A stretch of DNA of 64,000 bases from Leptospira sp. (GCA_034439575.1 JAWXAQ010000035.1:1-64000); one strand, 5' to 3'; shown: positions 1 through 64,000, counted from the stretch's first letter. Translations and numbers: made by a program. The notes: generated by a model not told the origin, from the letters alone.

Positions 1-625
1 CCAAAAAGACTTTTGAGCGCGATGGTGATTTTAGAAAAATTTTAAATTCTCCATCCTGCTCTAGGGTGATTTCCGAAATTCGTGAATTTAATGCAGGGTA
101 ACTTTTTAATGCAAACCGTAAGACTTTCGTTAGATCATCAAACTGCGTTCCTTGTATTGTATCTGAAGTAATGGGAAAATTTCCAGAAAGTATGATCAAG
201 TTTTCAGCTAACACTTTATTTCGAGAGAGAATTGTTTTGTCTTCATCGACTTCGTATACCATATCTCCCACGTGCACTATAAATTCTGCAACTTTCTCCT
301 GTAAGGTGATAACTAAAAATCCTTCCCGATCTCGATTCACTCTTGCTTTTTTAATCCGAGGATGAGATAAAAGTTTTTTTTCCCATTCCTTCCAACCCGT
401 TATCTCCGATTGAAGACTTTCCGAAGGAATTTCAAGAAATTCGATTATATCAATCGGCTTAAGAACATAAAGCCCTTCAAACACTAACTTCTGAATCGGT
501 TTAGGTGACTTTATCCATTGGACTAGAGCACCAATTCCGATAAGAACCGAGACCAATAAAACCCAAGGAACAATGTACCGCAGGTTTGGTCTTTTTTCGT
601 TGGTTTCGGGCATAGTGTCAACCAT
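1..625 (-). CDS. ftsQ: Cell division protein FtsQ/DivIB, 5' part (runs off the window start)
   Basis: Manual translation MVDTMPETNEKRPNLRYIVPWVLLVSVLIGIG...WEKKLLSHPRIKKARVNR...ITLQEK: a single N-terminal TM followed by a POTRA-like segment; absent from the ORF track because there is no stop in the window. Confidence 0.75.
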   Translation of the reverse strand, partial: MVDTMPETNEKRPNLRYIVPWVLLVSVLIGIGALVQWIKSPKPIQKLVFEGLYVLKPIDIIEFLEIPSESLQSEITGWKEWEKKLLSHPRIKKARVNRDREGFLVITLQEKVAEFIVHVGDMVYEVDEDKTILSRNKVLAENLIILSGNFPITSDTIQGTQFDDLTKVLRFALKSYPALNSRISEITLEQDGEFKIFLKSPSRSKVFL

Positions 626-697
626 ATATTGATTATGTCTCATTGTTAGGATACAGAACGAGACTCTCGTTTGTCGATTTGGAAAACCTCAAGGCAT

Positions 698-726
698 AAA
701 AAAAGGCCGGATTTTCATCCGACCTT
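698..726 (-). terminator. Intrinsic terminator of the 752..1117 gene
   Basis: Minus strand AAGGTCGGATGAAAATCCGGCCTTTTTTT: hairpin plus U-tract. Confidence 0.8.
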
Positions 727-751
727 CGCCAAATTCAAGTTTGAATTTAGT

Positions 752-1117
752 TTAGTTGCTAGCGACTTGCTTTAATTCTAAAGCTTGCCCCATAGAAACT
801 TTTTTGTATTTTTCTGCTTCTTTTTCTAGAATTTCGGCTCTGCGAAGAAGTTCTTTTTTCTCGTTGTTTTGAGAAATAACTTTCCCGCCATGAGTTGTGT
901 TCGCTCTTTCACGAAGCGCTTGCGCCAATTCTAGTTTCTCTTTTGCCACGCTTGCAAGGTACTCAGAAACGGCAGATTTTTGTGCTGGAGTGGAAGCTTG
1001 TTCGATCACAGCAGTTTCCAAAAGCTCAAATCTTTCGTTTGTATCTAAAGCTTGTAAGTTTGCAGTTGCAAGACCTAATCCCAAGAACCCGATTGCGATT
1101 TTTTTTGTAAGTTTCAT
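752..1117 (-). CDS. Secreted helical hypothetical protein (Leptospira-type)
   Basis: Signal peptide MKLTKKIAIGFLGLGLATANLQA; GAGGGG RBS upstream; terminator downstream. Confidence 0.75.
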   Translation of the reverse strand: MKLTKKIAIGFLGLGLATANLQALDTNERFELLETAVIEQASTPAQKSAVSEYLASVAKEKLELAQALRERANTTHGGKVISQNNEKKELLRRAEILEKEAEKYKKVSMGQALELKQVASN

Positions 1118-1765
1118 GTTTTTACCCCTCTCAAGGTTAGGAATCTTTCGATCCCTTTTGTTTATTTATACACTTATTGGACTCCCCTATAGATTAAATT
1201 CAATCCAAAAAGATAAGAAAGATGGTTTTGAATCAGGAAAAATATAAAAATTTGCATAAAAAGATTAAAAATCTATAAATTTAATCATTATTTGGATTAA
1301 TTTTAATCAAATAGGACATAATTCCCACATGCTTCAAATTTAGAACCACACATCCAGCTATAAAGGCGATATTGATAGATCATAAAATTGCTACATAATA
1401 ATTTTCTAGTGCTTCAAAAAGAATTTATCTCAATCGAATTTAGGAAGATCAGAATTGAAAAAATTGGAATCTGGGGATCAGGAATTGTGGCTTAAACATT
1501 CGGTGTTGGATTTTGTAAAAAGGTTTTCAAGTTGGTTTAGGGACCAGAGACCCCAAAAAACTTGAAGGATTTGGGAAAGAAAACGGAATCGAAATCGATT
1601 CCACAGAAATTATTAGAAGGGAAGAAAGTCATAGATGTGGGTTTTGCACCTTCGGCACGGCCATTGGAAGCATTCGCTCGTGTGGTGCGCCCCAGGCTTT
1701 TTATTTAATGAGTGGAACCATACATTCCACTTAAAGGTTCAAAAATAGCTTTCGAATCTTTCTAT

Positions 1766-1942
1766 TTAAGCTGAATTTTCAGAATCAGTGACAGCCGGGG
1801 ATGTGTTTTCGACATCATTTGGAGTCACTTCTCCCTCTGTAGGTGTGCTTTTATTGAGTTTTTTCTCGCGTTTTTGGTCTTGTTTCTTCTTTTTCGCGAT
1901 GTCCTTTTGACGTTTTTCAAAGGAATAATTCTTTTTTACCAA
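1766..1942 (-). CDS. Small basic-then-acidic protein, 58 aa (not in ORF track)
   Basis: TTG start after AAGGA; MVKKNYSFEKRQKDIAKKKKQDQKREKKLNKSTPTEGEVTPNDVENTSPAVTDSENSA. Confidence 0.7.
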   Translation of the reverse strand: MVKKNYSFEKRQKDIAKKKKQDQKREKKLNKSTPTEGEVTPNDVENTSPAVTDSENSA

Positions 1943-1994
1943 TTTTTAGTCCTTATATCCCAATTTTCCTCTCTTAGCTTTTTTCAAAATCGTT

Positions 1995-2041
1995 TAAATT
2001 CGGTTAAATGGGAAATATTACATTCCATCTAACCGAATTTA
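1995..2041 (-). terminator. Long hairpin downstream of the caspase-family gene
   Basis: TAAATTCGGTTA...TAACCGAATTTA inverted repeat about 20 bp past the stop. Confidence 0.5.
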
Positions 2042-2062
2042 TAATAAATTACAAATACTTAT

Positions 2063-3796
2063 CTAGTATTTCGTTTTCGAATAACTCATTTTTTTGTTCA
2101 AAATGATTTCAACCTTGGTCAATTCGCCAGGTTTCACTATGATCTCAGAGTTTTCGAGTTTTAGGGCTTCCATAAAACTAGCACGAATTTCATATTTACC
2201 AGGTTTCAAATTGGTAAACCAGAAATAGCCATCTTTATCCGTTGTCACTTTCAAAATCTGATTTGTGGAAACGATCGTTGGCATATAAATCTGATGTTTT
2301 TCGATAGGATTGTCCAAAGTTTTATAGAAAATACGCCCTTGTATCGCACCAAAACCATCCATAGACTCTACTGTTTCAAGCGTAGTTGTTTGTTTTGGGA
2401 TAACGGCCGCTGCCGTTTTATAAATTGGATAGTTGTCTGCCCTAACTTCGATTTGGTGAACACCTGCAGGAAGTTTTTCAATTTTAATTTGATACACTTC
2501 TCCAGGAATTATTTTTCCCATACGTGAAGTAGAACCCCATATTGGAGATTTTTCAGTAGAAATCACGGATACATATTCCTCACCGTCAACTAGGACTTTG
2601 ATCTTTCTGATTTTGTCTTCTGGTGTGGAAGATTTCAGTTTACCTTGTTTGTTGATCAGATCATAAGGTGATTTGTTGGCTCCACCACCATAGTTTTTGT
2701 CTTTGATGATAGTTGTACGAATCAATATATCACCAGTCGTAATTGATGGTGGTGCGGGAGGTTCGACGTTAACGATAGGCGGAATTTCAACTGTTGTTGG
2801 ATTTTCTACAACTGTCTCCGGTTCTTCTGTCGGTGTATTGACGACAACTACGTTGTCATTGTTTGGCGGCACGACAGGCACAACCACAGGATTTGTCGGT
2901 GTGATGTTCACGGGTTGATTGATCACTACGTTTGGTGGTGGTGGGGGTGGATCTTGTGGTTTTGGAGATCCCGACAAGAAAATACCTGCGGCATTTCCGG
3001 ACACTTGAGGTGTTTGGTCATGGTTAAATTTCTTTGCCATCTTGATGGTTTCATCTTTTGCCACAAAGAATGCTTCTAAAGCCGTGACCACCTTATCGTT
3101 GTTTAAGTCCGCAGTCTCTAAGGAATTTCCTAAGTTATATGTAAAAATTCCGTGGTTGATACTTCCACCAACTTCAATGGAAGTCTCATCATCATCTGAT
3201 GAAGAAATGATCGCTTTGTCTTGGAAAAAATAATCTTCGGCGTTTTGGCGAACCACCCCATCATTTCCTTGTGCAATTGGTATTTCAGCAGCCCCACGAG
3301 TGTTTTTACCTTTTTTCGCGATTCCACCGGAATAACAGCAGTCCATCACCATAACTGTCTTAGGTGAACTAATTTCAGAAAGGTATTCATTTAATTCTTC
3401 ATCGGAGATATGCGGGCGATCATAACAAATTAGGTAATTTCTCATACCGTTCTTTGCTTTTGCATCTTTCATGTACATCCCGTGGCCAGAAAAGTAAATG
3501 AACACGGAATCATTTTTCCCTGCTTGTTTACCCAGTTGCTTCATGGCATTTTTCACGTTGTCTCGTGTTACCATAGTTCCAAGTAATACTTTCATATCCT
3601 TGAAGTTGCCCTTCTTTTGGAGTTTTTCCTTTAAAAATGTAGCATCTGCTTCGCAGAGGTTGAGTTCGGGGATCTTAGCTGTGTTTCCCTTATAATTTGT
3701 CCCTATAAAAAGAGCATAACGATCTTGTGCAAATATAGGAACAACGGTTGATAGACTGATCAAAACAGCCCAAATTTTAAGTCGCAATGATGACAT
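2063..3796 (-). CDS. Secreted caspase-family (peptidase C14) protein with Pro-rich linker and C-terminal carboxypeptidase-regulatory-like beta domain
   Basis: Signal peptide; RYALFIG, YFSGHG (His) and MDCCYSG (Cys) motifs, QTPQ; PPPPPP linker; TDKDGYFWFTNLKPGKYEI. Confidence 0.85.
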   Translation of the reverse strand: MSSLRLKIWAVLISLSTVVPIFAQDRYALFIGTNYKGNTAKIPELNLCEADATFLKEKLQKKGNFKDMKVLLGTMVTRDNVKNAMKQLGKQAGKNDSVFIYFSGHGMYMKDAKAKNGMRNYLICYDRPHISDEELNEYLSEISSPKTVMVMDCCYSGGIAKKGKNTRGAAEIPIAQGNDGVVRQNAEDYFFQDKAIISSSDDDETSIEVGGSINHGIFTYNLGNSLETADLNNDKVVTALEAFFVAKDETIKMAKKFNHDQTPQVSGNAAGIFLSGSPKPQDPPPPPPNVVINQPVNITPTNPVVVPVVPPNNDNVVVVNTPTEEPETVVENPTTVEIPPIVNVEPPAPPSITTGDILIRTTIIKDKNYGGGANKSPYDLINKQGKLKSSTPEDKIRKIKVLVDGEEYVSVISTEKSPIWGSTSRMGKIIPGEVYQIKIEKLPAGVHQIEVRADNYPIYKTAAAVIPKQTTTLETVESMDGFGAIQGRIFYKTLDNPIEKHQIYMPTIVSTNQILKVTTDKDGYFWFTNLKPGKYEIRASFMEALKLENSEIIVKPGELTKVEIILNKKMSYSKTKY

Positions 3797-3854
3797 GAAT
3801 GAAATTCCTCTCAGTTCAATTTGAACCTAGATATTGAGAGGAACTAAGGGAAAA

Positions 3855-5132
3855 TCAATTGGATTTTTGTGATTTTTGCAAAAAAGAAAAGACCTGCGGA
3901 AGGACAAAATTTTGGAATTCTTGGTTCACACGGGCTTCCCCTCGGCAGTCATAGTGGATTAAATCGACAAATAGTTCCAAAGGATAACCAGATTCTGGGA
4001 AAAAGAATGCCGCTTGTTTGGGATGTGCTTTGAAAAAACTTTTTAGTTTTTCCTTCCGGTGTTGTACTTCGGGAGCGGCTTCTTTTTTGTCGATCCATGG
4101 CATGTAAACAAAGCCAAACTGCATACCATTCGCCTCTGTGTATTTGATCAGATCTTCCAAAACTTGGAATTGGACTGGGTCCCAGGCTTTTGGATCAAGA
4201 TTTGGTTTTTCCTTACTGATATCTTCTTTGTATTTGGCACGAGCAAACATGACGATTTCGGGTTTCACACGATTGGAGATATTATATTTTCCGAGGTGTT
4301 TTGTAATTTGGTCTTCTATGATTTTATTGTCTTCTCTCTGTGAGGGTGAAGGTAGACAAATCCCTGCCTCTACATTGGCACAGGATTCACAAAATTCTGA
4401 TTTAACTTTGTAATCTGGTGAAACTTTCCAATTTTGAAAACTTAAAGCATTCCGAAGGGCACCATGGTAACGGTAAGTTTCATATAACAGAGGTATGGCT
4501 TTGGTTATGATAAACAATCGTTCGACGCCTTCATATTGTTCCCATAACTCGGCTACACTAAATTGATGTAAATACCTGTGTCCAAAAAATTCCCAGAGCA
4601 ATTGGTCAAAGTCATCTTGTTTGCCACTGTAACTGATGATATTTTCTTTGCTAGGTGCTCGGAATACATTTTTTTCCCAACCTTCCTTCCATCGACGTTG
4701 GATATACTGTGAAAGGGATTCATTTGAAGTCACAAACTTAGCAGAGGGATCATAAAGCGGTGGACCATAACCCGTAGAATAAAGCTTAGGTGAGGCGGTG
4801 AATAAAACCATTTTGGGTTTTTTATTGCCTGATCGAATGTATTTTTCCAAAAAGAATCGATAGTACTTCGGTCCCATTGCGGGAAGACTATGGTTATAAA
4901 CAGTATATTCTTTATCATTTTTGGCAACATAACCTTCCAATGCCATGGACCGAGAATCACCTATGATAATGATATCAGCATCCGCTTTTCCCGACTCTAC
5001 ATATTGTTTTTTTAAGTTTACAAAAAAGATTTCTGGTTGTTCCAGATAATAAACATCCGTTAAACGAACAACTATTTCGAGACCTACAAAAAAAGATAAG
5101 GCAATCAAAATACCTTTAAATTTAGAACGCAA
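3855..5132 (-). CDS. SGNH-like (DUF1574/DltD/AlgJ-like) partner of the MBOAT acyltransferase
   Basis: N-terminal TM, IIGDSRS and FVDLIH (GDS...DxxH); overlaps the MBOAT stop. Confidence 0.7.
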   Translation of the reverse strand: MRSKFKGILIALSFFVGLEIVVRLTDVYYLEQPEIFFVNLKKQYVESGKADADIIIIGDSRSMALEGYVAKNDKEYTVYNHSLPAMGPKYYRFFLEKYIRSGNKKPKMVLFTASPKLYSTGYGPPLYDPSAKFVTSNESLSQYIQRRWKEGWEKNVFRAPSKENIISYSGKQDDFDQLLWEFFGHRYLHQFSVAELWEQYEGVERLFIITKAIPLLYETYRYHGALRNALSFQNWKVSPDYKVKSEFCESCANVEAGICLPSPSQREDNKIIEDQITKHLGKYNISNRVKPEIVMFARAKYKEDISKEKPNLDPKAWDPVQFQVLEDLIKYTEANGMQFGFVYMPWIDKKEAAPEVQHRKEKLKSFFKAHPKQAAFFFPESGYPLELFVDLIHYDCRGEARVNQEFQNFVLPQVFSFLQKSQKSN

Positions 5133-6657
5133 AGTAGATTACCTCTTTTCCGAAAATGCCCTTTACAATAATTAAAAAGCCTAAAAATATAAATATGAAT
5201 GCTTGAAGAAAGTAATGGTATTTATAAAACCAATAGCGGTCTTTTTTGAAATAGCTGATGCCATCCAATATAAACAATGGTAATGTTATTTTTAACATTT
5301 CTTGAAATAACAATGAAGCTGATTTGATGCCATTTCCTGGTACCAAATTCCAATCCCAAACCATACAAACTTTCTTAAAGTACAATAACATCATTGCCCC
5401 ATCATAACTTCTAAAGGCAACGCCACTTATGGCAACTAACACATAAATTAATATGCGAGATAATGTTCCTGTAATTAAAGATTTAAACGAGAATTTTTCT
5501 TCGACCTCGGTTTCTTTTGTTTTCGGAGCAAAAAAAGCTAAATATACTACAGTGTATACGCCTTGCATAGTACCCCAAGTCACAAAAGTCCAATTCGCAC
5601 CATGCCAAAATCCAGAAACTACAAATATGATAAATAAATTTCTCAGTTGTTTGATTTTTCCGTAACGACTACCGCCAAGTGAGATATAGATATAATCCCG
5701 AAACCATCTATTTAATGTTATGTGCCACCTGTTCCAAAATTCAATAGGGTTTCGAGAAAATTCAGGAGTTTCAAAATTGACAGTTAAATTCACACCAAGC
5801 AGACGTGATGTGCCAAGTGCAATAAACGAATAACCAGCAAAGTCGCAATACACTTGCATAAGAAGACCCAAACAAGCGACAAAAACTTGACTGCCATCTA
5901 CAGAGTATATGATCTCAGGATTTGCAAGATACACCCCCTTCCCACCCAAAAAAACTTGATCGATGTAATTTGCCAAATTGTCAGCTACATATACTTTCAT
6001 AAAATACCCAAGAAGGATATCCCATACTGCTAATTGCACTCCGTCCAAAGTTGGAAATTTTGGTTTTTTCAATTGTGGTAAAAGATCTATCGCGCGTTCG
6101 ATGGGACCTGCGACAAGTTGTGGAAAATAATTTACGAAAAGAGCAAAATCAAAAAAATCTCTCTCTGCCTTTATTTGACCTCGATAAACGTCAATGGTGT
6201 ATGACATGGTTTGAAAGGTATAAAAACTGATGCCGACTGGAAGTACAATGTTTGAAATCGTAAATATAGTATTTGCTTGTAAAGGTGTACCTCCCCAAAC
6301 TAATGCTAAATGGTTAAATGATGATATCAAACTGTTTGAGAAAAAATCAAAGTACTTCATCGTAAAGAGAAGTCCTAGATTGGCAATAATTGAAAATCCG
6401 AGAAACAACCTACGGCGTGTTTGGGTCTTTGCCGTTTCGATTCCGATAGCAGAAATATAATCTATGATGGTACTTGTAAAAATAAGTGTGAGGAAAAACC
6501 ACTCCCACCACCCGTAAAAAAAATAAGAAGCAAACAAAAGCCAAAGGTTTTGTGCGCGAAGAGCCCAATTGTGTTTTTTTGCGAATACTCCAAAGATGAT
6601 AAAAAAGAGATAAACGAAAAGAAAAAAGACCAAAAAGACAAAAGTATTAAAAAGCAT
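5122..6657 (-). CDS. MBOAT family O-acyltransferase (AlgI/DltB-like)
   Basis: LPVGISFYTFQ, FPQLVAGPIER, FWNRWHITL, SGFWHGANWTF. Confidence 0.92.
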   Translation of the reverse strand: MLFNTFVFLVFFLFVYLFFIIFGVFAKKHNWALRAQNLWLLFASYFFYGWWEWFFLTLIFTSTIIDYISAIGIETAKTQTRRRLFLGFSIIANLGLLFTMKYFDFFSNSLISSFNHLALVWGGTPLQANTIFTISNIVLPVGISFYTFQTMSYTIDVYRGQIKAERDFFDFALFVNYFPQLVAGPIERAIDLLPQLKKPKFPTLDGVQLAVWDILLGYFMKVYVADNLANYIDQVFLGGKGVYLANPEIIYSVDGSQVFVACLGLLMQVYCDFAGYSFIALGTSRLLGVNLTVNFETPEFSRNPIEFWNRWHITLNRWFRDYIYISLGGSRYGKIKQLRNLFIIFVVSGFWHGANWTFVTWGTMQGVYTVVYLAFFAPKTKETEVEEKFSFKSLITGTLSRILIYVLVAISGVAFRSYDGAMMLLYFKKVCMVWDWNLVPGNGIKSASLLFQEMLKITLPLFILDGISYFKKDRYWFYKYHYFLQAFIFIFLGFLIIVKGIFGKEVIYFAF

Positions 6658-6745
6658 GGAGTTTTCATAAAATTTGATATTTACTTTGTTTGTAAAACCG
6701 AAAAAACACTTCGGAACTTATCATTGACCTTTTTGGATTTTAGAA

Positions 6746-8611
6746 TTGTATGGAAGGCGCTTGGACTATCTAAATCATCTAAAACTCAATTTCGGTTTTT
6801 CGACCTTTCGCCCAGGCCAAGAAGAAGCGATTCGGTCAATTGTTTCTGGCCAAGACACACTCGCCATTTTGCCGACTGGTGCTGGTAAATCGTTAATCTA
6901 TCAATTTCCAGCAAGTTTGGAAAATAAAAAATTAACCCTTGTTATATCACCTCTAATTGCACTTATGAAAGACCAAGCAGAAAGTTTACTAGCAAAAGGA
7001 ATTTCGGCTGCCTTCTGTAACTCGACACAGGACGAATTGGAACAAATGAAAATCATTTCCCAAGCTGTCAGAGGAGATCTTCGTGTATTATTGTTATCAC
7101 CTGAACGAGCGCTTTCCACAGGTTTTTTAAGAGTTTTTGTGCAAATGGACTTAGCCTACTTAGTCATTGATGAAGCACATTGTGTCTCCCAATGGGGGCA
7201 TGACTTTCGTCCTGAATATAGACAGATACACTTGTTACGCGAAAAACATCCCATTGGCAATTTTCCGATTTTAGCTTTGACTGCGACTGCCACAACTAAA
7301 GTCCGAACCGATGTGCAAGCGGCTCTCGGTATGACAAAACCGAAAGTTGTATTATCAACTTTTTATCGTCCCAATCTAAAATTTTCAGTGGAGTATCCAG
7401 CCACCGAACGCGATAAAGCTGATCGATTGTTAGAATTATTAGAGCCTTGGAAAGAAAATAAAAAATATCCTGGCCGTGCTATTGTTTATTGTGCCACTCG
7501 TAAAAAAACAGATGAGGCCTATGATCTATTAAAAGATTTCGGATTTTCGGTAGGTAAATACCACGCAGGTCGTACAGATGGAATTCGCGAAAGAACTCAG
7601 AATGCATATACTGGTGGAAAAGTTCCCATACTTGTAGCCACAAACGCATTCGGAATGGGTATGGATCAGCCTGATGTTCGTTTGGTGGTTCACTACCAAG
7701 TCCCCTCTTCTTTGGAGGCATATTACCAAGAAGCCGGTCGAGCGGGAAGAGATAATTTACCCGCTGAATGTGTATTGTTTTATAAAAATGCAGACGTTGC
7801 GACCCAAGCCTTTATGATTTCTAAAGAATCAAATTTCAAAGGTGGTGATACTTTATTAAAATATATCAAAGATTATGCGAACAAATTGGTTTGTCGCCAA
7901 GTTCAATTATGCGAATATTTCGGAGAGCCATTATCTCCTTGTGGCATATGTGATATATGCAAACAATCTGATTCTTCACTAGATCGGACTAAGTATATCA
8001 AAAGTGAAGAAATCAAATTAAGGAAAAAAGAAGAAAAAAGAACGTATGACTTTGATGAGACGGAAGAAGAAGTTATTTTAGAAATTTTACGTGGATTCCC
8101 TGCCACTTTTGGAAAAAATTTAATTGCAAAAACATTAGCCGGAAAAATGACAAAAGATGTTTTGCGCTATCGCCTCGAACGCAATCCTTATCATGGAAAA
8201 TTAAAACATATAGCAGAAGAAGCTATCGTTGCTAAACTAGAAGATTGGACAGAATCAAAAAAGATATTAGTCTCAGGAAATAAATATCCCAAACTTTACT
8301 TACCACAGACTGGTCCCATAAAACGCTCGTCAGGTCGTTTATCAGCAGATGGAACCTCAGTCACCCCAAAAATAAAAAAAGTTCCAACGGAAAATTCTTT
8401 GATACTACGTGAACTAATGAATTACCGAGACCGTAAATCTCGTCAGTTAAAATGGAAAAAATTTATGGTATTTCAAAATCCAGTTTTGAAACGCATTGCT
8501 GAACGAAAACCTCGCACTTTAGTAGAATTAGAATCCACGAAAGGTGTGGGGCCTGCAAAAGTGGAAAGATTTGGAAATGAAATACTTGAGATCATACAAA
8601 AATTCGAATGA
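6746..8611 (+). CDS. recQ: RecQ family ATP-dependent DNA helicase with RQC and HRDC domains
   Basis: PTGAGKS, DEAHCVSQWGHDFRPEY, QEAGRAGRD, Zn-binding cysteines, C-terminal HRDC. Confidence 0.92.
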   Translation: MYGRRLDYLNHLKLNFGFSTFRPGQEEAIRSIVSGQDTLAILPTGAGKSLIYQFPASLENKKLTLVISPLIALMKDQAESLLAKGISAAFCNSTQDELEQMKIISQAVRGDLRVLLLSPERALSTGFLRVFVQMDLAYLVIDEAHCVSQWGHDFRPEYRQIHLLREKHPIGNFPILALTATATTKVRTDVQAALGMTKPKVVLSTFYRPNLKFSVEYPATERDKADRLLELLEPWKENKKYPGRAIVYCATRKKTDEAYDLLKDFGFSVGKYHAGRTDGIRERTQNAYTGGKVPILVATNAFGMGMDQPDVRLVVHYQVPSSLEAYYQEAGRAGRDNLPAECVLFYKNADVATQAFMISKESNFKGGDTLLKYIKDYANKLVCRQVQLCEYFGEPLSPCGICDICKQSDSSLDRTKYIKSEEIKLRKKEEKRTYDFDETEEEVILEILRGFPATFGKNLIAKTLAGKMTKDVLRYRLERNPYHGKLKHIAEEAIVAKLEDWTESKKILVSGNKYPKLYLPQTGPIKRSSGRLSADGTSVTPKIKKVPTENSLILRELMNYRDRKSRQLKWKKFMVFQNPVLKRIAERKPRTLVELESTKGVGPAKVERFGNEILEIIQKFE

Positions 8612-8629
8612 AGTGAATATTTTAAATCT

Positions 8630-9811
8630 ATGTTAGGATTGGATTTATTATCAGCAAATATATCTCTTATTAGTTTAAGTGTCTCTTTTTTTGTCGCAGT
8701 AATTCTTTTTTATTCTCCTTCAAAATTTAATTCTTCAAAATATTTATCTGGTGTATTGGGTATCATATCCCTCATCATCTTACTTCGGTTTTGCGTTGTG
8801 ATCAAAATGAATTTGGCGATTTATTTAGTAATATTTGTATTTCCTTTACTATTTTTTATAGGACCACTTTTATATTTTTATACACGCGTTAGTTTATTTC
8901 AAAAAATAGCGCACAAAAAAGAATTATCGCTTTATTTTTTACCCTCGATACTTACTTTTTTCATATTCTTACTTTTGTTTTATTTTTTTCCTGAATTTCT
9001 TGATTTTAAAAATATTCAATACCAGCTCGGTATTGTTGGACTAACAACCGCTATAATCATTTCACTTGCCAGTCTCTATTGTGGCTATTTTTGTTTTCTC
9101 TCACTGAGACTCATAAAATTGTACGAAGTAGAACTCAAAAATCAATTTAGTTCAGATGAACGCGGAAGGCTAGTTTGGTTAAAGGCTTTGATCGTAATTA
9201 TCATCCTTTGTATCTTGACCTATTTTACACTCGCCACAATTATCTATATCGGTGGATTTAAATTGCCCCCCATCACACCAATAGAAGGAATTTTCCAACT
9301 AGGGCTCGTTTATTTAGTGCTTTTTTATTTGATCCGAAAACCTGAAATTATATCGATTCCTTATTCTGACACCAAACTTATCATAGATGAACATTTATCT
9401 CTGACACAGCAAACGGCACAACCAAAGTACCAAAAACAAACACTGAGTGATTTGGAGAGGAAGAATTATCTAATTCGCATTCAAAAATATATGAATGATG
9501 AAAAACCATTTTTGGATGAAGAGATTACACTTTCACTTCTTGCCTTCAAATTAAATATTCCAGCACATCATTTTTCTATGACGATCAATATAGAACTCTC
9601 ACAGAATTTTTTCCAATTTATCAATTCATATCGCATAACTACAGCAAAACTTTTATTATCAGATCCTGGAAATAAAAATAAAAATGTGTTAAATATTGGT
9701 TTGGATGCGGGTTTTCAATCAAAAGCCGCGTTTAACAAAGCTTTTAAAATGGAAACAGGAAAAACTCCAACAGAATATAGAAGTGAAATTTTGAAAGATA
9801 GTGCTTTATAA
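8630..9811 (+). CDS. Membrane-bound AraC family transcriptional regulator
   Basis: Several TM helices, then NFFQFINSYRI...AGFQSKAAFNKAFKMETGKTPTEYR. Confidence 0.9.
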   Translation: MLGLDLLSANISLISLSVSFFVAVILFYSPSKFNSSKYLSGVLGIISLIILLRFCVVIKMNLAIYLVIFVFPLLFFIGPLLYFYTRVSLFQKIAHKKELSLYFLPSILTFFIFLLLFYFFPEFLDFKNIQYQLGIVGLTTAIIISLASLYCGYFCFLSLRLIKLYEVELKNQFSSDERGRLVWLKALIVIIILCILTYFTLATIIYIGGFKLPPITPIEGIFQLGLVYLVLFYLIRKPEIISIPYSDTKLIIDEHLSLTQQTAQPKYQKQTLSDLERKNYLIRIQKYMNDEKPFLDEEITLSLLAFKLNIPAHHFSMTINIELSQNFFQFINSYRITTAKLLLSDPGNKNKNVLNIGLDAGFQSKAAFNKAFKMETGKTPTEYRSEILKDSAL

Positions 9812-9857
9812 AATTTAAAATTAAAAATCCGATAAACTGATTCCAGTTAGTCGGAAG

Positions 9858-10868
9858 CTAATTTTTCTTATTTTCACGTTTATTCTCATACATTCGCGAA
9901 TCAGCAATGGCTACAAGAGATTCGGGATCAATCCCATCTATTGGAAAAAAAGATATTCCTATACTTGCTTTCAAAAACAATTCTGTGGTTTCGAAATTAA
10001 TTTTTCCTTCGGTTAATCGAAGTGCGTCTAGTATAAAATTTGTAATTGCCTCAAAAGAGTCACTGCTGATCGTGATTAAAGCAAATTCATCTCCACCTAA
10101 CCTAGCGAAAATGTCTTGATCATGAATGTACTTACCAAAACGAGAAGCAAAACGGGAAATAAAAAAATCACCAGCTCGGTGCCCATAAGTGTCATTTACG
10201 GATTTCAATCCATCTAAATCAATAATGGCAAGGGAAAGAGTCAGTTTTTCAGTTTGAATCCGACTTAGTCCTCTTCTCAGGTGGTCATAAAAAGCGGATC
10301 GATTGTATATTCCAGTCAAAGCATCATGGCTTGCTAAATATGCCATGGATTGGAAAGATTTTTCCCTTTCGGCCCATCGGAAAGCATTAAATAAAAGTGC
10401 AGCCATAGTGCCTGATAACAGTTTTAAAATATTGCTAGTTTCCGTAGAATAAAAGTTAGGTTGTGAGCTAAAAACTTTTAATACGCCTAAAATTTCGGTT
10501 TCAAAATAGAGGGGAACAACTACCATTGAACGCAATCCCACTAGCCGGCACGCTTCCCTATTTACGCGTTCATCTATTTCAGAATCTTTGCATATTAAAA
10601 TTTCTTTTTTCTGTAATGATAATCCAGAAAAACTATTTGCTATTGGTAATCGTATGCCGATCAAATTTTTCGCGGCTCCACAAACGGCTCGATACACTAA
10701 ATCACCGTCCTCTACCAATTCAAATACTGAAGATTGAGACTGAGTAATTTCTTTGGCATGCATAGCAATAAGATCTAATAAAAGAGGAACATCTGGTTTC
10801 GCTGTCGTTAGCTCGGTTTGTATTTTTAAAACTTGTTCAATAGGAGATTTATCGCTAGGGATCGACAT
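9858..10868 (-). CDS. GAF-GGDEF diguanylate cyclase
   Basis: GAF domain; HDALTG, DLDGLKSVNDTYGH, ARLGGDEF. Confidence 0.92.
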   Translation of the reverse strand: MSIPSDKSPIEQVLKIQTELTTAKPDVPLLLDLIAMHAKEITQSQSSVFELVEDGDLVYRAVCGAAKNLIGIRLPIANSFSGLSLQKKEILICKDSEIDERVNREACRLVGLRSMVVVPLYFETEILGVLKVFSSQPNFYSTETSNILKLLSGTMAALLFNAFRWAEREKSFQSMAYLASHDALTGIYNRSAFYDHLRRGLSRIQTEKLTLSLAIIDLDGLKSVNDTYGHRAGDFFISRFASRFGKYIHDQDIFARLGGDEFALITISSDSFEAITNFILDALRLTEGKINFETTELFLKASIGISFFPIDGIDPESLVAIADSRMYENKRENKKN

Positions 10869-11000
10869 AGTTTTAGTGTAATTTTTAGATGTGTCCTAAA
10901 AATAATCCACTCCTTTATCTTTTTTTAGTATTCACTTCCAAGTATAGACGCAATGCGAAGCGAATTGATCTAAACTTTCCTTATAGGTGGTAGATCAATT

Positions 11001-11462
11001 ATGAAATTAGAGAAAGGAATCAGACTTGTAAAAATATTACTCACGATCGGTGCATTGGAATTCTTTGGGCCAATACTAAGGGATACAAATGTTTCTCATT
11101 TGTTAAATCCAGAATGGGTAGGCCATGCACGATTTCATTTAATGTGGAACATATCTTTATGGGGATGTTTAGGATTATACAGTATTTTTTTATTATGGAT
11201 ATCGAATTCAACAAACAAAGAAACACTTTACCATATTCTACTATTACAATTTTTAAATTCCATTGCATTTTGGAGTTCTGTCGCCTTAGGAGATTTTTAT
11301 GGGGCAGATGTGTTTGATGAAAAAATTCATGTGGGGATTCTCAATATCAATGAAAATGTTTTTGTATTCACCTGTTTGACACTTCTTACCTTAGTCAATT
11401 TTTTCTTAATTAAATTCAAACTGTCTCCACTTTATGAATTAGATAAAGAAAATTCAAAATGA
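11001..11462 (+). CDS. Small multi-TM hypothetical membrane protein
   Basis: HLLNPEW-GHARFH motif, about 4 hydrophobic segments, ATGA overlap with the next gene. Confidence 0.7.
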   Translation: MKLEKGIRLVKILLTIGALEFFGPILRDTNVSHLLNPEWVGHARFHLMWNISLWGCLGLYSIFLLWISNSTNKETLYHILLLQFLNSIAFWSSVALGDFYGADVFDEKIHVGILNINENVFVFTCLTLLTLVNFFLIKFKLSPLYELDKENSK

Positions 11463-14272
11463 ATCAGAATCTCAATACAAATGTTTTAATCAGTGGAGGC
11501 GGGCCATCAGGGATGATAGCCGCCTTATATCTTTCCAAACTAGGAATCAATAATATTCTATTGGATAGAAAACCTTCGATTCAATCACATCCAAAAGCAC
11601 ATGAAGTGAGTAGTCGATCTTTAGAAATATTACATACATTAGGTGTCAATATTGAGAAACTGATCAAAGAAGCCTCCGATTATGAAACAGCCTCTAAAAT
11701 TTTGTTTTGTAATACGATAAACGATGAAATAGGTAGGATTGATCTATCGGATCCTTCGATTCAAAATAAATACATTTCAAATGTTTCAGTACACGTTCCT
11801 TATCTCAACATATCACAAACAGAGTTGGAAAAAATTCTCCGACAAACTTTAGCGAAGGAAAAGAATACTATAATATTATTGAACCATCAATTAAATTCAT
11901 TTGAAGAGGTGGATGAATTTGTAAATGCAAGGATTGAGAATCGAGAATCAAACCAACAATTTTTAATCCAAAGCAAATATCTAATCGCAGCTGATGGTGC
12001 AAATTCACGCATTCGAAAACAATTAGGAATCAAATTAAAAGGACCAAATAAAATCCAAGATGTCGTAAATGCGTATTTTACAAATGATTTGAGTCAATTT
12101 ATAAAAACCAAAGCGAAGTTATACTGGATCTTTAATCCAAAATCAGCGGGTGTCATGATAGCACATCATCCTGAAAAAAGATGGGTCTATCATCTACCGA
12201 TAGAAACTCCGTATGAAAAAATTGAAGATTATAATGAAGCCTATTTTCAAAAAAAATTACAAATCGCAACAGGCCTTGGCGAGGACTATCAATTTAATAT
12301 TCAATCTATCAGTCATTGGCGAATGACTGCCCAAATCGCCGAAAAATTTCGCAAAGGGAACATTTTTTTAATTGGCGATGCCGCACATAGATTCCCTCCA
12401 ACGGGCGGACTTGGAATGAATTCGGGAATTGCAGATGCATTCAATTTATGTTGGAAAATAAAATCTGTGTTATGTGAAGAATCTGCCGATTCAATTTTGG
12501 ATAGTTATGAGACAGAAAGAATGCCTATCGTTGTCGCTAACTGTAAGGAAAGTAAATTCAATTGGGAAAAAATATTAGAAGTACCGGCAAGCCTGGGTTT
12601 AAATGTGAAGATAGGAACATTATGTACTCGTATTTTATATTCTATCCCAAATATAATATTGCCATTTCATCTTAAAAATTACTTACGAAGTAGAATTGAA
12701 ATTTTTGCTGAAAAACAAATGAATTCTAAAAGACAGAATACGAAGGCAACTCTTATCACCAAACATAAAATTAATGAACAAATTCAACATTTTGATCGTA
12801 TTGGACTGGATTTAGGGTATAGTTATGTCCAAAATCTAGAGACTAATAAAGGTAAACAGAGGTTAAATATAGATTCTTATGAACCGGAAATTTGTATAGG
12901 GAAAAGGTTTCCTCACTTCTTTTTGGATCCAAAAATCAAAAAACATTCTAGCCACTCTCTTTTGTCTCCTACGCAATTTACACTCATCATTTTTGAAGAG
13001 TCGCCTTATAAAAAAATTGTTTTGGAACTAGAAAAAGAAATGGGAAAAAAATCAATTTTATCTGTAAAAATGATCAAGGCAAACGAATTAGAAATAGATA
13101 CTTTACAAAAATTGAAAGTAAATATATCAAGTTTAATTCTTGTTAGGCCAGACGGCCATGTTTTTGGATTATCTGACGAGTTTGAAGAACCATCGTCTGT
13201 AAAATTTGTTCTAAAAAATTGGATGTTTCAAATTGCTAAAGGAGTAAATATAATGAATCAAATTCCATCTATGAAAAATAAGGTTAACAAGGATAATAAA
13301 ATGTTTATAGGAATCGGAATATTATTTTTAACAATCACTTTGTTTGTTTTTTATCTTTTTCGGCCCTTAGCCATGACACCTACCCCAGCTCAATTTGATT
13401 TGGTAGAACTTTCAGAAGGAACGATACATACATTTTCCCCTAAACCAAATTTGATATATGGAATGGGTTTAGTATATGCGAATCATATTGCAGAAACCGC
13501 AAACAATTTTGATCCAAACATTTCCCCACCCATATTTTTAAAACATAAAAGAACTTTAGTTAGTTCAGAAAAAGAAATCTTGCTACCAAATAAAGATCAG
13601 CTTCTGTCAGACCTTTTTGCTTTTGAACCAGAATTAAAGAATGATCATAGATTATCCAATGTAGAAATTCCTGCACTTCTCGACTATGAAGTAGAATTGG
13701 GATTTGTACTTTTGGAAGATATCAATCCTGATAGTTTATTTGATTTAAATTTTTCACCTAAAATTGGATTTTTTATAGCCAATGATTTATCTGCACGCAC
13801 CTTGGCCGTGTTTGGTGAAGGTAAAAACAATCGAGCAGAGTATTGGGGTGTTTCAAAAAGTTTCGAAGGATTTTTACCGATCTCATCCTCTTATTGGATC
13901 CCAAAATCATTTAAACCAAATTTGTTGCCAAACATTGAACTAGAAACGTATGTGAATGGAGAATTACGTCAGAAAGAAAAAGTTTCTAATATGATTTATA
14001 CTCCCAAAGAAATGTTACAGTGGATTCATAAGAAGTATCCCTCAAATGCATTGAAAAAAGGAGACATGATCATCACAGGTACTCCAGGGGGAGTGGCCAT
14101 GACAGCCCCAAGATTCCTTTCACGACTATTGGAATTATTGAATGTAGATCGATTTACAAAACTGAAATTGGTTTTGAAGAAGGATAATTCGAAATTTCTC
14201 AAAGGTGGCGATGAAGTATTGGTAAAAGGCTTAGGTCTCGCTGAAATTAAAAGTAAAATTATCGAAAAATAA
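11459..14272 (+). CDS. FAD-dependent monooxygenase fused to a TM segment and a fumarylacetoacetate hydrolase (FAH) family domain
   Basis: GGGPSG, AADGANS, GDAAHRFPPTGGLGMN, LVRPDGHV; then LDYEVELG, ANDLSAR, GDMIITGTPGGV. Confidence 0.85.
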   Translation: MNQNLNTNVLISGGGPSGMIAALYLSKLGINNILLDRKPSIQSHPKAHEVSSRSLEILHTLGVNIEKLIKEASDYETASKILFCNTINDEIGRIDLSDPSIQNKYISNVSVHVPYLNISQTELEKILRQTLAKEKNTIILLNHQLNSFEEVDEFVNARIENRESNQQFLIQSKYLIAADGANSRIRKQLGIKLKGPNKIQDVVNAYFTNDLSQFIKTKAKLYWIFNPKSAGVMIAHHPEKRWVYHLPIETPYEKIEDYNEAYFQKKLQIATGLGEDYQFNIQSISHWRMTAQIAEKFRKGNIFLIGDAAHRFPPTGGLGMNSGIADAFNLCWKIKSVLCEESADSILDSYETERMPIVVANCKESKFNWEKILEVPASLGLNVKIGTLCTRILYSIPNIILPFHLKNYLRSRIEIFAEKQMNSKRQNTKATLITKHKINEQIQHFDRIGLDLGYSYVQNLETNKGKQRLNIDSYEPEICIGKRFPHFFLDPKIKKHSSHSLLSPTQFTLIIFEESPYKKIVLELEKEMGKKSILSVKMIKANELEIDTLQKLKVNISSLILVRPDGHVFGLSDEFEEPSSVKFVLKNWMFQIAKGVNIMNQIPSMKNKVNKDNKMFIGIGILFLTITLFVFYLFRPLAMTPTPAQFDLVELSEGTIHTFSPKPNLIYGMGLVYANHIAETANNFDPNISPPIFLKHKRTLVSSEKEILLPNKDQLLSDLFAFEPELKNDHRLSNVEIPALLDYEVELGFVLLEDINPDSLFDLNFSPKIGFFIANDLSARTLAVFGEGKNNRAEYWGVSKSFEGFLPISSSYWIPKSFKPNLLPNIELETYVNGELRQKEKVSNMIYTPKEMLQWIHKKYPSNALKKGDMIITGTPGGVAMTAPRFLSRLLELLNVDRFTKLKLVLKKDNSKFLKGGDEVLVKGLGLAEIKSKIIEK

Positions 14273-14377
14273 TAGTACACTTAATTTACTAATGTAATAT
14301 CTCCTACTCATTTTTTTATGGAATGAAATCGTCTTTAAACGATAACATTGTCTAAAAATTTGTAGGAGTGTTGCCCT

Positions 14378-15622
14378 TTGGAAAAAATTGCAGGAAAGAT
14401 TGTTACCCATAATGAGGAATTCGAAGGAACAATTACTTTTGATCAAACATCGGGCTTAATTATTTCTGTAGAAAAACATATTGATCCTCAGGCCAAAAAG
14501 TATTCGGATGATTGTGTTATTTTTCCGGGATTTGGCGATATCCATATTCATGCCAGGGAAGATGTTTCCGGAAAACATACCTACAAGGAAGATTTTATTT
14601 CTGCGGGGAATGCTGCCATCAATGGTGGTGTTGTCCATGTGGCAGACATGCCAAATAACCCGATTCCACCAATTAATGATTCATCATATTCTGATAAACT
14701 ACTACTTACTCAAAAATCTCCTATCCATATCACTCTGTATGCGGGCATTGGACCAAATACATATCCATTAAGCAAAAAAGTTCCCTATAAGGTTTTTATG
14801 GGGCCTTCAATTGGTGAACTTTTTTTTGAAGATAATGCGAGTCTTGAAAAAGTGATAGAGAAATACAAAGGTCAAGATGTCAGTTTTCATTGTGAAGATC
14901 CGGAGATACTAACAGCAAATAAAGATAAATCCACTCACGAAGAAAGAAGGCCGAAAGAAGCGGAGACCATCGCAACGGACTTTGCATTGATGTTGATAGA
15001 AAAGTACAATTTAAAAGGCAAGTTATGCCATTATTCCACCAAAGATGGCCTTCAAAAAATAATTGCAGCAAAAAAACGTGGAATCAATGTTACATGCGAA
15101 GTCACACCTACCCATTTAATGTTTGATACAGAGATGTTGACAGAAGAAAATTATCGTTGGTTTCAAATGAACCCTCCCCTTCGTGGGAAAGAAGATAGAT
15201 TGGCAATGTTACAAGGTATCCTTGATGGTCACATTGATTTTCTGGCCACAGATCATGCGCCTCATAGTATCGAAGAAAAGAAAAAAGGGATCAGTGGCAT
15301 CTCTCAATTGGACACCTATGCCCTTTTTGTAACCTATATGATCAACTCATTAGGGATTCCCTTACGCACTATAGCAAAAATTTGTGCAAAGAATCCAGGG
15401 GATTTTGTAGCACCTTATTTAGATAAAAAATTTGGGAAAGGATTCGGCGAAATTAATCCTGGTTATGCGGCAAATTTTTCTATTTTAAATTTAAAAAAGC
15501 CTTTTGTCTTTGAGCGCAAGATGATAAAAAGTAAATCGGGTTGGTCTCCCTTTGAAGGATTCGCTTTTCCGGGATCCATTGAGACTGTTTACTTTTTAGG
15601 CAAGGAATTGCATGCGAAATGA
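14378..15622 (+). CDS. pyrC: Dihydroorotase-like amidohydrolase
   Basis: DIHIHAR, DMPNN, EVTPTHL, MNPPLR, ATDHAPH, WSPFEG. Confidence 0.75.
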   Translation: MEKIAGKIVTHNEEFEGTITFDQTSGLIISVEKHIDPQAKKYSDDCVIFPGFGDIHIHAREDVSGKHTYKEDFISAGNAAINGGVVHVADMPNNPIPPINDSSYSDKLLLTQKSPIHITLYAGIGPNTYPLSKKVPYKVFMGPSIGELFFEDNASLEKVIEKYKGQDVSFHCEDPEILTANKDKSTHEERRPKEAETIATDFALMLIEKYNLKGKLCHYSTKDGLQKIIAAKKRGINVTCEVTPTHLMFDTEMLTEENYRWFQMNPPLRGKEDRLAMLQGILDGHIDFLATDHAPHSIEEKKKGISGISQLDTYALFVTYMINSLGIPLRTIAKICAKNPGDFVAPYLDKKFGKGFGEINPGYAANFSILNLKKPFVFERKMIKSKSGWSPFEGFAFPGSIETVYFLGKELHAK

Positions 15623-17684
15623 CGAACCATCTAAAGGAATAGATACGTCCGCTTATCCCCTTCTGAAACAATTTCCGGATAGTTTTCAGATTTTTAATTG
15701 GGAAGGGGAATTTATCTCAGTTACAGAACGCTTTTGTCATTTATTAGAGTATTCTGAAAAAGAAATACTCGGTAAAAAATTAATTCACTTCATTCCTGAA
15801 GACGATCATGACCAACCTCTCGAAGCGCTGAATGATATGCGTCTTCGTAAAACCATTGCCAATTTTGAAACTAGGCTTCAAACAAAAAGCAAAGAAGATG
15901 TTTTGATCATGTGGATCGCGATTCCTTTATTCGAATCAAATGTAATCTTAGCTATTGATCGGGACATTACGATTCAACGAGATATCTCGTATGAATTTAT
16001 GCTCCAACAACAAAAGTATAAATCAATTTTTGACAATCTCCCTATGGGCATAGCCATAACCGATGACAAAGGACGCATCATTGAAACAAATCGGACAGCT
16101 AGAGTTTATTTTGATATTCGGGAAGGCGAAACATTAAATCGTACACTCAATTTGAGAAAGTACACCATGATCCAACCAAACGGTAGCAAGGTGTACCCTA
16201 GAAAATCCAGTCTAATGCGCGCTTTACGAAATAGAGAAGTGATTCGTGATATGGAACTTGGATTGATTAAACAAAACTCGATTATATGGTTTGAGATTTT
16301 AGCTACACCTATTCCTATAGAAGGATTTGGTTTGGCTGTGGCTTTTGTTGATATCACAAAACGAAAAGCGGCAGAAGAACAAATTGCCTATATGGCATTT
16401 TTTGACCAACTAACAAATCTTCCGAATAGAAATTCACTAATAGACAAATTATTTCCTATTTTTGAAGAAGCAAGACGCCACGGAAATTTAGTCGGTATAC
16501 TCGTTTTGGATTTAGATAATTTCAAAGTTTTTAATGATTCTCGCGGACATGAATTTGGTGATAAAATATTAAAACTGATTGCTTATAGAATTCGTGAAAG
16601 TATCCGAACATACGATCTTATCTCTAGACAAGGTGGTGATGAATTTACGATCGCCTTACCAGATTTAAACGACGAGAAGGAAGCGGCCATTATCGCAGAA
16701 AGCATATTAGATGCGATGAACCATCCTTTTCATATCGATGGTGAAAAGATTTTTGTAAACGTATCCATTGGCATTTCTCTTTACCCAAATGATGGAAAAG
16801 ACGCAAATACTTTGATAAAGAATGCAGACAGTGCATTACACCTTGCGAAACAACAGGGAAAAAGTTGTTATGTTTTCTTTAAAGAAGAATTGCAAATCAT
16901 TGTCGCCGAGAGATTGGATCTTGAAAATAAATTGAGAGTGGCACTCATCGAAGATCACTTAAGTTTAGTATTCCAACCAAAAATCGATCTCAAGACTTAT
17001 AAACCTGTCGGCGTTGAAGCTCTACTTCGATGGAACCATCCTACAAGAGGTATGGTTCCTCCAGATGTTTTTATTCCTATAGCTGAAGAAACAGGAATGA
17101 TCATTCCGATCGGCGAATGGGTTTTAAAAAAATCGATTCAAATGTTAAAATCATGGAATGATGCTGGGATCAAAAATTTGACGATGGCCGTAAATATATC
17201 CACCAAACAATTTAAACATGAAAGACTAATATCCGTTATATCAGAAAACTTAAGCAATTCAAATATTGATCCTAGACTTTTGGAAGTTGAGATCACGGAA
17301 AGTTCCCTAATGGATGATGCCGCAGTTGCTGTGAAAACGTTGCAACAAATCCGGGCGCTTGGTGTCACGATTGCCATTGATGATTTTGGAACAGGTTATA
17401 GTTCTTTAGGGTACCTACGAAAATTTCCAATTTCCTGTCTAAAAATTGACCGTTCTTTCGTGGCTGAAATTTCAACGGACAAAGATTCAGATACGATAGT
17501 TCATGCTGTTTCCAATTTAGCGCATAACCTCGGCATGAGTGTCGTTGCGGAAGGTGCCGAAACGCTGGACCAAGTGGAGCTTTTGTTAGCCAGTGGCATC
17601 GATAGCATCCAAGGATTCTATTTTTCAAGACCCTTATCGCCTACGGATTGCCTAAATTTTCTTAAAGATAAACTAGGAATTTGA
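15612..17684 (+). CDS. PAS-PAS-GGDEF-EAL c-di-GMP signalling protein
   Basis: Two PAS-like regions, QGGDEF, VEALLRW, DDFGTGYSS. Confidence 0.92.
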   Translation: MRNDEPSKGIDTSAYPLLKQFPDSFQIFNWEGEFISVTERFCHLLEYSEKEILGKKLIHFIPEDDHDQPLEALNDMRLRKTIANFETRLQTKSKEDVLIMWIAIPLFESNVILAIDRDITIQRDISYEFMLQQQKYKSIFDNLPMGIAITDDKGRIIETNRTARVYFDIREGETLNRTLNLRKYTMIQPNGSKVYPRKSSLMRALRNREVIRDMELGLIKQNSIIWFEILATPIPIEGFGLAVAFVDITKRKAAEEQIAYMAFFDQLTNLPNRNSLIDKLFPIFEEARRHGNLVGILVLDLDNFKVFNDSRGHEFGDKILKLIAYRIRESIRTYDLISRQGGDEFTIALPDLNDEKEAAIIAESILDAMNHPFHIDGEKIFVNVSIGISLYPNDGKDANTLIKNADSALHLAKQQGKSCYVFFKEELQIIVAERLDLENKLRVALIEDHLSLVFQPKIDLKTYKPVGVEALLRWNHPTRGMVPPDVFIPIAEETGMIIPIGEWVLKKSIQMLKSWNDAGIKNLTMAVNISTKQFKHERLISVISENLSNSNIDPRLLEVEITESSLMDDAAVAVKTLQQIRALGVTIAIDDFGTGYSSLGYLRKFPISCLKIDRSFVAEISTDKDSDTIVHAVSNLAHNLGMSVVAEGAETLDQVELLLASGIDSIQGFYFSRPLSPTDCLNFLKDKLGI

Positions 17685-17731
17685 GATTGACCGAAGCCAA
17701 GGTTGTCTTTTTCTACACTTAAGGATTACGC

Positions 17732-20134
17732 TTGAAACTTTCTGTACATTGGCTAAATGATTTCATAAATTTGAATTCCCTTCCGTTTACGACGGTCGTT
17801 GAAAAAATAAATACTTCCATTTGTGAAATTGACGATATCGAAGAGTATCAACATCATCTAACAAAAGTCATTACCGTTAAGGTTCTCTCGATTTCAAAAC
17901 ATCCAAATGCAGAAAAACTATCTATAACAACTTGTACTGATGGTAAAAAAAATTACCAAATAGTAACAGGTGCGACAAACATTAATATAGGTGGCATTGT
18001 TCCTCTGGCACTTCCTGGCACCAAAATCGATGGTAAAGAAATTTTATCTTCCGAACTTCGTGGAGTTCCTTCAGAAGGAATGTATTGTTCTGAAAAAGAA
18101 TTGGGCATAGCACTTGAATCAAGTGGGGTACTAATCCTACCTACTGATACCGAATTAGGGATTGGTATCCGCCAATTTTTTGGTTGGGATGATACCATTA
18201 TTACTATCGATAATAAATCGATCACACATAGGCCAGACCTATGGAGTCATTTTGGATTTGCGAGAGAACTGGCCTCCCAATTACAGATACCCATCACCTT
18301 CAATCCGTTAAATGTTTTAGGTGACTTTGAAAATTCTGATGGAGGCCTGAAAGTTTCCCAAAATAAAAATGCCCATGCTTATTTTGTAACTTCAATCCAG
18401 AACGTTAAAGTTACTAATTCTACACAAAAGATTCAATCTCGGCTTCAAAAATGTGGAATACGCGCGATCAATAATGTCGTTGATGTTTCTAATTATCTCC
18501 TACTCGAAGTTGGTCAACCTACACATTTTTTTGATCGCGATAAACTCAAAAGCAATGATTTTTCAGTTACTTTTGCTAAAAAAGAAGAATCATTTCTGCT
18601 TCTTGATGATTCAAGTCCAAAGCTAACTGATGATATATTATTAATTCGCAATGGAATGGAACCAGTTGCCATTGCTGGTGTCATGGGTGGCAAAGATAGT
18701 GCGGTTAGTTCTGAAACAAAAAATTTAGTTTTGGAATCTGCGATTTTCCAAAGAGAAGATGTAAGAAAGTCCATCCGAAAATCAGGCATTCGTTCTGAAT
18801 CCGCTGTGCGTTATGAAAAGGGTCTAGACTCATCGACTTGTTTGCCTGTGATTCATAGAGCATTGCAGTTGTTAAATGAAAACAATATAACCGGCGTCAA
18901 ATGTCATATCCCGCAAGGATTCAATCATACTTCTGAAAAAAAAGTTCTAATACTTACGACTTTAGAATTTCTATCCAAAAAATTGGGCAAAGAAATCTCA
19001 TTTGAAGAATTAAGTTCCATACTTACGCGACTTGGTTTCAAAATTGAATCGAAAGATACAAAATCAATCATTGTAGAAGTCCCAAAATTTCGCCATAATT
19101 ATGATGTGACAATCGAAGAAGATTTAGTTGAAGAAATAGGTAGGACGATAGGTTATGCCTCCATTCCTATTAAACCTATCTCTCTTGCTGTAGAAACGCC
19201 TATACGAAATCCACTTAGAGAGCTGGAAAGAAAAATTAAAAATATTTTTTCTTCCGAATTATCATTTCACGAAGTTTACAACTATTCCTTTTCATCACCA
19301 AAAGATGCGCTGATGGAAGGAGAAAGCCGAGGGACAGTTCTCGGAATCGCAAATGAAATGCCAGAAGAGCATTCAGTACTACGTGTTAGTTTGCTTCCTG
19401 GATTGATTCGGCAAGCCGTTTCCAACCAAGATCGTTTCGAAACGGTAAATTTATTTGAGATTGGCAGAACTTATCACAAACTCGGAAAAAAAGAAGAATT
19501 AGCTACCGAGAAACGCTGGTTATCTTTTATTTCTTTATCAAAAGCCAAACCAAATGAAATTACAAATATTGAAACTGAATTAGTCACATTACGAAAAAAT
19601 ATTCAAGATATTTTCATTTCGCTCAATCTGCAAAATTGTTTTTGGGAAAAAGCTAACATATCTTATTTGCATCCAAACGCTGCTTTGGCACTAAAGATAG
19701 GATCAGTTACAATTTGTGAATTTGGACTTCTACATTCGCGTTTTGCCGACGAGATGAATCTCAAAAAACGAGCATTTGTTGGTAAAATTGATCTACTCCA
19801 ATTGGTGGATATTTGGGAAAAAGAAAGTCGGAAGAGTCATTTCAAAACTCCTTCTTTATACCCACAAGGTCAATTGGACTTATCCATACTTTTGGCGGAA
19901 ACCGCTCCTACGGAACCATTTTTGAATTTAGTCCAAAATCTGCAAATTCCGGAATTAGAAGAGGGATTCGTTCAAACTATATTTAGGGGCGATTCATTAG
20001 GTTCTGATAAAAAATCTGTCACCTATCGATTTAAACTTATGTCGTATGGAAAAACCTTCACTCAGGATCGCTTCAAAGAACTATCGGACTCGCTTGTCCA
20101 ATTGGCCAAAGATTCTGGTTATCAAATCCGATAA
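17732..20134 (+). CDS. pheT: Phenylalanine--tRNA ligase beta subunit
   Basis: KHPNAEKL, THRPDL, NNVVDVSNY, AIAGVMGG, EEDLVEEIGR. Confidence 0.95.
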   Translation: MKLSVHWLNDFINLNSLPFTTVVEKINTSICEIDDIEEYQHHLTKVITVKVLSISKHPNAEKLSITTCTDGKKNYQIVTGATNINIGGIVPLALPGTKIDGKEILSSELRGVPSEGMYCSEKELGIALESSGVLILPTDTELGIGIRQFFGWDDTIITIDNKSITHRPDLWSHFGFARELASQLQIPITFNPLNVLGDFENSDGGLKVSQNKNAHAYFVTSIQNVKVTNSTQKIQSRLQKCGIRAINNVVDVSNYLLLEVGQPTHFFDRDKLKSNDFSVTFAKKEESFLLLDDSSPKLTDDILLIRNGMEPVAIAGVMGGKDSAVSSETKNLVLESAIFQREDVRKSIRKSGIRSESAVRYEKGLDSSTCLPVIHRALQLLNENNITGVKCHIPQGFNHTSEKKVLILTTLEFLSKKLGKEISFEELSSILTRLGFKIESKDTKSIIVEVPKFRHNYDVTIEEDLVEEIGRTIGYASIPIKPISLAVETPIRNPLRELERKIKNIFSSELSFHEVYNYSFSSPKDALMEGESRGTVLGIANEMPEEHSVLRVSLLPGLIRQAVSNQDRFETVNLFEIGRTYHKLGKKEELATEKRWLSFISLSKAKPNEITNIETELVTLRKNIQDIFISLNLQNCFWEKANISYLHPNAALALKIGSVTICEFGLLHSRFADEMNLKKRAFVGKIDLLQLVDIWEKESRKSHFKTPSLYPQGQLDLSILLAETAPTEPFLNLVQNLQIPELEEGFVQTIFRGDSLGSDKKSVTYRFKLMSYGKTFTQDRFKELSDSLVQLAKDSGYQIR

Positions 20135-20180
20135 ATAGTTTTTGACAACATAAGATTTTTTCATTAAATCTAGATGGCTT

Positions 20181-22166
20181 ATGCGTTACCTAGCCTTAAT
20201 GGCCATTCTACTGGGAACTTCGGTATCTTGCTCAAAATTGCAATACCAGAAATTTCTCAAAGCGGATAGCTTTTATCCATATAAGCTAAGTTACGTGATA
20301 GATAAAGAACAAATCTATTCATTTAAAGATTTCAATTCAGAATCTAATAAATCCATTCCTTTAAGAGAAATTCCTAAAAACAGTTTATCCTTGGGATTTG
20401 TGAATGAACCTGTTTGGATCAGGTTAGATGCCAAAAATATTTCCAGTTCTACAAAAATTATTTTAGATTTAGGAAATAGTCATCTTGATGAAGTTAATGT
20501 ATATGAAAAAGGTAATCCAAACCCTATAAAAATAGGCGGCGATTTTTTAGCTCATTCCCAATGGGATGCCTATTCAAAAAGTGTAGCTTTTCAATTTGAA
20601 TGGCCTTTGAATGAGGATAAAACTTTCTATCTTGAGACTAAAACTTCATCGAATATTAGTTATACGATACGATTCTATACTGCTGAAACTTTTTACTTAA
20701 AAGAAAATATAGAAAACATGATATTGGGATTTTTTTACGGAACTATTTTTATAATGGTTCTTTATAATCTATTCATTTATTTTATTTTAAAAGATTCTGC
20801 GTATATTTTATATTCGTTTTCTATTTTTTTTAATTTAGCATTGCAAGTGTATTTGAATGGCATTCTGAATCAAATACTAACATTGAATCATCCCGATTTG
20901 CACAATCGTATCGGCAGTGTGATATTATGTTTTTCTGCATGTTTTGGTTGGCTTTTTGCCCAACAAACATTGAATTTACGAGAAAGAAATAGATATGCCA
21001 ATCGTACAATTTATGTGTTAATCGGTATGACAGTTTGTTATCTTTTATTTTTCATTTATAACCTACCATTAAATTTAGTTGTAAGAACTAGTAATTTTAT
21101 AGCCCAAGTTTTTGTAATATCTGTATTTATAGTTGCTTTATTAAATTATGGAACAGGAAACAAACAGGCAAAATTGTTTTTATTGGGCTGGTCTACCTTA
21201 CTTCTAGGCATTCTGTTATTTACACTTATGCAAAATGGATTTCTTCCAGCGAATTTGGTGACTATTTATTCCAATCAAATCGGATCAACATTGGAAGCTG
21301 GTATTTTATCGCTGGCGCTTGCAAACAAAATCAATCAGTTGAAGGAAGAAAAAGCTAAGGCACAAAGTGAAGCCTTACTCTTGTTAGAAGAAAAGGTTCG
21401 AGAACGAACCAAAAATTTAGATGAATCATTATTTAACATCCGCAAGGATTTAAGTGTAGCGAAAAAAATCCAACAAACCTTTTTTTCTGAAATTAGAACA
21501 AGCGACCCCCGCATTAAGTTTGATTCCTTTTATCAATCTATGAGCGAAGTGGGCGGTGACTTTTATGATATGACGCAAGTTAATCCAGATCATTATAGAA
21601 TTTTTGTGGCAGATGCGACAGGACATGGAATACAAGCGGCATTGATCACTATGGCGATTAAGGCTGAGTATGAATCCTTAAAAGTAATGTACGATCACCC
21701 GAATGATCTGATATTTCATTTAAACCAAATATTTATCAATAAATATAACAACGTACAGACGATATTTTCCTGTGCAGTTTGTGATATAGATCTTAGTAAA
21801 GGTAAACTGATGTTTGCCTCGGCTGGACATCCTGACCAATTGCACATCCGCGTCGGTGAAAAAAAGTTATTACCTCGAACAGGAAAAATTGTTGGTATGA
21901 TTGATCATGCTGAGTATCGATCTTTGGAATATTATGTGGAAGAAGGAGATCGGATATATTTATTTACGGATGGAGTTTTTGAACAATTCAATTCAGAAAG
22001 GGAAATTTTTGGAGAACAAAAAGTTTACGAAATTCTTTCTGATTGCGATAAACTCTCGTTACATCAAAGCATTCAAGTCCTTTTAAATAAATTGAGTGTA
22101 TTTACAAAATTAAATACACATCAAGATGATATTACTATTGTTGGATGTGAAATCGGAAGATTTTAA
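20181..22166 (+). CDS. 7TM-DISM sensor with SpoIIE/PP2C phosphatase
   Basis: 7TM region; VGGDFYD, DATGHG, SAGHP, FTDG, DDITI. Confidence 0.9.
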   Translation: MRYLALMAILLGTSVSCSKLQYQKFLKADSFYPYKLSYVIDKEQIYSFKDFNSESNKSIPLREIPKNSLSLGFVNEPVWIRLDAKNISSSTKIILDLGNSHLDEVNVYEKGNPNPIKIGGDFLAHSQWDAYSKSVAFQFEWPLNEDKTFYLETKTSSNISYTIRFYTAETFYLKENIENMILGFFYGTIFIMVLYNLFIYFILKDSAYILYSFSIFFNLALQVYLNGILNQILTLNHPDLHNRIGSVILCFSACFGWLFAQQTLNLRERNRYANRTIYVLIGMTVCYLLFFIYNLPLNLVVRTSNFIAQVFVISVFIVALLNYGTGNKQAKLFLLGWSTLLLGILLFTLMQNGFLPANLVTIYSNQIGSTLEAGILSLALANKINQLKEEKAKAQSEALLLLEEKVRERTKNLDESLFNIRKDLSVAKKIQQTFFSEIRTSDPRIKFDSFYQSMSEVGGDFYDMTQVNPDHYRIFVADATGHGIQAALITMAIKAEYESLKVMYDHPNDLIFHLNQIFINKYNNVQTIFSCAVCDIDLSKGKLMFASAGHPDQLHIRVGEKKLLPRTGKIVGMIDHAEYRSLEYYVEEGDRIYLFTDGVFEQFNSEREIFGEQKVYEILSDCDKLSLHQSIQVLLNKLSVFTKLNTHQDDITIVGCEIGRF

Positions 22167-22167
22167 T

Positions 22168-22500
22168 TTATTTGGAACCGAAGGTAGTCAAAATCAAATT
22201 GTCTGTTTCTTGCCATAAATCATCACCTTCTTCTGGTAAAAAAACTTCCTGACCTAGATCATCGACCGGACTTTGTAATTCTGTCACTTGGTGTTCAATC
22301 GTGATCATATTTGAAGATGCTAAATACATAATGACAATAGCAGCCGCCGCAACGATCCAAAATTTTGAGATTTGATTTGCTGGTTTTTGTAAACCACTCG
22401 CTTTCCTTAATACATTTTCAGTCGTGCGAAATGTTAAATTTTGATCTTGTGATAAATTTTGTATCGTCTGGTCGAGTTTCTCTTTAAAATCAGAATTCAT
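22168..22500 (-). CDS. Probable anti-sigma factor (single TM)
   Basis: Overlaps the ECF sigma stop; one hydrophobic helix. Confidence 0.55.
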   Translation of the reverse strand: MNSDFKEKLDQTIQNLSQDQNLTFRTTENVLRKASGLQKPANQISKFWIVAAAAIVIMYLASSNMITIEHQVTELQSPVDDLGQEVFLPEEGDDLWQETDNLILTTFGSK

Positions 22501-23033
22501 AAATCTAGTTCCTGTTCTTTCTTATTTTTATTTATTAATTTTGCAAGCATTTCTCTACCCCTTGATAGTCTAGATTTTACTGTCCCTGTAGAGACTCCCA
22601 GTTTTTCTGCAATGGTCTGAACTTTATGTCCTGCTAATCGAAAAATTGTTGTTTGGCGAAAGGGTTCGGGTAAATCATTTACCTGTTCACGAATCCATAG
22701 TTCTTGCTTTTCTTGATTGATATGGTGATCTTCTCCTATTTGAATATTTGATTCAAATTCTGTAAAATCTCCCGTGAATGGCAAACCACCCGATTTTTTA
22801 TGTTCCCGCCATGTCCGCCTGCATTCATTCCGAGTCACAACGTATAACCATTTAGAAAGTGATTCACCATCTAACGGTGGCTTGTCTTTGAAATGTAAAT
22901 AATATCTAAGATATGTTTCCTGAAATACATCTTCAGCAAAGGAATATAAATCCGCAGGTAAATTTTTATGAATGGAGCGCAGTACAGCTTGTTTACTTAC
23001 TTCAATTGACTGTGCTAACTCTTGTTCGGTCAT
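22497..23033 (-). CDS. ECF RNA polymerase sigma factor
   Basis: AEDVFQETY, WLYVVTRN, IAEKLGVSTGTVKSRLSRGR. Confidence 0.9.
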   Translation of the reverse strand: MTEQELAQSIEVSKQAVLRSIHKNLPADLYSFAEDVFQETYLRYYLHFKDKPPLDGESLSKWLYVVTRNECRRTWREHKKSGGLPFTGDFTEFESNIQIGEDHHINQEKQELWIREQVNDLPEPFRQTTIFRLAGHKVQTIAEKLGVSTGTVKSRLSRGREMLAKLINKNKKEQELDL

Positions 23034-23557
23034 TTTCCGGGCTCATTGCAGCCATTCGGATGTCTTTCTGGGAATTGTCCTTTTTTTGATTTCATTGCTT
23101 CAAATCTTTGTTTGTTGATATTCTTGAACTTATTTTTTTGTTCTGAATTTAGCTGACCTTCAAATTCAACACGACCTTGGATTTGTATCATTCTGAGATC
23201 AAGCTGGTTATTACTAATTTCTTGTAACTTAGCACGAACTGAATTTAAGTCAACCTTCTCCGACTCCAGAAGGGAGCGCAAATCATCATGTAAATTTGGC
23301 ATCTTATCAAATTTTTCTTTTAAAAGTTTTTCTCGTTTATGAATCAGATTTTTAGTTTTGTCTTGTTGTTCCTTAGTCAATAGAAGTTCCTTGGCCAACC
23401 TTTCGAATTCTTTTCCTTCTGGATCATGCGTGGGAAAAATAATGTCCATAGGTCCCATCATAGGTCCCGAATAAATGGGAGGCGGATCGGCATGCAGACT
23501 TAAATACGTGCAAACCGTAAGCAGAAACATACCTGTCTTGGCTGGGAATTCTTTCAT
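23030..23557 (-). CDS. Spy/CpxP family periplasmic chaperone
   Basis: Signal peptide; LLLTKEQ and LNSEQ (LTxEQ) motifs; helical. Confidence 0.8.
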   Translation of the reverse strand: MKEFPAKTGMFLLTVCTYLSLHADPPPIYSGPMMGPMDIIFPTHDPEGKEFERLAKELLLTKEQQDKTKNLIHKREKLLKEKFDKMPNLHDDLRSLLESEKVDLNSVRAKLQEISNNQLDLRMIQIQGRVEFEGQLNSEQKNKFKNINKQRFEAMKSKKGQFPERHPNGCNEPGK

Positions 23558-23646
23558 TTCATCTCCTTACACTCTATTAACCTCGCAAAAATTAAAAGGT
23601 TCCCAATTTTTTTACGAAAAATCAATCTGAATCAGGTTATGATTTC

Positions 23647-24222
23647 ATGCTAAGTAAACAAGATTTACCATTTTTCGAATCTCCTTTTATTCATCCACAA
23701 GCCACTTCATTTGGTATGACTGAATATGGTGGAAGTGTCTCCATATGGCCAGGTGCCGTGATCAGAGCGGATATGAATGTGATTCGACTTGGAAATTATG
23801 TAAACATTCAGGACAATTCAACTTTGCATACCGATTCGACTTCATCCATATCTATAGGCGACTGGACCTTAGTTGGTCATAATGTGATGTTACATGGTTG
23901 TAAGATTGGTAAGGCGGTACTCATTGGCATTGGTTCGATTGTTTTAGACAAAGCAGAAATCGGTGATGGATGTCAAATTGCGGCTGGTTGTATGATACGT
24001 GGTGGGAAAAAAATCCCCCCTAGATCACTAGTTGTTCCAAATAATGGAGATATAAAAATTTATCCTGGCAAAGCAAAACCTGAATTAACGATAGCTGGTT
24101 GTATAGAATATGCTCACCTCGCACTACGTTATCAAAAAGGAATCTTTCAGCCTTTCACAAAAGAAGAAGAAGTCCAATTTTTACAATTGGCAAAAGAAAT
24201 CCTAATAGAGAATAAAATTTGA
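23647..24222 (+). CDS. Gamma carbonic anhydrase family protein
   Basis: NIQDNSTLH, VGHNVMLHGC, hexapeptide repeats. Confidence 0.9.
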   Translation: MLSKQDLPFFESPFIHPQATSFGMTEYGGSVSIWPGAVIRADMNVIRLGNYVNIQDNSTLHTDSTSSISIGDWTLVGHNVMLHGCKIGKAVLIGIGSIVLDKAEIGDGCQIAAGCMIRGGKKIPPRSLVVPNNGDIKIYPGKAKPELTIAGCIEYAHLALRYQKGIFQPFTKEEEVQFLQLAKEILIENKI

Positions 24223-24242
24223 TTATTATATATTTGTATATT

Positions 24243-25955
24243 CTAATACGGCTTTGAACATCCAGATTTTTCATTCCAACAATGGATTCGTTTGCCATTC
24301 GGGTATACTATTTGTCTATCAGGCTTAGATTTCCAATTAATAAATTTTAAGTCTTTATATTCTAATTGAGATTCGTCTTCACCGACAATGGCTTTAAAAT
24401 TATTGCCCGTAACAGAATAAGATCCATTCAACCATAGAAAAACATTTTCAATACTTCCATCCTTGTATTCGCCAGAAAAATTTCCTTCAATTTTGCCCAT
24501 ATATGATTTAAGATCATATTCATATGAACCAAGAAAACATGGAATATCATCGTATTTATTTATCAAATCAATAGGTTTTAAAATTGCTTCGTTCACACGA
24601 GAACAAAGTGAATTTGAATCTTTTAAAAAACTAACTTTTGGAAGACCTTCTAATTCCCATTTCCTCATCGAATCTTCAATCTGAGAACGATTGTTTTTAA
24701 AATAGGTATACATTTCTGAATACATCACTTTTATAGACTTTCCAAATTCTTCTTCAAACGTGACCTCAGGATTTATACCTTCACAAGTTTTATCATAAAA
24801 CTTTTTAATTTTTTTATTTCCTTTTTCTATAGAAATAAACTCTAAAAACATTGTACCGATTAGGCGATAATCATCAAATGAGGGGTCATTTCCTTTTTCA
24901 AAAGATGGCTTTGTATTAAAAAAAGTTTTATAAAAGCGTTTGTATGTCTCTTGTCTATAGCGCGGACTATTTCTGATGATTCCCATTTCTGCGATTCCTT
25001 CTAAAAACCAAGGTTCAGAAAGACTTGGTTTAGGACTCTCAGAAATGATTTCACATCGATTCGCTTGAATATAATGTATACTATCATGCAAAAAACTTCT
25101 ATAATCAAAATTTAATTTTAAGACTGCATCTATATTTGAATCACCAGAGCTAAATAAACCTATACCTTTTGATGGGCATAAAGAAAAAACTGTTTTGTTG
25201 GACTCACCAGAACATCCATCTTTTGTATTTGGATCTCGGTTGAGATAGGTCCAAAAATTTTTAGGGCTAGAATGAAGGATCACTTTAATTTTGTTTGATG
25301 AATAACCAAAATTATCATCCATATAACTTAAAAATAGTGGTAGGCCTTTCCATTCTTTTAGTCCTTCAATCATCAAATCCCATTTCGCAGAATAAGTAAT
25401 ATCATAAACACCAATTTGTATACGTTTGTCTCCCCAATAAGTTGGATGGACAATATCAAAATGTAAATTATTAGAAACATTTCCCTTTTTGTCGTAAGTA
25501 TATTGATGGATATTTGTTTTTGGAATTTTATGTTTTGAGATAATAGTTCCATCAGGAAATTGAATTCTTATTAGTGAATTCCAATAAGCGTGACCGTTCG
25601 GCGAACTAACGATATGCGAACCAATTTTTAATTGCCATTGTTTATCATTCCAACGAGTAAAAACCCTTCCACTTTTTAAGCCCCATTCATAAGAGTCGCG
25701 GCCTGAAACAGTTACACTGCCACCATCAGGTCCGAAATAGGATCCAGGAACCATAGGAATTCTCAATTGATAATCCTCTGGATTGGGGAGGTTAAGTGCT
25801 TCTAAAGTTTCAAAATCTGTTGGGGCAGTCGAAGGCAATGAATAAGAAATCAAATAATTATTTGAATTTGTATTCTTAAGTTTTAGAGTTTCAGCTAATA
25901 TTTGATTGCCGACCAATACACAGAAGTATAATAGAAAAACTTTATATTTTAACAT
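24243..25955 (-). CDS. Secreted hypothetical protein with a gluzincin/peptidase MA-like region
   Basis: Signal peptide; HDSIH...WFLEGIAE (HExxH variant plus downstream Glu). Confidence 0.55.
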   Translation of the reverse strand: MLKYKVFLLYFCVLVGNQILAETLKLKNTNSNNYLISYSLPSTAPTDFETLEALNLPNPEDYQLRIPMVPGSYFGPDGGSVTVSGRDSYEWGLKSGRVFTRWNDKQWQLKIGSHIVSSPNGHAYWNSLIRIQFPDGTIISKHKIPKTNIHQYTYDKKGNVSNNLHFDIVHPTYWGDKRIQIGVYDITYSAKWDLMIEGLKEWKGLPLFLSYMDDNFGYSSNKIKVILHSSPKNFWTYLNRDPNTKDGCSGESNKTVFSLCPSKGIGLFSSGDSNIDAVLKLNFDYRSFLHDSIHYIQANRCEIISESPKPSLSEPWFLEGIAEMGIIRNSPRYRQETYKRFYKTFFNTKPSFEKGNDPSFDDYRLIGTMFLEFISIEKGNKKIKKFYDKTCEGINPEVTFEEEFGKSIKVMYSEMYTYFKNNRSQIEDSMRKWELEGLPKVSFLKDSNSLCSRVNEAILKPIDLINKYDDIPCFLGSYEYDLKSYMGKIEGNFSGEYKDGSIENVFLWLNGSYSVTGNNFKAIVGEDESQLEYKDLKFINWKSKPDRQIVYPNGKRIHCWNEKSGCSKPY

Positions 25956-26455
25956 TATTTTCTGCCTTCTTTTATTTTTTTAGAAAACTCCCTGGCATTT
26001 TCGATTCTGAGTCTACCTTCTTCATAACGACGTTCTTCAGTTTCACCTTCCAAAATCAATCCGGGAACAGAAACTGGTTTCTTATTTTCATCCAAGGCAA
26101 CAAACGATAAGTAGGCGGTAGTGGCACGTACACTTTCACCAGTGTATGGATTTTCTTTATTCACTTGAACTCCGATCTCCATTGATGTGCGTCCGACATA
26201 ATTTACCATAGCAAGTAAATGAACATGATCACCAATTTGAATCGGAGATATAAAATTGATACGATCAATGCTAACCGTTACAGCCTCGTGTCCCGAATGC
26301 CTCTGCGCCGCCATTGCAGCGATTAAATCTATCCATGACATAATGGCACCACCAAAAGCTGTGCCATAATGATTTGCATGATCTGGAAGTACGATGTGTC
26401 TTGTTTCAACAGCTGACGCTCGTGGAGATTTTGGTTTTAATTTTTCTTCAGCCAT
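25955..26455 (-). CDS. Acyl-CoA thioesterase (hotdog fold)
   Basis: PDHANHYGTAFGG, VGRTSMEIGV, FVALDE. Confidence 0.9.
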   Translation of the reverse strand: MAEEKLKPKSPRASAVETRHIVLPDHANHYGTAFGGAIMSWIDLIAAMAAQRHSGHEAVTVSIDRINFISPIQIGDHVHLLAMVNYVGRTSMEIGVQVNKENPYTGESVRATTAYLSFVALDENKKPVSVPGLILEGETEERRYEEGRLRIENAREFSKKIKEGRK

Positions 26456-26630
26456 ATTTTAAGTTCCCATTAATGAAATAGAATCTCTGCTACAAGGTCA
26501 TATTATTTATCATAGAGATTTGTTTCTCGTCCAATTTAAAATTTTTCAAATTGGGATAAATATTAATCTTCTCTAATAGGCAGAAAGTGAATTGACGTAT
26601 AAAAATTTTTGCCTTAAACTTTTTTACTCT

Positions 26631-27173
26631 ATGAGCACACTTAAAAAAATACTAATAGGAATCGGGATCATCATCGCTATTCCTTTCGTCGTTGCCCTTT
26701 TTTTACCAAAGAGTTATCTAGTAGAACGCAGTGTAAGCATCGCAAAACCTGCTAGTGAGACTTATAATTATGTAAAATTCCTCAAAAACCAGGACAATTA
26801 CAGCGTTTGGGCAATGAAAGATCTTGAAATGAAAAAATCCTACAGTGGTGAAGATGGAAAAGTTGGCTTTGTATCCAGGTGGGAAAGTAAAAATGAAGAA
26901 CTCGGAGTCGGTGAACAAGAAATAAAAATGCTCGATGATACAAAAATGAGAATCGAGACCGAGCTAAGATTTTTCGAACCCTTTGAATCAACTGAACAAA
27001 GTTATATGACAGTGACTGCCATAGATAACAAGAGTTCAAAGGTATTATGGGGTTTTAATGGGAATTTAGCATATCCGATGAATCTGATGTGTTTGTTTAT
27101 GGATTTTGAGCAATTGATAGGAAAAGATTTTGAAGAAGGATTAGCAAATTTAAAACTCGTCCTTGAAAAATAG
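26631..27173 (+). CDS. SRPBCC/polyketide cyclase family protein
   Basis: N-terminal anchor, VERSVSI, GVGEQEI, GKDFEEGLANLK. Confidence 0.85.
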   Translation: MSTLKKILIGIGIIIAIPFVVALFLPKSYLVERSVSIAKPASETYNYVKFLKNQDNYSVWAMKDLEMKKSYSGEDGKVGFVSRWESKNEELGVGEQEIKMLDDTKMRIETELRFFEPFESTEQSYMTVTAIDNKSSKVLWGFNGNLAYPMNLMCLFMDFEQLIGKDFEEGLANLKLVLEK

Positions 27174-27722
27174 TTTTTTTTCCATAAGTGCCTTTTCTAA
27201 TTTAGGGATGGCACTTTTCCCCACTCCATGAAGTTTAAGTATCTCTTTTTTTGAATGTTTAGATAGTTTTTTTAATGTCGTAATGCCCGCCGATTTTAAT
27301 GCCCTTTCGGCTGGAGCACCTAATTTTTGTAAGAAGTTTGATTCATCCTTTAACAGTGTCCCTTTAAATTTCAATTCAACTTCTTTCACTCGGAATTTGA
27401 CAATTTTTGTGATGAGTGCCTTTGGTAATTTTTCACCTAACGGAAACTGTATGGCACCTTTCGAATTTTTGAAATCCATAATTTCCTTAGTAAATTTCTT
27501 TATCCCAGATGGTGTTGGATAAAAACCAATATGTGATTTGTATCCTGCGAAATGTACGAGAAATTCTCCTTTTTTATAAGTAGGCATTTTATAAGAGATA
27601 CATTCTTCTGCATCAGGTGCCGTTTTCAAAATTACTAGTCTGATCTCTTCCAACTGAATCTGAACTTCAGATGGAAAGGATTTTATATAATCATCAACTG
27701 TTGTTATCATACCAATTTCCAC
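27150..27722 (-). CDS. DUF1801 (YdhG-like) protein with C-terminal HhH/RNAP alpha-CTD-like domain
   Basis: TVDDYI, ISYKMPTY, HIGFYP; APAERALKSAGI...LHGVGK. Confidence 0.8.
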   Translation of the reverse strand: MEIGMITTVDDYIKSFPSEVQIQLEEIRLVILKTAPDAEECISYKMPTYKKGEFLVHFAGYKSHIGFYPTPSGIKKFTKEIMDFKNSKGAIQFPLGEKLPKALITKIVKFRVKEVELKFKGTLLKDESNFLQKLGAPAERALKSAGITTLKKLSKHSKKEILKLHGVGKSAIPKLEKALMEKKLFFKDEF

Positions 27723-27783
27723 ACAATAATTCTTTATTTCAGTTTCAAATTTGAAGATATAAGAAAATTTTCCAGAATTTAAT

Positions 27784-29007
27784 TTATTTTAGATTCTGAA
27801 TTTTTATTTTCACTCCTTTTTTTTGCAATCGATCAGCTAACACCATACCAAAACAAGTAGAAGGTGTCAAAAAACCAGTTCTCTTTTCTCCGCCAGGTAA
27901 TAATTTTCGATCAAGGACTAAGGCCAATGCGGATTCACAAACAAATTTGACAGTCGCACGATTTCCAGGATCGCCTTGATCCGAAAATTCTAAATGCAAT
28001 AAGGAACCCTTATCTGTTTTTGCAAATGCATCCAATTTGAAAAATCCTTCATTCATTTCCGATTCCGAAGGTCCTTCGCTGGCACTAGGGCCCATTTGTT
28101 TGATTAAAGAACGAACCATTGAAGATTGACCAATAAAGTTAAATGCCAATAATGAATTTGTCGTAAGTAATGCTGGTAATGGATTCCACCAATCACCTAA
28201 ATTATGATGTTCGGTGTAGGAAAAATTCTTTCCATAAGAATCTCCATATAATTCTCGCAAGACGGCACTTCGGTTCACTACTTTTGTATTGATGGTTCCC
28301 ATAAGAAATGGACCAATCCATCGCTTTAATCCTGTATGGAATGAAGTTTCATAATGATCTTTAGGAAATTTTAAACTCCCTTGATAATTTGGAACTAACA
28401 ATGTAGGTTGATTCATCTTCTCCCAATCACCGGACTCAAACATATGTAACATGGAAAGTAGAGTGCCACCATTAAACCCACCTTTGATAGTAAAGATGCC
28501 CTCAACGGAACTGATGCTTTCGTTTAACTTATTTTTAGCAAAATCTGCTAACAAAAAATTTCCCATATCTGAAGGAACTGAATCAAAGCAAGAAAACGGA
28601 ATGATTTTAGCACCGGATTTAATAGCAATGGCTTCATACTTCTCAATCATTCGAGAAATAAAAGCGGTTTCACCAGTGATATCAACATAATCTGTACCAT
28701 GTTTGGCGCACGATGAGATCAGGTTTTCTCCATAAAGAGAATAAGGTCCAGCAGTAGTTAACAATACCTTAGTGGAGTTGACTATAAAATCAATCGCCTT
28801 AGGGACACTGACATCACCAACGAGAATATCGATGTCCGATGGATCAAATCCTTCCTGTCTTAATACATCTTCAAGTTTTTCACGACTCCTTCCTGCTATT
28901 GCCCATTTAATATTTTTGGGTGCATGTTTTGCCATATAAGCAACTGTTTGTCGGCCAGTAAAACCAGAGGCGCCATAAAGAATGATATCGTATTTTTTAA
29001 AAAACAT
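27784..29007 (-). CDS. Saccharopine dehydrogenase-like / trans-acting enoyl reductase
   Basis: YGASGFTG, AIAGRS, AGPYSLYG, YVDITGE, FDSVPSD. Confidence 0.88.
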   Translation of the reverse strand: MFFKKYDIILYGASGFTGRQTVAYMAKHAPKNIKWAIAGRSREKLEDVLRQEGFDPSDIDILVGDVSVPKAIDFIVNSTKVLLTTAGPYSLYGENLISSCAKHGTDYVDITGETAFISRMIEKYEAIAIKSGAKIIPFSCFDSVPSDMGNFLLADFAKNKLNESISSVEGIFTIKGGFNGGTLLSMLHMFESGDWEKMNQPTLLVPNYQGSLKFPKDHYETSFHTGLKRWIGPFLMGTINTKVVNRSAVLRELYGDSYGKNFSYTEHHNLGDWWNPLPALLTTNSLLAFNFIGQSSMVRSLIKQMGPSASEGPSESEMNEGFFKLDAFAKTDKGSLLHLEFSDQGDPGNRATVKFVCESALALVLDRKLLPGGEKRTGFLTPSTCFGMVLADRLQKKGVKIKIQNLK

Positions 29008-29061
29008 GTCTTGAATAAAAACTTGTAATATTGCTCTGAGAATGCCAAACATTAATTCAGT

Positions 29062-29754
29062 ATGAAAAATAAAAAACAATACCCAAACAGCTGGAATGAT
29101 TTAGCCACAGCGCCTGATTTTTTATTATATTCGATGCCTTTCAATCTACTTGTTTTAAACGATGATTCAGGTAAAAAAGTGTGCCATGGTACACTGCTTA
29201 TTTCCTCTTTTCCTGATGAAAATAGATTAAAAATACAGCATTTAGGTTCTATTTCTCTGCACTCGCAAGATTTTGGTTCGATAGAAAGTTTCCTCCAATC
29301 AAATCCACTTTTATCCACAATGGAAAAATCTTTCCAACATTCGGTAGAATCTGATACCATAACATTTACCTTTACGAATATTGATTCCCTTGGTAAGTCT
29401 CTTCTCCACCTAACAAAACCAGGCCCTGAAATTGGTAGATACCAACTTAAAGAAATTTTCAAACTTAAATTATTTCCAAATCAAGATCAATACCCAAGCA
29501 GTAATCATTCATTCACCATTTACTTGGAATTTTCACCACATGGACAAAGGATTCAAATTCCATTTGATCTTCATATCTACAATACGTACGGCAATACAGA
29601 ACCTTTGATTGCCAATTTAGATTTGCACTTAGAAAAATATTTAAAAGAGAATGAAATCGGATTCAATATCAATCATCGTTGCGAATTCTCAATTCATACT
29701 CTATCGGAATTTTTAGATCTAAGTGATAATTTGCGGGTGAATAAAATATCATGA
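29062..29754 (+). CDS. Hypothetical protein
   Basis: 230-aa ORF, ATGA-coupled to the next gene. Confidence 0.55.
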   Translation: MKNKKQYPNSWNDLATAPDFLLYSMPFNLLVLNDDSGKKVCHGTLLISSFPDENRLKIQHLGSISLHSQDFGSIESFLQSNPLLSTMEKSFQHSVESDTITFTFTNIDSLGKSLLHLTKPGPEIGRYQLKEIFKLKLFPNQDQYPSSNHSFTIYLEFSPHGQRIQIPFDLHIYNTYGNTEPLIANLDLHLEKYLKENEIGFNINHRCEFSIHTLSEFLDLSDNLRVNKIS

Positions 29755-30326
29755 CAGCCCTGGAACAAACATTTGATTTTTCTTCCGAAGATCTAAGAAA
29801 AAATAAATTAGGATTTGTTTCTGAATCTCAAAACAAAAAAATCACCAAACTGGAAAAGATCAAAATAACTCTGGGCATCATCTTATCTCTCATTTTCATC
29901 ATTCTAACATTTGTTTGTTTGCGATGGTATTATTTGGGAATGATTGACCCATACTCTTCAATGATCCCAAAGACAAAACGAGGTGAATCTATTCCCATCT
30001 TATTTTTTTTAATTCTTGGTATCGCTGGATTGGGAATGAGTCTATTTTTTGGCATCACCTCTCTAATCACTTCAAAAAAAATTAAATCTTTATCTGATAA
30101 AGATTCTGTCAAAAAAATAGATGCGTATATAGGAATGATAGAATATGGATCGCGTGAGAAAGGCTTTGCCTATTTAATCGTGAACCAGATCACTCTCAAT
30201 AATATTAACTCATTTAGAAAAGAAATTTTTCAACCGAACACTATGTACAGATTTTATTATTCTGAAATTTCAAAATCACTCTTATCAATAGAAATTCTTT
30301 CAGAGGAAACCTTGCAAAGATTTTAA
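29751..30326 (+). CDS. Hypothetical two-TM membrane protein
   Basis: Two hydrophobic helices; DLRKNKLGFVSESQ-type N-terminus. Confidence 0.6.
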   Translation: MTALEQTFDFSSEDLRKNKLGFVSESQNKKITKLEKIKITLGIILSLIFIILTFVCLRWYYLGMIDPYSSMIPKTKRGESIPILFFLILGIAGLGMSLFFGITSLITSKKIKSLSDKDSVKKIDAYIGMIEYGSREKGFAYLIVNQITLNNINSFRKEIFQPNTMYRFYYSEISKSLLSIEILSEETLQRF

Positions 30327-30542
30327 CCACTTAGATAAGTTCTTAGTCTTTTGATAAGACCGACGCAACAGAATTAGATGGGATTTCTGATATTTCTAAT
30401 AAATGTAATTGATCGAAAAAAAATAACTTAAAGACTATTCATTCCAAGTATTAAACTTAGTTTCCTCGGCTAACAATTTGAAGAGGGTATAACGATCATT
30501 TACAATCAATTCAATACCCTCTGAAATTGAAATGTTATCTCC

Positions 30543-30989
30543 TTATTTTGTTAGGAGTAAATCCAATGAGAATTTCCCACCTCCATTGATTAAAAGAGCG
30601 ACAGCCATCGAAAGAAATAAGACAAAAAATTCAATACCTTCGCCTTTTTGATTACCAAACCAATTCATAAAAAATCCATTTTCCCAATGAACAAGGATCA
30701 TAGCGAATAGTAATATAACTCCTACGTATAATGCAAAAAAACGAGTTCCTATACCAAATACTAAACCAATCCCACCAAAAAATTCACCTAATATGATTAA
30801 CAGCGAAATGAGCCAAGGCAAACCCATGGTCTTTGTAAAAAAGTCCATAGTTCCCGAATATCCGTAACCTCCGAATAAACCGAACAATTTTTGTACTCCA
30901 TGCATCCATATTACACTTCCTAAACTTAGCCTTAATACTAGTGATGCCCAACTATTATCTGTGTTTAAAATTCTCAAAATTGTTTCCAT
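30543..30989 (-). CDS. DoxX family membrane protein
   Basis: LRLSLG, HGVQKLFG, GEGIEF; AGGAGG RBS before the ATG at 30989. Confidence 0.9.
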   Translation of the reverse strand: METILRILNTDNSWASLVLRLSLGSVIWMHGVQKLFGLFGGYGYSGTMDFFTKTMGLPWLISLLIILGEFFGGIGLVFGIGTRFFALYVGVILLFAMILVHWENGFFMNWFGNQKGEGIEFFVLFLSMAVALLINGGGKFSLDLLLTK

Positions 30990-31006
30990 GGGAAACCTCC
31001 TATTTT

Positions 31007-31060
31007 GTTGACATGTCAACTATACAATAACCAATCCCGAAATGTTGTTGACGTGTCAAC
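31007..31060. promoter_or_regulatory. Two palindromic operators (likely MarR boxes) between divergent doxX and marR
   Basis: GTTGACATGTCAAC at 31007-31020 and GTTGACGTGTCAAC at 31047-31060, 40 bp apart. Confidence 0.8.
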
Positions 31061-31082
31061 TAAAATAAGAAACCTTTTTCTT

Positions 31083-31532
31083 ATGGATGAAAAAAAAAAT
31101 AAAAACGAAGAGATTGAAATTTGGAGAAATTTTCTAGTCTATCACAACGAAGTAACGAATCAGATTGATAATGCATTAAAAAAGGCAGATTGCATCTCAC
31201 TTGCTTGGTATGACATACTGATAGTATTAGAACGTTCAGAAAATAAAAGTCTGATTATGAAAGAGCTTATACGTGAAACTGTACTAACTAAGAGTGGAGT
31301 TTCAAAAATCCTGGATAGAATTGAGGAAGGTAAACTCATTACGAGAAAACAATCTCAGCATGATGCCAGATCAGTACAAGTCTTCATTACTAAACAAGGT
31401 AGTCTTGAAGTCCGAAAAGCTTGGGCAATTTACAAAGAAAACATTGAAGGATACTTTTTAAATCCTTTGACTCCAACAGAGAGATCAACTCTATCGACCA
31501 TTTTTACCAAACTAAGAACTAATCTACGTTAG
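31083..31532 (+). CDS. MarR family transcriptional regulator
   Basis: WYDILIVL, LTKSGVSKILDRIE, DARSVQVFITKQG. Confidence 0.9.
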   Translation: MDEKKNKNEEIEIWRNFLVYHNEVTNQIDNALKKADCISLAWYDILIVLERSENKSLIMKELIRETVLTKSGVSKILDRIEEGKLITRKQSQHDARSVQVFITKQGSLEVRKAWAIYKENIEGYFLNPLTPTERSTLSTIFTKLRTNLR

Positions 31533-31608
31533 GAATTTTTCTATTTCTTCGATTTGGATGTACCAACGAATTGGTTACCCCTTTCCAAATACTGCGTAAG
31601 GTGAAATT

Positions 31609-31782
31609 CTAATACTTTGCCGTTCTTTCCTTTTCATTTTCTACATGAAAGAAGCCCATATTCGTTGCCCCTGGATGACATTGGTCGATTAAATTCTGAG
31701 TCTGTTCGATCAGTGTACAATTCTCTTTTAGAGTAAAAATTTCTTTGGGTACATTATGATATAATAATTCGGAAACGGTCAT
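31609..31782 (-). pseudogene. Short ORF or degraded gene remnant (57 aa)
   Basis: GAGGA RBS + ATG at 31782; early stop, with coding-like sequence continuing in another frame. Confidence 0.3.
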
Positions 31783-32019
31783 TTGATTCCTCTTTTTGTA
31801 TTTCTATGAAAGAAGAATAGCATGTTCCATTGATATGAGTCTTGGAAAAACGTGTAGAATTAGTAATTATTCGAAAATCTTCCTTCAATGGGAGAAAAAA
31901 CAGGAATCCATATTTTAATAGCTTCTAAGCTGATTTTCATTCTGCATACTATTTTCGTTATGCGGGATTATTTAAAAGGATCTGGTTAGATTTGGATAAA
32001 AGGTAATTTTCTAAGTATT

Positions 32020-32133
32020 CAATTGAGCAAAAACCTTGTTTCCATCGGTGACGGAGACATGGATGTCGGAGTCCTTCCTTCGAGCACGGAAGTGAGAGGG
32101 AAGGGAGATGGGTACGAGGTTTTTTCTCAATTG
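32020..32133 (+). repeat. Structured repeat family A, copy 1
   Basis: AAACCTTGTTTCCATC...GACATGGATGTC...CACGGAAGTG...GATGGGTACGAGGTTT; stem extended by CAATTGAG/CTCAATTG. Confidence 0.9.
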
Positions 32134-32170
32134 GAGAAAAACAAAATAACAATATCCTTTTAATTCCCTT

Positions 32171-32309
32171 GGGCACCTCGCATCCGTTATATTGATGTCA
32201 CTTTGTGCGAATAACCGATCCCGCTTTTCGCTCCAATCTTTCGCATAACTTTATTTAAATAAATTTATTTTGGACGCGAAAGGATTTCCGCTTCAATCGG
32301 TGGTGCTGG
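32171..32309 (-). repeat. Repeat family B copy, overlapping the 3' end of the YdeI gene
   Basis: Minus strand CCAGCACCACCGATTGAAGCGGAAATCCTT...GCGGGATCGGTT...ATATAAC...CGAGGTGCCC; matches 36069-36209. Confidence 0.85.
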
Positions 32310-32885
32310 ATGATTCGCTTTTATGTTTTTTCCAGCTAAATCGACCGTTTGTTCTATTCGCTGTTGTCTTGTCTCGGTTTTTTTAGCGCTGAGTATCCAT
32401 AACAAAATTATTTTTTTAGAGGACGACGAAAATAACATAAAGTTGGCATATGCCTTTTTGTTCTTATTAAACAATTTGTGTAGGTCGTCTGGAATCGTTA
32501 GATCCTCAATCGAGTCCAAAGCAGTCCATGTGCCCGTTGACTTGGCAAGCTCAATCATTTCAAGTCCAGTTGGAGTCATCAATCCTTGCTCAATCAATCT
32601 TGCTACACGTTGTTTGTTGAGCTTACTCCAATTGCTTTTGGGTTTTCGTTTTGAAAAGTATTGTATGCTACTTTCTTCGTCTCGTTTCTTCTTAATGCTA
32701 TCAATCCAACCAAAACAAAGTGCTTCTTCCACAGCTTCATCATATGTAACACTCGTTACTGATGAGCTCTTTTTGTATAATACTAACCAGACGCTTTTTT
32801 CCTTGCTCTGATTTTTCTTAAGCCAAGTGCGCCATTCTTTTCTGGACTTCGCGTAGAATAATTTATGACCGTCTATAATTTCCAT
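32265..32885 (-). CDS. YdeI/OmpD-associated family protein
   Basis: EWRTWL, YDEAVEEALCFGWIDS, SNWSKLNK, IPDDL, AKKTETRQQRI. Confidence 0.9.
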   Translation of the reverse strand: MEIIDGHKLFYAKSRKEWRTWLKKNQSKEKSVWLVLYKKSSSVTSVTYDEAVEEALCFGWIDSIKKKRDEESSIQYFSKRKPKSNWSKLNKQRVARLIEQGLMTPTGLEMIELAKSTGTWTALDSIEDLTIPDDLHKLFNKNKKAYANFMLFSSSSKKIILLWILSAKKTETRQQRIEQTVDLAGKNIKANHPAPPIEAEILSRPK

Positions 32886-32900
32886 AATAGATGAACTACC

Positions 32901-33203
32901 TTATAACTTGAAGCCTTGGATTAGAAAAGACGCTTTGATGGATTGTTCTTTCAAATAGAGAAATTTTTTGCGCTCTTCGTCATTCGAAAAATTCATAAAA
33001 TCCTCTATCGCATCGAACACAACAAGGTGAATTTCATATGGTTTATCTATACTCATTTCAATATAGGCTGAATCATTTGGTCGCATACGCATCAAAAGCT
33101 TTCCATTATATTTTGATATGATTGGTATCGCAATCCTTTCGAACTCTTCGAAGATCGCTTCTTGTCCCTCGTTAATGTATATCAATTGAGTTATGTAGAT
33201 CAT
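32901..33203 (-). CDS. DUF1330-like small protein
   Basis: PIISKYNGKLL, PYEIHLVVF pattern. Confidence 0.7.
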   Translation of the reverse strand: MIYITQLIYINEGQEAIFEEFERIAIPIISKYNGKLLMRMRPNDSAYIEMSIDKPYEIHLVVFDAIEDFMNFSNDEERKKFLYLKEQSIKASFLIQGFKL

Positions 33204-33224
33204 AATTTAAGATTAGTTTGTTCA

Positions 33225-33300
33225 GAAGAACCGATCCCTTTTCAAATGTATAGGGATTATTATCAAGAAGAAAATCCGATACCTCCGCTTCAAAGATTGG
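33225..33300 (-). repeat. Degenerate repeat family B copy
   Basis: Minus strand CCAATCTTTGAAGCGGAG...AAAGGGATCGGTTCTTC retains both conserved arms. Confidence 0.5.
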
Positions 33301-33384
33301 CAATTTACAAAAACAATTGTTAAAGCCTACCCACTCTACTTTCTCTAAATTGCAAGTGGGGTAAATTCTACTAATAAGGAATTT

Positions 33385-33600
33385 GGGACCTAGTTTATTT
33401 TATTATTCGTGGGTGTTTTACGAAATACGATAATTCGCTTCTACTTAACCATCACCATAGACCAAGCAATGCATCTTAAAAAAGCGATTTATTTATAACC
33501 AAATAAACTAAATTCATCTAACAAAAACAAGTTGCCATAATCCATAATAAAGATCCCGCTATTCGATCTTTCTCTTCGGCCAGCAAACCTTGTTTCCATC
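33385..33600 (+). repeat. ~215-bp duplicated non-coding segment (second copy 36371-36595)
   Basis: Shared ATTATAACCAAATAAACTAAATTCATCTAACAAAAACAAGTTGCCATA block plus diverged flanks, leading into repeat A. Confidence 0.85.
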
Positions 33601-33678
33601 GGTAACGGAGACATGGATGTCGGAGTCCTTCCTTCGAACACGGAGGTGAGAGGGAAGGGAGATGGGAACTAGGTTTGC
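33583..33678 (+). repeat. Structured repeat family A, copy 2 (directly 5' of rpn)
   Basis: GCAAACCTTGTTTCCATC...GATGGGAACTAGGTTTGC. Confidence 0.92.
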
Positions 33679-33722
33679 AAATTTTGAACCAGTTCACCAT
33701 TAAAAGAACCTTTCTATTCCAA

Positions 33723-34628
33723 GTGCTATCTCCAAATCCCCATGATACTTTTATCAAACGTATTTTTGCAAACAAAGACGATGAGATTGCTTTCTTTCGA
33801 GGAACCTTACCATCCGAAGTTATAGAAATTCTTGATATAGTAAATTTAGAACAAACCAAAGAATCCTTCCTACCCAAAAACCAAAGTCACTCTATAACGG
33901 ATATTTTGTGGAAGATACCGACAAAATCGGGCAAAGAAATCTACACTTATTTACTATTTGAGCATAAATCTTATCATGATCCAAATATATTTTTACAACT
34001 GCTAGGTTATATGGTTCAAATTTATCTATGGCAGAAAGGTAACGGTAAAGAACTTGTTCCCGTGATTCCTTTTGTCTTTTATCACGGAGAAAAGAAATGG
34101 GATTTGGGTCTGAGTTTCAAAGAACAATTTATTAAAAACAAAGACATACAAAAATTATCCCATTACATACCGGATTTTTTCATCGAAGTGTTTGAGTTGG
34201 AAAAGACGGATGTAAAAAAGAAATTCAATCAGTTAACACTTCGCATATTTTTAGAGCTTATCCAGAAGATTCGAGCAGATGTAGACGATTTTCGCCCAGT
34301 TTTTCTTGGGATATTGAAAGAACTGAGCCAAGTAGAAACAGAAGCAAAAAAAGTTGAAATTCTGGAGAAACTTCTTCATTATTTATTTAATGTAAGAGAA
34401 AAAGAGGAAAAAGAATTCCGCGATGTATCGTATTACCAAGTTGAGGGACTCGGAGGAGCATTTATGACAATTATGGATGAGATAAGACTAGAAGGTGAGC
34501 AGAAAGGAAAACTGGAAGGCAAACTTGAAGATGCGGAGAAAATGCTGAACGAGAAAATTGATATTTCTGTGATTTTAAGGGTAACGGGTCTTAAAGAATC
34601 CGACTTACGAAAACGAGGCCTTCTCTAG
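33723..34628 (+). CDS. Rpn family recombination-promoting nuclease / YhgA-like putative transposase (PD-(D/E)xK)
   Basis: NPHDTFIK, TDILW, YLLFEHKS, PVIPFVFYHG, C-terminal EG-KGKLEGKLE; GTG at 33723 is more plausible than the ORF-track start at 33675, which lies inside repeat A. Confidence 0.9.
   Translation: MLSPNPHDTFIKRIFANKDDEIAFFRGTLPSEVIEILDIVNLEQTKESFLPKNQSHSITDILWKIPTKSGKEIYTYLLFEHKSYHDPNIFLQLLGYMVQIYLWQKGNGKELVPVIPFVFYHGEKKWDLGLSFKEQFIKNKDIQKLSHYIPDFFIEVFELEKTDVKKKFNQLTLRIFLELIQKIRADVDDFRPVFLGILKELSQVETEAKKVEILEKLLHYLFNVREKEEKEFRDVSYYQVEGLGGAFMTIMDEIRLEGEQKGKLEGKLEDAEKMLNEKIDISVILRVTGLKESDLRKRGLL
34464..34628 (+). CDS. Putative internally translated small Rpn C-terminal protein (RpnS-type antitoxin), 54 aa
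   Basis: GGAGGAG-CATTT-ATG in frame inside rpn: MTIMDEIRLEGEQKGKLEGKLE... Confidence 0.65.
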   Translation: MTIMDEIRLEGEQKGKLEGKLEDAEKMLNEKIDISVILRVTGLKESDLRKRGLL

Positions 34629-34656
34629 TAGCCTGCACCACCAAAGAGCTGACTGG

Positions 34657-35187
34657 ATGAACCTGTCTGATGCCACATCGAAGTCTGGTGTCACTGAAAT
34701 AGGGCTAACATCCGTTCTTCGAAATGATGGCTCCTCACATGAAAAGGGTTATTCGATGGATGTTGGAACTATATCTTATTTTAATCAAGCAACCGATAAA
34801 ATAGTAACGGAACCAATAAAATACACGAACAAGGATTTTAAAACTTTGCCAGAAAATACATTAGCAAAACCAAGTGGGACTATCGCTGACTTTCTGGAGG
34901 CAGACAGAATAGAAAGGTCTATACTATACAATCTTAACCCGTATTATATGGTCAACAAGACTGGCGAAGTCATTCCTAATTTCTTTACTTTCGCTCCTAA
35001 GAACTTGTGGGAAACTGACTTTACAAAATTGTCTAAAGAAGACCAGGAAAATGTGGTAACTAGAATGATTGAAGCGGCAAGAGAACATGGGCCAGATTCT
35101 TATACTTTAACAAGAGATATGGCGATCAGAATGTGGGATCATCGCAATCATTTGCACATTTCTGAAACTGGGTTTGGAAGCAAATGA
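34657..35187 (+). CDS. Probable orphan C-terminal fragment with LAS/peptidase M15-like Zn motifs
   Basis: SSHEKGYSMD (H-x6-D) and HRNHLHIS (HxH); no clear RBS; frame open upstream to the repeat junction. Confidence 0.55.
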   Translation: MNLSDATSKSGVTEIGLTSVLRNDGSSHEKGYSMDVGTISYFNQATDKIVTEPIKYTNKDFKTLPENTLAKPSGTIADFLEADRIERSILYNLNPYYMVNKTGEVIPNFFTFAPKNLWETDFTKLSKEDQENVVTRMIEAAREHGPDSYTLTRDMAIRMWDHRNHLHISETGFGSK

Positions 35188-36068
35188 AAATTTTCAATGT
35201 AATTGCGATTGTTTTTTTCAGTTTATTTTGCAAATCGGAAATGACCAAAGGTCAAACCCAGAAAGAGAACATTTCTCAGTCACATTCTATCGATTATTTT
35301 TTTGATTTGTGGAATATTAATCTCAAAGAAGATTTTAAGAAAGCTTTGAATTCTAATATCGAAGAGGTTCTATATGTAAAATTTAACGATTTTCTGTCAT
35401 TCCGAATGACAAAGTCAATCTTTAAATCAGAACCATTTGATAAGACTCGGTTTTCGATGATTTTAAGTTATCCAGAACCGAATTTTCCAGGAAGAAACGA
35501 TAAAATATTTAACTTTAGAGATGGACGCATTTCTGAGATTTATCGAGAACTAACATATAATAAAATAGAGGAGATAGGGAATACGAATATAGGACTTGCT
35601 TTCACATACAACCAGGGTCTTTTGTCAGAAATATCCTGCCATCACCTGCCGGGATCAAACGGAGCACGATGTGAAGACTCCATCTTTCTCAATACCGATG
35701 GCTCCATTCGGGAAGTAAAAGAATTTAAAATACAATGTAAGCAAGGTTGCGGGCAATTCCAACCTCTACGACAACCAGGGGATTATTTTATCAGCACAAA
35801 CCAAGTATGGGTAAGAGAAAAACCAGATACAAAATCTAAAATCATCGCGGAACTTTCTAAAGATGCAAAGATTGAAGTAATAAAGGATGCCGAGAAATAT
35901 GAAAAGATATTTCCTCATTATGCAACCTGGGCCCAAGTAAAGTTGGCTGACGGCCAGGAAGGTTATGTGTATGGGGCATTTCTTAGAGCACCAGGTGAGC
36001 CTGATGTGGTAGCGATCAAAGAGAAAGCGGAGATTTGGAAAAAGGAAAATGGGGTGATGGGAAGGTAG
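35184..36068 (+). CDS. Exported (possibly lipo)protein with C-terminal bacterial SH3 domain
   Basis: MKIFNVIAIVFFSLFC signal; VWVREKPDTKSKII...WAQVKLADGQEGYVYGAFL. Confidence 0.8.
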   Translation: MKIFNVIAIVFFSLFCKSEMTKGQTQKENISQSHSIDYFFDLWNINLKEDFKKALNSNIEEVLYVKFNDFLSFRMTKSIFKSEPFDKTRFSMILSYPEPNFPGRNDKIFNFRDGRISEIYRELTYNKIEEIGNTNIGLAFTYNQGLLSEISCHHLPGSNGARCEDSIFLNTDGSIREVKEFKIQCKQGCGQFQPLRQPGDYFISTNQVWVREKPDTKSKIIAELSKDAKIEVIKDAEKYEKIFPHYATWAQVKLADGQEGYVYGAFLRAPGEPDVVAIKEKAEIWKKENGVMGR

Positions 36069-36209
36069 CCCTGCACCACCGATCGAAGCGGAAATCCTTA
36101 CCCTATTAAAAATAAAATATACATACTTAGAGTTATGCGAAAGATTAAAGCGGAGAGCGGAATCGGTTCTTTCGGAAATGCTCCATCCGTATAACACATC
36201 CGAGGCGCC
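36069..36209 (+). repeat. Repeat family B copy
   Basis: CCCTGCACCACCGATCGAAGCGGAAATCCTT...GCGGAATCGGTT...TATAAC...CGAGGCGCC. Confidence 0.85.
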
Positions 36210-36253
36210 AAAAGTAAAGAAAGAGATTTTTATATTCGATCTTTCTTCGGATG

Positions 36254-36351
36254 AGCAAACCTTGTTTCCATCGGTGACGGAGACATGGATGTCGGAGTCC
36301 TTCCTTCGAACACGGAGGTGAGAGGGAAGGGAGATGGGAACGAGGTCTGCT
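36254..36351 (+). repeat. Structured repeat family A, copy 3
   Basis: Near-identical to copy 2. Confidence 0.92.
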
Positions 36352-36370
36352 GGGTAAAGCGCACCGAGAA

Positions 36371-36595
36371 CGGGACTAGAAACTAGTTTTTAATATTAGC
36401 GCGTGTTTTACGCAATGCGATAAAACCCCATCAGATTACCATCACCACCAAACACTCATTGAATCTTATAAAAAGCGGTTTTGATTATAACCAAATAAAC
36501 TAAATTCATCTAACAAAAACAAGTTGCCATATTCCATAATAAATATCCTATTATTCGATCTTTCTTTTTTCGGCCAGCAAACCTTGTTTCCATCG
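36371..36595 (+). repeat. Second copy of the duplicated non-coding segment
   Basis: Aligns with 33385-33600. Confidence 0.85.
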
Positions 36596-36672
36596 GTAGC
36601 GGAGCCAGGATGGCGAAGCGGGGGCATTCGAGCAGGAGTGCGAGACAGCCCCGAGATGGGAACAAGGTTTGC
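36577..36672 (+). repeat. Structured repeat family A, copy 4 (divergent interior, same fold)
   Basis: Same terminal arms; interior GCCAGGATGGC...GGGGC...GCAGGAGTGC...GCCCC. Confidence 0.85.
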
Positions 36673-36694
36673 CATCGATGGAAACGAGGTTTGC

Positions 36695-36790
36695 CCCTGC
36701 TCCACCGATCGACCGAGCGCCCTCGTCGAGGGAGAGCGGGATCGGGTCATACAAGATTATGTACATCCATATAACAAATCCGAGGTGCCC
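36695..36790 (+). repeat. Repeat family B, short variant
   Basis: CCCTGCTCCACCGATCG...GAGAGCGGGATCGG...ATATAACAAATCCGAGGTGCCC. Confidence 0.8.
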
Positions 36791-36837
36791 ATCGTCATAA
36801 ATCAAATATAGCTATTCGTTCTTTCTTTCTTCGGCCT

Positions 36838-36933
36838 GCAAACCTCGTTTCCATCAGTAACGGAGACATGGATGTCGGAGTCCTTCCTTCGAGCACGGAA
36901 GTGAGAGGGAAGGGAGATGGGAACGAGGTTTGC
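36838..36933 (+). repeat. Structured repeat family A, copy 5
   Basis: GCAAACCTCGTTTCCATC...GATGGGAACGAGGTTTGC. Confidence 0.92.
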
Positions 36934-37097
36934 TATGCGACATAATATCCTCCATTTTTTCCCAACCCATATCGTCCAATTCTTTTTCCAAAATCAGATT
37001 CGTTTCTGGTTTTCCCCCTTGACTTCGGAGTGGGTACCAAAACTCTTCTCAAAAGACCATCTTTTACCTGCGATCATATATATAAATTAGGTGTTTC

Positions 37098-37259
37098 ATG
37101 AAACGTACATACCAACCAAGCAACGTAAAGCGCATTAGAACTCACGGCTTCCGAACAAGAATGGCCTCTCCAGGCGGACGTAATGTATTAAGCAACCGTA
37201 GAAAGAAAGGACGCCATAAATTGACAGTTTCCGACGAAAAACTCGGGAGAAAGTTCTAG
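37098..37259 (+). CDS. rpmH: 50S ribosomal protein L34 (53 aa, not in ORF track)
   Basis: [53 protein letters not shown]. Confidence 0.97.
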
Positions 37260-37262
37260 TAG

Positions 37263-37589
37263 GAGCTTCCTTCGGAGACTCTTTGCGATCAATCGAGGAT
37301 CCAGGAACTCTTTCGTAACCCACGAAAATCAGGAAAAAAGCCCTTACTTGTCCTTTTTAGAAAGAACGAGCGGGATCATTCCTGTTTTTTGTTCTGTCCG
37401 GACAAGTCGCACAAGCGATCTGTCGATAGAAACAAAACGAAACGACTTCTCAGAGAATTAGTTCGTAACCATTTACCGCTGATCCCTAGTGGTTTTGACA
37501 TTGCGTTCCTGGCACATATCGATTTTTCACAAAAAGTTCCGGAAGAGAGACAGGCTATGTTTGTGACTCTCTTTGCGAAATCACCATGA
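37263..37589 (+). CDS. rnpA: Ribonuclease P protein component (start uncertain)
   Basis: [13 protein letters not shown] (RNR-type motif); lies between rpmH and yidD; frame open from 37263. Confidence 0.85.
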
Positions 37590-37813
37590 ATCGGATTGTA
37601 TTACTTCTTATTTTTTTATATAAGAAATTAATTTCCCCACTTTTACCGCCTTCTTGTCGTTTTACGCCAACTTGTTCGGAATATGCTTTTGAAGCTTTCC
37701 AAAACTATCCATTTTTATCAGCCATTAAACTCAGTGCCTCTCGCATCGCGCGCTGTCACCCCTATCATGAGGGCGGATATGATCCGCTCCCGAAATCAAT
37801 TTCAAAGAGATAA
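37586..37813 (+). CDS. yidD: Membrane protein insertion efficiency factor
   Basis: [18 protein letters not shown]...[12 protein letters not shown]. Confidence 0.95.
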
Positions 37814-37816
37814 CAT

Positions 37817-39802
37817 ATGCAAGAAGAAAGTTCAAATAGACAAGGTAGATTATTTTTAGCTTTATTTATAAGTTTAGCAATTTGGATGGGAATCAATTAT
37901 TTATTCCCACCAGCAAAACCTCCGGTAACAAAGACAACTAACACAACAGCAGTCGATCCCACAAAAGATCCTAAAAAAACAGTCGTTGAAAAAGTCACTG
38001 CCACATCTGCCGCAGAAAAAAGTATCTTAGAAGAAGTAAAAAATCTTCCTGTTGTTAAAAAAGAAGATATCAAAACTTTTTCTGTAAAAACTGATTCCTT
38101 TTTGGTAAAATTTTCTAGCTTAGGTGGAAGGATTACTGAATATTATATTCGTAACCATAAAGAACCAGATGGCAGTGAATTTGTTATCGCTAAAGACCAA
38201 AAGTTTAAAATTGATTTTGATGGCAAAGAAGAATATGCAGTCGAATTATCACGATTCGAAGGTTTTGATTTTAATTTAATTGATAGCAAAGAATCAATTC
38301 CCTTTTCACCTTACAATAGTATTAATTTTGCTTCTTCGTATGACGAGGCGACACGAACCATTACGTTCCAAGCACCATCAGTAGATGGTAAGTATCTTGT
38401 TCAAAAAGAATTCAGATTTTTTCCTTCAGAAAATTATTTTAAATTTAAACTCGTATTGAAAAATTTAAGCAAAGATACGATCACATTAGCATCTGCTAAT
38501 TCTGAATTATATCTGCGATCTTTCGGATCTCTTGGTCCTATTTTAAAAAATCGCGAAGATTTTAATGACCGAGACATTGCACATTACTTTCGTTATTATT
38601 ATTTAGATGGATCTTTTAAAGATCATATCGATGGAAATTCTGCCCAAGGATTCTTTGATAATATAGGATCTTGGTTTGGCGGTTCATCGGCAGGAAAAGA
38701 TGAGCGTTTTGAAATCAAAAAAGGCATAAATGAAAAATTAGATTTCGTTGGAACAGGTAGTCGTTATTTTATCGGAGTACTTGATCCGTTAAACGATAGC
38801 CCGAGTGGAGTTATCTTAGACAATCGCAAAGGAAACGAAACAGGAGTTTTGATTTCTTATGACAATTGGAAACTCGGACCTGGCGAAGAAGTTAAATTGG
38901 ATTATGCGGCTTATGTCGGGGTACGTGAACTCGATGGAACTGCTTTCCGTGATTCAAAACTCGATCCAAAAATCAATACTACCTCTACTTTTGCAGGACT
39001 CAGCGAATCATTAGACAAATCATTTAACCAAGGTATTACGACCCCTCTTCGAAACGGAATCGTTTGGATATTAAAACAAATTTACAAATTTATCCCAAAT
39101 TACGGATGGGCCATTGTTATATTTGCCATATTATTCAAATTAGCATTTTATCCGCTTAACAAAAAACAAGCGGAGTCGATGAAAAAAATGCAAGAGCTTT
39201 CACCACAAATCAAAGCTCTCAATGAAAAATACGCTGACGATCCAAAACTCAAACAAGAAAAAACAGTAGAGTTATACAAAAAGAATGGCACAAACCCCAT
39301 GTCAGGTTGTTTGCCAATGTTAGTTCAAATACCTATCTTTATCGCACTATACACTGCTTTTTCAGATACAGTTGACCTTTGGCATTCACCATTTCTTTGG
39401 ATCAAAGATTTATCAGAGCCAGATACAGTATTTATGACTCCCAAACTGGCATTAGTCGGAGTATTGGCTGTAAATATTTTACCACTCATCATGGTGGGAA
39501 CACAAATCATTCAATCGCGGATGACAACAGTCTCCACAGATCCAAACCAAAAAATGATGATGTATATGATGCCTTTTATCATGTTATATTTTTTCTGGTC
39601 CATGCCAGCTGGTGTGACTATGTATTGGACGATGCAAAATATTCTATCCATTGCTCAACAAGCTTATACGAATAAGTTTGGCAAGACAAATGAAAAGAAT
39701 TTAGCAGCAAACAATGCAAATGCGAATAATGGTAAGGGTACAGCTCCTTCCACAAACAACCAACGTGGTTTTCGCAATAGTAACAAGAAGAAAAAGAAAT
39801 AA
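37817..39802 (+). CDS. yidC: Membrane protein insertase
   Basis: [43 protein letters not shown]. Confidence 0.95.
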
Positions 39803-39826
39803 TTTTTAGCGTATAAGGAAGATTAG

Positions 39827-40549
39827 ATGGATAATTATATATTTGAAGCAGAAGGAAAAAGTAAATCAGAAGCGGAAGATTATACACTCGAGACACTTAG
39901 GTTAGAGCCAGGTGATTTAAAATTCGAAGTTGTTGATTCTGGTAAATCCGGTTTTTTAGGCATCACACAAAAAAAACCTGCCGTAGTACGGGCGTTCGTT
40001 GCCAATAAAGACATTCCTTCTGAAAAAATCATTCATGGTGTAATCCTCACTATCCTTCGCAAAATGGGCATTCCTGCCGAAGTGGTTGGGATGGGCGATG
40101 TGGATGGAAAGATTTATGTAGAGCTCAATAGCAAAGAATCTGGACTTATCATAGGCAAACGTGGAGCTACTCTCGATTCACTTCAGTTTTTAGTAAATTT
40201 GATGGTTGATCCTCGCATTCGTCACAATCGAAAAATTGTTTTAGATATCGAATCTTACCGCGATAAACGCGAGTTATCGCTGATCAGACTTGCAAAATCG
40301 ATTGCCGCATCGGTCATTAAAACTGGTAGATCAAAACTTCTAGATCCAATGAATCCTTTCGAAAGAAGAATCGTTCATATGGCGATCCAAGAAGACGACA
40401 GAGTTTTTACACGCTCAGAAGGCAATGGCACTTTCAAACGTGTCCGCGTCATTTCAGCGAAAGACAAACACAAATACAAAGACATAGAAGATCCGACGAG
40501 AAAAGGCCTTCCTGTAGAAGACTTTGCCGACGAAAGTGAACTTGATTGA
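39827..40549 (+). CDS. jag: Jag/KhpB (EloR) KH-R3H RNA-binding protein
   Basis: [29 protein letters not shown]. Confidence 0.93.
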
Positions 40550-41927
40550 TACGATAGCCGCACTTTCTACACCGCATGGACCCGGAGCGATTGGCATCCT
40601 TCGGGTTTCAGGTAAAAACACTCTAAAAATTGCCACAAGTCTCCTTTTCAAAAACAAATCTCTCTTAACTGACTCCTATATAAGAAATAACTCTCGTTCT
40701 GCGATATTTTGTGATCTTTTTTACAAAGACCAAGCTATTGATCAAATTTTATTTTTATTCTTCGAAGGTCCGAACTCCTATACAGGAGAAGACATGGCTG
40801 AATTCCATTTGCATGGAAACCCAATCTTATTAAAAAAGGCCCTCCAAATCATTTTTGAAGTGGGGGCAAGACCCGCGATCCACGGAGAGTTTACAAAACG
40901 TGCCTATCTGAATGGCAAAGCGACATTGAGCCAAGCAGAAGCGATTGGCAGACTCATAGAATCTAGATCTCGTTATGAGTTGGAATTGGCTCAAAAAAAT
41001 GTTTTTGGTGAAATCACAAAACTAACATCAAAAATACGAAGCGATCTTATTTCATTAAAAGCAGAATGCGAAGCCGAAATCGATTTTTCAACAGAAGACT
41101 TAACATTTGAAAGCAAAGAAGAACGCAAACTACGAATGGTAAAACTAAAGAATTTATGTGAAACTTTATTATCAAATTCAGAACGGGCAGAGAAGTTAAT
41201 TTTACAATCAACTGTCGTATTATATGGTGCACCTAATACTGGTAAATCGAGTTTGATGAATTTACTAATTGGAAGAGACCGTTCTATCATTAGTGATATT
41301 CCTGGAACTACGAGAGATTATATTGCAGAAGAAATATCACTCGATGGTATTCCTATTCGTTTAGTTGATACAGCAGGTGTTCGTGATACCGAAGATCAGA
41401 TTGAAAAATTGGGCATTCAACAAAGTGAACGCGAGGCGGACAATGCAAATTTAAGATTGATCCTTCTTGATGTTTCAAAACCCATTCAAAAATCAGAATT
41501 TTTGCAACAATATAAATCTCGTCTGACTGGTTCGATACTCGTTGCCAATAAAATCGACATTGCCCACCAAACCTGGGATGAGAAGGAATGGACTTCTGAT
41601 GATTCTAAGTTTCAATTTGAATTTGTCAAAGTCTCATGTAAATCTCGAGAGGGCATCGATGAATTGTTAAAGTTTATCAAAGCCAAACTCAGTGATACGG
41701 AATCCACAGAAGATATTATACTTTTGGAGGAACGACAAGCTTATCATATAAGTTCAATACATAAAAATCTTATAGCCGCCATCCAATTAATGGAAGACCA
41801 AACTCCACCTGAAATATATATCCAAGAAATTAATTTTGCACTGCATGAAATTGGACAAGTGAATGGCCAAATTGAGAATGAAGAAATTCTCGGTAGAATT
41901 TTTAGTAAATTTTGTGTAGGTAAATAA
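40524..41927 (+). CDS. mnmE: tRNA modification GTPase MnmE (TrmE)
   Basis: [40 protein letters not shown]. Confidence 0.96.
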
Positions 41928-42010
41928 TCCTTATCTTCTATTAATTTTTCTATTGATGAAACTGGTGCTTGGTTTCAAATTGTGTCCACAATCAAATAGA
42001 GGTCTGACGA

Positions 42011-42259
42011 ATGAAAAAATTATTAGCAATTCTCGCTATTTTCTCTTTTACTACTTTCGGTGTTTTCGCACAAACGATGGACACACCTGAAGAAGAGCCA
42101 ACAATGCAAAACGAAGAGAAAGAAACTGTAAAGCCTGAGAAAGAAAACAAAGGCAAAAAAGAAGAGAAGGCAAACAAAAAATCTAAGAAAGCAAAAAAGG
42201 CTAAAAAAGCCAAAAAAGCTAAGAAAAACAAAAAGAAAGAAGAATCTGCTGCAGAGTAA
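42011..42259 (+). CDS. Small secreted Lys-rich low-complexity protein
   Basis: GAGG RBS, signal peptide, (KKA)n repeats, own terminator. Confidence 0.75.
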   Translation: MKKLLAILAIFSFTTFGVFAQTMDTPEEEPTMQNEEKETVKPEKENKGKKEEKANKKSKKAKKAKKAKKAKKNKKKEESAAE

Positions 42260-42277
42260 TCCCTTCTAATTTATCAT

Positions 42278-42307
42278 AAACCCTGGTCATTACAGCCAGG
42301 GTTTTTT
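42278..42307 (+). terminator. Intrinsic terminator
   Basis: AAACCCTGG-loop-CCAGGGTTTTTT. Confidence 0.85.
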
Positions 42308-42346
42308 ATATCCTCACTCAGCTTTGACATAACAAACCTTAATCAT

Positions 42347-43264
42347 TCACAAAAAATCTAATAACTTCGCCTGTGCAATTTCAGCAGGTAACAAAGGTTT
42401 CTCTGCTTTTAAATAAGTAAGGTACCTTAAAAATTCTGGATTTTCCTTATTTAAATCCATGACTTTAAGCCTTTTGTACAATTCTTTTTTCCAAAGTTTC
42501 ATAGAATGCGAATATTTTTCTCTATCTATTAACCTAGTGATACTTTCGTTATTTTCACCGTACACTAGTAAATCGGCTCCTGCATCTAATAGAATCTGCA
42601 TTGATTCCACAGAATCCCCACTAGCAGCTAGAAATAATGCTGTGTTTCCATATTGATCTTTTTCCTCTAAGGAAAGTCCTATCCCAATAAGGAATTCCAC
42701 ATCTTCACTTAAATTCTGTTCTGCGGCAATATGCAGAACATTTTTACCAGTTTTATCTTTTTGATTTATTAATTTTGGAAATGTATCCAAAGCCTGCGTG
42801 ACAAAACTAAGATTCCCGGTGGCAACAGCTTCTAATAAAAGAGTGCGACCTTCCTCATTTCGCAATTCCCAATCGTTTTCATTGATTAAATCAGAAATTT
42901 CAAACCATAAGTCTTCATCACCAAATTCGATTACTTTATGAAAAAAAGTATTTCCATCCTTATCCCGAGAACGTAAGTTTGGTGAAGATTTCCAAAGATC
43001 CTTTTTTTCTAAAAATAATTGCAGAAACTTTGTTTTATTCTGTGAAAGAAGATCAAATACGAGGGCACCACCATTTCGATAGGGAAAAAATGGATCTGCT
43101 CCATTTTCAATTGCAAAGGAAAATAATTCATATTCATCTAACTTGACAACCCATGAAAGAGGTGTTGTTCCATATGTGTCGAATTCGTTTGGATCATTAC
43201 CCTCTTCTAGATGCTTAGCCCAATCTTCTTTACTTCCTGATTTTGCAATGTCTACAAAGTTCAA
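42347..43264 (-). CDS. Ankyrin repeat protein
   Basis: GTTPL, GNTFFH, GRTLL, GKNVLHIAA, GNTALFLAA. Confidence 0.9.
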   Translation of the reverse strand: MNFVDIAKSGSKEDWAKHLEEGNDPNEFDTYGTTPLSWVVKLDEYELFSFAIENGADPFFPYRNGGALVFDLLSQNKTKFLQLFLEKKDLWKSSPNLRSRDKDGNTFFHKVIEFGDEDLWFEISDLINENDWELRNEEGRTLLLEAVATGNLSFVTQALDTFPKLINQKDKTGKNVLHIAAEQNLSEDVEFLIGIGLSLEEKDQYGNTALFLAASGDSVESMQILLDAGADLLVYGENNESITRLIDREKYSHSMKLWKKELYKRLKVMDLNKENPEFLRYLTYLKAEKPLLPAEIAQAKLLDFL

Positions 43265-43273
43265 TCTAAAATC

Positions 43274-45043
43274 CTATTTTTTAATGAGTTTATTTTTTTT
43301 AGCAATGGGAGACTTCTTAGAAACTATATTTTTTTTCGGATTGAAAAGTAATATTTGATCAAATCCCTTTTTCTTTTCAAAAGTAAAAAATGAAATTTGT
43401 TTTTCTTTTTCCTTTGGAGCAATCATACTCATGGCTCTCTCTGACAAAGCAGTGATCGTAAGACTCGGATTCACACCTAAATTCACAGTTAACATAGATG
43501 CATCACAGACATATAAATTTTGATAACCAAAAACACGATTTTGAAAATCAATCACACCTTGGTCTTCATTCTCACCGACAATACAACCTCCCATAATATG
43601 GCCAGTGACTGGGGCACTTAACAGTGTTTCGTTGAGAGAACTTCTCGGAATCCCGCCAACAATTTCCGCTAACTTTCGTGTGAACGCATTGGCAATAGGA
43701 ATATAAGTTGGTGTAGGTTCACCTGTTGATAAAGCGGATGTGATAGTTCTCTGAAATGGCCAAACAAATCTTCGTCGCCGAACAAGTCTGACACTATTGT
43801 CTACCGTTTGCATCACTAGAAGAATGATAGAATTTTTCGCAAATCCAAAAGGATAATGAGCTTTTAAAAAATAGAGAGGATGACGAATCATAGTCCAAAA
43901 AAATTTAAGTGGTCTAGGGAAAAATCCACCTCCATCGACCATGACACTAGCAAGTAGTCCAAAAAAATCTGAGCCACTTGAATACCTAACAGGTTCTATG
44001 TGAGTATTTTCATCAGGATGAACAGACGAGGTGATGGCAATCCCTTTTGAATAATCTACATCTTTACCGCTCACTGTGACTGGGAGTACGGTTTCACTAT
44101 TGGTTCTGACCGTATCACCGAGTTTAGGTGAAAGTCGGATCAATTTTTCTTCTTGTTGCATGCGAAGTAAAAGACCAACTGTTCCCATAACACCCGCACT
44201 AAGGACCACATTTTTTGTTTTGAATTTCTTTTTTGGAAACCCAAACCAACCAGTCGTACTTTCAGTTTCTAATTCGTAACCAAATTCACCGCTTGCTTCA
44301 GGATCGGCTTGCCCTTTTGCATTCAATGGAACTAAACTGATCACCTTTGTTTCGGGAAGAATTTGTGTCCCTTGCTTTTCTGCTAGGTAAAGGTAGTTTT
44401 TATCTAAGGTATTTTTTGCATTGTGTCGGCAACCAACCATACAACCACCACAAAAATTGCAGGGATCTCGATCTGGTCCATCACCTTCAAAATAGGGATC
44501 CTTGGTTTTTGATTTTTGTTTCTCGTTACCAAAATAAATTCCAACGGGAGTTTTTTGGAAAGTATCTTCTTTTCCAAATGATTTTGCTGTTTCTAAGAGA
44601 AGTCTATCAGGTTCCCATAATTTTGGGTTTTCATTGACACCAAGCATATGTTTAGCGACTGTATAAAATGGGAGTAAAGATTTCTCTCCGCCCATCTTTG
44701 CATACGTGGAACTTTGAAAAAACTTCGCCTTTGGAACATAAAGTGTGCATGCATAAACTAATGAACCACCCCCTACGCCCGAACCACTTACGAGTAAAAA
44801 ATCATTTAACAAATTAATTCTTTGTATTCCATAAAAACCTAACATTGGCATCCAAAGATATTTTCGGATCGACCAATTTGTTTTTGGAAAATCTGTCGCA
44901 GTCCAGCGTTTGCCTGATTCGATTACGAGAACAGAATACCCTTTTTGAGCCAAACGAAGAGCAGAAACACTTCCGCCAAATCCTGAGCCTATAACAATAT
45001 AATCAAAGTCATACGATATTGATTGAGGAATGGTTCCATTCAT
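43274..45043 (-). CDS. GMC oxidoreductase (cholesterol oxidase ChoD-like)
   Basis: [45 protein letters not shown]. Confidence 0.88.
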
Positions 45044-45174
45044 GGTTCTTTTTTCCTAATAAGAAATTGAAGATATTTGATAAGACATTCCCGATTCTTC
45101 GTTTACTTCTGCATCTAATCAACACATTTTGTTTTTCATAGCCGAAATTCACTTGGCATTTTTAATAAAAATTT

Positions 45175-46209
45175 ATGACTGAAATTAAAGCTCCACTTCC
45201 CTTATTAAAATCTGATGGCACTCTAAGTCTGGAGGGTTGGGCAAGATCTCCACATTGGAACTATAACCCTGAAAAAATCAAAGCTGGCAATTGGCGTATA
45301 AAAGAGTGGGACTATTATTCCGTTATTTCTCCAAATCAAAAATTTGGAATCACATTCACCACATCTGACTTAGGTTATATTGGATTATTTGCCATTTGTT
45401 TTCTGGATTTCGAAAGAAAAGAATTCATCCAATCAGAAACTATGACATTTTTACCTTTAGGTTCGACAAATTTTCCACGAACAAGCGCTAATGGAAAAAT
45501 TAATTTTGGTGATAACAAAATCAAAGTCGAGATAACAGTTGCTAATGGAGAGAGAAGGATTCGATTTTCTTCACCGTCGATGAAACATTTCGATGGCAAA
45601 ACAGGAATGAATGGAGAAATCATTTTAATTGAACCAAAAGGTCTAGAATCTATGAATATAGCTACTTCTTGGGCTGAAGAACGAAAGGCTTTCTATTATA
45701 ATACAAAAATCAATTGTATGCCCGCAAAAGGTGCTTTTCAATTTGGAGATACAAATTACAAATTCGATCCTAATACAGACTTCGGTGCATTGGACTGGGG
45801 AAGAGGCGTATGGACTTATAAAAATCGCTGGTATTGGAGTTCCGCATCAGGCTTACTCGGTGATAAAAGTTTTGGATTCAATCTCGGTTATGGTTTCTCT
45901 GATCGAACCCCTGCTTCAGAAAATGTCATTATTTATGATAATAAAATTCATAAACTAGATCTTGTAGAATTCAAAATAAATACTAATGACTATTTGGCGC
46001 CATGGAAATTTACAAGCAATGATAATCGTCTTAATTTAGAATTTAAACCAATATTGGATCGAAATTCTGCATTGGATTTATTCTTTATAAAGTCCATTCA
46101 ACACCAAGTCTTTGGTACTTTTTCTGGAACAGTAGTATTGGATAATGGCAAAACCTTAGAATTGAAGGAATTTTTAGGTTTCGCCGAAGACGTATTAAAC
46201 TGGTGGTGA
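45175..46209 (+). CDS. DUF2804 family protein
   Basis: RIKEWDYY, LDWGRGVW, GFNLGYGF, QHQVFGTFSG. Confidence 0.8.
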   Translation: MTEIKAPLPLLKSDGTLSLEGWARSPHWNYNPEKIKAGNWRIKEWDYYSVISPNQKFGITFTTSDLGYIGLFAICFLDFERKEFIQSETMTFLPLGSTNFPRTSANGKINFGDNKIKVEITVANGERRIRFSSPSMKHFDGKTGMNGEIILIEPKGLESMNIATSWAEERKAFYYNTKINCMPAKGAFQFGDTNYKFDPNTDFGALDWGRGVWTYKNRWYWSSASGLLGDKSFGFNLGYGFSDRTPASENVIIYDNKIHKLDLVEFKINTNDYLAPWKFTSNDNRLNLEFKPILDRNSALDLFFIKSIQHQVFGTFSGTVVLDNGKTLELKEFLGFAEDVLNWW

Positions 46210-46219
46210 GTTTAGAAAA

Positions 46220-49200
46220 TTATTTTCTTCCCCTAAGTTTGTAATAAGCACTAAAACTTGCAGGAATAAAAATCAATGATCCAAAAGTTCCAAAACCGAG
46301 CCCCCATGCAAGGGAAAGTGTCATAGGAATAAGTAAAGGATCGGATCCACCAATTGCATAAGCTGTAGGCACCATTCCCGCCATCGTTGTCATAGTCGTT
46401 ACCAAAATAGGACGAAACCTTTCACTCGAAGCCTCGATGAGTGAATCATACAAACCTACATTCTTTTTTTGAATTTCAAGAATCGTATCCACGAGCACGA
46501 TGGATGCGTTCACTATTACACCAGCTAGTCCAATAATACCAATCATGGCAAGAAAGCTCAGGGCTTTACCAGAAATCAAAAATCCAAATATAACACCAAC
46601 TAATCCTAAAGGAATGGATGATATTATAAGTATGGGCTTTGTTAGGCTGTTAAAAATAATAGCAAGGATAGCAAAAATTCCAAACATAGCCAAAAATCCA
46701 GCTTTGGCAAGGGATTCCATTGACTTAGCAGTTTCTTCTTGTTCACCGCGAAATTTGATTTTGTATCCAGGATATTTTTTTCCTAAATTTCCAAATTCTT
46801 CAATGATCTTATCATTTACGATATTTGAACTAGTGATCGTTTCATTCACATCTGCAAGAACAGTTATCGCCTTTTCATAATCATTGTGGTATAATGCTTC
46901 TATACCTTGGACAACATTTCTGGAAGTAACGGCTGTTATGGGTGTCAATAGTCCAAATTTATTTGTGATGCTGATCGCATCTAAGTCTTCGATACCATCT
47001 CGATACTTATCACTATTTTGTATGACAATTTTTATTTCGTCTTTTCCTTTTCTAAGATTTGATACTTCAACACCTTCCATGGCAGTCCTAACATAAGAAG
47101 CAGCGATTTCAGTATCAATACCGGTCATAGCAGATGCTTGGTCTTTAACACGTATTTGTATTTCATCACGACCACGTTTGTAATCATCATTTATATTGAT
47201 GACACCAGGCTGTTTTCTGAGAAAAATTTGCATCTCTTCAGAAATCTCTTTTAGTTTTTTATAATCTTTTCCTTCGATTGCCACAGTCACTGCGGCACCA
47301 ATCGGTGGACCATTCACGACCAAGTCCACCATAACGCTCGTTGCATCGGGTAACATTTTTAACTCGGATTCTAGTTCTCCAAAAATAATTTGAGCAGTTC
47401 TTTTTCTATCTGTCTCAGGAACCAAAATGATTTGTGCCATACCAAGTTGTTCGCCAATTCTTGTTAGTGGATCAGTTGGATCTGTTTGTTGGATTCCGAT
47501 TTTTAAAATGATACTTTGAACTTCTTCCTTTGGTATTCTTTTAAGAATATTTTCAAAATGACTCATTCTCTTAGCTGTTTCACCCGCGGTGAAATCAGGA
47601 GGAAATTCTGCTTTGATTAAAATATAATCGATCCCTTCTTTTGGAAAAAGATTAAAATTCATTACTCCCAAAAGTAAAATGGAACCTACAAAAATTCCCA
47701 TAATCGAACCAAGGGTGATAAACGGATTAGCTACTACTTTAGTAATAAATCTTGTAAACTTATCTCGAACTGATTGAAAACCATTTTCCAAAAAGGTTCT
47801 AATTTTTGAACGAATTGAATTTGGATTTTTCTTTTGGTTATTTCCAGCAAACTGCGAATAACGTACAGGCAAAAGAAAAAATGACTCAAACAATGATAAG
47901 GTGAGAGAAACAATCACCATAAATGGAATCTGCCAAATAAATTTACCCATGATTCCAGTCATAAATGCCATAGGTAAAAAGGCAGCAATTGTTGTTAAAT
48001 AAGAACCAATAATAGGAACAACAAGTTCGCTTGCACCATGAACTGCCGCATCTTTATCATTCCAGCCAAGTGCTCTATATTTATAAATATTTTCCGAGAT
48101 AATAATACTATTATCAACTAACATCCCCAAGGATATGATGATCCCAAGCATCGAAATTAAATTAAATGATACATCAAAAATAGGAAATGCGATCGTTGCG
48201 GCAAGCAGAGTCAGTGGCAGAGATAAACTTGTAAGAATCGAATCTCTGAGACTAAAAAATACTATCAATACGATAACTACTAAGATAAGACCTTGCATAG
48301 AGTTGTTAACAACAACTTCTAATCGTTTGGTGGCACGAAGACCTTCATTGTTTAACTCATTATATATTATATTTTCTGGAAGCTGCTTTTTTAATTCAGC
48401 CATCCTTGCCTGCACGGCATTAACTGTATCAATGATGTCTGCACTATCTTTTTTGATAATCTGTAAAACATAAGCATCTGTTCCACCTGAAATTGCCAAA
48501 ACTCGAGCTCTTTCGTAAGTGGGCTGAAACGTTGCAATTTGTGAAAGTAAGATCGCATTGCCAGTTTCATTGGATCGAATAGGAATATTTTTTAAATCTT
48601 CAATTTCACTTATCTCGCCCGTGACACGAATGTCTTCTGTACGGGGACGTAGAAATGAACCAGCAGGTACGCTTAGATTCCTTTTTGATATTGCATTATA
48701 AATATCATTAAATCCTAACGTATAACGAGATTTAAGTGCTGGATCTACTAAAATTCTCCATTCTTCTTTTCGTTTGCCAAATGCATCTACGCGAGATACA
48801 CCAGATACCTTTCTCACTTCATCTTCAATAAAACGACCTGTCTCTTGTAGTTCCTTTTCATTGAGTGCACCAGAGATTGCCACTTCAAAGACTGGAAAGT
48901 TGGAACTTTTTTGTTCGGTAACAATTGGTCTATCTTTCACTTGAGTCGGAAGACTAGTGACTCGATCTACTGACCTACGTATATCATTTACCACCTGATC
49001 CGGGTTATCGTGTTCAAGGTCAATTTTGATACTTATATCAGATTCCGAATTTCTTGAAATAGACCTAACAGAATCAAGACCTTCCACTTCTCTGAGCTTT
49101 TCTTCAATGGGGATGGTCACTTTTTTTTCCACATCTACTGGACTCGCACCTGGATATACAGTGAGGATACGCACCTGACGAAAGTTAACCCTAGGGAAGG

Positions 49201-49309
49201 CTTCACGTTTCATGGATAGGATCGAAATCAAACCAGCAAGAAACAAAAAAACAAAAATTAGGTTCGCGACTAGGGGTTTAAAAACAAAAAAATGTATAAT
49301 ATTTTTCAT
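46220..49309 (-). CDS. RND efflux transporter permease (AcrB-like)
   Basis: YPGASP, GMLVDNSIII-EN, RFRPILVTT; 1029 aa. Confidence 0.93.
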   Translation of the reverse strand: MKNIIHFFVFKPLVANLIFVFLFLAGLISILSMKREAFPRVNFRQVRILTVYPGASPVDVEKKVTIPIEEKLREVEGLDSVRSISRNSESDISIKIDLEHDNPDQVVNDIRRSVDRVTSLPTQVKDRPIVTEQKSSNFPVFEVAISGALNEKELQETGRFIEDEVRKVSGVSRVDAFGKRKEEWRILVDPALKSRYTLGFNDIYNAISKRNLSVPAGSFLRPRTEDIRVTGEISEIEDLKNIPIRSNETGNAILLSQIATFQPTYERARVLAISGGTDAYVLQIIKKDSADIIDTVNAVQARMAELKKQLPENIIYNELNNEGLRATKRLEVVVNNSMQGLILVVIVLIVFFSLRDSILTSLSLPLTLLAATIAFPIFDVSFNLISMLGIIISLGMLVDNSIIISENIYKYRALGWNDKDAAVHGASELVVPIIGSYLTTIAAFLPMAFMTGIMGKFIWQIPFMVIVSLTLSLFESFFLLPVRYSQFAGNNQKKNPNSIRSKIRTFLENGFQSVRDKFTRFITKVVANPFITLGSIMGIFVGSILLLGVMNFNLFPKEGIDYILIKAEFPPDFTAGETAKRMSHFENILKRIPKEEVQSIILKIGIQQTDPTDPLTRIGEQLGMAQIILVPETDRKRTAQIIFGELESELKMLPDATSVMVDLVVNGPPIGAAVTVAIEGKDYKKLKEISEEMQIFLRKQPGVININDDYKRGRDEIQIRVKDQASAMTGIDTEIAASYVRTAMEGVEVSNLRKGKDEIKIVIQNSDKYRDGIEDLDAISITNKFGLLTPITAVTSRNVVQGIEALYHNDYEKAITVLADVNETITSSNIVNDKIIEEFGNLGKKYPGYKIKFRGEQEETAKSMESLAKAGFLAMFGIFAILAIIFNSLTKPILIISSIPLGLVGVIFGFLISGKALSFLAMIGIIGLAGVIVNASIVLVDTILEIQKKNVGLYDSLIEASSERFRPILVTTMTTMAGMVPTAYAIGGSDPLLIPMTLSLAWGLGFGTFGSLIFIPASFSAYYKLRGRK

Positions 49310-49344
49310 AATGGAATGCGGCTCACTTTAGACGCGGTTCTTTA

Positions 49345-49358
49345 TGACCGAACGGTCA
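49345..49358. promoter_or_regulatory. Palindromic operator upstream of the RND gene (TetR-like)
   Basis: TGACCG-AA-CGGTCA about 35 bp before the start codon. Confidence 0.55.
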
Positions 49359-49497
49359 ATATTTTCTCTAAACTTTCAAATATAATAAAACCTACAACTC
49401 ATTTCGAAACAATTTAGAATCTATAAACTGCAACCATAGGTCTTTTCATGACAAAATGGAAAATTGAATTAAGAAAAGAATCGCCTTTGATTCTGTC

Positions 49498-50157
49498 TTA
49501 TTCCGATTCTTCCTTCAAAATGGTTTGCATCACTTCTTTAAAAACCTCGGGATTTTGAGCTCCACTCACGGCATATTTGTTTTGAAAGATATAATAGGGA
49601 ACCCCACTAATTCCATTTTGATGGTAATAGGAAATTTCCTTTTTTATTTCTTCTTTGGCGGAATCATGATTCCAAATCGTGAGAAACTCCTCCTTACTTT
49701 CAAAAAAATCTTTCGCAAGAAAATAAACATTCTCAAGAATTGTAAGGTCGATCCCCTTCTCAAAATGTGCCTCAAATAAAAGTTCTGCCAATTGGTCTTG
49801 CTGATTGTTATCTTTAAGCGAAGCAATTAAAACATGAAGTCTGAGTGTATTTACTGATTTCGCAATTTTTTCAAAATCAAAATTGATCCCAATTTCATTA
49901 CCAATTTGCACCAATCTTTGCCAAGCACCTTCCACAGCTTTCAGTGAGCCAAACTTTGCCGCCAGATGTTCTTTATAATTTTGACCTTCTTCAGGTACTT
50001 CTGGTGATAATTGGAAAGGCCGCCAATGGATTTCAGGTAAAATTTCTGATTCCATATCTTTCAGGGCAATTTCCAATTTTTTCTTTCCAACATAACACCA
50101 AGGACAGACAACATCAGAGACGATATCAATTTTCATGGGTTTTGTTTTTGGATTCAT
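49498..50157 (-). CDS. DsbA family (FrnE-like) oxidoreductase
   Basis: SDVVCPWCYVG, GISGVP, SGAQ. Confidence 0.9.
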   Translation of the reverse strand: MNPKTKPMKIDIVSDVVCPWCYVGKKKLEIALKDMESEILPEIHWRPFQLSPEVPEEGQNYKEHLAAKFGSLKAVEGAWQRLVQIGNEIGINFDFEKIAKSVNTLRLHVLIASLKDNNQQDQLAELLFEAHFEKGIDLTILENVYFLAKDFFESKEEFLTIWNHDSAKEEIKKEISYYHQNGISGVPYYIFQNKYAVSGAQNPEVFKEVMQTILKEESE

Positions 50158-50178
50158 TAAACAAAGCTTTTATAACAA

Positions 50179-51396
50179 TTGATTCAAACTATAAAAAAAA
50201 TGAAACATACTCCCCTTTCGCGAAAAAAATTTTTATCAAATGCATTCAAAACAGGCGTCATTCTTTCTCTTTCTAGCGTTTCAAAATCAATTTTTGCATT
50301 TTCTGCATCAGACTCAGAATCGTATCGAAAAAATCCGATCGCCTATGCTGAGGCAATTGGGCTAACCTCAAAAATACAAAAAATATTACTGACGGCAATG
50401 CTTGCACCTAATTCACATAATACGCAGCCATGGAAAGTCAAAATAGATTCAGAAAATAGTTTTTTGTTATATGGGGATGCGGATCGTACCCTTAAAGCCA
50501 TTGATCCAATGTATCGGCAATTTTTCCATAGCCAAGGAACCTTTCTAGAATTAGCAAAACTAACAGCTGATTCCTTAATGTACAATTCTAAAATTACATT
50601 CTTTCCAAAAGGGATTCCTTCATCTGCAGAAAAATTTATTTCCTATCCTGTTGCCAGATTTGAAATCCAAGAAAAATCAGAATGCGTTCATGATTTTTTA
50701 TTTTTATCTTTGCCGAATCGCGTTATGAATCGAAGCGAATACTCTGGAGAGTTTTTAAAGGAAGATGATATTAATAATTTAAATAAGCTAACTTTTGCTA
50801 AATTTGTGAACTTAAAATTTATTTTAGGTGAAGAAAAAATAAAAGAATTTCATTCTCCCTTAATAGCTTCTTTTGAAGCTGAGGTTAACTTACGAGAGGC
50901 AAATGAATTGTCTAGGATTTGGTTTCGAAGTGCAAACGAAGATATTTATACAAAACGAGACGGAATTACTTTGGAAGGAAATGGATTGTCTGGAGTAAAA
51001 CTTTGGATTGCGAAAAAATTCTTTTTAGACCTAACAGAAACTGGATGGCATTCCGAATCTTCAAAAAAAGCAAGCGTCGACCTTGCGAGAAAGCAAGTGG
51101 AATCAGCCAAAGGACTAGTCTTTTTTATCACTGAAGGTAAAGATACTCCTCTCGAATGGGTCAAAACTGGTATAGATTTTATGCGCTTTACTTTAGCGGC
51201 TGCGAATCAAAATTTTGCCTTTCATACGATGAACCAGGCTGTCGAAGATTACAAAGAAAGTCTCTTTTTTCAGAACAAATTGAATGGATTATTAAAACTC
51301 AAAAAAACTGAAAAAATACAATTAATTGGACGTCTAGGACGTAGTGACACTTTTTTCGCCTCACCGAGAAGAGATTTGTCCGAAATCGTATTATGA
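50179..51396 (+). CDS. Acg-type FMN-binding nitroreductase-like protein
   Basis: APNSHNTQPW; Tat-like SRKKFL N-terminus. Confidence 0.8.
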   Translation: MIQTIKKMKHTPLSRKKFLSNAFKTGVILSLSSVSKSIFAFSASDSESYRKNPIAYAEAIGLTSKIQKILLTAMLAPNSHNTQPWKVKIDSENSFLLYGDADRTLKAIDPMYRQFFHSQGTFLELAKLTADSLMYNSKITFFPKGIPSSAEKFISYPVARFEIQEKSECVHDFLFLSLPNRVMNRSEYSGEFLKEDDINNLNKLTFAKFVNLKFILGEEKIKEFHSPLIASFEAEVNLREANELSRIWFRSANEDIYTKRDGITLEGNGLSGVKLWIAKKFFLDLTETGWHSESSKKASVDLARKQVESAKGLVFFITEGKDTPLEWVKTGIDFMRFTLAAANQNFAFHTMNQAVEDYKESLFFQNKLNGLLKLKKTEKIQLIGRLGRSDTFFASPRRDLSEIVL

Positions 51397-51417
51397 TTTA
51401 ATATTCTATGAACATAT

Positions 51418-52221
51418 TTAATAATAATTTATAGGACTTAAATTTTCGAATGTTGGCTTCGCAAATAAAAATCCCTGGTAGTATCTTATTCCCAAATCAA
51501 GTAATGTAGTATATTCTGATATTGTCTCAATCCCTTCTGCTATTACAAGAATATTCAATTCATTGCATATATTCATCATACCTTTGATAATGATTTGAGC
51601 TGTTTTATTTTTATCTACATCTCGAATTAATTCCATATCTAGCTTAATGATGTCTGGAGGAAATTTTGCCAATAGATTTAGCCCAGAGTATCCTGCACCA
51701 AAATCATCAATGGCAGTTAGAAAACCCATATTTCGATATTCTTTAAAGATCGAAACAATATGTGCATGATCAATGACTTCTTCACCTTCAGTGATTTCAA
51801 AAATAATGCGATTAGCTGGAAATAAGAATGTTTTACTGGCTTCCAACGTAGTTCGAATGCAAGACTCTGGTCGGTATACTGCGTTTGGTAAAAAATTAAT
51901 ATTTAAATATGAATCTATTTTTAATCGGCTAGCAAGTTCGATGGCTTTTACTCGACAGGCTTGGTCAAATAGATATCTATTTTTTTCGGTGACGTTTGAT
52001 AAGATATGGTAGGCTGATTCTTGATTTAGTCCCCTAACAAGTGCTTCTTGAGAGTAAACTTTTTTGTTTGTCGCATCAATAATTGGCTGAAACGCCATCG
52101 TAAATTCAAAGTCAAGACCAGCGCCGTCCTTACAGGCTAAACAGGATAATTTTCGGGGAATCGTTTTTCCATCCGAGACTTCTAAGAATTCTTTTGGAAA
52201 TGATTCTTGAATTTTATTCAT
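51418..52221 (-). CDS. Stand-alone EAL domain phosphodiesterase
   Basis: FQPI, QEALVRG, FEITE, DDFGAGYS, AEGIET. Confidence 0.92.
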   Translation of the reverse strand: MNKIQESFPKEFLEVSDGKTIPRKLSCLACKDGAGLDFEFTMAFQPIIDATNKKVYSQEALVRGLNQESAYHILSNVTEKNRYLFDQACRVKAIELASRLKIDSYLNINFLPNAVYRPESCIRTTLEASKTFLFPANRIIFEITEGEEVIDHAHIVSIFKEYRNMGFLTAIDDFGAGYSGLNLLAKFPPDIIKLDMELIRDVDKNKTAQIIIKGMMNICNELNILVIAEGIETISEYTTLLDLGIRYYQGFLFAKPTFENLSPINYY

Positions 52222-52279
52222 AACAAAAAATCCTCATAACTATATTTTTGACGTTTAAGTATTCATCGATAGTAAAAAA

Positions 52280-53188
52280 TTATTTTAAAATAATCTTATT
52301 TCCTAAATACCACATAACAACAAGTATCTGCATACACCCGAGTACCCGAAGTATCACATATGGTTTCGCATGGATCGCTTTAAGGGAGCCAAGTCTAGCC
52401 CCTATAAATCCACCAATGGTTCCGACAAGTGCCAATTCAATATGCAATTTTCCTTGAAAATAAAAAAGTAGTGAAGTCCCGAAAGATGTAAAAAATATCC
52501 CAAGAAATGATGTAGCCACTGCCTCTACTGGTTCCATACGAAAATAAAATACAAACAATGGTACGGCGAGAAACCCACCACCTATCCCGAGTAATGAGGA
52601 TGTTGCTCCAAAAGCAATCCCGACCAAAAGTAAAAAAAATATAGATCTTAACGAATCTGATTTTACACGATTCGTTTTATTTTCGGATTCTCTTAAATTT
52701 TGTACAATTTCATTTTCAGCTAGTGACAATTTCTTTTTTTTACGTTCCGCCGAAATCAGATTCCATACTCCGAGAATACTCAAAAAGAAAGTAAAAATAA
52801 ATAGGTAAACTAGCTCTGAAATCGGCATCCCGTAGACTATAGTTTTACCAAGATCAGTATCTTCAAATCTACCAAATTTATAGGCTACGTATTGCGCCGT
52901 GGGAATCGAAGTAATTAGTAAAAGGAATCCTTCTCTAAATTGAATTTTTTTATTTTTAAAATAAACAAAAAGTCCAGACAAAGAAGAAAATGGCATTTGT
53001 GCCAATGAAACCGCTACCGCTTGAACAGCACTTAGGTGAAAGAATGTGTGAAAAAAGGGAGTATAAATAAAGCCACCACCTATCCCCAAAAATGAGGAAA
53101 GGTAGCCCACCAAAAATCCAAGTACGATAACAGAAATTATACCTGGATAAAAACCAAAAATAAATTCATTAAAAACTTGAAAGTCCAA
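52280..53188 (-). CDS. TauE/SafE sulfite exporter family protein
   Basis: Two GIGGG repeats, multi-TM. Confidence 0.88.
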   Translation of the reverse strand: MDFQVFNEFIFGFYPGIISVIVLGFLVGYLSSFLGIGGGFIYTPFFHTFFHLSAVQAVAVSLAQMPFSSLSGLFVYFKNKKIQFREGFLLLITSIPTAQYVAYKFGRFEDTDLGKTIVYGMPISELVYLFIFTFFLSILGVWNLISAERKKKKLSLAENEIVQNLRESENKTNRVKSDSLRSIFFLLLVGIAFGATSSLLGIGGGFLAVPLFVFYFRMEPVEAVATSFLGIFFTSFGTSLLFYFQGKLHIELALVGTIGGFIGARLGSLKAIHAKPYVILRVLGCMQILVVMWYLGNKIILK

Positions 53189-53199
53189 AGGTTTTTAAA

Positions 53200-53748
53200 C
53201 TATAAAAATTCTTTAGCATCATCAAAGAATTTTTCTGTAACTCTTTCGAAAACTTCCTTCTCTGTCGCCGTTTCTCCGTTATACCATATGCCAAGTATCA
53301 ATGGCAACCATTGCCCATAGTTTCTAAAAATATGATATTCATAGACTTTTACTTCTTTTCCATCTTTGAATAGATGATATTTGATATCATATCCATCTTG
53401 TTTTGACCAGGCAGGTATAAGTGTTGCCGTCATAGTCGATAATGCCAAAAACGCTAAAGCAGGTTTACTTGGACTGCGATAATCAACTTTCACATTTACC
53501 AGATAACCGGTCTTAGGTACGTCTATACCTTCAATCGTTTTTTTAAAAGGGCTTTTATTTTCGAAATAATTTTTTAAAGCTTCTCTTCCACCAAGATTGA
53601 ACTGAGGAAAATTTGGAAGATTATAAACGAAGTTAGCTTCCTTTGTTTTTTCACTTACCGGTAAAGGTAATAATTTTGGATAATCACGATAACTTATGAT
53701 ACAATTTTGGATCATAAGCATTGAAATTAATATAATAATTTTTTTCAT
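53200..53748 (-). CDS. Putative lipoprotein
   Basis: MKKIIILISMLMIQNC spirochaetal lipobox-like signal. Confidence 0.7.
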   Translation of the reverse strand: MKKIIILISMLMIQNCIISYRDYPKLLPLPVSEKTKEANFVYNLPNFPQFNLGGREALKNYFENKSPFKKTIEGIDVPKTGYLVNVKVDYRSPSKPALAFLALSTMTATLIPAWSKQDGYDIKYHLFKDGKEVKVYEYHIFRNYGQWLPLILGIWYNGETATEKEVFERVTEKFFDDAKEFL

Positions 53749-53762
53749 ATATTACCTATTTA

Positions 53763-54203
53763 TTAATTTTGACTATGATCATGATGGCCTTCTTCATCAT
53801 GTCTTCTTTCCATTTCATCATAAATCTCTTGTTGATCTTCATTAAAAAATAATTCAAAACCGATTCTTAAACAAACAGAATCTTCACCATCTTCTGACTC
53901 GCCCGGTAAAATTAAATTCATCACAAAAAAAGTATCCAATTCTGATTCTTCAATAAAGGCATCTGTTGCTTCCCACTCACCAAACTCTTCGTTATCTGGT
54001 TTACGGAAAGGTTGCAAAATCGTATCAAAGTCTTCTGTAATATAATTAAATTCACCTGATTCACTATCGATCATGAAAATGACATGATGACAACCAGGCC
54101 CCTCTTCTTCCAAAGGAGAGATAACTAGAGATCCACACGATGGACAATGTACCTTTGGATCAATCGCGCCGAAAGGCCATGTAATATTTACGGTTTCTAA
54201 CAT
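53763..54203 (-). CDS. Acidic hypothetical protein with CxxC and His-rich tail
   Basis: HCPSCG...CHH; C-terminal HDEEGHHDH; GGAG RBS. Confidence 0.65.
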   Translation of the reverse strand: MLETVNITWPFGAIDPKVHCPSCGSLVISPLEEEGPGCHHVIFMIDSESGEFNYITEDFDTILQPFRKPDNEEFGEWEATDAFIEESELDTFFVMNLILPGESEDGEDSVCLRIGFELFFNEDQQEIYDEMERRHDEEGHHDHSQN

Positions 54204-54331
54204 AGTAAAAGACTCCTAGGAACATCCTAATCAGACGCACATATCGTTCAACCCATTGAGAAGGTATATTTTTGTTTTTTTCTTTCTAATTTTAGTTTAT
54301 GGGAGAATTTAGATTTTAAGAGATACGAACA

Positions 54332-54742
54332 TTGGATTCAATCACCGAATTTTTTGATTCATTTCAATCCAGTTTTCATGAATTTTTTGGCCATGAATCT
54401 GAGCTTGGTTGGGAAATATACAAATTAAATTCCAGTGAATCAGCTAACGAACAATGGATGACCTTTACCATTCGAAATCCCCTTGCGGGTAGAGCTTTGG
54501 TTTTTCGATTTAACGAAACAGAAGACCAGTTTTATGCGTTTTTAAAAGTGCAAGTGATCCCAGGGGAAGAAAATTGGAATCTAGATGTTCTTTTTAAAAA
54601 GAAAGGATACTCTACTTTAGATTCAGAAGATTTAAAAAAAGAATTTGGTGAATGGAGATTTCATACTTTTGCTAGGTATTATTTTGGAATCATACTTAAT
54701 TTTTGTCCACGGATACTAGAGCCGGATTATTTTATCGACTAA
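54332..54742 (+). CDS. Hypothetical protein
   Basis: 136-aa ORF filling the intergenic gap. Confidence 0.6.
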   Translation: MDSITEFFDSFQSSFHEFFGHESELGWEIYKLNSSESANEQWMTFTIRNPLAGRALVFRFNETEDQFYAFLKVQVIPGEENWNLDVLFKKKGYSTLDSEDLKKEFGEWRFHTFARYYFGIILNFCPRILEPDYFID

Positions 54743-54785
54743 CGGTTATTGGCCTATAGTTATCGTAATAATTATCAATTATATT

Positions 54786-55634
54786 CTATTTAGTTTCTTT
54801 TCCGATGTCATTTCTTGTTTGGTTCCAAGCATAACCCCACAAAAAAAATGTAGAATTGATATATGCATATAACATAAGTACAACCATCTTAGAAAGCAAA
54901 TAATACGCGAGTGCATAGTTTACACCCACATTTTTTAATTTTAAATAGTATTGGAAACCGAATGTCAAAGGAATCCAAAGTAAGGCGGCAAAAATAGCAC
55001 CTGGTAAAGATTTTAGAATCGATGTTCTACGAGAAGTTGCATAGGAATAGTAAAAACTAAATAGACTCGTTACGACAAAAAACGTAATTACCGCAAGAAA
55101 TATCTCAGGATTTTTTCGAAATAATGTAAACTTAAAAGAAGAATACAAATACTTCTCGAACAAATAAAGACCATAACTAACATAAAAATAAATGACGATC
55201 AAAATACCACTAACCAACATCATACGAAGACTCATCCATTGCGCTTTGATGAATCCAATCTTTTCAGTTATAAAACTGATAGATCTTAAAGATTTAATCA
55301 CTGCCCCAAATATTGAAAGACTCGAAGCAAATGAAATTAATAAACTTAATGCTATAATTTTGTAGTCTTTAACATTAGTCAGGTTCTCTACACTTTTTTC
55401 TATAGGCTGGAAGATTGGTTGAGGTAATACTTTGCCCAATTGGTCGGTAATTAAATTTATCGTCTTTGGATCTTGGATCAGTCCGAGTAAAGAAACAAAT
55501 ACTACGAGTAACGGAAATAAGGTGAGTAAGAATGTGAATGAAATTTCAGATGCCAAGCCGTGAATGTCGGATTCCCATACCAATGCAAAAAACTTCCGAA
55601 GGCGTGACTTTGATTTTGCCATAATTTCAACCAA
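54786..55634 (-). CDS. YihY/virulence factor BrkB family membrane protein
   Basis: LASEISFTFLLTLFPLL, LPGAIFA; multi-TM. Confidence 0.85.
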   Translation of the reverse strand: MVEIMAKSKSRLRKFFALVWESDIHGLASEISFTFLLTLFPLLVVFVSLLGLIQDPKTINLITDQLGKVLPQPIFQPIEKSVENLTNVKDYKIIALSLLISFASSLSIFGAVIKSLRSISFITEKIGFIKAQWMSLRMMLVSGILIVIYFYVSYGLYLFEKYLYSSFKFTLFRKNPEIFLAVITFFVVTSLFSFYYSYATSRRTSILKSLPGAIFAALLWIPLTFGFQYYLKLKNVGVNYALAYYLLSKMVVLMLYAYINSTFFLWGYAWNQTRNDIGKETK

Positions 55635-55739
55635 TATACTAGATTTAGTCAGAATAGGGAATTTATTTCTCTTGCGACAGGAACTTGTACCGTAACCGTG
55701 GAGAAATCTCAGTGACGTACCTAAAAGGGGAAAACTTCC

Positions 55740-55901
55740 ATGTCAGAAGAAAAAGAAAAGAAAAACAAAAAAATCGCAAAAATGACCATCGAAGAAATCG
55801 ATGCAGCGATCAAAAAATCAACAGATTCGATGAACGGCAAATCTAGCCAATACATCAGACACTTAAATGAAAGAAAAGAGGAACTTTTAGCCAAAAAATA
55901 A
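55740..55901 (+). CDS. Small basic protein, 53 aa (not in ORF track)
   Basis: AAGGGG RBS; MSEEKEKKNKKIAKMTIEEIDAAIKKSTDSMNGKSSQYIRHLNERKEELLAKK; downstream hairpin CCCGTAG/CTACGGG at 55923-55942. Confidence 0.75.
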   Translation: MSEEKEKKNKKIAKMTIEEIDAAIKKSTDSMNGKSSQYIRHLNERKEELLAKK

Positions 55902-55957
55902 GGTTAAAAATCACTGTTTTAACCCGTAGTTAAAGCTACGGGCTCCCATTTTCCCAC

Positions 55958-57892
55958 TTGATACAATTCATTCAAATTCACCAACATTTCGGACCTAAGA
56001 CTCTATTCGAAGGATTCAGCTGGCATATCAAACCAGGCTCTCGAGTCGCTCTTGTCGGGCCCAATGGTTCCGGAAAAACGACTCTCTTTCAGATGGCTTC
56101 TGGCAAAATAAAACCAGAATCCGGTGAGGTCATCCGTTCAAAAAATACCCAACTTTCCCTTTTCCAACAAATCCCAGAATTTGATCCAGAAGCAAAAGTT
56201 GTGGATACAGTATTAAACGGAAATTTATTATACAAGGATTATTCCGCCAAACGCTCGCTTATCGAATCAAGGTTTGAAAATGTAGATTCTGAATCAGAAG
56301 CTTTCGAAAATCTTTTACATGACCAAAGTGAACTGGAAGAATTTGCCCATCAACATGACCTTCATGGACTCGAGGCAAAGGCAAAAAAAATTCTATCTGG
56401 TCTTGGATTTGCCCAAGCCGATTTTGAACGTAAAACTAAAGAGTTTTCACCTGGATTTCATCATAGAATCGGTTTAGCCATTGCCCTTTTAAATCCGCAT
56501 AATTTATTGTTACTCGATGAACCAACAAACCACTTGGATGATAAAACAAAAAGTTGGTTAGCTGACTTTTTAATTTCTCAAAACCAAGCCTTTGTTTTGG
56601 TAACTCACGATCCTGAATTTTTAAATAAAACTGTCACAACCATTGTAGAATTAAATCCCAATGGGGTTTTTGAATTTGAAGGCACATTGGAAGAATTTTT
56701 TGAAGCAAAAAATGAAATCCAAGAAAAATTAAAAGTGCAATTCCAAAAAGAAGAATCTTATCTCAAAACAAGATTGGAATGGGTAGAAAGATTTCGTGCG
56801 CAGGCAACTAAAGCGCGTCAGGTGCAATCAGTTATCAAACGTTTGGACAAACGTGACAAAGTCGAAAATCCTGAAGACTCGTTTTGGAATCAAAAACCAG
56901 AATACGCTTTTCAATTTTTACCTTCTAGTAATATCATTCTTAGATTAGAAAATGGATCATTTTCTTATCCAGACAAAGTTACCGGGATAAAAAAACAAAT
57001 TTTTACATCCGCTGAAATCGAAATCTCTGCTGGTGATAAAATTGCACTCGTAGGACCAAATGGTGCAGGTAAATCAACACTTATGCGCTGTTTGTTGCAA
57101 GAACATAAATTGGATGTTGGTAATTTATACTACGGCCCAAAAACCAAATTAGGATATTTTTCTCAAACCCACGGTGAAGACTTAGATTCTAGTCTCAACT
57201 TAGTAGAAACGATTCAAAAAAAATACCCTGAACTCAATGATGAAAAAGCCAGAACCCTTTTGGGACATTTTGCCTTTCCAGGAGACGGAGTTTTTAAATC
57301 GGTAAAGTTTTTATCAGGTGGAGAACAAAGTCGTTTACGTCTTGCCCTACTTGTACAACAACCTAGTAATTGTTTATTTTTTGATGAACCAACAAATCAC
57401 CTAGACATTGTTATACGTGAAGCTTTAAAAAGAGCCTTGGCAGAATACCCTGGTTCCATGTTAATCATTAGCCATGATCCTGATTTTTTAAAAGGTCTTT
57501 GTAATCGTACATTCCAACTTTCGAATGGTGTTTTGAAAAATTTAAATTGTAGTTTTGATGATTATTTAAAATTTCATAATGAAGACGAAGTGACTTTGCA
57601 GAATTCCACGAGCAAAGAGAAAAAGATAGAAAAGAAAGATACAACTACCGCTAGCAAAAATAAGCGAAAAAAACTCGAAAAAGAAATTCTTGAGATAGAA
57701 AACAAATTAGAAAGATTAGAAAAGAACCGAAAGGATAAAGAGGAACTTTTACAAGATCCGGAATTTTTCAAAAACAGAAGTTTTCAATTAGAAATGGATA
57801 CTTACAACGAAATAAAAAATGAGATTGCGAGTCTAACTTCCAGGTGGGAGCTTGCAACATTAGAATTGGATGAAATAGGAGGAGCGGTTTAA
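55958..57892 (+). CDS. ABC-F family ATP-binding protein
   Basis: Two ABC domains (GPNGSGKT, GPNGAGKS; DEPTNHLD twice), no TM, coiled-coil tail. Confidence 0.93.
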   Translation: MIQFIQIHQHFGPKTLFEGFSWHIKPGSRVALVGPNGSGKTTLFQMASGKIKPESGEVIRSKNTQLSLFQQIPEFDPEAKVVDTVLNGNLLYKDYSAKRSLIESRFENVDSESEAFENLLHDQSELEEFAHQHDLHGLEAKAKKILSGLGFAQADFERKTKEFSPGFHHRIGLAIALLNPHNLLLLDEPTNHLDDKTKSWLADFLISQNQAFVLVTHDPEFLNKTVTTIVELNPNGVFEFEGTLEEFFEAKNEIQEKLKVQFQKEESYLKTRLEWVERFRAQATKARQVQSVIKRLDKRDKVENPEDSFWNQKPEYAFQFLPSSNIILRLENGSFSYPDKVTGIKKQIFTSAEIEISAGDKIALVGPNGAGKSTLMRCLLQEHKLDVGNLYYGPKTKLGYFSQTHGEDLDSSLNLVETIQKKYPELNDEKARTLLGHFAFPGDGVFKSVKFLSGGEQSRLRLALLVQQPSNCLFFDEPTNHLDIVIREALKRALAEYPGSMLIISHDPDFLKGLCNRTFQLSNGVLKNLNCSFDDYLKFHNEDEVTLQNSTSKEKKIEKKDTTTASKNKRKKLEKEILEIENKLERLEKNRKDKEELLQDPEFFKNRSFQLEMDTYNEIKNEIASLTSRWELATLELDEIGGAV

Positions 57893-57894
57893 TT

Positions 57895-58236
57895 ATGGTA
57901 CCTGAAATCGATGTGAATACTTTTAAACAAAGACTTGATGCACGTAAATCTGGTAAGGACCATTTTTTTGTTTTGGATGTTCGTAATCCAAATGAACAAG
58001 AAATCGCACTTATCCCAGGTACAGATAAATTGATTCCTGTTGGAGAATTATCTGGAAGAATTTCCGAAATTATCGATCAAAAAGAAAATGAAATTTTGGT
58101 CTATTGCAGATCGGGTGGGCGATCAGGTATGGCTTGCGGAATTCTTGCCGAAGCTGGTTTCAAAAGTTTCAAAAATGTAGCGGGTGGAACTCTCGCCTAT
58201 TCTGACTTAGTTGACCCAACTATGAAAAAATATTAA
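57895..58236 (+). CDS. Rhodanese-like sulfurtransferase
   Basis: LDVRNPNE, VYCRSGGRS. Confidence 0.9.
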   Translation: MVPEIDVNTFKQRLDARKSGKDHFFVLDVRNPNEQEIALIPGTDKLIPVGELSGRISEIIDQKENEILVYCRSGGRSGMACGILAEAGFKSFKNVAGGTLAYSDLVDPTMKKY

Positions 58237-58241
58237 TACCG

Positions 58242-59294
58242 ATGAAAAAAACTGATAATTTAAGAATTCTCGAACAACATAGCCTTATTCCACCATCCGT
58301 GATCGCAGAAGAATACCCACTAACGGATGTTGCTTCTGATTTGGTAACAAAAACTAGATCTGAAATTTCTGATCTTTTGCATAAAAAAGATGAAAAAAGA
58401 TTATTAGTCGTAGTTGGTCCATGTTCAGTACATGATACTAAGGCTGTTATGGAGTATGCAGAAAAACTTCGTCCCATGATAGACAAATATAAAAATGAAT
58501 TACTCATTGTTATGCGTGTTTATTTTGAAAAACCAAGAACCACTGTTGGATGGAAAGGCCTCATCAACGATCCAGATTTAGACGGATCTTTTCATATCAA
58601 CAAAGGCTTGCAAACTGCAAGGAAACTTCTTCTGGATTTGAACAATATGGGCATACCATGTGGTACAGAATTTCTAGATGTGATCTCTCCTCAGTATGTT
58701 GCAGATTTAGTTTCTTGGGGCGCCATTGGTGCTCGAACCACCGAGAGTCAGATTCATAGAGAACTGGCATCGGGTTTGTCGGCACCCATTGGTTTTAAAA
58801 ATGGAACCGATGGAAATGTACAAATTGCAATCGATGCCATGCGCTCTGCCGGATCATCTCATCATTTTTTATCTGTAACAAACCAAGGAAGCTCTGCTAT
58901 TTTTAAAACTGCAGGCAATCCAGATACCCATGTGATTCTTCGTGGTCACAACAAAGGCCCAAATTATGATGCTGCCACCATAAACGAATTAGGCGCACAA
59001 ATTGAAAAAAGCAATATTCCTTCGCGACTTATGATTGATTGTTCTCATGGAAATAGCCAAAAAGATTTTCGCAAACAACCCATAGTCATAGAATCTGTCG
59101 CAGAACAGTTCCAAGGCGGATCAAAATACATATTGGGTGTCATGATTGAAAGTCATCTCAATGAAGGAAATCAATCGATTGATGCCAGACCTTTAAAATA
59201 TGGCCAATCAATCACAGATGCTTGTGTTTCTTGGGAAACCACCATACCAATGTTAGAAACTCTCGCCACTGCAGTCAAAAATAGAAAAGTTTAG
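58242..59294 (+). CDS. Class I DAHP synthase (AroF/G/H type)
   Basis: VGPCSVHD, YFEKPRTTVGWKG, GARTTESQIHR, DCSHGNS. Confidence 0.95.
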   Translation: MKKTDNLRILEQHSLIPPSVIAEEYPLTDVASDLVTKTRSEISDLLHKKDEKRLLVVVGPCSVHDTKAVMEYAEKLRPMIDKYKNELLIVMRVYFEKPRTTVGWKGLINDPDLDGSFHINKGLQTARKLLLDLNNMGIPCGTEFLDVISPQYVADLVSWGAIGARTTESQIHRELASGLSAPIGFKNGTDGNVQIAIDAMRSAGSSHHFLSVTNQGSSAIFKTAGNPDTHVILRGHNKGPNYDAATINELGAQIEKSNIPSRLMIDCSHGNSQKDFRKQPIVIESVAEQFQGGSKYILGVMIESHLNEGNQSIDARPLKYGQSITDACVSWETTIPMLETLATAVKNRKV

Positions 59295-59426
59295 TAAATT
59301 AAATTTTAGAATCATTCTATTATAAAATTTCGTTTATTGCCATAAATTTGTGTGGCATTTTAAAAAATCTCGATTAGATTTGCTCCTTGCTAAGAACGAG
59401 TTAAAGTTCAAGGCAAAGGAGATTCT

Positions 59427-59705
59427 ATGAAGAAAATACTATTCGGTGTTTTAGTTGCCATGATGTCTTTTGGCTCAGTGAGTCAATTGATGGCTGAAGA
59501 TTGTTTACTCTGCGGTAGTGGTAGCACCAACGGTTGCCAACAATGCCGAGGAACGGATCGGAAAGCATGTGCCGCAAAAGGTTGCAAAGTTTCAGGAACT
59601 GCCACTTGCTCAACTGCCGCAAATGTCAAAGTTTGTAAAGCTGACAAACCTCAGACTGATTTCACATTTCTCACTCCACAACAATCTAAAGTTGTTTTAA
59701 GATAA
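59427..59705 (+). CDS. Small secreted cysteine-rich protein
   Basis: AAGGAG RBS, signal peptide, 8 Cys, own terminator. Confidence 0.8.
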   Translation: MKKILFGVLVAMMSFGSVSQLMAEDCLLCGSGSTNGCQQCRGTDRKACAAKGCKVSGTATCSTAANVKVCKADKPQTDFTFLTPQQSKVVLR

Positions 59706-59714
59706 TTGATTCAC

Positions 59715-59743
59715 AGCGGTTGTGAAATTCGCAACCGCTTTTT
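59715..59743 (+). terminator. Intrinsic terminator
   Basis: AGCGGTTGTG-AAATT-CGCAACCGCTTTTT. Confidence 0.85.
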
Positions 59744-59834
59744 GTTCACCCGATCCCGATCTACTCCGCATGATTTAATTCAATTGATTTCCCAAATATT
59801 TGACATCTTTATGTTTTTGTGTTTTGCTGTATTT

Positions 59835-60053
59835 ATGAATACACGTATCACAGCCGATTTAAAGGACGCTCGTTTGATTCAGTTGATTAAAATGGAAGCG
59901 CATGAAAAAGGATGTACACAAGCGGAAGTGCTCATACATTCTCTTGAGATTTATTTTACAGATAAACTTGAAAATAATCTAGTCGTCAAGGCATCGGAAT
60001 TGGCGTTTAGTGAGTGGGATAATGGAAAGGATGCTGAGTATGATCGCATGTGA
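59835..60053 (+). CDS. Putative antitoxin of a PemK/MazF pair
   Basis: 72 aa; acidic tail SELAFSEWDNGKDAEYD; overlaps the toxin start. Confidence 0.7.
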   Translation: MNTRITADLKDARLIQLIKMEAHEKGCTQAEVLIHSLEIYFTDKLENNLVVKASELAFSEWDNGKDAEYDRM

Positions 60054-60390
60054 AGCTGGCGATATTCTTTTAATCCCTTTTCCATTTTCAGAATTATATA
60101 AAGTTAAGAAAAGACCCGCCTTATTACTTTGTTTTACCGAATTTAGGAATTCTTATAGCCTCGCTACCATTGCCATGATCACAAGCCAGGTGGATGGATC
60201 GAGGCAGTCTGGAGATGTGATGTTAGCCGATTGGGCAATGGAGAATCTACTTCATCCAAGTATATTAAGATTATCAAAAATTGCAACAGTGGATCGAACC
60301 TTGATCATTTCTAAGCTCGGAACGCTGAGTAAAAGGGATTTCGCTTCGACGAAGCATGAGTTCAATAAAGTATTCTCTACTTGGATTTAA
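60040..60390 (+). CDS. PemK/MazF family toxin
   Basis: GDILLIPFPFS...KKRPAL...AMITSQ...SILRLSKIATV. Confidence 0.88.
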   Translation: MIACEAGDILLIPFPFSELYKVKKRPALLLCFTEFRNSYSLATIAMITSQVDGSRQSGDVMLADWAMENLLHPSILRLSKIATVDRTLIISKLGTLSKRDFASTKHEFNKVFSTWI

Positions 60391-60435
60391 ATATAAAAAA
60401 TATTAGTTATAATATTTTCCAAAGTCAACGACTCA

Positions 60436-61233
60436 CTAAAATACATTCCCTTCACCTGGAAATATATTTTTGACAACTTCTTCATGGTATAAATTTACCG
60501 AATCTCGTATAACAGTCGATAAATCCACATATTTTTTTAAGAACTTGGGTTTAAAACTTTCATTCATGCCCAGTAAATCTTGCATCACAAGAACTTGCCC
60601 CGAAGTCATTCGACCAGCGCCAATTCCGATCGTAGGAATGCCTGCGGTTTCTGTAATTTCCTGACCCAAAGATTCTGGTATCATTTCAAGTACGATGGCA
60701 AAAGCCCCTGCTTCGGCTAGAGCCTTTGCTTTTTGAATCATTCGCAAACGTGACTCTTCTGTTTTGCCTTGAACTCTATGACCACCTAAGGTATGTACAG
60801 ATTGAGGAGTTAAACCTAAATGAGAAAAAACCGGAACACCCATCTCTGTTAGACGGCGAGTTAGTTCGATCACAAGATCAGAATCCCCTTCCAATTTCAC
60901 ACAATCAGCCGTCGTTTCTTTCATGATTCTGCCAGCATTGCGAATGCCTTCTTCTATTGATGTCTGGTAAGAAAGAAAGGGCATATCTGCAATGACTGTT
61001 TTTTCAGGTGCCCCTTTGCAAACGGCCTTTGTATGATATATGATATCTTCAACAGTTACAGGAATGGTTGAACCATGCCCTTGGATCACATTGCCCATAG
61101 AATCACCTATCAAAATCGAATCAACTTCCGTCTGTGCAAATAGTCTCGCGAAACTATAGTCATAACAAGTGATGACCGAGATCGGAACTTTGGACTCGTA
61201 TTTTTTTTTAAACTGAAGTATGATATTTTTCAT
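60436..61233 (-). CDS. panB: 3-methyl-2-oxobutanoate hydroxymethyltransferase
   Basis: TCYDY, IGDSMG, ADMPF, VKLEG, HLGLTPQ, GIGAG. Confidence 0.96.
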   Translation of the reverse strand: MKNIILQFKKKYESKVPISVITCYDYSFARLFAQTEVDSILIGDSMGNVIQGHGSTIPVTVEDIIYHTKAVCKGAPEKTVIADMPFLSYQTSIEEGIRNAGRIMKETTADCVKLEGDSDLVIELTRRLTEMGVPVFSHLGLTPQSVHTLGGHRVQGKTEESRLRMIQKAKALAEAGAFAIVLEMIPESLGQEITETAGIPTIGIGAGRMTSGQVLVMQDLLGMNESFKPKFLKKYVDLSTVIRDSVNLYHEEVVKNIFPGEGNVF

Positions 61234-61681
61234 ATACTGATTCCTGAAATAGAGAATAAATCTCAGACTCACCCATCTCACCTAATATCTGTCTAATGAA
61301 AGGACGAGTATATAAAGAATGGTGTGGTAAAATCAAAAAATCCGTTTCCATGACAACGGCTTCATAAGTTAAAATATCTATATCTATCTCCCTTGGTCCC
61401 TTCCAAGATCTATGTTTTCTGCCCAATTTGTCTTCAATCGATAGTAAGGTATCCAATAAACATGGTAAGGTGAAACTCGGAGAAACATGAATTTTTAATA
61501 TCTGGTTTAAAAAATTTGGTTGGTTTGTATTTTCTAAAGGTGCGGTTTCTAATCGTTTAGATTCAGAAATGATTCTGATTTCAGGTAATCGTGAAATTTC
61601 CCATACTGCCTGTTCCATAAAATGAACTCGATCACCAATGTTTGAACCCAGTGAAAGAAAGGCAATATTCGCAAATTTCAT
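61208..61681 (-). CDS. folK: 2-amino-4-hydroxy-6-hydroxymethyldihydropteridine diphosphokinase
   Basis: LSLGSNIG, FLNQI, GPREIDIDIL, LPH. Confidence 0.93.
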   Translation of the reverse strand: MKFANIAFLSLGSNIGDRVHFMEQAVWEISRLPEIRIISESKRLETAPLENTNQPNFLNQILKIHVSPSFTLPCLLDTLLSIEDKLGRKHRSWKGPREIDIDILTYEAVVMETDFLILPHHSLYTRPFIRQILGEMGESEIYSLFQESVYEKYHTSV

Positions 61682-62550
61682 ATCATCTTTTCCGTTGAAA
61701 ATTTCATACGGTAATCTGGACATTTGAGTTGTATCTCTTTTGTCATTTCATTCAAACGAGAAAAAATGCGACCTTGCCCACGCTCTTTCCATTCAACAAG
61801 GGAATGATTTGAAGTAAGTAATGTCAGTTTATCTTGTTCATAACGGCTATCAATTAGATCGTATAACTTTCGATTGCTGAATTCGGATTCTTTTTGTATT
61901 CCAAAATCGTCAATGACGAGCACGTCAACATTGGCCAATTCGCGTTCGATAAATCGTTCTTGGCCATGAGTCTCGCTATCTGGCTGGTAAGTGTCACGTA
62001 TGGCGGATAAAAAATCTTTATTAACCTTGGCATACTTGCACTGAATTCCATATCGGAAAATAAGTTCGTTTAATATAACACAGGCGAGAAGTGTTTTTCC
62101 AGAACCTGTGCCACCCCATAAATAAAATCCTTTTCGAAGAAAAGATGGGTTTTGAAATTCATGAACCAGTTCATTGGCCCAATCATGAGCTACAATAAAA
62201 GATAAATCAGGATCACTACTGGTTTCCCCAAGATCAATCGTTGATAAAAATTGAAATCTATAACGTGGAGGAATATTTGCTTTTTCTACTAAAGTCTCAC
62301 TTTTTCTGATCGAAAAACGCGCATTATGACAGACACAAGGAAGCATTTTGTCTTGAGAACGATCAAATACTAGATAAGGAGCTTGGCCTTTCGCTTCACA
62401 AGTGTTACAGTCGCTACCAACACAATGACAAAGCGATAAGGCTCCAGATCTAGAACCTCTGACATGCTCGACAAGAGTAAAGCCTACGCCACCACAGGAT
62501 TTACACTGAGGATTTCCATCGCGGAGTGTGATAATTTCTGATAGATTCAT
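61678..62550 (-). CDS. DnaC/IstB-like AAA+ ATPase with Cys-rich N-terminus
   Basis: CKSCGG...PCVC, GGTGSGKT, LVIDDFG, IDSRY, TSN, SRL. Confidence 0.85.
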   Translation of the reverse strand: MNLSEIITLRDGNPQCKSCGGVGFTLVEHVRGSRSGALSLCHCVGSDCNTCEAKGQAPYLVFDRSQDKMLPCVCHNARFSIRKSETLVEKANIPPRYRFQFLSTIDLGETSSDPDLSFIVAHDWANELVHEFQNPSFLRKGFYLWGGTGSGKTLLACVILNELIFRYGIQCKYAKVNKDFLSAIRDTYQPDSETHGQERFIERELANVDVLVIDDFGIQKESEFSNRKLYDLIDSRYEQDKLTLLTSNHSLVEWKERGQGRIFSRLNEMTKEIQLKCPDYRMKFSTEKMI

Positions 62551-62781
62551 GGGCTAAAAACAAATTTCCCCATCTTCCTCGCCTGTCAAGGAATGAGAAT
62601 TTGTATAGCAAAACCGAATTATGTCCCTTCAAATCTCATCTTTCTAAAATTTTATCAAATAAAATGGTTTTTTTCGTGCTTTAATCGTTATTATTGACCC
62701 AGAGGCATCCGATACTTTCTTTGAAGAGAAAGATTTCTATCTCCTCTTTAAATATTGAAAGAGAAAAAGGGTCAAACGACT

Positions 62782-63678
62782 ATGAAGATTTTTAAATATC
62801 TCCTCATTCTCCATCTGGTATTGGCTGGTAGTGCAGTATTTGCACAGGATACCAATGCAGCAGACAGCCAAGCGGCTAAAGATCAGGTCGACGAACTACT
62901 GAAAGGTGAGCTCGTTCCTGAAAATGATGACGCTGAGTTAACTGCACCGCAGAAGGAACTTAAAAAGAAGACTATGGAAGATGAGTCTCTTTGGAACAAT
63001 CCAGATTACAAAGGTTACAACAAAACTTTTCAAGAGTTACACCAACTTTCAAAAACTTTTGCTAACAACCAATTTCGATTGGCACTATCCAACTATCAGT
63101 CTGGTGTAAACACAGTTCTCAAAAACAGAGAATGGACTGAACAGTACCGCAAAGAAGAAGCTGAAAAGAAGCGTCTTGATGAAAAATGGTACTGGCAAAA
63201 AGTGGATCGCCGCGCTAAAGAAGAACGAGTTGTTTCTCGTGAAAAAATGAAAGCGAAACAAGACTCGCTTAATTACTTCTCAAAAGCTATCAATCATTTA
63301 GATGAAATTAAAAACCCTGACCTAAGAGAAAGACCAGAATTTAAGAGATTACTTTCTGATGTGTATCGTTCTTGGATCATGGCTGAGTATGATATGCAAA
63401 ACCTTCCACAGTGTATCCCGATCCTCGAACTTTATATCGAGATTGATGATAACGAAAAGGAATATCCTGCTCACAAATACCTTGCTAGCTGTTATTCTTT
63501 CGAAGAAAACATGATGAAAAAGTCCAAAGGACCAGACGACATGCTCTTCAAATACAGATACAAGAAAAACGTTCACCTACTCCGTGCTACTGAGTTAAAA
63601 TATGGAAAAGATTCTCCTGAATACAAACATATCGTTAACATCATCAACAAGGATGAGGTTATTTCGGTAGCTCAATAA
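62782..63678 (+). CDS. fcpA: Flagellar coiling protein A
   Basis: Recognised Leptospira FcpA sequence ([14 protein letters not shown]...[12 protein letters not shown]...[15 protein letters not shown]). Confidence 0.88.
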
Positions 63679-63704
63679 TCCCGAAACATCTCTTTCAATG
63701 AAAG

Positions 63705-63731
63705 AACCCGGTCCATTGGCCGGGTTTTTTT
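63705..63731 (+). terminator. Intrinsic terminator after fcpA
   Basis: AACCCGG-loop-CCGGGTTTTTTT. Confidence 0.85.
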
Positions 63732-63743
63732 GTATCCATTTCC

Positions 63744-64000
63744 TTATTTGATTTCTTTCAATAATTGTTTGGAAGGCAATCGAAACAAATTTAATATTCC
63801 AATTTGGTAAATCACAAGGGTAATTATGATAACGCCAATAAACACCAAAACCAAATTCCCCCATGGAATCACTGGCCGAAGCTCTAGAATATATCGATTT
63901 AAAATTTCATTTCCAATCAGTGAATAAACAAATCCTATCAAAAATGCAATCGTAGAGATAAGTAGTCCTTCTCGCAAAAAATGCATACTAAGAAAACGAG
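63744..64000 (-). CDS. 3' end of a membrane protein, probably an ABC permease (FtsX-like); partial
   Basis: FLREG followed by two TM helices; frame runs off the window end. Confidence 0.55.
   Translation of the reverse strand, partial: RFLSMHFLREGLLISTIAFLIGFVYSLIGNEILNRYILELRPVIPWGNLVLVFIGVIIITLVIYQIGILNLFRLPSKQLLKEIK

Follow-up and report, generated by a model that had tools for sequence, protein, structure and literature searches.

We report on a family of structured intergenic elements, not described before, that occurs in Leptospira and related genera; five of its copies lie in the window analyzed here (the whole stretch of 64,000 nucleotides from one Leptospira sp. genome). Selection on one strand keeps the fold of the element through compensatory changes and retains GGA in both apical loops. 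Our best functional guess, which we put forward tentatively, is that the element is a candidate CsrA-binding RNA.

In the ~96-nt core of the element, a closing stem of 18 bp meets two hairpins at a purine-rich three-way junction (3WJ). A repeat search recovered one repeat family in the window, with five copies on the + strand of a 106-nt unit that includes a 10-nt upstream piece. The units start at 32019, 33573, 36245, 36567, and 36828 (spacing of 1554, 2672, 322, and 261 nt) and share 70-94% identity with the reference copy. The five ~96-bp + strand copies of the initial annotation were thus borne out, and the family extends well beyond the window. The copies and their attached parts are as follows.

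32020-32133, + strand: degenerate outer stem of copy 1, extended by CAATTGAG/CTCAATTG
32029..32124, + strand: copy 1, 96-nt 3WJ element (R1, 106.3 bits)
33561..33582, + strand: CT-rich leader ATTCGATCTTTCTCTTCGGCCA, immediately 5' of copy 2
33583..33678, + strand: copy 2, 3WJ element with variant A hairpins GACATGGATGTC and CACGGAGGTG (R1, 114.4 bits)
~36233-36254, 36553-36576, and 36814-36837, + strand: equivalent CT-rich leaders of copies 3, 4, and 5
36255..36350, + strand: copy 3, 3WJ element, variant A (R1, 110.3 bits)
36577..36672, + strand: copy 4, 3WJ element, variant B, with GCCAGGATGGC and GGGGC...GCAGGAGTGC...GCCCC (R1, 105.6 bits)
36673..36694, + strand: partial copy directly 3' of copy 4, ~20 nt matching the 3' strand of the closing stem (inverted repeats I9/I11)
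36838..36933, + strand: copy 5, 3WJ element, variant A (R1, 114.4 bits)

Two details of the earlier description needed adjustment. The long closing stem ascribed to each copy generally holds, at 18 bp, but the outer part is degenerate in copy 1, where it reads AAAAACC...GGTTTTT and is extended as listed above. Similarly, the hairpin letters expected in every copy are absent from copy 4, which carries GCCAGGATGGC/GCAGGAGTGC without GACATGGATGTC or CACGGARGTG, and in which the arm GGGGC/GCCCC replaces CCTTCC/GGAAGG; the fold is nevertheless that of variant A, and GGA is kept. The CT-rich leader TCGATCTTTCTTCGG, located 3-5 nt 5' of the stem, is part of the repeat in copies 2-5 and is kept in most of the 26 copies found across the genome, and CT-rich tracts occupy the same place in other species. 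Partial copies comparable to the one following copy 4 occur elsewhere in the genome (C8:231991-232019 and C7:101988-102020).

The predicted RNA minimum free energies of copies 2-5 range from -44.3 to -52.4 kcal/mol (z of -4.9 to -7.6), and 0/200 shuffles were as good; copy 1, folded as a truncated sequence, reached a z of -2.6. The + strand folds 4-10 kcal/mol better than the - strand, and RNA and DNA parameters agree on this. For covariation, we used 36 sequences, 32 from other genomes and four divergent copies from this genome, in an alignment fitted to the model. In this model-fitted alignment, standard pairs fill 93.2% of the pair cells, compared with 34.8-44.3% when the partners are slid, double-sided changes occur in 31/32 pairs, and the covariation score is 0.774 versus 0.07-0.14 in the controls, a value reached by 0/500 shuffles. 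Compensatory changes are present in all five helices. A structure-blind analysis with MAFFT and RNAalifold recovered the closing stem and hairpin 2, with double changes in 13/16 predicted pairs. The closing-stem pair previously noticed to covary (column 9/90) indeed does so among the 26 genomic copies, as U-G in 14, U-A in 7, and C-G in 1, and is non-standard in the other four (U-U in 2, C-A in 2). Finally, G-U pairs outnumber A-C pairs by 66:16 in the 36 sequences, which are mostly from other genomes, and by 53:10 in the 26 own copies. This excess indicates selection on one strand, and upholds the proposal of the initial annotation that the + strand is selected as a single strand.

A genome-wide collection of copies, as the initial annotation had advised, showed that this genome (4.1 Mb) carries 26 canonical copies and another 4-5 that are divergent. 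Of 40 other genomes of the genus, 32 contain the element (1-48 copies each), as do 4/5 from a sister genus and 7/24 from a second family of the order. The remaining 8/40 genomes of the genus, three of them near-complete assemblies, contained no copies, whereas high-copy genomes of the genus carry 28-48, and this patchy distribution resembles the behavior of a selfish repeat. Partial and decayed copies also occur. Copies adjoin rRNA and tRNA genes, and one orthologous copy lies 150-340 nt downstream of the 23S rRNA gene, ~40 nt past its terminator, with a U-run or another terminator after it. In an alignment of 11 of these loci, conservation of the 23S-proximal copy far exceeds that of its flanks, and the copy carries compensatory changes of its own (CCATC/GATGG versus CTGAC/GTCGG).

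The surroundings of the window copies include several genes and modules of a second repeat, Flavo-1.

32213..32311, - strand: Flavo-1 (RF01705), 58.8 bits, at the 3' end of the - strand gene 32265-32885 and facing copy 1
32265..33203, - strand: two genes between copies 1 and 2, encoding a 206-aa OmdA/YdeI-domain protein and a 100-aa protein of no family
33398..33576, + strand, with a second at 36388-36568: ~180-nt module upstream of copies 2 and 4 (families D2 and D3)
33735..34628, + strand: gene for an Rpn/YhgA-like PD-(D/E)XK protein (PF04754, Pfam 158.8 bits) between copies 2 and 3
34657..36068, + strand: two genes 5' of copy 3, encoding a 176-aa protein of no family and a 294-aa protein with a bacterial SH3 domain
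36063..36168, + strand: Flavo-1 (RF01705), 42.4 bits against a gathering score of 42
36694..36790, + strand: Flavo-1-like variant upstream of copy 5, read from the sequence, below the Rfam threshold

Flavo-1 is multi-copy and intergenic in this genome, with 33 matches. The Rfam model matches neighboring stretches, 32213-32311 and 36063-36168, and in no case the 96-nt element; the second of these matches begins where the gene 35184-36068 has its stop codon and lies 87 nt upstream of copy 3. The Flavo-1-like variant, which cmscan at E<=1 did not report, shares CTGCWCCACCGATCGA at its start and GAGAGCGGGATCGG with the tail CATCCATATAACAAATCCGAGGTGCCC at its end with the scoring copy, and forms the inverted repeat I1 with 32135-32198. 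The ~180-nt module recurs at C17:802 and C33:271908 (within-genome matches of 72-82% over 228-316 nt), and ends in a Flavo-1-tail-like CTAACA...GTTGCC. Overall, Flavo-1 and the element are physically associated: Flavo-1 either precedes the element by ~35-120 nt on the same strand or carries it within its apical loop, and the two form mosaics that include tandem duplications and inversions inside Flavo-1 loops. The element also occurs without Flavo-1, for example in the 23S flank.

The apical loops point to a possible ligand. GGA is kept in 36/36 sequences at both loops across genomes, counts that carry an ascertainment bias for GGA since the foreign copies were found via a model trained on GGA-bearing copies. 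In this genome, the loops retain GGA in 24/26 and 26/26 copies, contrary to the loss from most copies that the initial annotation had considered; decayed copies without GGA exist, for example a copy in genome G020 (L078, 18.7 bits). The closing pairs vary around the triplet (GCC/GGC, GGC/GCC, GAC/GTC, and GCA/TGC; CAC/GTG, GCA/TGC, AAC/GTT, and others), and each window copy holds 6-7 GGAs. As the initial annotation had held, the loop contexts fit the Csr/Rsm consensus, quoted as RUACARGGAUGU in PMC8668096. According to the same paper, L. biflexa CsrA binds a GGA hexaloop in vitro, and FliW, which adjoins csrA in Leptospira, is the expected CsrA antagonist; in several species the loops contain ACAGGAGG, an 8-mer also present in the L. 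biflexa flaB3 site, which the paper reports as CsrA-bound in EMSA. The encoded CsrA previously assumed for Leptospira was found in this genome, and the motif-bearing genomes of the second family likewise have csrA (5/5).

We therefore favor, with the reserve stated above, a model in which the element would act as RNA. Each unit would present two CsrA-type hairpins (CA-N-GGA-N-G in the loop) ~28 nt apart, a spacing that may suit bridging by one CsrA dimer, and transcribed copies could bind and titrate CsrA or put neighboring transcripts under CsrA control. The copies would multiply at the DNA level as mosaic-repeat modules together with Flavo-1, a modular spread that would account for arrays and partial copies as well as for copy numbers that differ so widely. 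Two points speak against CsrA as the ligand. Leptospira already has an expected CsrA antagonist in FliW. In addition, the partner motif Flavo-1 is chiefly found in Flavobacteria, and B. thetaiotaomicron, the one Bacteroidetes control checked, gave no CsrA match; a factor common to both modules need not be CsrA.

The more specific proposal of a CsrB/RsmZ-like sponge fared less well. Its GGA loops fit CsrA, but the Rfam search that had been suggested matched no family to the element: there was no match at the gathering threshold in the window, and at E<=10 and E<=1 the copies drew noise matches to microRNA models only. Similarly, a consensus scan found no sigma-70-like promoter directly upstream of any window copy and predicted no intrinsic terminator in 31.5-37.3 kb, and a U-tract was not found after most copies. 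Orientation relative to genes was unbiased, with 10 sense and 14 antisense copies in co-directional intergenic regions. Given these results, the mosaic repeats, and the range of 0-48 copies per genome, the sponge is a hypothesis and not a finding. A -10-like hexamer (TAGAAT, TATAGT) occurs 18-40 nt upstream of 12/29 own and 8/38 foreign copies, versus 0/29 and 3/38 in antisense controls (totals of 20/67 versus 3/67), and is a possible candidate promoter as judged from sequence; copies nested in Flavo-1 loops have a 24-nt leader only and no -10 box. A look for transcripts gave no RNA evidence: among sequencing runs, the window matched wastewater metagenome contigs only, with 5-8% of words and coverage mostly at 37.06-37.65 kb.

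The main rival, which we consider rather unlikely, places recognition at the DNA level: the folded GGA strand would be bound as single-stranded DNA by a recombinase or transposase, in an attC- or REP/hairpin-targeting-like manner, and the arrays would arise from gene cassettes or small islands inserted or exchanged at such sites. The genomic setting speaks for it. Neighboring copies in the co-oriented arrays have 1-3 accessory genes between them (VapBC, a second PIN pair, the Rpn-like gene, and hypotheticals), but gene orientation within the arrays is mixed and many copies are solitary. The Rpn-like gene, single-copy in this genome and present in 2/40 other genus genomes, travels with its element: in G020 it keeps an upstream copy while both neighbors differ. 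The element ends sharply on its 3' side, against the stop codons of unrelated core genes (adenylate cyclase, SpoIIE phosphatase, and fatty-acid hydroxylase); in 10/19 convergent cases this end lies within 20 nt of the convergent gene's stop codon, and at C33:271908 the far side is not conserved among 27 genomes. The structured strand is antisense to those core genes, like the attC bottom strand, partial copies could be scars, and copies lie beside rRNA and tRNA genes. Leptospirales are also reported as the order richest in MITEs, with a median of 154 per genome (PMC11602168). The candidate enzyme would be a XerA-type tyrosine recombinase, which passes NF040815 (231 bits, cut-off 220) and 3 nt past whose stop codon the C11 array begins; a homologue in G016 (51% identical) lies 392 nt from an element copy. 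However, no homologue above 34% identity is present in G004, G031, and G035, the other motif-rich genomes searched. No recombinase passed the integron-integrase model TIGR02249 (best 162 bits versus a cut-off of 265, with the IntI-specific segment at model positions 179-235 unmatched), and the best-scoring protein passes NF040815 instead. No Y1/RAYT transposase was found in the genome, no target-site duplication was seen at the copies, and the element was not found on any plasmid or phage. The stem, which has no bulged bases, ends in GCAAAC/GTTTGC here and in ACGAAA, AAGTGAG, GCAGAATG, or AAGTTCC in other lineages, with no common AAC/GTT-type core, and conservation of the loops and the junction would be more in line with a conserved host factor than with the fast-evolving enzyme of a mobile element.

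An unlikely second alternative has the element act as a structured RNA in a different role. It might be a module for 3' ends or processing, its 18-bp stem being cut by RNase III or stopping exonucleases; it might mimic a Shine-Dalgarno sequence; or it might be the ligand of another protein that reads GGA or GCGGA and is shared with Flavo-1. Covariation and strand asymmetry would serve it equally. Copies just past terminators and between convergent genes suit this alternative, but most copies lack a following U-tract and orientation is unbiased; some loops read GGAGG, but only a subset do, GGA being the invariant part. A shared protein is suggested by GCGGA(A/G) in both the junction and Flavo-1, but no candidate is known. 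A study of Leptospira long-read data (bioRxiv 10.1101/2023.03.29.534852) lists Flavo-1 among unannotated transcribed regions. The weakest alternative, a selfish palindromic repeat without a function of its own whose fold is a by-product of inverted termini, matches the patchy copy number, the decayed copies, and the mosaics, but is very improbable given the compensatory changes in all helices, including two inner hairpins that are not termini, the strand-specific G-U bias, GGA loops invariant across two families of the order, and the conservation of the 23S-side copy relative to its flanks.

The element was compared with several known systems. In integrons, arrays consist of co-oriented promoterless cassettes that each terminate in a site, and the attC bottom strand is the structured strand and is antisense to the genes. 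The element resembles attC as a structured repeat of the 60-140-nt class with fold conserved over sequence and one strand folding better, in its co-oriented arrays with small putative cassettes, often toxin-antitoxin, between the copies, in starting right after stop codons, in its antisense structured strand, and in the tyrosine recombinase at one array end. It differs in its conserved apical loops, which are variable in attC, in its many solitary copies, and in the recombinase missing from most motif-rich genomes; an R''/R' AAC...GTT core with L''/L' boxes is not conserved across lineages, and an unpaired central spacer and extrahelical bases were not found in its continuous stem. Together with the TIGR02249 scores, this led us to reject an attC site.

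REP/RAYT systems comprise a Y1 (IS200-like) transposase gene and palindromes of 20-40 nt with a conserved tetranucleotide. A REP identity was rejected, as the 99.98%-complete genome has no PF01797 match and the element is a 96-nt branched structure. The closing stem could act as the inverted termini of a MITE, but it is not flanked by a duplication, the conserved unit reaches 5' beyond it, and a search for a partner IS came up empty. A described REP or MITE family, raised as another possible identity by the initial annotation, appears unlikely on these features. Like REP/BIME, ERIC, Correia, BOX, and MITE repeats, the element occurs between genes in many copies, folds strongly, makes up mosaics with further repeat modules, and shows lineage-specific bursts, decayed or partial copies, and frequent placement just past stop codons. 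Unlike them, it lacks a RAYT/Y1 gene, target-site duplications, and an identified autonomous partner, and has a branched fold, loop triplets invariant across two families of an order, and one orthologous copy beside the 23S rRNA in many species.

With CsrB, CsrC, RsmX, RsmY, and RsmZ, the element shares several GGAs per ~100 nt, two of them in apical loops fitting CA-N-GGA-N-G, and a CsrA-encoding genome. Homology was rejected, as there is no similarity to the Rfam CsrB, CsrC, and RsmX/Y/Z families. Those RNAs are strings of hairpins encoded by one or a few sRNA genes with promoter and terminator, whereas the element combines a long closing stem with a three-way junction, is dispersed in as many as 48 copies that face either way relative to genes, and has a host with the protein antagonist FliW. 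Flavo-1, which is physically coupled to the element in Leptospira, is a single long hairpin with internal loops and another sequence, whereas the element is a three-way junction.

Five copies of a single repeat, all in the same orientation, lie in the window at 32019, 33573, 36245, 36567 and 36828, with 70-94% identity to the reference copy over 106 nt. Each holds a structured core predicted to form a three-way junction between an 18-bp closing stem (P1) and two inner hairpins (P2 and P3).

Structured cores of the repeat in the window
32029-32124, + strand, copy 1 structured core, 96 nt
33583-33678, + strand, copy 2 structured core, 96 nt
36255-36350, + strand, copy 3 structured core, 96 nt
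36577-36672, + strand, copy 4 structured core, 96 nt
36838-36933, + strand, copy 5 structured core, 96 nt

For copies 2-5, predicted RNA energies ranged from -44 to -52 kcal/mol (z-scores -4.9 to -7.6), and 0 of 200 shuffles folded equally well; the + strand was stabler than the - strand under both RNA and DNA parameters. The initial annotation had described every copy as a closing stem around two GGA-loop hairpins of given sequence. This held for copies 1, 2, 3 and 5 and failed for copy 4, in which P2 and P3 are spelled with other letters (GCCAGGATGGC; GGGGC...GCAGGAGTGC...GCCCC), the fold being unchanged and both GGA loops retained. A CT-rich leader (TCGATCTTTCTTCGG) lying 3-5 nt 5' of P1 belongs to the repeat unit as well.

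The assessment of selection on this fold used 36 hits, of which 32 come from other genomes, in an alignment fitted to the covariance model. Standard pairs filled 93.2% of the pair cells, versus 34.8-44.3% when partners were slid by 1-3 columns, and double-sided changes were found at 31 of 32 pairs, in 348 cells (controls, 34-91). Covariation in this model-fitted alignment scored 0.774 versus 0.07-0.14, and no shuffle matched it. A structure-blind MAFFT/RNAalifold run recovered P1, a two-pair helix and P2, with double changes in 13 of the 16 predicted pairs, and lost P3 through misalignment. P1 is wholly different by lineage with its pairing kept (GCAAACC..., ACGAAAC..., AAGTGAG..., GCAGAATG..., AAGTTCC...); in a second family it is GC-rich and still paired. 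G-U pairs outnumbered A-C mismatches by 66:16 in the 36-hit set and by 53:10 in the 26 copies of the source genome; many of these counts are inherited and not independent. Because of this excess, we infer that the strand selected to fold is the one bearing GGA (+ in the window), in agreement with the single-strand selection that the initial annotation had proposed.

At the sequence level, conservation is seen in both apical loops and in the purines of the junction (CGG-NR-GCG-R-AG, GRAGC, GAGA). GGA occupies 36 of 36 P2 loops and 36 of 36 P3 loops in the 36-hit set while the closing pairs vary, a figure to be read alongside the training of the search model on GGA-bearing copies. The source genome retains it in 24 of 26 and 26 of 26 copies, respectively; decayed copies lacking GGA do exist in one compared genome (G020). 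The loop contexts CCA-R-GGA-UGG, ACA-U-GGA-UGU, AACAGGAGGUU and CACGGAGGUG fit the consensus RUACARGGAUGU for the GGA-binding regulator CsrA, as cited in excerpts of PMC8668096. Several of these contexts share ACAGGAGG with the L. biflexa flaB3 leader site, at which the same excerpts describe GGA-dependent binding by recombinant L. biflexa CsrA. When CA-N-GGA-N-G was counted per 500 nt across the whole genome, a measure too coarse to be informative, two repeat arrays fell within the four top windows. To our knowledge, CsrA is the sole reader of GGA loops in Leptospira. Because of this and the close fit of the loop contexts, our leading mechanism, put forward tentatively and at somewhat less than even odds, is that CsrA reads the repeat as a GGA-loop RNA element. 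If so, CsrA would be controlled at the RNA level in spirochaetes, where its protein antagonist FliW alone is expected, and repeat expansion would be tied to global post-transcriptional regulation.

The source genome (G000; 4.1 Mb in 37 contigs, the window being contig C35) contains 26 canonical full-length copies, recovered by BLAST and an approximate search for stem halves. The covariance model added 4-5 members with an unrelated P1 (C36:160292, C30:8799, C30:8966, C23:214/385). Co-oriented clusters lie on contigs C11 (n=5), C8 (n=4) and C22 (n=2) and in the window (n=5), the remaining copies being solitary, and all copies are intergenic without exception. P2 and P3 variants occur in mixed pairings among them, and partial copies lie 3' of full copies at three loci. 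Other genomes were searched with two covariance models, R1, trained on the 26 own copies, and R2, trained on the 36 diverse hits.

Genomes containing the element, by search model
R1, genus: 17 of 36 other genomes
R1, second family of the same order: 7 of 24 genomes
R1, phylum-wide draw of 150 genomes: matches restricted to the genus, 1 of 4
R2, genus: 32 of 40 other genomes, 1-48 copies apiece
R2, genus g104: 4 of 5
R2, other genera of the family: 0 of 6 in g15, 0 of 5 in g16, 0 of 2 in g17
R2, other genera of the family: 0 of 4 in g101, 0 of 5 in g107

The element thus occurs in most examined genomes of the genus, with about 400 hits in total; eight gave no R2 match, three of these being assemblies of merely 3-5 contigs. 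The exact lineage-specific pattern matched one record among 185,579 species genomes, a Leptospira sp. MAG, consistent with the genus named in the initial annotation, and the plasmid and phage collections searched gave no match.

The element also behaves as a conserved locus beside the 23S rRNA gene. At least nine species have a copy on the same strand as that gene and 150-340 nt downstream of it, about 40 nt past the 23S terminator; a U-run or a second terminator comes next. This copy is far better conserved than its flanks and displays compensatory changes. Other copies are convergent to tRNA genes. In two genomes (G005, G016) the last 200-260 nt of 23S recur as a partial duplicate at a site remote from the full gene, accompanied by the downstream terminator and the element.

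Partial 23S duplicates
L089 (G005:C1:2613937-2617030), partial 23S duplicate
L072:12465-12664 (G016), partial 23S duplicate, beside a recombinase homologue

An island that integrates at the rrl 3' end may have left these duplicates behind. A consensus scan found no promoter directly 5' of any window copy and no terminator in 31.5-37.3 kb. A -10-like hexamer (TATAGT, TAGAAT) stands 18-40 nt upstream of 12 of 29 own and 8 of 38 foreign copies; on the antisense side the counts are 0 of 29 and 3 of 38. Weaker matches peak two- to three-fold at -30 to -11 in 20 further copies, a peak that nested copies lack. As candidate transcription signals, these boxes are no more than suggestive. Six public wastewater metagenome or metatranscriptome runs matched, at 5-8% of words, and contigs from four of these runs covered mostly 37.06-37.65 kb (upstream of yidC), with short pieces elsewhere.

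Searching the window against Rfam 15 at gathering thresholds returned Flavo-1 (RF01705) beside the element and nothing on it, and permissive scans with two copies gave microRNA noise only. Flavo-1 is an RNA motif described from Flavobacteria, for which we know of no function assigned since 2010. The source genome has 33 matches.

Flavo-1 matches in the window
36063-36168, + strand, Flavo-1, 5' of copy 3
32213-32311, - strand, Flavo-1

A sub-threshold variant lies 5' of copy 5. The Flavo-1 tail (...CCGAGGTGCCC) is found 35-50 nt upstream of about 10 of the 26 copies, an arrangement that recurs in other species, and in compared genomes G004 and G035 the leader and element sit inside the Flavo-1 apical loop in either orientation, as inversion between the Flavo-1 arms would yield. 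Flavo-1 thereby gains a context, as partner and host of the three-way junction element. Separately, Flavo-1 starts at or just past the stop codon of a co-oriented ORF in 12 of 33 matches, 11 counted by script and one (32213-32311, overlapping its ORF by 46 nt) added by hand; its conserved start, UAGCC, can provide the stop codon, as at 36066.

The CsrB/RsmZ-like sponge suggested in the initial annotation stays a hypothesis, and membership of the described CsrB/Rsm families was rejected because the searches of Rfam 15 gave no family matching the element. Excerpts of PMC8668096 describe Leptospira genomes as lacking csrB/csrC homologues, with fliW adjoining csrA, and PMC4863578 reports one predicted 'CsrA-like ncRNA' on L. 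biflexa chromosome I, obtained with a GGA-density algorithm. The literature on Leptospira with CsrB, RsmZ, RsmY or CsrA-binding yielded no further description. The element is new to Rfam, and no published account of it came to light in a search that stopped short of the supplements of two candidate papers. In kind it is a structured intergenic repeat with unusually strong and clean covariation.

In its surroundings the element behaves as a repeat module. Enclosed in the window array are genes for three proteins, one with an OmdA domain, one Rpn-like and one with an SH3 domain. VapBC, a second PIN pair and hypotheticals occupy the C11 array, which starts 3 nt past the stop of a XerA-type tyrosine recombinase gene (C11:40691-41608). 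This recombinase reaches 231 bits with NF040815 and 162 with the IntI model (cut-off 265), with positions 179-235 unmatched. At C11:40691-47218 (L010:10692-17219) it is followed by five co-oriented copies separating VapBC, a second antitoxin/PIN pair and hypothetical genes, and the contig ends in a 5S rRNA gene. A GC-rich module of about 105 nt (starting AATTTGCAAGCGTGTCCGGCAAGTCCGGG...), with no Rfam match, follows three of these copies (L010 about 12590-12690 and 16360-16460). In G016, a recombinase 51% identical to that of C11 lies 392 nt from an element copy, near a 23S 3' fragment. No close homologue was found in G004, G031 or G035 (36-48 copies each); a link between the recombinase and motif abundance was rejected, as only one of five motif-rich genomes, G016, has one.

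Orientation to genes is unbiased (10 sense versus 14 antisense in co-directional intergenic regions), and the hit coordinates of two complete genomes, inspected by eye with the origin unmapped and not counted as evidence, gave no evident replication-strand bias. In 10 of 19 convergent cases abroad, and in 3-4 in the source genome, no more than 20 nt separate the P1 3' end from the convergent gene's stop codon, and the genes so abutted are unrelated and ordinary. Empty-site comparison was uninformative, since even within genes the closest genomes share only ~70% identity. One wastewater metagenome contig (run X2) joins 33677 to 36980, skipping 3302 nt, from the end of a repeat copy to 46 nt past copy 5, with just 45 nt of similarity on the repeat side; a relative may hold a single copy at the window locus without the intervening genes.

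The Rpn-like gene travels with its upstream element copy: in G020 a decayed element is kept ~120 nt upstream while both neighbours have changed. At 33735-34628 it is the sole Rpn/YhgA-like (PF04754) gene of the source genome, with counterparts in 2 of 40 other genus genomes. Being single-copy in G000 and rare in the genus, it was rejected as mobiliser. Elsewhere in the window, two 21-nt copies (31002-31022 and 31042-31062) include a palindrome, TTGACATGTCAA in the first and TTGACGTGTCAA in the second. They lie where the divergent DoxX (30543-31019, -) and MarR-family (31005-31532, +) ORFs, as called, overlap at their 5' ends, and they look like MarR operator sites.

An RNA or host-factor ligand, as in the CsrA reading, is favored by selection on one strand, compensated stems, GGA loops invariant across two families and the conserved orthologous copy between terminators. 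A bolder form of that reading, which we regard as unlikely, makes the multi-copy, self-spreading RNA module a decoy for CsrA in a spirochaete equipped with FliW as well. A three-way junction in each unit would offer a pair of high-affinity GGA hairpins, and lineage-specific bursts (0 to 48 copies) would shift the amount of free CsrA. It would then be the first RNA antagonist of CsrA beyond the sRNA-gene paradigm, carried on a Flavo-1-containing mosaic repeat.

That the repeat is instead a single-stranded-DNA site of attC or REP type seems to us somewhat unlikely. Mobile or recombining DNA is favored by uneven copy number, mosaics, accessory-gene arrays, scars, boundaries that fall sharply at stop codons, a recombinase next to copies in two species and unbiased orientation. 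Membership of the named classes was rejected: no recombinase passed the integron-integrase model, all matches being Xer-like, which removes both an integron integrase and attC; no Y1 (REP-type) transposase was present, which removes REP/RAYT; and the defining feature of a classical MITE was looked for and not found. A structured RNA with another role, for which one-strand selection and compensated stems would speak equally, is improbable, and a palindrome without function, set beside those same stems, is very improbable.

The RNA and DNA readings are compatible, as spreading as DNA does not prevent an element from acting as RNA. If the DNA reading is true, the arrays would point to an integron-like cassette system using a non-IntI recombinase; the C11 layout does have an integron-like arrangement, but without IntI.
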